DNA of 64,000 nt from a virus (taxonomy: Duplodnaviria; Caudoviricetes). Positions 1 to 64,000 of the stretch are shown piece after piece. The translations under genes were made by a program, and so were the position numbers. The DNA is taken from the IMG/VR virus record IMGVR_UViG_3300001528_000534, positions 64,001 through 128,000 of that record. One strand, written 5' to 3'. The notes beneath the pieces were generated by a model. The model did no database searches and was not told where the DNA came from. It was given only the letters and a program-made list of their open reading frames with translations. How positions within the stretch are numbered: the first letter of the stretch is position 1; the number at the start of each line of letters is the position of its first letter.

Positions 1-3000
1 GCTACTGCAGGATAGATTGCTGCAAATGTTTTAGAAACGGCATCTGAAAAAGAAAACGCCAAGGCTATGAATGAAAGTGCTTAGGCAGCAGATAATTTAA
101 AGAAAAAAGAAGTTGCTGAAACAGTAGCAACAGAAGGACAAGCTGTTGCAAATAATGTTAATAAGACAGGTAAAATAATAGCTCAAGGTATGTCTAGCAC
201 TCTATCTACTATTTCTTCAATGATAAAAACAGCCATGAGTGCAGTTCCTGCTCAAGTAAAAGTAATATTAGTTGTTATTGCAGCAGCAGTAGCTACAATA
301 ACAACAATATATTCAGAATTTGAAAAAAGGGCGGAAGCTGCGAAGAAGAGAGCAGAGGAAGCTGCTGAGACCGCAAAAGCGCTTGGAGAAGCTTATGAAG
401 AAACTACAGAAAAATTAAATAATTTAAATGATGCTTTAGATTCTTATAAAGATTTTTAGAATGACTTAAAAGAATTGACTAAAGGAACCCAAGAGTGGAA
501 TAAAGCACTTGAAGATTCTAATAAACAAGTTTTAGAATTAATAGAAAATTATCCTTCTATTGCTGGTTAGGTAAAGAGAGGACAAAGCGGAGAATTAATT
601 CTTGATGAAGAAGCTCAAAATAAAATAGTTAAAGAGTAGGAATAGGAAGTTGCTTCTTCTTATAGAGCAAAACTTGCCGCAGATATTCAAGAAATATAGA
701 CTTAGGAAATTGCTACTAAAGTAGAGTTATAGCAAGAGATTTTTGGAGAAGTAAAGCTTCTTCCCCTTGATTGGGACTTTTCTGCGGATGATTTAGATAA
801 AATCGTTACTGCAGTAGAAGCAAATGGAAGTCAAGTGTTAGATGCTTCTAATGCTGCTAGTAGAGAAATTTTATCTTTAGCTGGTTTTACAGATGAACAA
901 ATTAATGCTATTTAGAATAATTCAGATAAAATTTTATCCGCAGTTGATTCTATTGATAACAATAAAATAGCAGTAGATTTATTAACTCAAGAAATTAGTA
1001 AAATTGATTTTGGAGAGAACGAAGGATATAGCAATTTAACAGAAGAAGAAAAAATTTTAGTTGATAAATTAGCAAATGCGGATGATAAATATAAGGCAGT
1101 AAATGGCGAATCGAATATTGAAGTTCTTGGAAGAACAGAAGGATTAGAGGATTCTCCAGCAATTTTAGCTAAGTTTTTTAAAGAAGCTTTAGAAGAATAG
1201 GGATATGAAGTAAAAGGCAGCAGTATAAAAAAAGATGGAGAAAAATTATCTTCATCAGAAAGAGATGACTTATTAGAACAATTAGCAGGAGAATATGTAT
1301 CTAAAAAATCTTAGGAAGAAAGACAATTAAATGCTGATACTTATATTTAGGCAGCTTAGGCTTTTTCTAAGAGTAATCCTTTATTGGCTTCTTATTTTGC
1401 AACAGGAAATCTTTCTAATACGCCATTTTCTTAGAATTCATAGGCATTAGAAGATGCTAACGAATATCTAAGAGGAGTCCGAGCCCTTGCTGCTAACTAT
1501 CAAAGTAAAAGAAATTATTTACTTTATGATAAAGAAAATTATCTCCGTGAACAAACATACAATGATTATTATGTTAATGAATAGAACATAAATAAATTAG
1601 CAGAGATTTATTAGAAACTCGAAGCAAGTGATGCAAAAGATAAAGATTTAATGTTATAGTTTGCGGCTGTTGCCAAAGGCGTTGATGTTAGTGAACTAAC
1701 AGATGAAGATAAGGTTAGGGTAAATTGGTCTCTTATTTCCGATTCATTTTCAGCGTTAGGGGCAGACAATTATAACATAGGAGCAGAATAGAGATTAGCT
1801 GAATATTCTGCTTTATCAGGTGTTGAATTAGATTCAGATGCTATTGTTGCTTCTATCCAAGAATTTTAGAATGAAGTAGATAACGCTCTAAAAGGTGGAC
1901 AAGAATTAAAAACTGCAGGTACTTCTCAATATGTTGACGAGCAGTATCAAAAGGCTTTAGATGTTTTTGGAGAAGGAAATCTTACTCTTGAACAATAGAA
2001 TTAGCTATAGGATAAAATTCAAAGTATTTGGGATGAAAGCTCTAATGAAGGCGTAGAAGCTTTAATGGCTTCTTTAGATACAGAAGACTTTGAAGCGGCA
2101 ATTAATTTTACTTATAATGGTAATGAAAATGCGGCAGAAGGATTATCTGAAGACCTTCAATAGAAATTAAAAGATTTAAAGGTATCAGAAGATGATTTTA
2201 TTAACCAAAAAGATTTCTTTGAATTTTAGGGTAAAAGTTATTCTGATGATGCTATTGCTAATTACCTTGCCGCACAAAAAGAATTAAATAAGATTTAGAC
2301 TGAATATTAGAAGAATCTTAAAGCAATGGCAAAAGATTCTTCTGTACCAGAGTTCTTTGAGAATTTAAAGAAGGATACTTCTGAATTTACTAGCGAAGAA
2401 ACAGAGTCATTCTTAAATATTAAAAAAGCAATGAGTGAATTGTTTGGACGCGATGTAAGTACAGAATGGGTACAAAATCATTTAGATTTAATTAAAGAGT
2501 TTGCGGTTGAAGGTAAAAATGTCACTGCAGAGTTAAATGCTGCAAAATTAGAGATGGACGAAATAACATAGGAAGATATGGAAGCTTCTTTAGCTGCGTC
2601 CGCGAGAACTAATTAGGTTAAATTAGGCGCTCGAGCTAGTGAGTATTTCATGTCAGACGTTGAAGAAGTTGCGGCATCTCTTGAATTTAATCAAGAATAG
2701 ACTAAAGCTTTGTTCCAAAAGTATGGATACTATTGGGATGAAAGTCAAAATTCTTATATATATTTAGGAAAAATAGAAGATAAATATACTTATAATGCTT
2801 CTGATAATCCGGAAGATAAAAAGTATACTATTGAAGATTTATAGAAATTACTTGGAAAAGAAACTTTCTCAGTAGAAGAAGCAGAGTCTTTAGGGTTTGT
2901 TTACCATACGGGGAACCGTGGAGAAGCGCCTTATTATACAAGAGAAACTTTATTTAGTGATTCTTTGAAAGTAGAAGTTTCAGAGGAAAATACTGAAACA

Positions 3001-6000
3001 AGCACTTATGAAGAATTGCTTAAAAAATTTGGACTTAAAGCTGGAGTAGCTGCTAATAAGATGCTCCAAGCGGCAGGTTGGGTTTTTGATAAAGATGGTA
3101 ATGCTACTCGAACAATTGATGAAACTATTAAAAACGGTAGCGTAAGTTTAGAATATACTTTTGACAGTGTTGAAGAAGCAATAAAACAATTAGGAGAAGA
3201 CTTTGAAAAGGCTCTTGAATCAGGCGGAGCAACTATAACAGATGATGGAAATGGACATTTTATAGCAACAATAAATGCAACTATTAGTGGTGAAGCTAGT
3301 GTAGTTGGAGAACAAGGTGCCGCAGAAGTTGATGAAGATACTTCTACTACTAAAAAAGATACAACAGATAAATTCCAAGATTTAAACGATTAGATAAGTA
3401 AATATGACGCTTAGCTTTCTCATTTATAGAAATTAGAAAAAGGATTAGTTGGAACCGCTTTAGCAGAAAATATATAGGAGCAAAATAAAGTTAGAGAAAA
3501 ACAAATTTCTTTAATTAAAGAAAAGATATCTTTAACTAAAACTGAATTGTCTTAGTAGAGAGAATAGTTAAAAGCTCAAGGTCTTACTTTTGACGCAGAA
3601 GGATATTTGACTAACGCCGCATAGGTACTTCAATCTCTTGAAAATACTGATGCTTATGATACATTATCAACTTCAATTTCCAATTATCGTTCATTATTAG
3701 AAAGTTTACCTGACCTTGAAGATTCTCTTATTGTAGAGACTCCTGAAATTGACCCTCTGTTTGAAGTAAATAATTTAGTAGATGAATATAATACAAAATT
3801 AAAAAGATTACAAGAGACACAGGAGAATTTCTCTGGTGAAGCTTTAGTTAATAATTTACAAGAATAGGTTGAGTTATATCAAGATTTAATAGACGCTTAG
3901 AAAACTATGTATGCTATTAGGTCTACAACATTAGGCGATAGTAGAGAAGTCTTAAAAGGTTATGGTTTTACATTTGATGAAAGTGGAAAATTATCTGGCG
4001 GATTGTCTGATACGAAGTTAACTGCGGAAGGTGAAAAGTAGTAGATTACACTCCAAGAACGTTTAGAAGAAATTGCCAACTCAGATAACATAGCTTTAAA
4101 AGAATCTTATAGCTCTATTATTTCTATATTACAAGAGTATATTAAAGATTATCAGGATTCTCTTGAATTACTTTGGACTATTGAAGACAATGCTAAAAAA
4201 CAAGGCGAAGCTATGGCGCAAGGAGCTCTTGTAGAAGTTTCCAAGGCGGCAGAAGATGCTAAAAAGAGTCTCGAAAAAGCGAATAAAGAATATGAGAAAA
4301 CTGGTACTGCAACAGAGCAAGCTGAAGGATTTACTTTAAAACATGCTTAGGCAGTTAAAGATGAATCAGATGCTTTAGGAGATTTAATTGCAAAACAAGA
4401 AGAGTATATTGCGAAATTAAAAGAAGAAGAGGAACTCTTAGCGAAGAGAGAAAAGAATACTTTTAATACTGATTTATCTAAGGCTGGGATATCTAATGTT
4501 CAGCTAACATTGGAAGACAATGGTACTTCTAATGTTCAAGAAGTTCAAAGTGCGATTGCAGAAGAAATAAAGAAGAGAGAGGAAGCCTTTGAAAAAGCTT
4601 CTGATGCGGAAAAAGAAAAATTACAAGAAGAGATTGAAATTCTATCTGCTTTAGCAGGAAGAGTTGAGACAATTAGTGAAAAATGGGAAAATGTTTCAAG
4701 CGAAATAGAAACTGCTACTAATAATTTAAATTCTTATAAAGATAGTGCTAGTGCGGCAGACTTATTAAAAGATGATTTAAACGTATATTATGAAGTTGAT
4801 AATGAATTAGAAGAAATTTCTGATGAATTAAGTCAATTGAAGAGTCAATAGAGCAATCTTGAAGGAGACGCTTTAATCGCTAATTTAAATGAACAAAAAG
4901 CTTTAATTGATAAAGAAATTGTTGCTCAAAAAGAAAAAATTAAATTAGCATAGAAAGTATTAAAAGAACGCCAAGCAGAATTAGAAACAATTTTAAAAAT
5001 CTATTTATTAGAAAAAGATATCGTTGCAGTTTTTGATGAAAAGACTGGCAAAATTTCTAATTATAATGAAATCTTAACTGCGGCATCTACTCTTAGTGAA
5101 GCACAATATAATGAAATTAAGAGTGCTATGGATTTAGTAAATTCTAATGCTGATTCATTAAGAGAACTTAATAATTCTTTAAAGAGTTTAGACAATGAAA
5201 AAGATAGTATTGATAAGAGTATTAAAGAAGCAATTAAAAAACAAAAAGAAAAAGCTAAGAAAGAACTTGAAAAGAAAGTTAAGTGGTTTAATTTACAAGT
5301 AGATGTTGAATTAGATATCTCTGATGCTAACCGCCGCCTTAATGATTTGAAGAAAAAAATTGAAGGCTTGAATGATAATGATATTCTTGGCAATGTAAGA
5401 AAGAATTTTGAAAATTATCAAAGTTATTTTAAAGGTAATGCAGGCTCTTATTTTGGAGCAGGCGATACAGGAGCTATTACTGGTTTAACTTCTCATTTAA
5501 ATGCTATCATGTCTGAAATTAATACAATGCAAGCAGGTGGCACTTCTGGACTATATGGAACAGATTAGGAAAGCGCTTTTGAAGATTTATATAAATATAG
5601 AGATTCTTTAATGAGTTAGCTTGAAGCAGTACAATAGTTAAAAGAAGAAATCAAACAAGCTTATACAGAAATGTTAAATAAGTTTGCAGACAAAGTAAAT
5701 GATATCCTTGATGGTTATAAACAAATAAATGAAATTATTGACCATAACATTAATTTAATTAAATTAACGCAAGGTGAAAATGCATTTGCTGCTATTGGAA
5801 ACTGGTATGGTTAGAAAATAGAGAATGATAAGCAAACTCTCGCTTAGGCTAAAAAGGAAGCTGATTATTGGAAAAAAGCAATGGCTTCCGCCCAAAAAGG
5901 TTCAGAAGAATGGGAGAAATATTATGAAGAATATAGCAGTGCAATTTCTGACTTAAATTCTTTATTAGAATCTTCAATTTAGGATGCTCTTGATTAGTAT

Positions 6001-7821
6001 AATAATTTAATTTCTAAAGCTATGGCAGAATTAAATGCTAAATTAAGTGGCGGTTACAATCTTGATTATTTAGATGAAGATTGGGAACATGCAACAGATA
6101 TGGCAGACCGTTATTTAGATAAATTAAATAAAGCTTATGAAGTTACAACTCTAAGGAATAAGGTTGATAAATCTCTTAGTGACATGGATGATTTAGCTGC
6201 TTAGAAAAAACTACGAGACGTAATGGATGAATAGCTTAAAATATTAGAAAACAAAGAGTATCTAACACAATATGACGTAGATAGAGCGAATAAAATTTAT
6301 GAATTGACATTAAAACAAATTGCTTTAGAAGAAGCTCAGAATAATAAATCTAAAATGAGATTAAGGAGAGATTCTCAGGGCAATTACAGATATGAATATG
6401 TAGCTGATACAGAAGATATTGCTGATAAACAACAAGATTTACTTGATGCTCAAAATGATTTATATAATTTTGATAAAGAGAGATATATCTCTACTCTTGA
6501 CGAAGCTAATTAGGCTTATCGTAAATATACAGAAAGACGAATTGAAATTTTAAATAGCACCACTTATACAGAACAAGAAAAAACTTATTTATTAGACTAG
6601 TTAGATAAAGATTTTCGTGAAAGTCAATTAGGTAGATTAGAAGATTTATAGACAGCAGAACAGAATACAATGCAATCTGCCAATGATTTAAGTTAGCGGT
6701 TATTACAAGAGCAAGTAGATAATTTAGCAGAATTAATTCCTCAAGCTGGTTCTACTACTGCTGAATTTGTCCATAATATTTTGGATGGAGAAGGTGGAAT
6801 TAATAGTTCAATATCAGCAACTTTTGATATGCTGGATAACGAAGCTAAAAGATTGCAGGATACTATTGCAGATTTAGCTAATTCCGCAGGTGTTAATTTA
6901 GATACTCTTGCGAGTGGGTTTGACCCTGTTATAGATAATGTAAGAGATTTAATTAAAGAAAATGAAAATTTAGCGAGGTAGTACGAACAAGAATTGAATT
7001 CTATTGGAGCAGTTATTGCTTAGTTAGAAGCTTTAGAATAGCAATATAATGCTGTATATTAGGCAGCTTTAAAAACAATTGAAATAGCAAATCAATTAAG
7101 ACAATAGTAGACAAAAGATGATGATGATAGCACTACAACTAAAACAACTAATAAAGCAGCTAATAACAAAGCAAATACTTCCCAATCTTCAACAGATGCT
7201 ACTAAAGAAGATACGAATAAATCTAATAAATAGCATTAGAAACGAGTTGTGTATCATAATGGTAGTTTATACTTCTTATCCACAGATAAACCGGATGCGA
7301 AAGAAAAAGCTTATCTTAAAAAAATGGGTTAGGATTGGAAAATTCTTAATATGAATGGATATTAGACTTCTGGTTCTAAATTAATTAATACTACTACTAA
7401 AAAAGCTGTTGATGGATATCAAGCTAGTTGGTATACTTTTAAAGGATTTAATACAGGTGGATACACTGGAGATTGGAACTCTAACGAAGGAAAATTAGCA
7501 GTATTACACTAGAAAGAACTTGTTTTAAATCAAAAAGATACACAGAATATTCTTTCTGCTGTTGAAGCAGTAAGGAAATTATCAGACAGTTCTACTTCTA
7601 ATTTGGCATCATTCTTAACGAAGAGAGAAATGATTCAGGATTCTCAGTCTATAACCCAAATCTTAAAGCAAATAGCAGAAAATATAAAATCTAATGAATT
7701 ATAGTAGAATGTAAAAATTGAAGCGAACTTCCCAGATGTTAAAAATGCGGATGAAATTAAAAATGCTTTCAATAATTTAATAAATATAGCAAGTATGCAC
7801 GCAAATTCTACTAGAAGGTAA
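1..7821 (+). CDS. Tail tape measure protein (5'-truncated, >2600 aa, TAG read as Gln)
   Basis: All frame-1 ORF fragments (190, 2326, 2965, 4510, 5128, 6022, 6304, 6781) share a frame and are separated by TAG; the frame closes at TAA 7819-7821. Ala/Glu/Lys-rich coiled coil, hydrophobic stretch near 260-310, C-terminal FNTGGYTGDWNSNEGKLAVLHQKELVLN motif typical of tape measure proteins. Confidence 0.9.
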
Positions 7822-7828
7822 CATAATT

Positions 7829-7868
7829 AAAGAGCTAATTGATAATATATCAATTAGCTCTTTTTTTT
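7829..7868 (+). terminator. Rho-independent terminator after the tape measure gene
   Basis: aaagagctaattgata...tatcaattagctcttt inverted repeat followed by a T-run. Confidence 0.85.
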
Positions 7869-7945
7869 CGGTATAAATTGTTTAATTTTTTTGCAATATT
7901 TTTTATATTAATTAATAGAAGAGAGTTAAAAGGAGAGAATTAATC

Positions 7946-10900
7946 TTGAAGAGTATAGAAAATCAAATTTGCGAAGCTATTGAAATCATAGCTAAAAATG
8001 AAGTTTCAAATGCTAATTTTGATAAAACTATTACCGCAGAAATTATTGAGCAGTATGATTTAACAAAAGGTTAGTATAAAGTAAAATATTAGAATAGCAC
8101 TTTTTTTGCTTTTTCAGAGGATTTAAATAAAATTTATCCTTTAAATGAATTAGTTTATATTTTAGTCCCTAGTAATGATTTTTCAAAAACTAAGAAAATT
8201 ATAGGTCTTGTTTATAACACAACTTTAGATATTAATTCTCCAAATTCTACTAAAGATAAATATGAAGAATTAGGTCCAGATTGTATTTTAGATGAGGATA
8301 AAGAATATAATTTATGTTCTTACAATTCTAAAGATACTAATAACAATCCTGTATATTTTTCAAAGACTGTTTATGAAAAAAATGGCTCTTATAATCAATT
8401 TACTATTGATGAAATTGAATTAGCAGAACAGCTAAAAGAAGCTACACATTTGTTATTAGGTGCGACTATTAAAACTAATTTACCTATTGAATAGCAAATT
8501 AATGGTAATTATGGTATTAAATTAACTTTAAGTGTTTTAGATGGGCAAAACAATAGAAAAGATGTTTCTTGTGTTTTAAATACTGATAAGATGACTGGTA
8601 ATCCATATAAAATGATTACTAAGACAAGATAGACAATTGCTTTTGAATTAAATAATTATACTTCGATAAGTATAAAAGAAATAGAATTGTTTGTAGAGAA
8701 GTTCCCCGGCTAGCGGATAGACCCTGTAATCAATGATATTTTCATTTCTGATTTAACATTACAAGGAGCTAGACTGTTAGACAGCGAAGAATTAAATTCT
8801 TATTATTTAAGTGTTTATGCCCCTCAAGGGTCTTATTTTGGTGGCGGCAATGATACAAAAGAGCTTTCTCTTAAAGCAGAATTTAAAATTAAAGGAAAGA
8901 CAGTATCTCCAGAATCTTATAAAATTAATTTTTATTGGTTTAAAGAAAATCCCAGCGTAACAACAGAATCTCCTTATTATTGTTCTTTAGGGGGTTAGGG
9001 CTGGGAATGTTTAAATGAAAAAAAAGAAACAGTTTTAGATTCCGCAACAGGAGAAATTCTTACTTAGTGGCAAGCTGGTAGCGATACTTTTATCATAAAA
9101 AAATCAGATGTGATTACTAAAGAATTAAAGTATAAATGCGTTGCAGTTTATGGAGAGTCTCCTTTTGAAAGAACTAAATTAATATTAAATTTTGATGCAA
9201 ATTATGAAATTATATTGAACTCTTCCGAAGGAACTACTTTTTATATGGATAAAGGTATAACTACACTTAGTTGTATTGTAAGAGAAAAAGGAATTGAAGT
9301 ACCCGAAGAAGAATGTACTTTTAGCTGGTATTCAACCTCTCCCAATGCTGGATATACAATAGAAAAGATATCTAAAGAAAATAGCTATTTAGTAGATATT
9401 TCAAATTATACCTCTTATGTAGAATTTAAATGCGCAGTTTTTAGAAATAATAATTATTTAGGCTATGGTATGATAAAGTTGCTTAATTTATTAGAATCGC
9501 CGCCTTAGAATTATACTTTATCTATTGTTAATGGAACTTAGATTTTTAAATATAATACAGAAGGTTTAAGTCCTTTTACTGTATCTTAGGACAAGATAGA
9601 TTTAGCTATTGATAAAGAAGCTCCCGCGTTAACTTTTAATATTTTTGATAATAAAACTGGAGCTACTATTACAGAGGAAAGTTTTAAAGAAAAATCTTCT
9701 TCTGTAACATGGTATATTCCAAAAGAAAATACTATGTTATCTATTGAAAAAAGTTTATTAAATCCAGAAGAAATTAAAATTAATGGATTATCTTATTATA
9801 AAGTAATTGGCACTTCTTTAAAATATTCTATTGCTAATAGTTTTAATAGATATAATGATAATAATACTATATAGCTCGAAGTAAAATATGACGGAGAAAT
9901 TCTTAAATAGACAACTTCTTTTTTATTTGTTAAAGAAGGAGATAATGGAACAAATGGAACAAATTATGTATGTAAAATTGTTCCTATGGGTTATCCTGAG
10001 TTGGGAAGCAAAAACGAGGCTTTAGACATTCCTTTTATTGTAAATAGAAAAGCTTTAGATTATGGGTGGTATTATCCTCTTAATATTTAGAATAAAAATA
10101 ATCCTAATTGGTTTGATATTGAAATTTGGAGAGATGGAGAAAAAATTACTTTTTCAAATGAGGAAGCCCCTACTGTTAAATGGTCTTTAATGGAATCTTT
10201 AGGCATTAATGCAGACAAAAGAAATACTTATTATCATGTAACAGATAATTAGTTTTATTTATCACCTTTTTCTACTTCTGCAACAGAATTTAAAGAAGAC
10301 GTTCCAAGTTATGACAATATTACTAAAGTTGAAGTTTCTTTAACAGAGCAGGATATTTAGAGCGGAACTTCTCAAGAAAAAATATTATATGCAACTTTAC
10401 CTGTTGGGGCTATTTATAATGCAGGAAGTAATAGTATATAGCTAATTAGAAATAGCGGTTTTAGATATGTAGTATATGAGAGTGATGGCACTAGACCTTC
10501 TTATAACAGTTAGAATCCTTTTGAAGTAAGAATGTTAGATGATTAGGGTAAAGACATCACAGAAAATTATCATTATTATTGGAGCATTGAAGGTGGATAC
10601 ACTGATTTAAAGGGCGATTATGTTAAGTCTAATGATTTAATTTTAAGAAAAGTTGGTACCATTGCCCCTAAAACTGAAAATAATGATAATGAACTATATG
10701 AAAATCAAGCTAACGTTTAGCCTGCATAGGCTTACAATGGTTTAAGTGTATCTAATGCTGTTGTATGCCGAGTATGTGTAAAGATAGAAGAGAATAAACC
10801 TGAATATGACCCAGATTTATTAGTAAGTGCTATCAGAATACCTATTCATTCTTATATTAACAGATTTGGTCATGCCGCAATTAATGGCTGGGATGGAAAT

Positions 10901-12853
10901 ACTGTTTAGATAGATGAAGAAGGCGGCATTGTATTAGCTCCATAGATAGGTGCTGGTTCAAAAAATGAAAATAATCAATTCACAGGTATTCTTATGGGAG
11001 AAGCTATCTTAAATAAATAGCATAAAAATGGATTGATTGGTTTCCATGAAGGAGAATAGTCTATTTTCTTAGATGCGGAGACTGGTGCCGCATCTTTTGG
11101 TAAACAGGGAAATGGACAAATTATTTTAGACCCCTCAAAAGAAGAAGCAATTATAAAATCTGGAAATTATGATACTTCTAATAAAAGAGAAGGTATGGCT
11201 ATTAATTTATCAGAGCCTTCTATTAGATATGGTAATGGAAACTTCTCTGTGGATGCTAATGGTATCTTATCTTGTAAAGGAGCAACAGTAAGTGGAAATT
11301 TCTTTATTAATGCAGGAGATAATTCTGCTTCTTTTACAGATTCTGATATGTATATTCATTTTATTGGCGGAGACCCTAAAATGGAAACTTTCATCGCGCC
11401 CGGATTCTTCTCCTTTAAAGAAGTGGACCCGAGTGGAGTTGATGGAAAGGCTTACGGTATTTGGTGGGATGGCAGTAGCGGTTCTGAAAGTGGATTAAAT
11501 ATTAGAGGTAATTTTTCTACTTCTTTTACGGAAGCCGCATATAAAGATGATGATACTGATTAGAAAGAACCTTATTAGACTGGAAAAGGATATGTTTATT
11601 TTGGTTCTAATGGCGGAATGCTTATTTCTTATGAGAATGATGATGTAACAACAGATGATGAAACTCATGTCTCTTGTAATTTAACACCTACTTCTTTTTC
11701 TTTTATGAAGGAATGGAAAGAGCCGGGTGAATATGGTCTTATGGAAGACTAGTCTTCTGGTATTAGATTCGATGTCGATTCTGGCTTGGAGGTCATTGGT
11801 AAAATTACCGCTAAATCGGGTGAAATTGGTGGATGGCTGATAGAAGATGATTCGATTTCTGCCAAAAATGGTACTATGATTATCCATAGTGACGGTAGAA
11901 TTTCAGGACTCTCTAGCTCAGATGGCGGAGGAAATCTTTCTGGTTCAATGTTTTCTGTTGGTTCTTCTTATAAAACAGGACTAAGAGATGGTGGCTTATA
12001 CATCTATGGAGCGGCAGGCATTAGTTCTTCTGAATATAATAAAATTTCTAAAAATGAAGAACAGGCTAAAAAAGAAGCTGATAAAAATGGATATACCGCA
12101 CCTGAAAGTACAATATTTAAAAATGGAAATGATGCTTTTAAATGGGGCATGAGAGGTGTTTTAGATGTCTATGAATATGCAGATTATGGTCCCGGTGTGC
12201 GATTAAGTTCTAAGAACCCCGGTTATAAAATGGAAACAGAAGAAGGAGAAGAAATCAAGGTTGATACACCTATTTACTTTTGCGTAGATGGAAAAATAGC
12301 TATGATTTTATAGTCTAGTAATGATGATGACCCTGATACTTTACCTGATGAAAGCAAATAGCGCTTATTTTTCCCTTATTCTATTACAAATTATTAGAAA
12401 AATCCTGATGGTTCTTATGTATTAGACGCAGACGGTAATAAATAGGTAGAAAATATTGAACAAAAAGAAGGTACTACTTTAGATAGAAATCAAGTTTACT
12501 CAAACGATTTCGTTTTCTTAAAAGAAGATTTAAAAACAAATGCTTAGACAGCAGTTTCCGCAATTAATGAACTTGCTTCTGTACCCAAAAAAGCTTAGTA
12601 TAAGAAAGGAACAGGAGAATATGATACTATAAAAGAATATTATGATGTTGTTAAAAAAGAAAAGCAAGAAGACGGTAGCATTAAAGAAGTAAAAGCAGAA
12701 GAAATTTATGAATATCATATTGGTGTCGTTAATCGAGACGAAGAAGATGAAGAAGTTACTTATATTGAACGTCAAGAAATTAAAGATGAAGAAGGAAATA
12801 TAATTGTTAAAGGTTTTAAAATGGCTTTAGAAGGATTCTTTACAGGAATATAA
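7946..12853 (+). CDS. Large tail/baseplate-associated structural protein (~1635 aa, code 15)
   Basis: AAGGAG RBS then TTG start (MKSIENQICEAIEIIAK). Frame-2 fragments 9110, 11195 and 11786 join via TAG; stop TAA 12851-12853. Gly-rich beta segments (GNFSVDANGILSCKGATVSG; GKITAKSGEIGGW) typical of tail spike/fibre proteins; follows the tape measure gene. Confidence 0.75.
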
Positions 12854-12869
12854 AGGAGATTAACCTATT

Positions 12870-13058
12870 ATGAAAACAGTAAATGAAATAGCTATAAAAA
12901 CAGATGAAGGATTTGAAGGTCCTTATCCAATAGGCACTTCTGATAAATATGTTAACTGTACTTTTAATAACGAGAAAGTAACATTAAATGCCGCATTGGG
13001 AGATATTCAAAAATAGATAAATGAAGTAAAAATTCAATGGACGGATATAGGGGTCTAA
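12870..13058 (+). CDS. Small hypothetical protein (62 aa, one TAG)
   Basis: AAGGAG RBS, ATG 12870, MKTVNEIAIKTDEGFEGPYPIG...IQWTDIGV, TAA. Confidence 0.7.
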
Positions 13059-13111
13059 AAGAAATAATTTGTTCTTCTATAAAATCATATATATAGAAGG
13101 AGCGTGAAAAT

Positions 13112-13579
13112 ATGGAGCTAATACAACAATATTCAGTTTCAGAAATAATTATTATGTTAATTCTTTTGGCGGCAGCTTTAAAAGGATTAATTAATTTTTA
13201 TGATTGGGCAAAAGAAAAAATATTAAAGATTTTTCACAAAGAACAAAAAAAAGAAGAAGAAAAGCAAGATATTGAAAAAACATTATCTGAGCATGATGAA
13301 AGAATGAAAAGCCTTATGAAAGGTTAGGATAATCTTAATACTCAGATACAATCACTAATGGAAAAAATAAATTTATTAATAGAATCAGACAGAGATGATA
13401 TAAAATCTTGGATTACTGAAAAACATCATTTTTATTGCTTTCATTAGAAATGGATTGATGACTATAGTTTAGACTGTCTTGAAAAACGTTTTGCGCATTA
13501 TGAGCAAGAGAATGGAAATTCTTTTGTAGAAGGGTTAATGAAAGATTTAAGGTCTTTACCACGTTAGCCAAAAGAATAA
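13112..13579 (+). CDS. Single-TM coiled-coil membrane protein, holin-like (155 aa, code 15)
   Basis: N-terminal hydrophobic helix (IIIMLILLAAALKGLINFY), coiled coil, then ESDRDDIKSWITEKHHFYC...DCLEKRFAHYEQENGNSFVEGLM. Continues through TAGs to TAA 13577. Holin function is inferred only. Confidence 0.6.
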
Positions 13580-13608
13580 TAGAATAAGAGATAAAGGAGA
13601 TAAAAGAA

Positions 13609-16218
13609 ATGGCATCAAAAGAAATATTTCCGCCTATTGTTGAAACTTATATGCCAGCTTTTTTATTATCAGATGGAGAGTGTAGAATTTATTTCTCACT
13701 CTCTTCTTATAATACAGAAGAAGATATTTTAAGAAAAGTACAAATTTCCATTAGGAATTAGAATACTAATAAAACTGAATTTAATATTAATAAAGCTACT
13801 GGCGGCTATCCTATGGGAATTAAAATTCAAGAATACTTGTATGATACTGAAAAAGATATGTATTATATAACAATAGCAGATTCAGATTTAGCAGAGTCTT
13901 TTAGAAATAATACTTATTATAAAGTTCAATTAAGATTTATTTCTGCGGTAGAAGTTGCTTCAGGAAATGTTCCTTCAAAACCTACTTCTGATTGGTTGAA
14001 TGCTAATTTAGATGCTTTTTCAGAATGGTCAACAGTATGTTTGATTAAAGGAATTTCTGACCCAACTTTAAAAATTAATATTTTTCCTCCTGCGGGAGTA
14101 GAAGAGGACTTGTCTGATAGGCATATTTCTTTAGGTACTTAGTTAGGTACTATTGTAGGAAGATTAACTTTTAAAAATACAACAGAGTCAGAAACTTTAA
14201 AAAGTTATAGAATAAAAATTTATAAAGTAGATGATGCAACTGCCGCACAAACTTTAATTGTAGATAGCGGTATATAGTATCCTACTTAGACAAATGAAAT
14301 AAATTATACTATTAAAAAAATTTTAGATGAATCATTTTTATACAAAGTATATATTGAATTAATAACTAAAAATTTATTTAGTTGGACTCCATATTATACT
14401 TTTAACATTAATACTTCATAGGGAGACCCCTTTGAAGAAGCTATTTTGTCTGTTCAAGAAGATTCGGAGAACGGTAGAGCTATTATTAAAGTTTCTTTTA
14501 AAGAAGATTTTGCAGATAATTTAGTGATTCGTAGAACTTCTAGTGAAACTAATTTTTCAGAATGGGAAGATATCTCAATTAAGAATTTGGATTTAAAGAA
14601 AAATGCTCTTTATATTTGGTATGATTATACTATTAAAAGTGGAGTCTGGTATAAATACGCAATTCAAAAAGGAGAGTCTTCTGGAAAGAGAAGCTTAGCT
14701 ATTATAAGTAATCCTATTATGGCAATTTTTTCAGACATCTTTTTAAATTCTGGAAATAAGCAATTAAGAATTAAATATAATCCTTCAATAGATTCTTTTA
14801 AATCAAATATTGTTGAAAGTAAAACTGATACCATTGGTTCAAGATATCCTTTTTTCAATCGTAATAGCATGGTAAATTATAAATCTTTTTCTATTGGTGG
14901 ACTTATTACTTTTTTAAGTGATATTGAAACCTCTCTTATTTTAGAGGAAGAAGAAGGTAAATTAATTGATTTAAATGACGAAAATTTATTCATTTCAAAA
15001 AATAACTTATTTGGAGAAGAAGTGAATAAGCTTTATGAAGAATATAATGATAATCATAATATAACTTTATATAATGATTTTATTTACGAAAGAGCTTTTA
15101 GGGAAGAAGTTATGAATTTTCTTCAAAGTAATACAGTTAAGCTTTTTAGGTCAACTCCTGAAGGTAACTTATTAGTAAAGATTATGGATATTAATTTTAG
15201 TCCTGACCAAAGTTTAGGTAGATATGTTTATAGTTTTCAAGCTACTGCTTATGAAGTAGCGGATTGCTCTATTGAAAATTATGATAAATATAATATTTAG
15301 CAGATAGGTGATTTTTTACCTGTTTCTGCAAAAGATGTTGAAACTGTTACCTATAATATTCTAGGACAAGTGTAGTATGAAGATAATTCTATAAATGTTG
15401 TAAATAAAATTTTAGATAAATTAAAAGCTCAAACAGCAGGTCAAGTGAAAGTTAAAGGATATAATTATTTAAAAATAGATTTCCAAGATTCTCCATATTA
15501 TATTAAGAATACGGATAAAGGTCCTATATTAAGCAGCTTTGAAGATTCTGCCGCATATTTAGGATATATTATTACTTTAAATTAGAAAAATATTGCTATT
15601 AATGAAAATGGTATTTATGAACTAAATAGTGAAGATGATTTATATAATATTACATCTTTATATTGTTAGGGAAAATGTTTAATAGATTATATTGTAAAAG
15701 CGGAAGTTTCAGAAAAGAATGAAAACTATACAATTTCACAATAGACTATAAAAACAAATAAAAATATAATTTATACTAAAGAAATTTCTTAGTTATCAGG
15801 CATCTTTTAGTATAATGTTTAGTTATCAAAATATTTAAAGAGCGATTATATTACAAATTTAGACCTTTCTGCTGATGAAAATACTTGTTGGGAAATTACT
15901 TTTGATAACAAAATTAGTTATTATATTCTTGGAAAAACAGAGTTACTTGCTTTAGATAATGTTATTATAAAAGATATTGTTCCAAAAGGAATAGCAATTC
16001 CCGCAAATGAATATAATACTAAAAAAATAAAAATAGAGAATGATAAATTATATTATTTATATAAAAATAAATGGGTAATTTGTACACCTTATGCTTATGT
16101 AGAGGATAGACCTGAAGAGTGCTCTATTGAAAATTATTAGGATAGTGATTTCTTAGAATTAAATATTGACACAGAAGCTATTATAAATTATACTTATGAA
16201 AGAGAGGAAACATATTAA
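13609..16218 (+). CDS. Putative tail/baseplate structural protein (~869 aa, code 15)
   Basis: AAGGAG RBS, ATG 13609 (MASKEIFPPIVETYMPAF); frame-1 fragments 13813 and 14446 join; TAATG overlap with the next gene; beta-rich, includes KLFRSTPEGNLLVKIMDINFSP. Confidence 0.7.
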
Positions 16219-18107
16219 TGAAAATTATAGAATCTGAATATTTAAAAGATGATAAATTTCTTTCTTTAATAGACTCTCTTTAGATTAAAGAATAGTATAT
16301 TAAATTAACTCTTTTAACTTGGGATGAAGAACCTATTGAAGATATCGAAGGATACAGTACCGGTGGCAATTTAAATTTAGATGGAAATTCTAGTATTAGA
16401 AGAACTTGCAATTTAGAAATGGTTTCTCCTGATACAGATTTAGATTTTTTTAATCTCAATAGAATGATTAGTTTAAATAAAAAAGTATATTTATGGATAG
16501 GAATAAAGAATACTACTTCTCAATATACTAATTATCCTATCATATGGTTCCCTTAGGGAATGTACATCATGATGTCACCTTCTATTTCTCATACTTCTAA
16601 TGGTATTTCTATTTCTCTTTCCCTTCAAGATAAAATGTGTTTATTAAATGGAACTTGCGGCGGCACCCTCCCCGCTTCAGTTACTTTTCATGAAATAGAA
16701 GAAGAAATAGACGGCAAAGTTGTCATTAATAAACCAACAATATATCAAATTATTCAAGAGCTTGTGAATCATTTTGGAGGACAAGATTTAAGTAAAATTA
16801 TAATTGAAGGATTAGATACGAGAGTTAGACAAGTTATGAAATGGAATGGAGATGAGCCTATTTATCTTCATGAATTTTCTGATGGTCAAACAGTTTAGAG
16901 ATATTTTTCTTACGATGCTGGAGGTAAGAAATTTGACCCCGGTTATGATATTGGATATATTTATACCGATTTTACCTATCCGGGGGAACTAATTGGAGAT
17001 GCAGGGAGCACTGTTTGTGACATTCTCGATGAAATTAAAGAAACATTAGGCAATTATGAATATTTTTTTGATATTTATGGAAATTTTGTTTTTCAAGAAA
17101 TAAGAAATTATTTAAATACTACTAAAGCAACTTCTGATTTAAATGATTTAGAAAAAGATAATAATTATGTTATAGATATATCAAATGGAAAAAGAGCTTA
17201 TTCTTTTGACGAAAATTTATTAGTTACTTCTTTTTCTAATGCGCCTTCTTTTGATAATATTAAAAATGATTTTTTAGTATGGGGTATGAAGACTACTGCT
17301 AGTGGCAATACTTTACCTATTCGATATCATTTATCTATTGATGAAAAGCCTCAGGTAGGGAATACTTATTCTATAAAAGTCAAAAGAGATGAAGATAATA
17401 AAATTATAAATGTTTATCCTGCTGATATGGAAATAGAAGATACAGAAACTATTACTATTATAACAAAAGATTGGCGGACAGAATTGTATTTATAGGGAAC
17501 AATGTCCGAAACTTTAGGGGTAGAATACAATTATTATTATACTGAATTAATGAATGAATGGTTGAAATTGTATGATATTGAAAATGGAAAATTTTATGAT
17601 GATTTAGTAATTACAGATTTAGATTTTTATTTGGATTTTATTGATACAAATGCATCTATTGGAGATTTTAATATTAAAAATATTGGACGTAGAAGTAAGG
17701 TATTAGTTGATGACAAAATAAATTGCTTGTTTGAACCAGAAATTCCAAACATAATTATTTTAGAAGCGGGAAATGATGATTTGTCTTCTCTAAAACAAGA
17801 GTGTGAAAATAGAGGAGAAGAATGGATTTAGGTTAATCCAGATATTTATAATAATATGGTTATGGGCGGTCAATTTAATAGTGCATTATATGCAATTAAA
17901 GATTTACTTTATCAATATACTAATTATAATGAAAGTATAACCATTCAAGCGATACCTGTATTTCATTTAGAGCCGAATATTAGAATTGGTGTTGTAGATA
18001 ATGAAAGTGGTATTAATGGTGATTATATGATTAACAATATTTCATTGCCTTTAGAACCCGGCGGAGAAATGTCGATATCAGCAATAAAAGCGTTATAGAA
18101 GATTTGA
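16218..18107 (+). CDS. Putative tail hub/baseplate protein (~629 aa, code 15)
   Basis: ATG overlapping the previous stop; fragments 16560, 17286, 17502 and 17856 are in one frame; motifs GNLNLDGNSSIRRTCNL, LQDKMCLLNGTCGGTLP, YEYFFDIYGNFVFQ, GDYMINNISLPL resemble tail-hub proteins; stop TGA 18105. Confidence 0.7.
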
Positions 18108-18116
18108 GGTGAAATA

Positions 18117-18650
18117 ATGATAGGTCAATTAATAAAATCAGATAGCACAAAATATATAACTAATCTTAATTATAATAAAATTAATGAGTAGACTTTTAAA
18201 ATTAATTTTAATAAAGGTAGTAAATATTATATTAAAATTTAGTTTGATATTAGCGAAACTCCGCAAGATGTATAGGTATACCTGTCTACAGACAGTTCTG
18301 TTTTACAAGAAAATAAGATTGATATTTTTTATTTCCCAGAGGAAACTCCTTTGACAAAAGAAATTGTTATAGCGCCTAATAAAGATTATAATTTTATATA
18401 TATATCTTTTAGTCAAGAAACAGTTGCTATTATTAATTTATAGATATATAAAATTGAAAATATTTTACCCGTTGCAGAAGTCAATAAAATAGGCGTTTGG
18501 GGAAATCCTTCTTAGATATTATGCATTAATGGAGAGAAAATTCAAATTGGAAGAACAGGTATCTATGAAATTTATAATTAGGATATTTTAATTAATTTTA
18601 TAGGTGTTATTCCACAAGAAACAAATTTTATTATAGATTATGAATATTAA
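18117..18650 (+). CDS. Hypothetical virion protein (177 aa, code 15)
   Basis: GAGGTG RBS, ATG 18117, read through several TAGs, ends ...INGEKIQIGRTGIYEI...FIIDYEY TAA. Missed by the ORF track. Confidence 0.7.
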
Positions 18651-18667
18651 AGAGGAGGGTATAAATT

Positions 18668-20299
18668 ATGGGTAGTTTTTATGGCGGACGTAGAGGCGCC
18701 TCCGCATAGATAGTTAAAACATATAATTCTTATTCAGAAATGGAAACTGACTTTTCTTCTTCTGATTGTTCTGTTGGATATAATGAATATGTTATTGTAA
18801 ATGAAAATGATTAGAGTATATTATACAAAAAAACTTTTACTGTGCCAGAAAAAATTGGTTCTTTAATGCCAAATAAAGATTTAAAAGTAATAGATTTTGA
18901 TATTGCTCTTAAATCTTATGAGGATATAAAATCAGAAACTGGAGCTGTTGAAAAAGAATCTACTTTAGAAAATGGAGATATAATTCCGGGCAAAGAAACT
19001 ATTAACGGAGAAATTAAATATAATGATAAATTATATTATATTTATAACAATATTTTAAATGGAGAAGGAGATACCGTTATTTCAGAGATAGGTGTTAAAG
19101 TTCCTTATTCTGTAATAGATTTTTCTGCGGATATTTTAGAAGGAGACAATGACGCTTCTCATCCTCTATTATCTTAGATTTTTGAAAAAGATGAAAAAGG
19201 ATAGAATATTATACATCCTTTTTCATCTTCTTGGCATTTTAATATCCCACGAGGCAAATCTGGCTCAAGTATTAAAAATTTAAGGGTATTAAGTGCAGAT
19301 TCTATTTCTAAATAGAAAATAGCCTTAGTTAATAGACCTCAGATACCAGAAGGAGATATTCAAAATTCTATTTAGTATTTAATTTATGATGAATATAATC
19401 CTATTACCGATACAACTTTAACTTATTATTTAGGAAATTCAACGTAGATAGAAGATATTTCTTTATCTAACAATGGAACTCTAACTGTTAAATATGAAGG
19501 TGGTAGAATTGTATCTTTTGATAGAGTGATTAAATGGATAAAAGATATTTCCATTTCTGATGATGGGACTATTACTATAGAATATAACGATGATAATTCT
19601 GACATTTTTGAAAAGAAAATTCGTTCAATTTCTGATTTGTCTTTTGATGAAAACGGAAAATTTATTATTTCAGATAATCAAAATAATGTTATTAATCAAG
19701 AAATCAAATGGATTAAAGATGTTCAAATAAATGAGCAAACTTAGAAAATTAATATTACTTATAATATCCTCGATAATGAAGGGAAAAATATAACTACAGA
19801 AATAGGTTCTCCTCTTAATTATATTGTAAGAACTGCAATAGATAATAATTATAATTTATTAATTTATAATAGCGACCCTGAAATAAGAAAAAAGCTTGGC
19901 TCTTCTGCAGTTACTTATGATGGTTTAGAAGGATGGTAGAATTTAGGAAATATTAAAGAGGATAGTGGAATCCTTATTGGTAAAAATTATGAAAATTTAA
20001 ATAATTATAGCCAAGAAAATATTATTAAAAAATTAAATACAGATTATCCAAAAGGTTTATTAAATTTAGATAAAGGTAAAGTAATAACTGTTGGTGCAAA
20101 CAATCAAATTAAATCTTTTTATGCTTTTGATTATGACTAGAATACGTGGTATTTTTTAGGGAAAATTGGAGATTTAAGCAGATACCCTAACTCTGGAGTT
20201 TTTGTTGGAAAATCTGATTTTAATACCAACGATAAATTAGAATCTTTGAATGTTGGCGGTTTTTGGTTCGTTACTTATGGAGAGGACGATGAAACATGA
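18668..20299 (+). CDS. Putative structural protein (~543 aa, code 15)
   Basis: GAGGAGG RBS, MGSFYGGRRGASAQIVKTY; frame-2 fragments 18842 and 19526; repeated IKWIKDI / DISLSNNG-type beta units; stop TGA 20297. Confidence 0.7.
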
Positions 20300-20541
20300 T
20301 TTTATCTTATTAGGGTTCTATTAATAAACATTTTAATAAAGGAGAAGAAGTTATTTCTTCTCCTTCTTTTTTTAAGCAAATAGGAATAGAAATATTAAAA
20401 GATTTTCCTATTAATGTTATTATTAATAATCAATCTTTTACTATTAATTCTAATAGAATTTTTGAGTTAGAAAATATACAAATTAATAGTTTAAAATTTA
20501 GTAATCCAGTGGATGCGGCAATCACCTATATCTTAGGCTAA
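20296..20541 (+). CDS. Small hypothetical protein (81 aa)
   Basis: ATGA overlap with the previous gene; MILSYQGSINKHFNKGEEV...AAITYILG TAA. Confidence 0.65.
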
Positions 20542-20544
20542 ACT

Positions 20545-20590
20545 GGGCAAGTTCAGATAATTTTCTCATTTTGAAATACATATTATATAG
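20545..20590 (+). promoter_or_regulatory. Putative phage late/middle promoter GG-N10-ATAA-N18-CATAT driving the six-gene operon
   Basis: GG 20545, ATAA 20557-20560, CATAT 20579-20583; identical spacing at 7870, 13052, 21662 (+) and 26278, 31121 (-). Confidence 0.6.
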
Positions 20591-20642
20591 TGAAAAATCA
20601 CAGATGAAATAAAATATTTCAAAATAGGAAGAAGGTTTATAA

Positions 20643-21125
20643 ATGAATTTCCCTAATTACAATGGTGCTACCAATTATTATAGTGGATATTAGCAATATC
20701 CATAGATACCTTATAATAATAATTTCCAAGGAAATAATTTTAATTAGCCTTTGTCTCAATAGAATACTGCTCCTCAACAATTTAATTTATAGGCTCCTAA
20801 TACGCTGAATGGAAAAATAGTTGAAAGTAAAGATATTGTTTCTGTTACAGAAATTCCTTTAGGTGGATATGGGTTATTCCCAAAAGCTGATTTAAGCGAA
20901 ATTTATGTAAAGGTTTGGAATAATTCTGGAACAACTGAAACACTTACTTTTAAGCCAGTAGCAAAAGAAAATGCTGTAAACCAAGAAAATACAATGAATG
21001 TTATTCTAGAAAAGATAAATGCTTTAGAAAATAAAATTAATTCATTATTACCTATTTCTTCATCGCAAGAACCAAAATAGGAAATATAGGAAATAAGAAG
21101 AGAGGTAAGTGCAAATGCCTACTAA
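20643..21125 (+). CDS. Operon gene 1: Q/N/Y/P-rich N-terminus plus conserved-looking globular domain (160 aa, code 15)
   Basis: MNFPNYNGATNYYSGYQQYPQ...LNGKIVESKDIVSVTEIPLGGYGLFPKADLSEIYVKVWNNSGTTETLTFKP; TAA 21123. Confidence 0.8.
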
Positions 21126-21357
21126 TCCAATGATGTTTTTAATGTCTATGCTAAAAAATGGAGCTAATCCTTAGCAATTAGCTCTTTCTATGTTACAATA
21201 GCAAGCAGGTAATAATCCCATGATGAATAATTTATTGCAATTAGCACAGAATGGAAAAGGTGTCGAAATTGAATAGATTGCTCGGAATATTATGAAAGAA
21301 AAAGGTTTAGATTTTGATAAAGAGTTTAATAGTTTTAAAAATAATTTAGGACTATAA
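21115..21357 (+). CDS. Operon gene 2: small Met/Gln/Asn-rich helical protein (80 aa)
   Basis: GAGG RBS; MPTNPMMFLMSMLKNGANPQQLALSMLQQQAGNNPMMNNLLQLAQNG...; overlaps gene 1. Confidence 0.8.
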
Positions 21358-21398
21358 AACTTTAGAATATAATGATATATTTAAGGAGGAATTAACGT

Positions 21399-22979
21399 AT
21401 GTTTAATTCAAACACAAGTGGCTACAGTTTAAGTGATATTGCAGCTGCAACAGGAAATGACAGGAATAATAACGACTGCTTTGGCGGAAATGGAGCTTGG
21501 TAAATTTTATCTGCCAAGGGTAAATCGCGGAATTAAGCGGGAAAGCTGAAATGCCAATCCGAACCGAAGGCTATAGTTACTATAGTCAGGGGCAACGCAT
21601 AGAGAGTGAAAAGATATAATCTCTCCACGAGGCCGCGACATTTTTAAGTCATAAAATCAATGGACATGGTAGGATAATTATCCCCCTTTTATTTTCAAGT
21701 ATATATGTGAAATAAATTTAAAGGAGAATTTTACTATATGGCACCAAAAATGTTAACACTTGAAGATTATGAAATTACAAGAGATGGACAAGTAATTAAT
21801 AAACATACCAATCATGTTCTAAAACCACAGCCAAATGCAAAAGGATACTTAAGAGTATCCATTGGCAAAAAATTAGTTTTTGTACATCGTTTAGTAGCTA
21901 AAAAATATATATCTAACCCAAATAACCTACCTCAAGTAAATCACAAAGATGGAAACAAATTAAATAACAATATGGAAAATTTAGAATGGGTAAGCAATTT
22001 AGAAAATAGGGCTCATGCAGTAAAAACTGGATTACATTTATCTGGTGAAAAAGCTACTAATCATAAATTAAATTGGGATTCAGTAGAATATATAAGAAAG
22101 CATCCTGAAATTCCAAGTTCTGAGTTAGCAGAAGAATTTGGAGTATCAAGAGCCACTATAAACGATGTAAAAAAATATCGTACTTGGAAAATTAAAAATG
22201 ACTTAAATAGTTGAAAAGATATGCTGAACTAATACGAAAGGTAAGTATTAGAATTATAGGATAAAAAACCTATAAGATAACAATATAATGGGATTATTAT
22301 TCTTTTCTTATTCTGTTTTGCAGGCGGATGGGGCAATGGTCGCGGAGGTCTTTTCGGAGGAGAAGGAGCTACCGCTTCAGGAATCACAGATGGCTATATT
22401 TTAACATCTGATTTTGCAAATCTTGAAAGAAAAATTGATGGTGTAAATAATGGTCTTTGTGATGGCTTCTATGCTATGAATACTGGTATGCTCAATGGCT
22501 TTAACACTTTAGGAAACAATATTCAAAGTGCTCAAGCTGCTGTGACTGCCGCAGTTAATGCTGATACTATTGCAAATATGTAGAATACAAATAGTCTTAC
22601 AGCTCAGTTAACAGGTTTAGGCACTCAACTTCAGCAATGTTGCTGCGATTAGAGATATGAGTCCGCTACTCAGTTTGCTAATTTAAATTACAATCTTGCT
22701 GACCAGTCTTGCCAAACACGCAGAACAATTACAGATGCTTCTAAAGACATAATTGCAAATCAAGATGCAAATACTCGTTCAATTCTTGATTTCTTAACTC
22801 AGGATAAGATTGCTTCTCTTACAGCAGAAAATCAGTCTCTTAAATTTGCTGCTTCTCAACAAGCACAAAATAACTATCTTGTTCATGCAATCAATCCTGC
22901 ACCCGTTCCTGCATATGTTGTAGCAAATCCTTATTGCAATTGCAACACTTATAACGGATGCGGATGCGCTAATATCTGA
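21399..22979 (+). CDS. Operon gene 3: Gly-flanked hydrophobic segment, long coiled coil and Cys-rich tail (263 aa spliced; exons 21399-21501 and 22291-22979)
   Basis: AAGGAGG RBS. Joining ...GCT TGG T | GG ATT ATT ATT... gives FGGNGAWWIIILFLFCFAGGWGNGRGG, then LQQCCCD...QDKIASLTAENQSLKFAASQQAQNNYL...NPYCNCNTYNGCGCANI TGA. Confidence 0.85.
21502..22290 (+). mobile_element. Group I intron (789 nt) in operon gene 3, HNH endonuclease in P8
   Basis: Exon ends in U, intron ends in G; P1 cttggU/Gccaag; P3 tcgcgg/ccgcga; P7 GCATA/TATGC; stem tttaagtcat/atgacttaaa encloses the ORF; removal restores the reading frame. Confidence 0.9.
21738..22214 (+). CDS. Intron-encoded HNH homing endonuclease
   Basis: VHRLVAKKYISNPNNLPQVNHKDGNKLNNNMENLEW HNH motif (I-HmuI-like) plus C-terminal HTH. 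Confidence 0.9.
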   Translation: MAPKMLTLEDYEITRDGQVINKHTNHVLKPQPNAKGYLRVSIGKKLVFVHRLVAKKYISNPNNLPQVNHKDGNKLNNNMENLEWVSNLENRAHAVKTGLHLSGEKATNHKLNWDSVEYIRKHPEIPSSELAEEFGVSRATINDVKKYRTWKIKNDLNS

Positions 22980-22998
22980 TTAATGGGAGGAATGAGAT

Positions 22999-23418
22999 AT
23001 GGAAATTACAGCTAACGCAGTGTAGACTGTTGCTGCTAATCAAAATGTTCTTTTTAATGAAACAGCAGTTTCAGGTTCTTGCTCAATCCTCCACAGAGAA
23101 GGTTCAGGTCTCGTAACTTTACGAGGCTTGACCAATCAGTGTAGAGCAAGATTTAAAGTAACATTTGGTGCTAATATTGCTGTTCCTACGGGTGGAACTG
23201 CAGGTGCTATTTCATTAGCTTTAGCTATAAGCGGAGAACCTGTGAATACAACTTCAATGATAGTAACACCTGCCGCAGTCGCAGAATATTTTAATGTAGC
23301 TAGCAGTATATATTTAGACGTACCTAAGAATTGTTGCTTAACAATAGCTGTTGAGAATACTTCAACTCAAGCTATTGATGTATAGAATGCTAATTTAATT
23401 GTAGAAAGGGTGGCTTGA
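22999..23418 (+). CDS. Operon gene 4: beta-sandwich protein, possibly BclA C-terminal/C1q-like (139 aa)
   Basis: GGGAGG RBS; MEITANAVQTVAANQNVLFNETAVSGSCSILHREGSGLVTLRG...FKVTFGANIAVP...QNANLIVERVA TGA. The fold is inferred from the strand pattern only. Confidence 0.7.
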
Positions 23419-23423
23419 TTTAA

Positions 23424-23912
23424 ATGGAAAATTTAAAAACTATGAAAAATTAGCTTATCTCTTTAGTACAAAATTAGCTAACTCACACAGAAACTGTGGA
23501 TACAAAAGAATTGGGCGAAGCAGTTGATATGATAAAAGATTTGGCAGAAACAATCTATTATTGTACAATAACTGAAGCTATGGAAGAAAAAGAGCATCAC
23601 AAAGAAGAAAATTCTTATTACAAATATTATGAAGAACGTCCTATGGGTATGAAAGATAATATGAGAATATCAAGAGATTGGGATTCATCAAGAGAAGGCT
23701 CAAATCCTAAAGACGGTCGTAGTCATATTACTCGTAGATATTATATGGAATCTAAAGAAAAACACTTAGATAATGCTACTACTATGAAAGAATTGGAGCA
23801 TTATCTCTCTGAATTGTCTTCTGATATAGCTGAAATGATAGAAGGCGCAACTCCAGAGGAAAAAATTCTTTTACAATAGAAATTAACAACATTAGTTAAT
23901 AAAATTAAATGA
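23424..23912 (+). CDS. Operon gene 5: charged helical protein (162 aa)
   Basis: MENLKTMKNQLISLVQNQL...DTKELGEAVDMIKDLAETIYYCTI...ATPEEKILLQQKLTTLVNKIK TGA. Confidence 0.8.
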
Positions 23913-24217
23913 CTATAACTATTAATAATATAGTTTGGAATATCTCCTTTGAGCCTGCGGATTCTCCTAAATTAAGAAAACATTTAGGAGAATTTTCCGT
24001 AGGAGTATGTGATTTACAAAATCATTGCATATATATAAATGAGAATGCGAGAGGAGATTTTTTGAAGAAAATCCTTCTTCATGAAATTACTCATGCTTTT
24101 ATATATTCATATGATTTATCTTTTGATTATCTTAAAGAAGAATATATTGCAGATTTTGTTGCTTCTTATGGAGAAGCAATATTAGATATTTATAAAAAAA
24201 TAAAGGGAACAGTATGA
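23909..24217 (+). CDS. Operon gene 6: small HEXXH zinc-metallopeptidase-like protein
   Basis: GVCD...CIYIN...ILLHEITHAF...EEYIAD zincin motif; ATGA overlap with gene 5. Confidence 0.75.
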   Translation: MTITINNIVWNISFEPADSPKLRKHLGEFSVGVCDLQNHCIYINENARGDFLKKILLHEITHAFIYSYDLSFDYLKEEYIADFVASYGEAILDIYKKIKGTV

Positions 24218-24253
24218 TTATTAATATATCAACTGTTCCCTTTATTTTTTTTT
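24194..24253. terminator. Bidirectional terminator between convergent arms
   Basis: aaaaaaataaagggaacagt...actgttccctttattttttt inverted repeat with A- and T-runs on either side. Confidence 0.85.
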
Positions 24254-24767
24254 ACCATTCTAAAAATGTTTCTTGAGTATTACTGCCAGAATTTTTTTGA
24301 ATGTAAGCATAACCTATTCCAATGGCATCAGCGGTATCATCATTAATATCTTCTTTTATATTGAATGTTGTTTTTACATAAGAGATATCTTCTTGTTTAA
24401 GCTATTCTCTTTTAATACCTCTACCTTGGGCAATACCGCAAACTTTTCGCCATTCACTTGGATATAAAAATTCTACCTTTAAATTATACTTTTCATGCAT
24501 TAATAAGACAATCATTGCTTGAAGCCACATTAAAGCTTTATAAGTTTTAATATTATTACCCAATTCTGGGCGGACTTCTTCTAAAATTACACATTCTATT
24601 GGTGACTAAATTTTCTCTATAATCTATATGATTTCTTTTTTCATCTTATCTAATCGGCATAATAAATCAGAAGAGCTGGCGGTAAAATATCCATATTGCA
24701 TTAATTTTTCTTTATCAAAAATAGCGTAGCCTGTACTTTTTGTACTAGCATCTAAAGCTAAAATCAT
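24252..24767 (-). CDS. RuvC-like Holliday junction resolvase (171 aa, code 15)
   Basis: MILALDASTKSTGYAIFD...VILEE...YPSEWRKVCG...NDDTADAIGIG; RNase H-fold acidic residues; missed by the ORF track because of TAGs. Confidence 0.85.
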
Positions 24768-24794
24768 TAATTGACACCCACTTTCATTTTTTAA

Positions 24795-24823
24795 ATTATA
24801 TCATATTTTTTTAAAAAAGTCAA
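24795..24823 (-). promoter_or_regulatory. SigmaA-type promoter TTGACT-N17-TATAAT with extended -10
   Basis: Direct consensus match upstream of the RuvC-like gene; similar elements precede most minus-strand units (about 36790, 38040, 45235, 47770, 49755, 52210, 57040, 59465, 61030, 61100). Confidence 0.8.
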
Positions 24824-24830
24824 AAAAAAA

Positions 24831-24863
24831 TTAGGATTTTACATTTTTTATGTAAAATCCTAA
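24831..24863 (-). terminator. Hairpin terminator downstream of dUTPase
   Basis: ttaggattttacat...atgtaaaatcctaa inverted repeat, with a T-run on the minus strand. Confidence 0.7.
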
Positions 24864-24949
24864 TTAACAAATTTTGATTCTAAAAAAATCAAAAGGCTAT
24901 CTTAAATTTAAGATACGATAGTCTACGTTCCGCCAGCTATAAACATTTA

Positions 24950-26552
24950 TTAATGAGACCCCGTACTTCCAAAACCGCCATCTCCGCGAGCAGTATCTTC
25001 AAGTTCATCAACCTCTTGCCATGTATCTGTCACATAAGGAATGAAAATAAGTTGTGCAATACGCTCATTAGGTTCTATTATCTGACGGACATTTGAATCA
25101 TTGTGTAGAGGAACGATATATTCTCCCGTATAGTCTGTATCGCAAACCAATTTGTTATCGTAAAAGTTTTTTATCTTCTACCTCTTATGATTTCTCATAA
25201 GCTCAGCATATCTTTTCACTATATAAGTGCTGCGGCCTCGTGGGAGAATTATTCTTTCGTCATCTCCTATGCGTTGCCCCTGACTAAACCTATTTACATT
25301 TTAGCCTTCGGTTCGGATTAGCTTATTTTTCAACTTAGCCTTCCCGCTTAATTCCGCAGTTTAACGTCGGCGTTTTTATTTTTCTATAAATTCACTTGTT
25401 TCAAGCAATAAATCTTTAATATTTAATTCTTTATATCTAGTATAAGGTATTCGTATAAGAGGAATATTATTTTCTTTGCACCATTTAGATTTTATTAAAT
25501 CATGTTTATGAGTATATTCATAATCAAAAATACTATCTATGTTAAAATGCTATTCTCCATCATATTCAATTAAATATCTATTATCTATATAAAAATCAAA
25601 AGGCAAACTTCTTTTATCTTTACAAGAATTAAAAATTTTTTCTGTTTCATATTTAATATTATTTTGTTTTAATATTTGTGCAATTTTTTCATTACCTTTA
25701 GATATGTTAGAATGATTTCCGCAGCTTAAACTCTTTTCTTCTCTTAAAGATTGCCCTAAGACATCTTTTTCATTACCACATTCACATCGGCAACGCCAAT
25801 ATATGCTTCCATTTAAAGCTTTTTTATTAGATTTTCCTAAAACTACCCATTTTCCAAAAATCTGTCCTGTTAAATCTATCTCAGTGGTATTTTTATATTT
25901 TCGTTCTTTTCCTTTTAAGCCTGCATCATACCATGTTTTTGTAATCATTCCTCTTGATACGTTATATTCTTTTGCTAACTCACTTGAAGTTTTTGAATTA
26001 TAGTCTTTTATTATTTTTTCTTTATCTTTGGAAGATAATTTATAATTCCTATTTATTTGATTTATATTAAAATTAATTTTTTTAGCATGGTTTAAAACTG
26101 AGCCTTTATCACAATTATATAGCTCTCCCATTTTTCTTGAACTTTTAAATTTTAAATAATTAGCAATAAATTCATCATCGCTACCCCAGTTTATTCTTTT
26201 TCCCATATTCTATTCTCCTTTTTAATTTTTATCAATATTATATGAAAAAAGATTTCACCGGATTAATCAAAGAATACCAAAGATAAAATTTTTATTAGTT
26301 TTCACCGACACAATTCGCAGGTCTAAGTCCTTTCTTTGTAGCAAGTCCGCTACGAGCGAAAATAGCTCCAAAAGTATTAATATCTGCAATTTTAGGAGGA
26401 GTAATTGCAACACCTGTTCCAATTTTGACAGTTGTATGAGGCTGAATAGGAATAGGCTCATCAATACAAGCATATAAATCATAACCTGCCGCGTATTTAC
26501 TTCCCTGTGTAGGAATTGTTGCATTTGGCTTAATTTTCTTGAATTTAATCAT
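24950..26552 (-). CDS. dut: dUTPase (148 aa spliced; exons 26552-26304 and 25147-24950)
   Basis: AAGYDL, ARSGLA, spliced NCVG|VCDTDYTGE (motif III), ERIAQL, RGDGGFGSTG. Confidence 0.92.
25148..26303 (-). mobile_element. Group I intron (1156 nt) in dut, endonuclease ORF in the P1 loop
   Basis: GGU|...G|GTT boundaries restore motif III. The internal guide gccgacg (25365-25371) pairs with exon tgtcggU but lies after the ORF. Core closely resembles the intron at 21502. Confidence 0.88.
25376..26206 (-). CDS. Intron-encoded PD-(D/E)XK/Vsr-like homing endonuclease (276 aa, one TAG)
   Basis: N-terminal HTHs, DLTGQIFGKW...WRCRCECG...SCG module, SKGNEKI...LPFDFYI...LIEYDGE(TAG=Q)HF...HDLIKSKWCKENNIPLIRIPY; TAA 25376. 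Confidence 0.85.
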
Positions 26553-26556
26553 ATTT

Positions 26557-26802
26557 TTATTCTCCTCTTGTATATTCAGTGCTTACATTAAAAATAGGCT
26601 CTTTTTCGTCATTAAAAGATTTTACTACTTCAAAGCGAATCCATTCATCAACAACTTCGCCCTTTTCTTTCTTTTCTTTCTTTTGACTACTGTATTTAAC
26701 AATTTCAAAATTTCCATCAGCTTTTAGCTCTTCAAGAAAATTTTTAACTTCTTCTTCATTCGCCAATCTATAAACTTCTACTGTTTTAATTAAATATTTC
26801 AT
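26557..26802 (-). CDS. Hypothetical protein (81 aa)
   Basis: Intact ORF with AAGGAG RBS. Confidence 0.75.
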   Translation of the reverse strand: MKYLIKTVEVYRLANEEEVKNFLEELKADGNFEIVKYSSQKKEKKEKGEVVDEWIRFEVVKSFNDEKEPIFNVSTEYTRGE

Positions 26803-26816
26803 ATTAATATGACTCC

Positions 26817-27080
26817 TTAATTTATATTAATAATTAAATTTTTATTTCCATAATTTTTAGTATACTCTGTTAAAGTATCTTTTTTTATTTTTTCTAGAAA
26901 ATTAGTAGAACCAAATAAATTTACACAGTTACAATTCTCTTGCTCTACAAGAGTAGAAATTGAACGCGGCAAATCTTCTAAATTGCAAGCGTATTCTTTT
27001 ATACATAGTCCATTAGAATAAACTTTAATTTTCTAAAAACTATCGAACATAGAAATATTTACAATAATTTTATTATCCAT
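26817..27080 (-). CDS. Hypothetical protein (87 aa, one TAG)
   Basis: GGAGG RBS; MDNKIIVNISMFDSFQKIKVY...NLIININ TAA. Confidence 0.7.
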
Positions 27081-27091
27081 ATTTTTCCTCC

Positions 27092-27463
27092 TTAGCATTC
27101 AATAACTGCTTGAGAATAAGGAAATAAGTAATAAACATGGGGCAAATCTTCCATAAAAGGCTTCAACCAAATTTCATAAGCCCCATTTTTTTGTTTATCT
27201 ATTGCGTAAATAACTCCTCTTTCTTTTAGAGTTTCAATAACTTCATAACTTGCCTTTTGTCTTGAATTAAAAGAACCTTTAAGAACATATACAGTATAAT
27301 CGCTTAATTCTTTACATAAAAGCATATAATATTTTTCTTTTCTTTCAAAATAATTAATCAAATCAGCTCTTTTTAAATCTATCTCTCTATTAGATAAAGG
27401 ATTTTCTTTATTCACTAACTATTGATTAATTTCATACATATTTCCAATAGGTATATTATTCAT
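27092..27463 (-). CDS. Hypothetical protein (123 aa)
   Basis: AAGGAG RBS; MNNIPIGNMYEINQQLVNKE...YYMLLCKELSDYTV...YEIW...YYLFPY. Confidence 0.75.
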
Positions 27464-27944
27464 GTTTTTCTCCTTTACGCATATAAGATATTGTCTAATT
27501 TGAAGACCCTCTTAAATCAAGAGTTATATCTCTTAATGAATCTATATAAGGACCGTCAATTAAAACATCAACTTTATTAGCTACATTCTATTGAAGTAAA
27601 TTAAAATGTTGTTTTTCATATCCTGTCCACAAATAAATTGTAATATCTGGAAACATAATCCTTACATTGTCTATTAAGTATTCTACCAAAAAAATATTTT
27701 CATAACAGAGAGGTTCTCCGCCCAAAATACTAAAATTTCGTTTTATACCGTTTTTATCTATTGCAACAAGAATTTTCTTTAGAATATCTTCGGCGGTATC
27801 TCTTTTACCACCCATAAAAGACCAAGTTTCTGGATTATGGCAATTAAAACAATGATGTGGACACCCCTATGTCCAAAAAGATACGCATATTCCTTTTCCA
27901 TTTGTTGTATCATTTTCTTTAATATCTGCATAAGCAACGAACAT
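27456..27944 (-). CDS. nrdG: Anaerobic ribonucleotide reductase activase
   Basis: NGKGICVSFWT(Q)GCPHHCFNCHNPETW radical-SAM CxxxCxxC; LGGEP; DVLIDGPY; RGSSNQ. Confidence 0.92.
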
Positions 27945-27979
27945 ATTTGTTGAAACCTCCAACATAAATTATAAATTCC

Positions 27980-30900
27980 TTAATCTAAATGAACAACTCT
28001 CATTTTTATTTCTTGAGTTCGCCCATAATTCCAAAAATGCGCTCCGATATATCCGCAAGTTCTTCTTGCAACGTTCATTTTTGACTAATCTCTATTGCCA
28101 CAATTAGGACAATACCATTGCATATTATTATCAATCAATATTTCTCCGTCATAGCCACAATTATGACAATAATCAGATTTTGTATTTAATTCAGCATATG
28201 CAATATTATTATAAATAAACTAAATAATAGATAGAACAGCGGGAATGTTATTTTGTAAATTTGGAGTCTCTATATAACTTATTGCGCCACCCGCACTATG
28301 TTTTTGAAATTCAGCTTCAATAGATAATTTAGAAAAAGCGTCTATTTTTTCAAAAACTGGAAGATGATAACTATTGGTGATGAAATTTCTATCTTGACCA
28401 TCAAGTTTAATAAAGATATCTTCTCCAAATCTTTTCTTTAAAGTCTTAGCGAATTTATAAGTTGTGGATTCTATCCTTCACTTTTTGTTTTTGGACTATC
28501 TTTTCACCCTTTTTCTCAAAGGGGTTCGCTCTTTCGCTTTTGCTACTCTACTAGGCTTGTCACCGTTCGATAGTCTCTACACATTTATATTATTATTTTT
28601 AATATTGTTCATCTTGGTATCTAAAATACCAATCTTTTCTAACAGGTCTTTTATATTTTGCTTGTCTACCAATGGTTGAGGCAGGACACCCTGTTAATCT
28701 TGCAGCTTCTTTTATCGAACCATATCTTCCCAATTCTTTATTTGTTTTTGTTTCATACATTACAACAGGTTTAGATTGACTATCATTATATCCTTTATCA
28801 TTTATTAATAATCCATCATTAATTGCTTTTTGCGTATTTTCAGAATAAGTAGTCCAATATAAATTATCGACTCTGCAATCAGTTTTTATATTATTTTTAT
28901 GACCTACAATAGGAAGATTTTTAGGATTTGGGATAAAAGTTTCTGCTATAACAATATGCTATCTTCTTTTTTTCTTAATATATTTACCATTTTTATCAAT
29001 ATATTTTAATGTACAGTATTTATAGCCCTGTACTAAAGAGGATGCGCACTCAAAATATTCTCCATAATGTTTTACAGGAGTAAGTATATCTTTATACCAT
29101 CTATTTGGGACTTTTCGAGTTTCTTGTCCATAGATTTTTCCATCTGGAGTACACCAATTTAAAGTATTCTTGATTACTTTTGCATTTGTAGGCAACTCTT
29201 TAAAATAGTTCATCTTTTGTCTCCTTTCTTTTTTAATAATTAAAAATAATAATAATTTAGCTCGGGATTTCTTTCGATTCCCCGAATTAAGCGATTTTTT
29301 CATTATCTATCACTAGATAAGCTCCCATAGAATCTAACTTTTTAAATTTCAGGAGACCCATATACGCTATAATCAATATCTTCTTCTTGCTTCCACTATT
29401 CACACTTTTTTTCAAGAGCTTCCATAATTTTTAATCCAAAATTTCTGCTTCTTCCTTCAACTGCATGAGATTTTCCAGTCATATATTTTACACATTCATA
29501 TAAACCAGCGTATCCCAAGCTAGCAGTAGCATAACCATGGTGAAGAAGCTCTCTTATGCTTTCATGTTTATCTAATCTTGCAAAAGCTCCATGTTGCCAC
29601 AAAATAGGTGCGACATCAGAAGTTATTTTTTCAAGTCTTTTAATACGAGCTTGTAATCCTCTATGACAAAGTTCAGTTCTTTCTTCAAAAAGCTTCCAAA
29701 ATAATTCTTCATTCTTATGAGAAGAAAAAGCTATATCAGGTAAATTTAATGTCGTTACGCCAACATTAAATCTTCCATAATATTTTCCTTTATCTGAATC
29801 ATAATTCTTAGCTCTTGAGATATTTTCTTTAACTCTATCAGCACTAAGAAAACTTCTACAACCCATACAAGGAAAACAGTCTCCATTTTTCATTTCTTTT
29901 AATTTTTTTTCTGAAATGTAGTCTGGAACCATACGCTTTGCAGTGCATTTTGCGGCAAGCTCTGTTATTTTCCAATAAGGAGAATTTTTATGAATATTAT
30001 CCTCTTCTAAAACATAAAGAAGTTTAGGAAAAGCTTGTGTTACATATACTCCTTTTTCATTTTTCATGCCTTGCATTCTTTGTTTTAAAAATTCTTCTAT
30101 TAAAAGAGCTAAATCCTCTTTATATCTTTTTGTTTCTCCTAAATACATACATACAGAGAGGAATGGTGCTTGCCCATTCGTAGTGCTCATAGAATTAATT
30201 TGATAATTAAAAGTCTAAACGGCATCAGAGATTTCTTTTTGTAAATCCTCTTCTGCGAAATTTTTAGATTGCTCTTCACTAAAGCCTCTTTCAATATATT
30301 TTTCATAATACTTTTTTCTGCTATCTTCTACAAAAGGTGCTAAATGAGTTAAAGAAATAGTACAGCCGCCATACTGAGAACTAGCTACCGCCGTAATAAT
30401 CTATGTTGCTATTGTTACAGCAGTTAATAGACGATGAGGCTTTTCAATCATTACTCCATTGATATTAGTACCATTTTGGAGCATATCTTCTAAATTAATT
30501 AAACTACAATTTGTTAAAGCATTTTGTGCCATATAATCTATATCATGCTAATGAATTATACCTTTATCATGAGCTTCACAAATATCCGCGTCTAACAACT
30601 TTCTACGACTATAATCTGTACTAGCAATACCTGCGAGATAGTCTCTTTGTACTGTCACAACAGTAGCATTCTTATTGGAATTTTCTGTCTTCCAATATTC
30701 ATTATCTCCTTTTAGAAAATCCGTAATAGTTTTATCGGTTATATTGCCTCTTGCTTGATTTCTCTCTTCTCTATAAAGAATATAAGCCTTAGCAACATCT
30801 TTCCTCTTAGTTGACATTAATCCTTTTTCGACTAAATCCTGAATATCTTCAACACTTAATTTTTTTTCTGTTGCAATATCTTCAATATAATTTGAAATAT

Positions 30901-31027
30901 TCTCAGCCTTTTTTTCGGCATATTCAGAAATCTCTCCGTCAACTTGTTTAAATGCGGCAAGTATGGCTCTTTCAATTTTCTTTTTATTAAACTAGACTTT
31001 TCTGCCATCTCTTTTAATAATTTCCAT
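27980..31027 (-). CDS. nrdD: Anaerobic (class III) ribonucleotide reductase (723 aa spliced; exons 31027-29351 and 28474-27980)
   Basis: N-terminal ATP cone (MEIIKRDG), SSQYGG, CMGCRSFL, spliced YGSP|IESTTYKFAK, C-terminal CxxC pairs and RRTCGYI glycyl-radical loop. Confidence 0.95.
28475..29350 (-). mobile_element. Group I intron (876 nt) in nrdD
   Basis: CCU|...G|ATA boundaries; P1 ctccU/Gggag; P7 AGAGACTA / GATAGTCC; ORF lies between the P4-P6 region and P7. Confidence 0.9.
28599..29213 (-). CDS. Intron-encoded HNH endonuclease with NUMOD1-like tail (204 aa, one TAG)
   Basis: R(Q)HIVIAETFIPNPKNLPIVGHKNNIKTDCRVDNLYW; C-terminal SKPVVMY...YGSIKEAARLTG. Confidence 0.85.
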
Positions 31028-31082
31028 ATTTCTGGACCTCCTAATTATTTAATCATTTTAAGGAAAATATTTTCCACTTAAA

Positions 31083-31121
31083 ATATGAAAAATTATAATT
31101 TTAAGTTATTTTACTTCGACC
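31083..31121 (-). promoter_or_regulatory. GG-N10-ATAA-N18-CATAT promoter-like motif upstream of nrdD
   Basis: Minus strand GGTCGAAGTAAAATAA-CTTAAAATTATAATTTTT-CATAT, exact spacing. Confidence 0.6.
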
Positions 31122-31689
31122 AATGCTTATTAGCAAAATCAACGATTGCCTCCCCAAGAAAATAAGTAAATTTTTTCTTATTATTTTTAAAAGTAATTAA
31201 AGTAAATTCATCATTAATATCTGAAAAATCTTTTTTATCTTGTAAAAATCGCCTACAAATTTCAGAACAATCGGGCGTATCTTCTCTGTTAAGCGCTCTC
31301 AATAGACGTTGTTTATCTGAAACTTCAATATAGAAAGGAATAATATCTAATTCTGGATTTCCTAAAAGATTTTCATATGCTTCAGGACAAAAAACTCCAA
31401 TATTAATTTTTTCAGGAGATAAAGACATTTGTATTGTTCCATAGTACCAACCATTAAAACAAGAAGCTTCCATTATCTCTCCATTTAAAATTGCTTTAGT
31501 GAAATCTTCTTCTGTCATAAAGAAATAATCAACGCCATCTTTTTCTCTCTCTCTCATCGGGCGGGTAGTAGCAGGAATAATATTATTATAATTTGTATTT
31601 TTTAAAATGGATTTTTTAATAGTATCTTTCCCGCTGCCACTTGGACCAATTAAAGCTATTATTTTATACTTCTTCTGAATATCGTTCAT
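31111..31689 (-). CDS. gmk: Guanylate kinase
   Basis: GPSGSGKDT P-loop, TTRPMREREKDGVDYFF, FNGWYYGT; probable start ATG 31689. Confidence 0.9.
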   Translation of the reverse strand: MNDIQKKYKIIALIGPSGSGKDTIKKSILKNTNYNNIIPATTRPMREREKDGVDYFFMTEEDFTKAILNGEIMEASCFNGWYYGTIQMSLSPEKINIGVFCPEAYENLLGNPELDIIPFYIEVSDKQRLLRALNREDTPDCSEICRRFLQDKKDFSDINDEFTLITFKNNKKKFTYFLGEAIVDFANKHWSK

Positions 31690-34600
31690 GTTCAAGCTCC
31701 ATTTCTGTACCATTATTATAAATTTTGGTAATTTTATATAATTGGTGGGTTGGCGTATGCTTATAAGATTTACATACAAAAGTATCCTCTCTGCGGAAAC
31801 CAGTACACATTACTAAAGTTCCTCTTTTAAACCAACCTTTTTCCATAACTTTTTTCGTTCCGTCTTCTTGCTTTTCTGATATTTGTCTAGCATACATAGC
31901 ATAATATTCTTTTGTGAATTTTACATTTACAACTCCTGTTGTGGTTAATATAGAAATAGTTGAACGGTTATCATCTTTACTAATAACTGTACCAACAATT
32001 TTATAAGTTTTATAAATAGGAATTATAGAATTTCCTCTCTTAAAACTTTTTTCTATGATAGGGGTCTCAGGTAAAGTATTAAAGTCTGAAAGTCCATATT
32101 TAACAGTATTAATATTCTGTAACTCATGAGAGTGATGATAAAAACACAACACTTCCATTTCCCATGCAGAAATTGAACCTTGAGCATATTTATTCCAAGC
32201 ATCTTTAAAGAGAGCAAAATTATAATCTTTCAATACTTGCTCTTGATTTTGATTTAACCATTCTCTTGCTAAATCCATTTCATGAGAATAAATTTTATCC
32301 CAAGTTGTTTGTAAAATACAATAAATACCATTAATATATGAAATATTATTTATGTCATATTTATTTCTATAAAAAGTTAAACTTAGGTTATCAAAAAGAT
32401 AATACTTTCCTCTCTTAAATTTCTTTAAATATTTATTAAAATTATAAACTTTAATAATAGGAAATAAAGATTGAGGAATAATACCACTTTGAATTAATCC
32501 ATTAAAATTTTGCAAAGTAATTTTCTTTTTAGCGTCACAATTTAAACTAAGATAATAAACCATTGCTAAAATACGAGGCTCAATTTTTATTTTTTCTGCC
32601 CAACTTTGCATTAATTTATCGAATGCCCCAGCTTTAATTAAAGGAATCATGGTGCTTTTATTTAAAGGACATCTTGTTAAAAAATCTTTCATAGAAAAAT
32701 AAGGTCTGCCCGCAATAATTTTTTCCGCGGTTTCTTGATTCATTCTTGTTAAAGCTTTCATTCCAAAAAGAATTTCATTATCTTCAAGATTAGGCTTGAA
32801 AGTTAAGTCTGATTTGTTAATATCTACTAAAGATACTTTAATATTATTAGATGCCATTTTGCAAAGAGCTTTCGCATTTTTGGCATAATCAGTTTGCTTT
32901 TCTTTTCCTTCTCCGTCATCTTCTACCATACCACTATTGACGATAAGGCAAGCGGTATTCCAATAAAGAGGATTCCAATGTGTTGGAAGATAAGCTGATT
33001 GATAACCTATATAAGAATAAGACATTGAATGAATATCGCTAAAAGCATATCCCAATTGTGTCGCTACTACAACGTCCCATACATATTGAGCAACATTTTG
33101 GTCTATTGCTTTAGAAAAAATCTGTTCCTTTAAAACAGGAATTTGATTCATTTTTTTCTTACTTACAATGCGGCGAGCAGTATTTGCTTCTTTTAAACTA
33201 AAATTACAAATATTTTTATCCATTAGAACTCTCATGAGCTGTTCTTGAGATATTCCAATGCCGCTTGTTTCAGTTAAATATTTTCTTATTGTCTGTTGCT
33301 CTTCTTTTGTCAATTTATAAAAGTCCATTTCTTTTTGCCATTCTTTAGGATTATTTTTAAATCTTACATACTTCTCAAGAGGAGTTTCCGCACCTTTCTC
33401 TTGTGTCATAAGACGAATAACGCCATTAGTAGCAGATAATTCATACATATTACAAGGCTTTACTTTTTTTGCTCCTTGTCTTCCAATAGGAGAATCAAGT
33501 TGGAATAAATCTAAGCTATCTGCATTTTGAATAGTTTTCCATGTATTTTTATCTTCTAAAGACATCTCTGTTAAAAGATATTTATTATAAGCTTCTCTTA
33601 AACTTAATGAAGCATCTATTTCATTATATTGCTGTAAAAATTTAATAGTTTCTACAATTTTGTCTTGAATTTCAGTTACTAATAAATCAAATTTTGTAGA
33701 ACCTGCCCATTCTGCATCATGTAAATCATACTGTGTAGTAACTTCTCCGGAAGGAGATTTCATGAAACAATTAAATTCATAAGGGTCACTATCCAAAAAA
33801 AGCACTCCTGATGCATGGCGTCCTCTTCTTGAAATCAAACCTTCAATACCACACATAATATCATATAGTCCGGGATATGAATCTACTGTCTGTTTAAAAG
33901 GAATAACTGGCTTTCTACCTTTCTCTGGGTTTCCATAATATACATCATGTAAACTCCACACGAATCCTCTTTCAGAAGGAACTAAAGAAGAGATATACTG
34001 TGCTATATCAACATCGATACCTTCAGGACAAGTTTCAGAGCGATATCCTCTACAACTTGTTAAAATTGCACTCTTAGTAGTTTCTGTTCCATATGTGCAA
34101 ACATATACAGCTCCGAGATTTTCTTTTGAGATTTCATCAATTTCAGGTAAAAATCTTTGACCTCTTTCATGCTTAATTTCTTTTAATATTTTTGCTATTT
34201 TTGTAGAACATACATCTATATCTATATCTCCTAACTCTTCTGTATCTCTATTCATGTAACGGAAGAAAGGAAAATTCCACTCGAGAGGGTCTAATTGAGT
34301 AATCGTTTTTCCACCATTATTTCTAATGGGACTGACTATCTCTTACTTCCAAAAAGGAAGAATACCATTTCAAGTTACGTGTCAATAGTAACTTTACTTC
34401 ACTTAGCGTGAATAGTCGATACACATTTTAATTAAATATTTTATATATTTTTCCAAGTCCGATATCTTATGATATCGGATATAGTTGTTCTCGATACTTG
34501 AGGATACAGCATCGAAATTTCTTTAACACTTTTCTTTTCTTGTTCTCTTAGTTTTCTGATTGTAAGAATATCGTTTTTTGTTAACTTTGCATTTGGGTTC

Positions 34601-36752
34601 TTTTCATTTCCCCGCTGTAAAGAATATCTTTTCTTTTTTATTTCTTCTGAAAAGACTTCTGGCATAATTAATTTAAAACTTTGACCTCTGAAGATATCGA
34701 AAAAAGTATTTTTTGAACACTTTTCTTTGTACAAAGGATATAGTTCTTTCCAATCTTTTAATTCAGCATACGCGACTCTTATATTTACAATGTCTTCATA
34801 TGTAAATTTTGTTTTTATAAACTAACAAGAAAAAGCTAAGTTATCAAAGTACATATCAACAGTTGGACAAATTTCTTTTCTCACTTCATCTCTATATATT
34901 TGTAAGAAATATCCATGACTCATTTTATCACAAAATAAATCATATAAGAGATATTCAGGAATATTCCGATGAGTTTTTATATAAAAAACGTCTTCGTCTG
35001 ATATAACAAGACCACGCCCGCCATATAGTCCACCTTTTGCAATATTGTATCCATTTGGTACGAGAGAATTTTCTTTTTCTATCAAATTTATCTCCATTTT
35101 TTCTGCTTCTTCAACAGATAATTCGTCTGCAATAATTTGATATTCAAAATTTTCTTCTCCGTATTTTTGAATAGCTTGATGGATTAAACTTGATGTTTTC
35201 TATCTTTTATGCTAAGCCATTCTTTTTTCAAAATTAGTTGTAATTCCAATATATTTCTTATGATTAATTTTATTAATAATCATATAACAATACATACTCT
35301 TTTAACCTCCTTTCTTTCAGAATATCCTCATAAAATATTTAATTATTTAGCTCGGGATTAACTTGCCTAATTTGTTAGGTTTAGCCTTCCCCGACAGCCT
35401 TATAAGTATTTTTTACTTACTCTTATTAAACAAGATGCTTATAAGACCTCATTGACGAAATGATTAGGTATTAACGGGCATTAACAACACAGTCTACCCA
35501 ATAAATAATGATTGAGAGCGGAACAAGCAGAACCTCTACCTACACCAACAGTGCTTCCGCATTCCCAAATTAAATTAATATAGTGAGCAAGAGTTATAGG
35601 ATAACTAAACATATTAGTATTTAATTTTTTACCTATAATATATTTTACATTCGCTTCTTCTTCTAACTCATCAAGATATTTTTTATTATACTTCCCAAGT
35701 TCATTTAATTTATTTATACACTCATTTACCCAATATCTATCAATTTTATCAGGAGAATGATACATAGAAGATAAAGTAGGATATCCTTCGATATCATTAT
35801 CTATAATAGGATAATCTTTTAGTTCAATAGTAGGTATTTGCTGAGAATGATGAAGAGAATAATTTTCAACTTTATTATATATCTCCATAGTATTCTGAAA
35901 CATTTCTTCAACAAACATTTCATCATAATCAGAAAGTTTAAATTTTTCTATCATCTCTTCATTAGAATGTAAATAAGTATCCTGATAAAAAGCATCTACT
36001 TCTCTTTCCTTCTCTTCACTATTAAGAAAAGCTTTATGTATATATCTATCTTCTTTTTTTAAATAATGAGCATCAGAAGTAGGAATCATTTTTAAATCAA
36101 AACAATGAGCAATAGAAACTAATCTTCTATTAACAGTAATCTGGTCTTTACTTATGCCGGGCTGAACTTCAATATAAAAATCATCTTTAAAAATATCTTT
36201 GCACCAAAGAATAAACTTAACGATACCATCATGTTCTCTTTGCGCAGACTCTACGTCGCCCAATTTTTCAGCTGCTGTTAGATTTAAAATTCTATTTCCT
36301 AATTCTGAACCTAAGCATGCTGTACTTCCAATAATATGTCCGGGGTCTCTTTTAAGAATATCTTCGAGGTCTGATTTTAAAGTATCCACTCTTTCCATAC
36401 CTCTGGAAGTATATACATTAAGCCAAGCTTTTGAAGAAAGTATTCGAAGCTGTTTATGACCTATTTTATCTTTCGCTGTTAATAAGAAATGCCAATGCTT
36501 ATCTGAACCTCTTTCATCTATAAGATAAATTTCATTTCCTAACATAACTTTAAAAAGAGGATTTTTGTCTTTTATTTTTTCTGCATATTTATTAGCTCTG
36601 ATATGCATTCCAAGAAATTCATGGTCACTAATAGAAACTCCTGCAAGTCCTATTTCAATAGCTCTATCTATAAGCTGTTCAGGAGTAGGTAGAGCATCTC
36701 TTAATCTCATATTTGAACCTCTTGTGTGACAATGAATATCACATCTCTGCAT
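31664..36752 (-). CDS. dnaE: DNA polymerase III alpha subunit (1298 aa spliced; exons 36752-35496 and 34303-31664)
   Basis: PHP domain (HCHT, SDH, SDAHY), GVGRGSA, spliced HYLLG|ITQLDP, DIDID, RHASGV, KFDLL, GYAFSDIHS, C-terminal OB fold. Confidence 0.95.
34304..35495 (-). mobile_element. Group I intron (1192 nt) in dnaE
   Basis: GGU|...G|ATT boundaries restore LLGITQLDP; P1 tgggU/Gcccg; P7 tcGACTA / gaTAGTC. Confidence 0.9.
34441..35295 (-). CDS. Intron-encoded GIY-YIG homing endonuclease (284 aa, three TAGs)
   Basis: MYCYMIINKINHKKYIGIT...KR...AIQKYGEENF...E...NGYN; C-terminal NPNAKLT-HTH module; joins ORFs 34822 and 34441. Confidence 0.85.
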
Positions 36753-36817
36753 TTTTATACCTCTTTTCTTCTCTTATTTATATTAATATTATATCATATT
36801 TTTATAATAAAATCAAA

Positions 36818-47793: not shown

Positions 47794-49731
47794 TCAAATT
47801 AATGGAAATAATTGTAAAAATTCATCTTCTGTAATAATTGGAATTTGTAACTTTTGAGCAGTAAGATTTTTAGAAGAACCAGATTCTTTATCGTTATTTA
47901 TTAAATAGGAAGTATTTTTAGTAACAGAAGATAATACTTTTCCACCATTCGCTTCAATTAAACTCTTTAACATATCTCTATTCTTAAAATGCTTTAACTT
48001 TCCTGTTATTACAAAATTAATTTTTGTTAAATTAATTTCATTCCCTACAAGCCTCTTGTCCTTTTTAAAATTTATAAATTTGGCTATCCTATCAGCAAAA
48101 GAATAATCGTAATGATAAAGAGTGGCATTTAAAGCATCTCCGAAATTTTCTATCTCTGTAAAATCATATTTTCTTTTTATAGCTTCTCTAAAAGACCAAT
48201 AATCGTTAAATATGTCTTCTAATTGCTGAGCAGCTACTTTACCAATAAGTGGAATACCTAGCGCCGCAATAAAATTAGTCATTGTAGTGGTTTTTGAATC
48301 TTCTATTGCTTGTAAGATATTAGAAACAGATTTTTCTCCGAACCCCGGCTTCTTCACCCATTCTTCTTTAAAATTAGATAGAGAATATATTTCTTCTACG
48401 TTACCTAACCAGCCCCAATCAATCAATTTTTCGATAGTGGCTTCTGATAGCCCCTTTATATTCATACCTTTTGACGAACAAAAATAATCTAATTGATTAA
48501 CAAGTTTACCTATGCAATTAGGATTAGTACACCAAAGAACTTCCCCTGTAGTTTTCTTTATTACTGTTCTCTCATGACATACAGGACAAGTATTAGGTAT
48601 ATTAAATTCAATAGAAGTATTAGCAATATCATTATCTTCTACTTTTGAAATTTGAGGAATAATAGCATTAGCTTTAAAAACGGTCACTGTCAATCCCTTG
48701 TGCCAAGGTTTATTCCATAAGGTTTTCATTATTGTAATATTATGTAAACTTGCTCGTTCTACTGTTGTGCCATCAATATCAATGGGTTCAAATATAGCAA
48801 TAGGAGATAAAATTCCTGTTCTACCGATACTCCATTCAATATCTTTTAATGATGAAGTGTATTCTTCATCATAGAATTTATATGCTATTGCGTTTCGTTT
48901 ATGGTGCGCAGTTTCACCTAAAGTTTCCCCATACTCAGTATCGTCAAATTTAAATACGACTCCATCAATAGGATATCCTTTTTCAGTAGCTTTTTCTTTA
49001 ATTTTTTGAACTGCTTCGTTAGGGCTTTCATAAAGGACGTGAGGAACAATGCTAAATCCAAAATTTTCCAATTGAATAAACTTTGAACTTAAATAAGTTA
49101 AATATGAAAGACCTTTAATAACGTCCCATGCTATAAAACTTAATCTTCTTTTTTCACATTCTTTAGAATTAAGAAGTCTTATACTGCCTGCCGCAAAATT
49201 ACGAGGATTTTTATATTCTTCTTTAAATTCTTCAAAAGAAGAATAATCACATATAATCTCCCCATCTACTATTAATTCTTCTTCATAAGGAATCTTTTTA
49301 GGAATATTCTTTATTACTAAAGCATTATGAAGAACATCTTCGCCTTCGATACCATTTCCTCTTGTTTCTGCTGAATATAGTTGTCCATTAATATATCTTA
49401 ATGAGCAAGTTAAACCGTCCATTTTGCACATAGCGAGAGTTGGTTGCTTGCCTAAAAATTTTATGATATCATTTATATCTTTTGTTTTATCAAGAGAAAG
49501 CATTGAATGATTATGTTTTACTTTCTTTAATTTAGAAACAGAAGAATAAATTATTTTCTGAGTAGGGGAATCTGAATAATGTATATTAGAAGCTTCTTCT
49601 AAACGCAATAGCTCAAAATATTTATTGTCCCATTCTTTATCGCTAATAATTGGTGTACCCTCATCATAAAGTTTTGTATGATAATTTAAAAAATCTATTA
49701 ATTCTCTTATTTCTTTTTCCAAAACTTTCAC
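47794..49731 (-). CDS. ligA: NAD-dependent DNA ligase
   Basis: KMDGL adenylation motif, TRGNG, NPRNFAAGS, Zn finger, HhH, BRCT (FVITG). Confidence 0.95.
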   Translation of the reverse strand: MKVLEKEIRELIDFLNYHTKLYDEGTPIISDKEWDNKYFELLRLEEASNIHYSDSPTQKIIYSSVSKLKKVKHNHSMLSLDKTKDINDIIKFLGKQPTLAMCKMDGLTCSLRYINGQLYSAETRGNGIEGEDVLHNALVIKNIPKKIPYEEELIVDGEIICDYSSFEEFKEEYKNPRNFAAGSIRLLNSKECEKRRLSFIAWDVIKGLSYLTYLSSKFIQLENFGFSIVPHVLYESPNEAVQKIKEKATEKGYPIDGVVFKFDDTEYGETLGETAHHKRNAIAYKFYDEEYTSSLKDIEWSIGRTGILSPIAIFEPIDIDGTTVERASLHNITIMKTLWNKPWHKGLTVTVFKANAIIPQISKVEDNDIANTSIEFNIPNTCPVCHERTVIKKTTGEVLWCTNPNCIGKLVNQLDYFCSSKGMNIKGLSEATIEKLIDWGWLGNVEEIYSLSNFKEEWVKKPGFGEKSVSNILQAIEDSKTTTMTNFIAALGIPLIGKVAAQQLEDIFNDYWSFREAIKRKYDFTEIENFGDALNATLYHYDYSFADRIAKFINFKKDKRLVGNEINLTKINFVITGKLKHFKNRDMLKSLIEANGGKVLSSVTKNTSYLINNDKESGSSKNLTAQKLQIPIITEDEFLQLFPLI

Positions 49732-49811
49732 CTCATTTTTTTCTTATATATATAATAACATATTTTTTATAAAAAATCAAAGGAAGAGATAATATCCCTT
49801 CCCTTATTAAA

Positions 49812-52175
49812 TTATAGCTTCATCGCAGAAATAAGTAAATTAGTTTTTATCATAATATTTCCAGAACTAATTCTTGATAACTCTGGAACTTCCTTTGCGG
49901 ATATGCATATATTATTAGCATTACTGATTAAAAGTATATTATGTTTATCACTCGGAGCGCAAAAACCTGCGGCAACATTTGTTTTATTAATAATTATACC
50001 TTTACCTCCTCTAAGTTGAGGAGAAAATTCTGTTAAAGGAATTTTTTTGCCCAATCCTTTTTCAGAAAAGATAAATACATGAGTATCTTCTTTTTCGATA
50101 GGAATACAAGAAATTAAAGAATCTCCTTCGTCTAATTTAATTCCTTTTACGCCAATTGTGACTCTACCCGCGGAAGGTACTTCTTCAGAATTGCATCTTA
50201 AAGACATACCCTTTTTAGTTATTAAGAGTAATTCTTCTGACTCTATGAAAGAGACATTACAAATAGAATCTCCTTCTTTTAATTTAATTGCCGCAATGCC
50301 TTTACTCTTCTTTGTTTTAGTATATTCTTCAAGAAGAGTTTTCTTTAAAATTCCATTTTTAGTAGCAAATAGTACATACTTTTTATTTTCTATTGTACTT
50401 GCCGCAACTATATATTCATCAGAATCAAGATTAATAATAGAACTTAAATACCCACCCTTTGATGTATTAGTGCCTTCAGGAATGTCATTAACGAGTACCT
50501 TATACATTTGTCCCTTGTTAGAAAATAAAAATAAATGTTCAATAGTATTAGTAGAAATAGTAGATATAATTACTCCATCTTCATTTTTAATACCTTTGCC
50601 ATTTCTATTTTGAGGTTTAAAATTCTTTTTCGGAACTCTTTTAATTAAACCTGTTTTTGTAATAATAACAACAACATTTTCAGAGGGGATTTCATTTGTA
50701 TCCTTATCTTCTTTAGGTATTTCTATATTTAAAAGATGAGTTCTCCTTTCATCTCCATATTTCTTTTTTAAATCAAGAATTTTTTCTATAAGTTTATCAT
50801 CTCGATAATCTTTTTCATTAATAATTTTATTGCATTCCGCAATAATTTGCTTTTTTTCTTCAAATTCTTTTAGCAAATCATTCTTATCAAGTTTCGTCAA
50901 TTTACCTAACTTCATATCAAGAACTGCTTTAGCTTGGACTTCATCCAAAATAAAGCGAGACATTAACTTATCTTTTGCTTCACTTGTATTTGAAGATTCT
51001 TTAATTAATTTAATTGCTTCATCTATATCTTTAATAACGATTAATAATCCTTCTAATATATGCGCTCTTTTTTCTGCCTTGTCTTTATCAAAATTAGTTG
51101 CCGCCAAAAGAACATTAGTCTGATGTGAAACATATGCTTTAATCAAATCAATCATAGAGCACATCTTTGGTGTACCATCTACGATATAATTCATATTATA
51201 AGATAAAGTAGTTTGAAGGTCTGTCAAAGCAAATAATTTATTAACTACATTTTCTGGGTTAATTCCTTTTTTAACAGTAAAAATTAATTTATTTTTACCA
51301 AGATTTGATTCATCATTAAAATCTTCTAATAATGAGTCAAAAACATCGACATTTTTTTCTATTTGTTCTTTAATTTTATTTCTATATGTCCTATAAGGTA
51401 TTGTTTTAAAAATAATATCATTATTTTTTATTTCATAAATACCTCTGACTTTTAAAGAAACAGAAGAATGCCCTGTAGCAAAAGCAGTTTTAATATCTTT
51501 GCTATTAACTACTATATTTTCAAGAGGAAAGTCTGGACCTTTTATATAAATCATTAATTCATCAAGAGAAATATCATTATTTTTTATATAAGCCACTATT
51601 CCGTCACATACTTCTGATAAATTATGAGGAAGAGAGTTATGGCTCATAGAAATACCAATAGCCTGCCTTCCATTGCATATCGCATTGGGAAATAGCGCGG
51701 GAAGGACAACCGGTTCCATAAATTCTCCATTGTAGGTTTCTTTTAAAGGAACAACATTTTTCTTAAAATCTTCCATCATTACATCAGTATATTTAGAAGG
51801 CTTCGCTTCGGTGTACCTTGAACTTGCAACCATATCATTATTCTCTTGTGTTCCTAAAGAACCTTGTCCTTGAACAAGGGGATATCTCATTAAATATTCC
51901 TGAGACATCTTACAAAGAACTCCATAACAAGCTTGGTCACCATGAAAATAGCTCGTCGCAAGAGTAGAACCAACAATAGCATTGCATTTCTTTGTCTTAC
52001 CTTTATTATTCATTTTTAAATAATCTTCCATTGTCCATAACAGTTTTCTCTGCGCGGAAAGGAGACCATCTTCTGCCGCAGGTATTGCTCTATCTGTCAA
52101 TACTTCCGAAGCATATGTAAGGAAAGAATCTTTACTTTCATTAATGATATCAACTTCAGTAATAAAATTTTCCAT
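49812..52175 (-). CDS. gyrA: DNA gyrase / type IIA topoisomerase subunit A
   Basis: RAIP..EDGL, HGDQACY, SSRYTEA catalytic Tyr, GPDFP, C-terminal pinwheel with QNRNGKG / QLRGGKG boxes. Confidence 0.92.
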   Translation of the reverse strand: MENFITEVDIINESKDSFLTYASEVLTDRAIPAAEDGLLSAQRKLLWTMEDYLKMNNKGKTKKCNAIVGSTLATSYFHGDQACYGVLCKMSQEYLMRYPLVQGQGSLGTQENNDMVASSRYTEAKPSKYTDVMMEDFKKNVVPLKETYNGEFMEPVVLPALFPNAICNGRQAIGISMSHNSLPHNLSEVCDGIVAYIKNNDISLDELMIYIKGPDFPLENIVVNSKDIKTAFATGHSSVSLKVRGIYEIKNNDIIFKTIPYRTYRNKIKEQIEKNVDVFDSLLEDFNDESNLGKNKLIFTVKKGINPENVVNKLFALTDLQTTLSYNMNYIVDGTPKMCSMIDLIKAYVSHQTNVLLAATNFDKDKAEKRAHILEGLLIVIKDIDEAIKLIKESSNTSEAKDKLMSRFILDEVQAKAVLDMKLGKLTKLDKNDLLKEFEEKKQIIAECNKIINEKDYRDDKLIEKILDLKKKYGDERRTHLLNIEIPKEDKDTNEIPSENVVVIITKTGLIKRVPKKNFKPQNRNGKGIKNEDGVIISTISTNTIEHLFLFSNKGQMYKVLVNDIPEGTNTSKGGYLSSIINLDSDEYIVAASTIENKKYVLFATKNGILKKTLLEEYTKTKKSKGIAAIKLKEGDSICNVSFIESEELLLITKKGMSLRCNSEEVPSAGRVTIGVKGIKLDEGDSLISCIPIEKEDTHVFIFSEKGLGKKIPLTEFSPQLRGGKGIIINKTNVAAGFCAPSDKHNILLISNANNICISAKEVPELSRISSGNIMIKTNLLISAMKL

Positions 52176-52270
52176 AATTTTTCCTTTCTTTATTTTTTAT
52201 ATTTATATTATATCACTTTTTTAATAAAAAATCAATAAGCGAAGCTTATTAAGAAGCTCCGCTTAAAATA

Positions 52271-55200
52271 TTAATCAAAATTAAAGCCTAATTTCTCTGC
52301 ATTATCATAAATGAATTGTTTACGAGGGGCTACTGCTTGACCTTGAAGCACTTCAAGCAAATTACTTGTAGCTTCCGCATCAGAAATAGTTATTCTTTTG
52401 AATCGCTGGTCTTTAAAACAAACTTTATGTAAGTCTTCTGCGTCGAGTTCACCTACGTATAATTCCTTTATTTCTAAAGGTACTGACCATTTCTTCAACT
52501 TTAAAAGTTGTCTACCGTTTCCCGCCTCGTATCAATAGAGGAGGTACTCTCCTACAAAGGAGATGGTCGATACAGGTTTTATACTTCTACGTTTTTCCAA
52601 TTATATCCTAACCAAGTTTGTTGAAAACACTTTTCTTTAATGCCAGTAAATTTATAATCTTCATAAACTTCTTTCCAATGTTCACCGTTCTTTTTTCTTA
52701 AACGAATAGCTTTTACATCATCTTCATTTAATAATGCACGCCCGTTTTGGCTACCTTTTTGTCCTGTATTGTGTTTATGAAAATATTTATTTTCTTCTGT
52801 ATAAACTTCTGGCATTATACTTTTCCATGTTTCCCCCTTCCAGACTTTTGAAAATCCAGAATGACCTATTTTATTTTGATATAATTTTTCTACTTCTTTA
52901 CATCTTTCATGGTTATTATATCGTGTGCGAATATCTATTACATCTTGAGCTGTTAATTTATGCTTAGGATGATTTTCTTCTGCTACCCCATTTCCTCCAG
53001 TAGTAATATTATAACCATGTTGATAAGTTAAAGTTTGCAATTTTTGAATCCAAAATTTTTCTTTTTCATTTAATTCTTCTATATTGCATTCTTCTATTAT
53101 TTCAAAAGTAAAATTTTTTATACCATATTTTTTAAAAGCTTTGTATAAAGGCTTATCTTTAAATCTTTCTTGCTCATATGGAGATTTATGTTGAGCGAAT
53201 CTTCTTTCTATATTATTTGATTGACCAATATACATTTTTTTATTTACTTGGTTAGTAATTTTATAAATACCTATCATATTCTTATCTCCTTTTATATTTT
53301 AGGAGATAATCTTATTTGTAGTTAGTATAACTTCCCACGAGATTATCTTCTATTATAATATAAAATTTATATAATTCAGGTTAACCCGATATGATTAAAA
53401 TTTTATATTATAACGGTCAGACTGCCTCGTTAGCCACATAAAGTGACCCCGCTGATAAGCGGAAAAGTAGATAAGGACCAGACTATCTCTTATCCTTTTG
53501 CTCTTAAAATATCATAACCTGTTTTATGATTCATTTTATAAGCGTCCATTTCTTCTTCTGTATAAAAATATAATTCTTCTTTTCCAGTTTGTACAATGTA
53601 TAGAGGGGTTACCGCCCTATATAATTTTCCAGCTTCAATTAAAGGTCTCATATAGGTAAAAAAGAATGTAATTAATAATAACTCAATGTCTGCACCGTCT
53701 GAATCCGCATCTGTTGTAATAACTATTTTATCAAAATTCATTTTATCAATATTAAAATTGTCATTACCAAAACCTGCGCCAATTACATTTATTATATCCG
53801 ACATTTCTTGATTATTTAAAATTTTGTCAATCGCTGTTTTTAGAGGACTTATTATTTTTCCTCTTAACATATAAATACAATCTGTCTTTTCGTTTCTGGC
53901 TTCAATTGCAGAGCTTCCTGCACTTAACATATGAATCCATTATTTCTAATGGTATAGACTATTTCTTTGGCTCAAGTTTGTCAAACTTTCACAGCCATCT
54001 ACTTTTTCCCCGTTTAACTAGCTTCGTTACCTAAAACTAGAGTGCGTATCAATAGCACTGGTACTTCCCGACAAAGGGAATAGTCGTTACAGCTTTTCAG
54101 ATAATATTTTTAAATCTTTCTTTATTCACAATTCTACGAACTTCTTCTTCTAAAATTGGCAAATTTAATATCTCAATAATATCTCTATTTGAGAAGCCAT
54201 TTTTAAAAAGTTCTCTAATTGCATAAACAGTTTCTTTATTTATTTTCCCCGCATTTAAACTAGCTTGTTCAGAAGATAAACCTTTTCCTTGATGGGAATG
54301 CCAATAAATATTTTCTTCTGAATGATATTCTGGTAATACAGTCTTCCATGTTTGCCAATTCCAAATTTTATAAAAGCCAGATTCACTAATTCTATCTTGA
54401 TATTTTTTATATACATCTCTTTTTAAAAAATGTTTATTATATTCTTCTCTTATATTAATAACATCTTTTTTAGTAATTTTAGCTTTCCCGTTTCTTTCTC
54501 CAGATGCTTTATTTTGATTTGCTGTATTTCCGCCTTCATTCATATTGTATCCATTTTTAAAAGAATCGTATTGTTTAATATAAAATTGTTCTAATTCGTC
54601 TAGCTTGTTTCTATTATCTTCCTGTAAAGTTTCAAGGATTTCCCATTCAAAATTTTCTTTTCCATATTTCCTAATAGCTTGATAAATATGATAATTATAA
54701 GTAGGAAGATTTTCTCTAAAAGCTGTCCAAAAATGAGTTTTAACTCTTCTTTCAATATTGATTGATTGTCCAATATAACTTTTATTATTTATTTTATTTA
54801 CTATTCTATAAATCCCTATTGACATTAACTTCTCCTCCTTTCTAAAAATATTATATATTATCTGAATTTGCCACGAGATTGACTTCAACTTAATATGCTT
54901 TGACATTCATAAATACTTGCTAAGTCTGCCTCGTTAGCTTACTTATTTAAAGTAAACCCCACTGATTAGTGGAAAAATAGATAGGGGCCTAAGTCACTTT
55001 GTACCCTCAACTAACAAGAGATTTCTTTCTTTTGGATTCTTATTAGCACAATCAATGAATTTATTACTTAAAGACATTTTTGCTTTTAAACCTTTTTCTT
55101 TAGGTTTAATATTCCTCGCAGCTTCTCTTGCCTTTTTTGCAGCTTCTCTTGCCTTTCTCGCATTAATAGCTTTATCAGCAATCATTTTAATTTCTTTTTC

Positions 55201-56277
55201 ATTAATAGACAGCCAAGTTTGAAGATTTTCAACAAAAGAAGAAATTTCAAATTTTGTATCAATAGATGTAATTCTACTCTTTACTTGTGCATCATATGCA
55301 ACGCTTGGAGCAGTATAATTAAATACTATATACATTCCTTCTTGGATATCTTCTCCTGAAAGGTTCTCATCTTTATCTTTTAGCCACTTTTTCTCTCTGA
55401 AAAATTTATTCATTTCTCTTGTAAGAGCAGTTTTAAGCTGAGTGATATGAGCACCAGTATCAGTTAAACCTGTATTGACATAAGCTACAATAGAAGACGA
55501 ATAATTTTCAGTATAAGTCATGACAAGATTAAACTTATACTTATTTTCAGCACCTCCGCTGTTATTAATAATTAATCTATTTTTAATTAATTCTTTATTC
55601 TTAACTGTTTCATCAACTAAATCATTTAATCCATTTGTTGAATAGTAATGATAATAGTCTTTACCATTTCGTAAGTTTATTTTTAGACCGGGACATAGAC
55701 AGCTAATTGTTTTAAATAGAGTTTTAATCTTTTCTATTTCAACAATAGTATTATTAAAAAATTCTGCGGAAGGCTTCCACTTTACTATTGTTCCATGAAG
55801 TTCTTTTGGACATTTTGAAACTTCCCTCTTCTCAAAAACGCCTTCTTTAAAAGCAATGCATTCACATAGTCCGTCTCTAACTGTTTTTACCACAAGCCAA
55901 TTACTTAAAAAGGTAGTAATTTTACTACCAATGCCGAAAGAACCTAAAGAAGTTCCTTCATAAGAGCCGTCTTCTCGATATTTTCCTGACGTATTTAATA
56001 CGCTAAAAGCAGCTTCTAGAACTGTTTTTCCGTCTTCTCTAAAAGAATTACAAATAAAACCTTGTCCAAGGTCTTGTACTTCAACAATATCTTCATCAAT
56101 GTTTACATTTATTTCTTCTCCGTGTCCTGCATTAAATTCATCAACAGCATTAGAAAATATTTCTACTAAAAGTTGAGTTGAATAAGTACAATCTCCCGCA
56201 TAGACTCCGGGTCTTAGACGAGTAAACTCAAGAGGACTAAGTGATTCTATACTATTTTCATCATATAATTTTCCCAT
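52271..56277 (-). CDS. gyrB: DNA gyrase / type IIA topoisomerase subunit B (631 aa spliced; exons 56277-55003, 53927-53492, 52455-52271)
   Basis: EIFSNAVDE, GSFGIGSK, spliced VEG|LSAGSS, LRGKI, TDADSDG, spliced KG(T|TA)GE = KGLGE. Confidence 0.93.
52456..53491 (-). mobile_element. Group I intron 2 in gyrB (1036 nt)
   Basis: GGA U|...G|TA GGT; P1 aaggaU/Gtcctt; P7 GACCA/TGGTC. Confidence 0.9.
52579..53277 (-). CDS. Intron-encoded GIY-YIG homing endonuclease
   Basis: MIGIYKITN...MYIGQS...HGYN. Confidence 0.9.
   Translation of the reverse strand: MIGIYKITNQVNKKMYIGQSNNIERRFAQHKSPYEQERFKDKPLYKAFKKYGIKNFTFEIIEECNIEELNEKEKFWIQKLQTLTYQHGYNITTGGNGVAEENHPKHKLTAQDVIDIRTRYNNHERCKEVEKLYQNKIGHSGFSKVWKGETWKSIMPEVYTEENKYFHKHNTGQKGSQNGRALLNEDDVKAIRLRKKNGEHWKEVYEDYKFTGIKEKCFQQTWLGYNWKNVEV
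53928..55002 (-). mobile_element. Group I intron 1 in gyrB (1075 nt)
   Basis: GAG GGU|...G|TTA AGT; P1 agggU/Gcccc; P7 GACTA/TAGTC. Confidence 0.9.
54097..54825 (-). CDS. Intron-encoded GIY-YIG homing endonuclease
   Basis: AGGAGG RBS; MSIGIYRIVN...SYIGQS...NGYN. Confidence 0.9.
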   Translation of the reverse strand: MSIGIYRIVNKINNKSYIGQSINIERRVKTHFWTAFRENLPTYNYHIYQAIRKYGKENFEWEILETLQEDNRNKLDELEQFYIKQYDSFKNGYNMNEGGNTANQNKASGERNGKAKITKKDVINIREEYNKHFLKRDVYKKYQDRISESGFYKIWNWQTWKTVLPEYHSEENIYWHSHQGKGLSSEQASLNAGKINKETVYAIRELFKNGFSNRDIIEILNLPILEEEVRRIVNKERFKNII

Positions 56278-56288
56278 ATGTTCTCCTT

Positions 56289-56999
56289 TCAATCAACAGG
56301 ATAATGCTCTCCTAATACTAAAACATTATTGTATAAACAAGTACATTCTTTAAAAGTATTGTCTATATGAAGATGTCCGCAATACCAATGACCATAATTA
56401 ACATATTGCTCTAAATAATCAAAGAATTTACTTAGAACATTTTTGTCTGGCGTACTTGTAAAATATTTCTTAAAAAACCAATTAGGTGCGGCATGAGATA
56501 TAATATAATCAACATTATAATCTACTTTAGTTAAATTATCTAAAGCCGCATCAATTTCTGTTTTATTAGGGAGTTCTTCTCTCCACCAATCTATATATTC
56601 TTTCCGATATTCTTTATCATGAGATTCCGCTCCACCAAAAGTAAAGAAAGTTTGCTCTTCTATTGTGAAGACTTGACCTCTCATAAGATGTAAAAGTTTT
56701 TTGTTTTCTGTAATAACATGAACTTTTCCTCCATTCCACTCTTCTATTGGATATTCATTCAAAAGAGGAAAATTTTCATGATTGCCGTCTACAAACAATG
56801 TAGTGTAAGGTTTACTTGCAAACCATTTAAGATAATATTGGTCAGTCTTAGAACCGTCCCATATATATCCAAAATCTCCGCATACAATAAGATAGTCTTT
56901 TTCTGTCATAATAATACCTTGTTTTCTAAGACCCTTAGTTGTAATTTTTTTTGCATCATTATGTACCCCACCATGAAGGTCTCCGCAAATATATATCAT
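56289..56999 (-). CDS. Calcineurin-like metallophosphoesterase
   Basis: GDLHG, GDFG, DGNHEN, ISH, GHLH. Confidence 0.88.
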   Translation of the reverse strand: MIYICGDLHGGVHNDAKKITTKGLRKQGIIMTEKDYLIVCGDFGYIWDGSKTDQYYLKWFASKPYTTLFVDGNHENFPLLNEYPIEEWNGGKVHVITENKKLLHLMRGQVFTIEEQTFFTFGGAESHDKEYRKEYIDWWREELPNKTEIDAALDNLTKVDYNVDYIISHAAPNWFFKKYFTSTPDKNVLSKFFDYLEQYVNYGHWYCGHLHIDNTFKECTCLYNNVLVLGEHYPVD

Positions 57000-57067
57000 T
57001 TTTATTTCTTTTCCTTTTTTCATTTTTTTCTATACTTATTATACCACAAATTTTTTAAAAAATCAAG

Positions 57068-57120
57068 AATAAGGGGCAAGTATGCTATTTTTTACTTAAT
57101 AACTTTACTTGTCCCTTATT
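57068..57120 (-). terminator. Hairpin downstream of the holin gene
   Basis: aataaggggcaagta...tacttgtcccttatt inverted repeat. Confidence 0.6.
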
Positions 57121-57122
57121 CT

Positions 57123-57479
57123 TTATTCTTTATTTATATAATTATTAATGTTTTCTTCTGTAACTTTACCTTGTAGTATTTCTGACAAATCTTCAAGCGC
57201 TTCATCAACCATAGATGAAAATTGTTCAAAAGTAATTAATGAGGCAACCCAAGGAAATCTTGACAAGAATAAATCATATACAGCTCTAAGTTTAAGTTGT
57301 CCTGTATGAGAGCCATAAATATTTTCTACTTCCGCAACAGCATTAATGAGCCATTCTTTTATACAATGTAACTATTCTTGAGTAGGCATCTTTAAAAATT
57401 TAATTATAAAAACAATAGCTAAGACAATTGCGGCAGCTGCAATAAAAATTAGCCACCAGTTTTCGGCAATAAATGACAT
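57123..57479 (-). CDS. Holin, LL-H-like single-TM type (118 aa, one TAG)
   Basis: MSFIAENWWLIFIAAAAIVLAIVFIIKFLKMPTQE(Q)LHCIKEWLINAVAEVENIYGSHTGQLKLRAVYDLFLSRFPW...VDEAL; AGGAGG RBS; missed by the ORF track. Confidence 0.7.
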
Positions 57480-57904
57480 TTCTTTTTTCCTCCTTTCTTC
57501 TTCATAGATTTTATTAGCTCCTCTCTTTCAGAGGGTGCTTTCTTAATGTATTCTTTAAGAGCATCGCGTTTCTTCTTTTCTCTCATAATTTTTTCGCTTA
57601 AATAATTAATTCTAGTTTTAAGCTGCTTTATATGGCGAGCCTTTTCATTAAAAGGAATGCTCTGCTTTAAAGTTGTATAAAAAAGCTTTAGCTCTGCTTG
57701 TCTTGCTGAAAAATCATTAATGAGGTCTGTTTCATAATCAATATAGGCTCTTGCTCGAGCAAGCTATATGCCGAAAAAAGAAGAAGGAGCATCTTCTGGG
57801 TGACAAAAAGCTTCGCCCATATAAATTTTCTGACCTACTGAAAATACATAAACAGAGCGCCCTGTGTCAGGATAAAATTCAGCAATTAATTCCTTATGTT
57901 TCAT
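57449..57904 (-). CDS. Hypothetical protein (151 aa, one TAG)
   Basis: MKHKELIAEFYPDTG...GEAFCHPED...FFGI(Q)LARARAY, then coiled coil. Confidence 0.7.
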
Positions 57905-57908
57905 CTAC

Positions 57909-58439
57909 TTAATCCTTTCTAATATTCATTTCTTTAAAAATTTGGTCTATTGATACAGGATAACAGTTATGAGCATCCATACCTACATTATAAGAATTTA
58001 CAAAATTATCCTTTATAATTGCAGAAGTCTGATGAGTATGCCCAAAAAAGTTATAATATCTACAATGTTCATCTTGGTTAGCCAAACAAAGTGGATAATG
58101 GCTCAACCATATTTCTTTTCCGCCATACTTCCATCTCTGACAAAAAGAAACTTCTTCAACATTAGGTTGCTTTAAATATAACTTAATGCGAGCTGTTGTA
58201 TCATGATTACCTGCTATAATATAAATATGTCCATTTAGTCTATTGAGACAAGAGATACCCTCTACGTCCTTACCAAGCATGACATCTCCCAAATGGAAAA
58301 CGGTATCATCAGTAGATACAATACTATTCCACTTTTTAATAATATTTTCATTCATTTCCTGAACATTCTTATAGCCTCTTGCTTCATAAATGAAAGGCTT
58401 ATTATGACAAAAATGAGTGTCTGATGTAAAAAAAATCAT
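57909..58439 (-). CDS. Calcineurin-like phosphoesterase
   Basis: FTSDTHF, HLGD, GNHD, SHYP, GHTH, NVGMD. Confidence 0.88.
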   Translation of the reverse strand: MIFFTSDTHFCHNKPFIYEARGYKNVQEMNENIIKKWNSIVSTDDTVFHLGDVMLGKDVEGISCLNRLNGHIYIIAGNHDTTARIKLYLKQPNVEEVSFCQRWKYGGKEIWLSHYPLCLANQDEHCRYYNFFGHTHQTSAIIKDNFVNSYNVGMDAHNCYPVSIDQIFKEMNIRKD

Positions 58440-58563
58440 ATTTAGTTTTAATATTCCTTTCTATATATATAATATATTTATATTAAAGTTGCTTGAGATA
58501 TTACCCCCTAAAGAGAAAAAAGGGAAAAAGAGAAAAGTTATTCTCGATTTCTTTTATGTTTTA

Positions 58564-58592
58564 ATTATATCATAAAATTTTTAGATTGTCAA
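58564..58592 (-). promoter_or_regulatory. SigmaA promoter TTGACA-N17-TATAAT
   Basis: Perfect consensus with TG extension. Confidence 0.8.
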
Positions 58593-58594
58593 GT

Positions 58595-59095
58595 TTATGG
58601 TGCGACGACGATGACTTCTTTAAAATGTTCTCTTTCTGAAGGATACTGAATTTTTTTGCACATATTGCATATTGAGTTATAAGGAACTTTTCTCAATCCT
58701 TCTCTTTTATTATTTCTTTCAAGACAGATAGAGATAGGAGAGGTAAAGAATATGGCAACATATTCAACTTCCTCGTCAGAAAAACCTAATTCTCTTTTAA
58801 GTTTATTGCGAGAAAAAATAGATAAATTAGTAGAATCTACAAAAACATCTTTATTGTTCTTAGCACAACTTTTGATTTGAAAAATAAATTCCTTAACTAC
58901 GTCATCTTCTTTAGAGAAATACTCTGTTGTAGTTAATTTTATTTTATCTGCATCTTTATTACCAATTAACATTTTAAATCGTATTTCATCTCGTGAAATA
59001 ACTTTATAGTTTTTTGATAATTCATTAGCATGGTTTTTCAGCCATGTAGATTTACCAATGCCGGGCGCGCCAATCATTATAAAAATTTTTATCAT
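58595..59095 (-). CDS. P-loop kinase, polynucleotide-kinase-like
   Basis: GAPGIGKSTW, SRDEIR, VDSTN...R, CLERNNKR..RKVP as in the PNK kinase module. Confidence 0.82.
   Translation of the reverse strand: MIKIFIMIGAPGIGKSTWLKNHANELSKNYKVISRDEIRFKMLIGNKDADKIKLTTTEYFSKEDDVVKEFIFQIKSCAKNNKDVFVDSTNLSIFSRNKLKRELGFSDEEVEYVAIFFTSPISICLERNNKREGLRKVPYNSICNMCKKIQYPSEREHFKEVIVVAP

Positions 59096-64000: not shown

What the first reader, a model, noticed from the sequence alone, without database searches (positions are those of the whole stretch)
20545..24253. Self-contained six-gene operon of unknown function: candidate undescribed membrane/surface system
Seen: own promoter motif and terminator, with overlapping or closely spaced genes encoding (1) a Q/N/Y-rich low-complexity protein, (2) a small M/Q/N helical protein, (3) a Gly-flanked hydrophobic segment (GGNGAWWIIILFLFCFAGGWGNG) followed by a long coiled coil with CCC and a Cys-rich tail, (4) a beta-sandwich possibly of BclA/C1q type, (5) a charged helical protein and (6) a HEXXH peptidase-like protein. 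None matches a canonical phage module. From memory, similar hypothetical-protein clusters recur in gut Firmicute phages, but I cannot verify that here. Inference: a membrane-inserting trimeric stalk plus head domain with chaperones and a maturation protease, acting for example on the spore or cell surface, in exclusion, or as an ejected virion component. Standard annotation would hide it through both TAG codons and an intron.
Basis: partly seen in the sequence, partly recalled or inferred. Interest (0 to 1): 0.8.

Follow-up and report, generated by a model that had tools for sequence, protein, structure and literature searches.

The report
Conserved gut-phage stalk-and-knob gene cassette
The six genes are real and form a very common but unstudied cassette of gut Firmicute phages, pairing a hydrophobically anchored, cysteine-rich coiled-coil protein with a small protein folded like the spore-surface proteins BclA/ExsF; its function is still unknown.

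Summary
Under TAG=Gln, and after removing a group I intron (21502-22290), window 20643-24217 encodes six tightly packed genes ending in a strong terminator.

- **Splice:** it is confirmed to the residue by an intron-less homologue and by an ORF-less copy of the same intron in another phage.
- **g4:** it folds with pLDDT 98 as a C1q/TNF jelly-roll. Its closest matches are F-BclA, BclA and BxpB/ExsF (Z 15.6-17.4).
- **g3:** it has a Gly-flanked, Trp-capped hydrophobic segment, about 190 residues of helix, an invariant CCC, a conserved Pro-rich tail and a Cys-rich end.
- **Conservation:** g2-g6 keep their order in more than 20 phages of 100-157 kb. The core g1-g5 recurs in 36-67 kb temperate-type phages and in Butyrivibrio phage Ceridwen, always at the far end of the late genes.
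- **Dispensability:** two independent natural deletions suggest the cassette is not essential.
- **Annotation:** g1-g5 match nothing in Pfam, NCBIfam or PADLOC, and I found no paper describing the cassette.

My best reading (confidence 0.35) is an accessory, late-made, membrane-anchored stalk-and-knob complex that acts on the host envelope at lysis or release. A spore-surface role is disfavoured. The promoter and the "maturation protease" idea are unsupported. This scan has already found the same cassette on other DNA, with the same verdict.

The parts
20542..20642 (+). 101-bp leader between the upstream tail-region gene (stop at 20541) and g1; promoter unverified
   Evidence: Sequence. Sigma-70-like matches are at chance level. 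No motif shared with other late leaders.
20643..21125 (+). g1, 160 aa: Q/N/Y-rich N-terminus, small beta region, C-terminal helix; 7 TAG codons
   Evidence: phrog_21718, E 4.5e-7. A g1-like gene precedes g2 in all large-phage loci. Profile-profile match to the small-phage versions: 96.9% probability, E 1.7e-10. Alignment A3.
21115..21357 (+). g2, 80 aa: M/Q/N/P-rich small helical protein; overlaps the end of g1; 3 TAG codons
   Evidence: Conserved in 12 large-phage loci, E down to 4e-30. Small phages carry a gene of like size and composition at the same place, but homology was not detectable.
21399..21501 (+). g3 exon 1, 34 codons plus 1 base: conserved N-terminus and the Gly/Asn-rich flank of the hydrophobic segment
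   Evidence: Sequence. Nearly identical to the N-terminus of the intron-less homologue P0123 (one substitution in exon 1).
21502..22290 (+). Group I intron, 789 nt
   Evidence: P1 pairs CUUGGU with GCCAAG, with U.G at the 5' splice site; the last base is G. An ORF-less 233-nt copy sits at the same site in L022 (85-87% identical) with a compensatory change in P1. The core shares three colinear exact blocks of 17-20 nt with window 25267-25357(-). No Rfam match.
21738..22214 (+). HNH homing endonuclease inside the intron, 158 aa, no TAG
   Evidence: Pfam HNH_3, 2.4e-8. phrog_59, 8e-46.
22291..22979 (+). g3 exon 2. The spliced protein is 263 aa: hydrophobic segment at about 33-48, Gly-rich flank, helices at about 74-235, invariant CCC (151-153), Pro-rich motif (about 239-248), Cys-rich end
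   Evidence: phrog_16490, 2.6e-25. At least 7,894 relatives. Alignment A2 with invariant CCC. AlphaFold2 monomer all helical but of low confidence. Both flanks are acidic.
22999..23418 (+). g4, 139 aa: stand-alone C1q/TNF-like jelly-roll of the BclA/ExsF type
   Evidence: phrog_20016, 4e-60. At least 7,975 relatives. 691 clusters at 50% identity. pLDDT 98.1. Foldseek and VIA-align top matches 9h38, 1wck, 8d02, 9h3d, Z 15.6-17.4. Only 2 longer forms found.
23424..23912 (+). g5, 162 aa: helical N- and C-terminal parts around a charged, Tyr-rich disordered middle
   Evidence: Conserved after g4 in about 20 loci. Profile match to the small-phage versions: 73% probability, E 3e-5. Alignment A4.
23909..24217 (+). 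g6, 102 aa: small HEXXH (HEITH) protein, weakly IrrE/M78/SprT-like; overlaps the g5 stop; no TAG
   Evidence: phrog_1233, 1.4e-14. Pfam hits are all below threshold. IrrE 3dte, E 0.022. Present in most but not all large-phage loci and absent from small-phage cassettes.
24196..24254 (.). Hairpin plus U-run terminator at the junction with the convergent minus-strand block (RuvC 24252-24767)
   Evidence: -25.2 kcal/mol, z = -8.0. Sequence. RuvC-like neighbour.

Best explanation
This is a portable, dispensable late-gene cassette with core genes g1-g5. I read it as building a membrane-anchored stalk-and-knob complex in the infected cell.

**Proposed parts**
- g3 is the stalk. It has a short, Trp-capped hydrophobic segment between Gly-rich hinges, then about 190 residues of oligomeric helix carrying an invariant CCC, then a conserved Pro-rich tail and a Cys-rich end.
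- g4 is the knob. It is a stand-alone C1q/TNF-type jelly-roll of the BclA/ExsF kind. By inference it is a trimer that docks on g3's Pro-rich tail, much as ExsF grips the Pro-rich exosporium leader peptide.
- g1, g2 and g5 are low-complexity partners made in step with them.
- g6 (HEXXH) is an add-on of the large-phage lineage.

**Proposed action.** The complex is made late and acts on the host envelope at the lysis or release stage, for example by timing or assisting envelope breakdown or by handling cell-surface ligands. It is not an essential virion or lysis part.

**Shown:** gene structure, splice, g4 fold, co-conservation, late position. **Suggested by two deletion variants:** dispensability.
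**Inferred:** oligomeric state, g3-g4 contact, membrane insertion and topology, the stage and target of action.
For: - **Co-conservation.** g2-g3-g4-g5(-g6) keep one order in more than 20 IMG/VR phages of 100-157 kb, with a g1-like gene in front of g2.
- **Wider reach.** The core recurs in 36-67 kb phages and in Ceridwen and Dulem virus 33. g1 and g5 homology there is backed by profile comparison.
- **Co-expression.** Tight spacing and overlaps fit co-translation.
- **Late timing.** TAG codons in g1-g5 of a TAG-recoded phage place expression late.
- **Position.** The cassette always lies at the far end of the late block. In the window it follows the tail genes. In all 7 small phages a peptidoglycan hydrolase lies within about 0.5-2.6 kb, before or after the cassette.
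- **g3.** The hydrophobic segment and long helices appear in every homologue.
- **g4.** pLDDT 98; Z 17.4 to F-BclA, 16.0 to BclA, 15.8/15.6 to BxpB/ExsF. It is always stand-alone.
- **Docking analogy.** ExsF binds a Pro-rich peptide in its trimer clefts (PMC12357932). g3 has a near-invariant P-x-P-A-Y-x-V-P-N-P tail.
- **Dispensability.** L025 equals L027 minus 1.55 kb (the end of g1, plus g2 and g3). L021 has g1 truncated, g2 fused to g4 without g3, and g5 split.
- **Phage-borne.** The family is rare in bacterial genomes, 2 of 401 species.
Against: - No experiment or expression data exist for any member.
- g4, g1, g2 and g5 have no signal peptide. If g3's stalk faces outward, its partners cannot reach it before lysis.
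- Both flanks of g3's hydrophobic segment are acidic and nearly free of Lys/Arg, and the hydrophobic core is only about 13-16 residues. Stable membrane insertion and topology are therefore uncertain.
- In the large phages, including this one, no lysin lies within 7 kb of the cassette. The window phage's GH25+M15_3 lysin is 43 kb away. So the link may be to the end of the late operon rather than to lysis.
- The g3 monomer model is poor, pLDDT 57.
- Deletion variants taken from metagenomes may be defective genomes.
Confidence: 0.35

Rival explanations
1. Virion-associated accessory structure. g3 and g4 would form a fibre, whisker or decoration (coiled-coil shaft with a C1q/TNF-like knob), or a membrane-penetrating ejection part whose hydrophobic segment enters the host membrane at infection. 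g1, g2 and g5 would be assembly helpers.
For: - None of the products has a signal peptide, as expected for parts assembled in the cytoplasm.
- C1q/TNF-like knobs are common on phage fibres. Fold matches include the cyanophage A4 tail complex, the cyanophage A-1(L) short tail fibre, the phi812 central spike and many fibre proteins in BFVD.
- In the window and in L027 the cassette directly follows the tail-fibre genes.
- The hydrophobic segment has no basic anchors and has Gly hinges, more like an inserting peptide than a stop-transfer anchor.
- Homing endonucleases have invaded g3 at two or more sites, which points to a strongly constrained gene.
Against: - The same cassette occurs in phages with unrelated structural modules and sizes (36-157 kb). 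In several it lies after the lysin, outside the morphogenesis block.
- g4 is never fused to a fibre shaft among thousands of relatives.
- Two natural deletions of g3 argue against an essential part.
- A very hydrophobic, Trp-capped segment is unusual for a soluble fibre protein.
Confidence: 0.25
2. Exclusion or receptor-masking module. A membrane-anchored stalk with a lectin-like knob would block superinfecting phages, or cover receptors on the dying cell and its debris so that progeny are not lost.
For: - It is an accessory, dispensable, portable cassette at a moron-like position: next to the integrase in Dulem virus 33, L026 and L027, sometimes with its own small sigma-70 region-4 protein.
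- C1q/TNF-like folds include glycan-binding lectins (titles seen).
Against: - In this lytic, TAG-recoded phage the genes need the late suppressor to be read through, which is the wrong timing for classical exclusion.
- g4 has no export signal.
- No PADLOC match.
Confidence: 0.15
3. Spore-surface or exosporium module. The phage would supply BclA/ExsF-like and Cys-rich coat-like proteins that are built onto host spores.
For: - The closest structures are all exosporium proteins of the Bacillus cereus group.
- The partners are Cys-rich and Q/N/Y-rich, and there are no signal peptides, as for mother-cell assembly.
Against: - The cassette is present in a lytic phage of Butyrivibrio fibrisolvens, regarded as non-sporulating (my own knowledge), and in bins labelled uncultured Bacilli and Mollicutes.
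- There is no collagen stalk and no exosporium-leader match.
- It is rare in bacterial genomes.
Confidence: 0.04
4. Not one system: unrelated small late genes that merely sit together.
For: g6, the Cys/His peptidase-like gene and the small sigma-like gene come and go between lineages.
Against: g1-g5 keep order and tight spacing across phages that share little else.
Confidence: 0.03

Closest known systems
BclA C-terminal domain, F-BclA C-terminal domain and ExsF/BxpB (ExsFA) of the Bacillus cereus-group exosporium (PDB 1WCK, 9H38, 8D02, 9H3D, 7R1M)
   Same: - g4 has the same C1q/TNF jelly-roll over its whole length: Z 15.6-17.4, rmsd 1.9-2.0 A over 120-129 residues.
- Like ExsF/BxpB it is a stand-alone protein of about 140 aa.
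- ExsF grips a Pro-rich peptide, and g3 ends in a conserved Pro-rich motif.
   Different: - Sequence identity is only 11-19%, and there is no Pfam or NCBIfam match.
- There is no collagen stalk and no exosporium leader.
- The partner is a hydrophobically anchored coiled coil.
- It is phage-borne, including in phages of non-sporulating hosts.
Accessory proteins of the Bacillus subtilis PBSX/SPbeta lytic cassette: XepA/YomS and XhlA (PMC6834076)
   Same: - These are small, poorly understood proteins encoded between the tail-fibre and holin-lysin genes of Firmicute phages.
- One is a beta-rich oligomer (abstract seen). The other, XhlA, I recall as a membrane protein with a coiled coil (my own recollection).
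   Different: - There is no sequence or fold relation. XepA is a pentameric dumbbell, not C1q/TNF-like.
- g3 is three times the size of XhlA (about 89 aa, from memory) and is Cys-rich.
- In the large phages the cassette is not next to the lysin.
Phage lambda Rz/Rz1 spanin and the phage T4 holin T with its RI/RIII regulators
   Same: The architecture matches only in outline: a short N-terminal part, one hydrophobic segment, then a large helical domain with conserved cysteines and a Pro-rich end, made late and, in small phages, next to the lysis genes. The Rz/Rz1 and T4 features are from my own knowledge.
   Different: - There is no lipoprotein partner.
- The hosts appear to be single-membrane Firmicutes.
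- The flanks are acidic.
- There is no sequence similarity.
- Canonical holins are present alongside in L027 and L026.
PHROG families phrog_16490 (g3), phrog_20016 (g4), phrog_21718 (g1), phrog_1233 (g6), all marked 'unknown function'
   Same: The window proteins are members by sequence.
   Different: These are bare clusters with no assigned function and no described link between them.

Membership tests
C1q/TNF-like superfamily, BclA/ExsF group (g4) | Compact ten-strand jelly-roll matching solved members over the whole domain | tested here: met
   pLDDT 98.1. Foldseek probability 1.00. Z 17.4, 16.0, 15.8 and 15.6 to 9h38, 1wck, 8d02 and 9h3d, rmsd about 1.9 A.
C1q/TNF-like superfamily, BclA/ExsF group (g4) | Sequence membership in the curated BclA_C model or another curated family | tested here: not met
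   No relevant Pfam hit at E up to 1. No NCBIfam hit. No PDB sequence hit with profile A1.
C1q/TNF-like superfamily, BclA/ExsF group (g4) | Homotrimer | not tested
   Only single-chain prediction was available.
BclA-type collagen-like exosporium glycoprotein | N-terminal exosporium leader plus GXY collagen repeats fused to the C-terminal domain | tested here: not met
   g4 is 139 aa with no GXY region. The listed relatives are about 60-200 aa. Only 2 longer forms were found against at least 7,975 of similar length.
ExsF/BxpB-type anchor | Binds a Pro-rich leader peptide in the clefts of the trimer | not testable with these tools
   This is an analogy only: the g3 tail motif set against the ExsF/F-Anchor complex. 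A multimer prediction or a binding assay is needed.
Group I intron (21502-22290) | Removal restores the reading frame exactly as in intron-less homologues | tested here: met
   P0123 reads ...GGNGAWWIIILFLF... across the junction. The spliced product is 263 aa.
Group I intron (21502-22290) | P1 helix with a U.G pair at the 5' splice site, and G as the last intron base | tested here: met
   CUUGGU pairs with GCCAAG; the intron ends in G22290. There is a compensatory change in L022 (CAUGGU/GCCAUG).
Group I intron (21502-22290) | Match to a curated group I covariance model | tested here: not met
   No Rfam match at E up to 1 over 5 kb, nor at E up to 10 on the 5' core alone. The endonuclease ORF splits the core, so this failure is weak evidence.
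Group I intron (21502-22290) | Homing endonuclease in a loop, with ORF-less copies elsewhere | tested here: met
   HNH_3. The ORF-less 233-nt copy in L022 is 85-87% identical.
Holin (g3) | Small membrane protein with a charged C-terminus, next to the endolysin, that triggers lysis | tested here: inconclusive
   There is one hydrophobic segment, but the protein is 263 aa with acidic flanks. No holin family matched. The lysin is 43 kb away in this phage. Canonical holins co-occur in L027. Function was not tested.
Two-component spanin (g3 as i-spanin) | Paired outer-membrane lipoprotein partner, in a host with two membranes | tested here: not met
   No product of the cassette has a lipobox or signal peptide. 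The lysin types and Butyrivibrio point to single-membrane Firmicute hosts.
ImmA/IrrE (M78) or SprT-like zinc metallopeptidase (g6) | HEXXH motif within a family-level sequence match | tested here: inconclusive
   HEITH is present. Pfam SprT-like scores 19.0 bits against a cut-off of 25.6, and M78 scores 13.9 against 22. IrrE 3dte, E 0.022.
Known anti-phage defence systems | Match to a PADLOC model | tested here: not met
   No hit for g1-g6.

The most novel reading that the evidence does not exclude
The cassette would encode a new kind of phage membrane-active machine for single-membrane bacteria.
- g3 would be a coiled-coil stalk whose Gly-hinged, anchor-free hydrophobic peptide inserts into a membrane on cue. 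This is the layout of class I viral fusion proteins; the g3 profile even shows a weak, non-significant local likeness to influenza HA2.
- The stalk would be clamped or triggered by an ExsF-like trimer (g4) seated on its Pro-rich tail.
- A small peptidase (g6, or the Cys/His protein of the small phages) might activate it.
- The phage would use it to perforate, fuse or remodel the host membrane at the end of infection.
Probability: 0.1. Interest if true: 0.85.

Novelty: categorically new. Interest (0 to 1): 0.6.

Why it matters
The g3 and g4 families each have at least about 7,900 relatives in public metagenomes. They occur in phages as different as 36-kb temperate siphoviruses and 157-kb recoded phages. 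Yet g1-g5 match no curated family or defence model, and I found no paper on the cassette. A conserved multi-gene unit this common in gut and rumen Firmicute phages probably marks a step of the phage life cycle in single-membrane bacteria that is not yet described.

It also extends the BclA/ExsF branch of the C1q/TNF fold from spores to phages. A cultured model exists for testing: Butyrivibrio phage Ceridwen on strain DSM 3071.

This copy adds two things. It shows that TAG recoding and an intron make standard annotation miss the genes altogether. It also shows that homing endonucleases have invaded g3 at two or more sites, which points to strong constraint on that gene.

Tried and rejected
- **Curated family libraries.** Pfam, NCBIfam and PADLOC gave nothing for g1-g5. 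PHROGs gave only families of unknown function.
- **PDB by sequence.** Profiles of g4, g1 and g5, and single g5 and g6, gave nothing significant.
- **HA2 likeness.** The g3 profile hits influenza HA2 at E 0.002, but each stretch alone has E 0.9-10. I treat this as a compositional lead, not homology.
- **Rfam.** It did not recognise the intron.
- **g3 model.** The AlphaFold2 monomer was too poor for a fold search (pLDDT 57).
- **Holin guess.** I guessed that the 135-aa membrane-helical protein upstream of g1 in other large phages is an LL-H-type holin. Pfam did not support this, and it has no homologue in this phage.
- **Holin hunt in this genome.** A hydrophobicity scan was swamped by spurious AT-rich ORFs.
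- **Promoter.** Chance-level sigma-70 matches and no shared late motif.
- **Bacterial genomes.** The scan with alignment A1 failed for lack of a conserved stretch. The single-protein scan found only six metagenome bins.
- **Literature.** The searches found no description of the cassette.

Full report
**1. What is there**

Read with the bacterial code, the region is a litter of short fragments. Read with TAG as glutamine, it becomes a row of clean plus-strand genes.

The window is bases 64001-128000 of a 139,691-bp phage contig. The contig carries 19 tRNA genes, including a suppressor tRNA with anticodon CUA. Its long late block is dense in in-frame TAG codons. The cassette is the last part of that block. 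Upstream lie large tail-region genes. Downstream, convergent, lies a RuvC-like resolvase.

The genes are:
- g1, 20643-21125
- g2, 21115-21357
- g3, in two exons (21399-21501 and 22291-22979)
- g4, 22999-23418
- g5, 23424-23912
- g6, 23909-24217

They overlap or lie 5-41 bases apart. The block ends in a hairpin of -25.2 kcal/mol (z = -8) followed by nine U.

The claimed own promoter could not be verified. Sigma-70-like matches are at chance level, and the leader shares no motif with other late leaders.

**2. The intron**

- The intron-less homologue P0123 (263 aa, 94% identical) reads straight across the junction with the predicted residues.
- The 5' exon end CUUGGU pairs with GCCAAG eleven bases into the intron, giving the U.G pair typical of group I introns. 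The intron ends in G.
- A 158-aa HNH endonuclease sits inside.
- Locus L022 carries an ORF-less 233-nt copy of the same intron at the same codon. It is 85-87% identical on both sides of the place where the endonuclease gene lies, and it has a compensatory change in P1 (CAUGGU/GCCAUG).
- The core shares three colinear exact blocks of 17-20 nt with window 25267-25357 on the minus strand.

Rfam did not recognise the intron.

In other phages g3 is interrupted right after its invariant CCC by about 1.1-kb inserts that encode GIY-YIG-type endonucleases. So selfish elements have entered g3 at two or more sites.

**3. The proteins**

*g4.* With an alignment of 67 relatives it folds at pLDDT 98.1. Foldseek and VIA-align both put the Bacillus exosporium proteins on top: F-BclA C-terminal domain Z 17.4, BclA 16.0, BxpB 15.8, ExsF 15.6, at rmsd about 1.9 A over 120-129 residues. 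Animal C1q and TNF domains follow at Z 13-15.

There is no sequence-level membership in any curated family. The family is large: at least 7,975 relatives and 691 clusters at 50% identity. It is essentially always a stand-alone protein of about 140 residues, with only two longer forms found.

*g3.* It also has at least 7,894 relatives. Across 32 diverse members the plan is constant:
- a short conserved N-terminus;
- a Gly/Asn-rich stretch;
- a very hydrophobic, Trp-capped segment of about 13-16 residues;
- another Gly-rich stretch;
- long helices, with the only fully invariant run being CCC;
- a near-invariant Pro-rich motif (P-x-P-A-Y-x-V-P-N-P);
- a Cys-rich end.

The single-chain model is all helical but of low confidence, as expected for an oligomeric coiled coil.

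Both flanks of the hydrophobic segment are acidic and almost free of Lys/Arg. The positive-inside rule therefore gives no topology, and the segment looks as much like an inserting peptide as like a classical anchor.

*g1, g2, g5.* These are low-complexity proteins with short folded parts. None of g1, g2, g4 or g5 has a signal peptide.

*g6.* It has HEITH and weak, sub-threshold likeness to IrrE/M78 and SprT-like peptidases.

**4. Conservation**

In more than 20 viral contigs of 100-157 kb the order g2-g3-g4-g5, usually followed by g6, is kept. A g1-like gene precedes g2.

In contigs of 36-67 kb, in Dulem virus 33 and in Butyrivibrio phage Ceridwen the core recurs. There it has a Cys/His peptidase-like gene at its head instead of g6, and sometimes a small sigma-70 region-4 protein.

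Profile comparison supports homology of the large-phage and small-phage versions of g1 (96.9%, E 1.7e-10) and of g5 (73%, E 3e-5). It does not support homology for g2, which is too low in complexity.

The cassette always lies at the far end of the late genes.
- In all seven small phages a peptidoglycan hydrolase lies within about 0.5-2.6 kb, either before or after the cassette.
- In the large phages no such enzyme lies within 7 kb. This phage's GH25 plus M15_3 lysin is 43 kb away.

The family is rare in bacterial genomes, 2 of 401 sampled species of one Firmicute phylum. The few genome hits are metagenome bins, one of them a 139.6-kb contig the size of this phage.

**5. Dispensability**

L025 is L027 minus 1.55 kb, which removes the end of g1 and all of g2 and g3. 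L021 has g1 truncated, g2 fused in frame to g4 with g3 gone, and g5 split.

Two independent decayed copies in otherwise intact-looking contigs argue that the cassette is accessory. The caveat is that metagenomic contigs may be defective genomes.

**6. Reading**

The data fit a co-expressed multi-protein unit built around a stalk (g3) and a knob (g4).

The ExsF/F-Anchor crystal structure shows a Pro-rich peptide lying in the clefts of an ExsF trimer (PMC12357932). By analogy I propose that g4 sits on g3's Pro-rich tail.

Three facts favour an accessory function at the host envelope late in infection (confidence 0.35):
- the cassette moves between phages with unrelated virion modules;
- it can be lost;
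- it sits at the end of the late operon, next to the lysis genes where these are at that end.

Rival readings:
- A virion-associated fibre or ejection part remains a serious rival (0.25). Nothing in the cassette has an export signal, C1q/TNF knobs are common on phage fibres, and the hydrophobic segment lacks basic anchors.
- Exclusion or receptor masking is possible (0.15).
- A spore-surface role is disfavoured, mainly because Ceridwen is a lytic phage of a non-sporulating host.

**7. Novelty**

Nothing in Pfam, NCBIfam, PADLOC or the solved-structure sequences accounts for g1-g5. PHROGs lists them only as unknown. Literature searches found no description.

Earlier follow-ups of this same scan, on other genomes, reached the same verdict: a conserved cassette, a BclA/ExsF-like knob plus a membrane-anchored Cys-rich stalk, function unknown, not spore-specific. 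My tests agree with them independently.

- the recoded and intron-split copy;
- the P1 covariation;
- the acidic-flank observation;
- the ExsF-leader analogy for the g3 tail;
- the count showing that lysin adjacency holds only in the small phages.

Noticed in passing
window 25267-25357 (-): Three colinear exact blocks of 17-20 nt are shared with the core of the g3 intron.
   Followed up: partly
L003:5442-6600 and L015:5553-6639: In other phages g3 is split right after its invariant CCC by inserts of about 1.1 kb, each encoding a 266-aa GIY-YIG-type endonuclease. This is a second, independent invasion site in the same gene.
   Followed up: partly
L022:5995-6227: An ORF-less 233-nt version of the window's intron sits at the same codon of g3, with a compensatory change in P1. 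It could seed a covariance model for this intron class, which Rfam misses.
   Followed up: partly
L025 versus L027; L021:6517-7934: Natural decay of the cassette. One case is a clean 1.55-kb deletion of g1(C-terminal part)-g2-g3. The other is an in-frame g2-g4 fusion lacking g3, with g1 truncated and g5 split.
   Followed up: yes
window 1-7821 (genome 61487-71821): A single open frame of 3,444 codons with 95 in-frame TAG codons, followed by one of 1,635 codons with 33. Neither was identified: the 1,635-codon product had no PHROG or Pfam hit, and the 3,444-codon frame was not scanned.
   Followed up: no
genome 131015-132202 (window 67015-68202, beyond the window's end): The phage's endolysin (GH25 muramidase plus Peptidase_M15_3) lies in a separate short plus-strand late block, after a BspA-type leucine-rich-repeat protein, 43 kb from the cassette. 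No holin was identified.
   Followed up: partly
genome 1695-1767 (outside the window): A suppressor tRNA with anticodon CUA sits among a cluster of 10 tRNA genes. ARAGORN labels it Pyl; it is presumably the Gln suppressor that reads the late genes.
   Followed up: no
P0123 residues about 41-121 (window g3, exon 2): Local likeness to influenza HA2: FAGGWGNG...GLFGG, and DFANLERKIDGVNNGLCDGF against EFNNLERRIENLNKKVDDGF. The whole-sequence E-value is 0.002 but each stretch alone is not significant. It is probably convergent coiled-coil and Gly-rich composition.
   Followed up: partly
L009:4835-5251, L005:4876-5313, L008:4826-5215, L018:2578-3138: In other large phages a conserved protein of about 135 aa, with an N-terminal membrane segment and a helical body, lies just upstream of g1. 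It has no Pfam match and no homologue in this phage.
   Followed up: partly
L026:4534-4743; L002:4872-5120; L001:5548-5769: Small proteins (70-82 aa) sit between the lysin and the cassette in small phages. The L026 one is sigma-70 region-4-like by a sub-threshold Pfam hit; the L002 one had no Pfam hit, and the L001 one looks similar by eye only. They may be a dedicated regulator of the cassette.
   Followed up: partly
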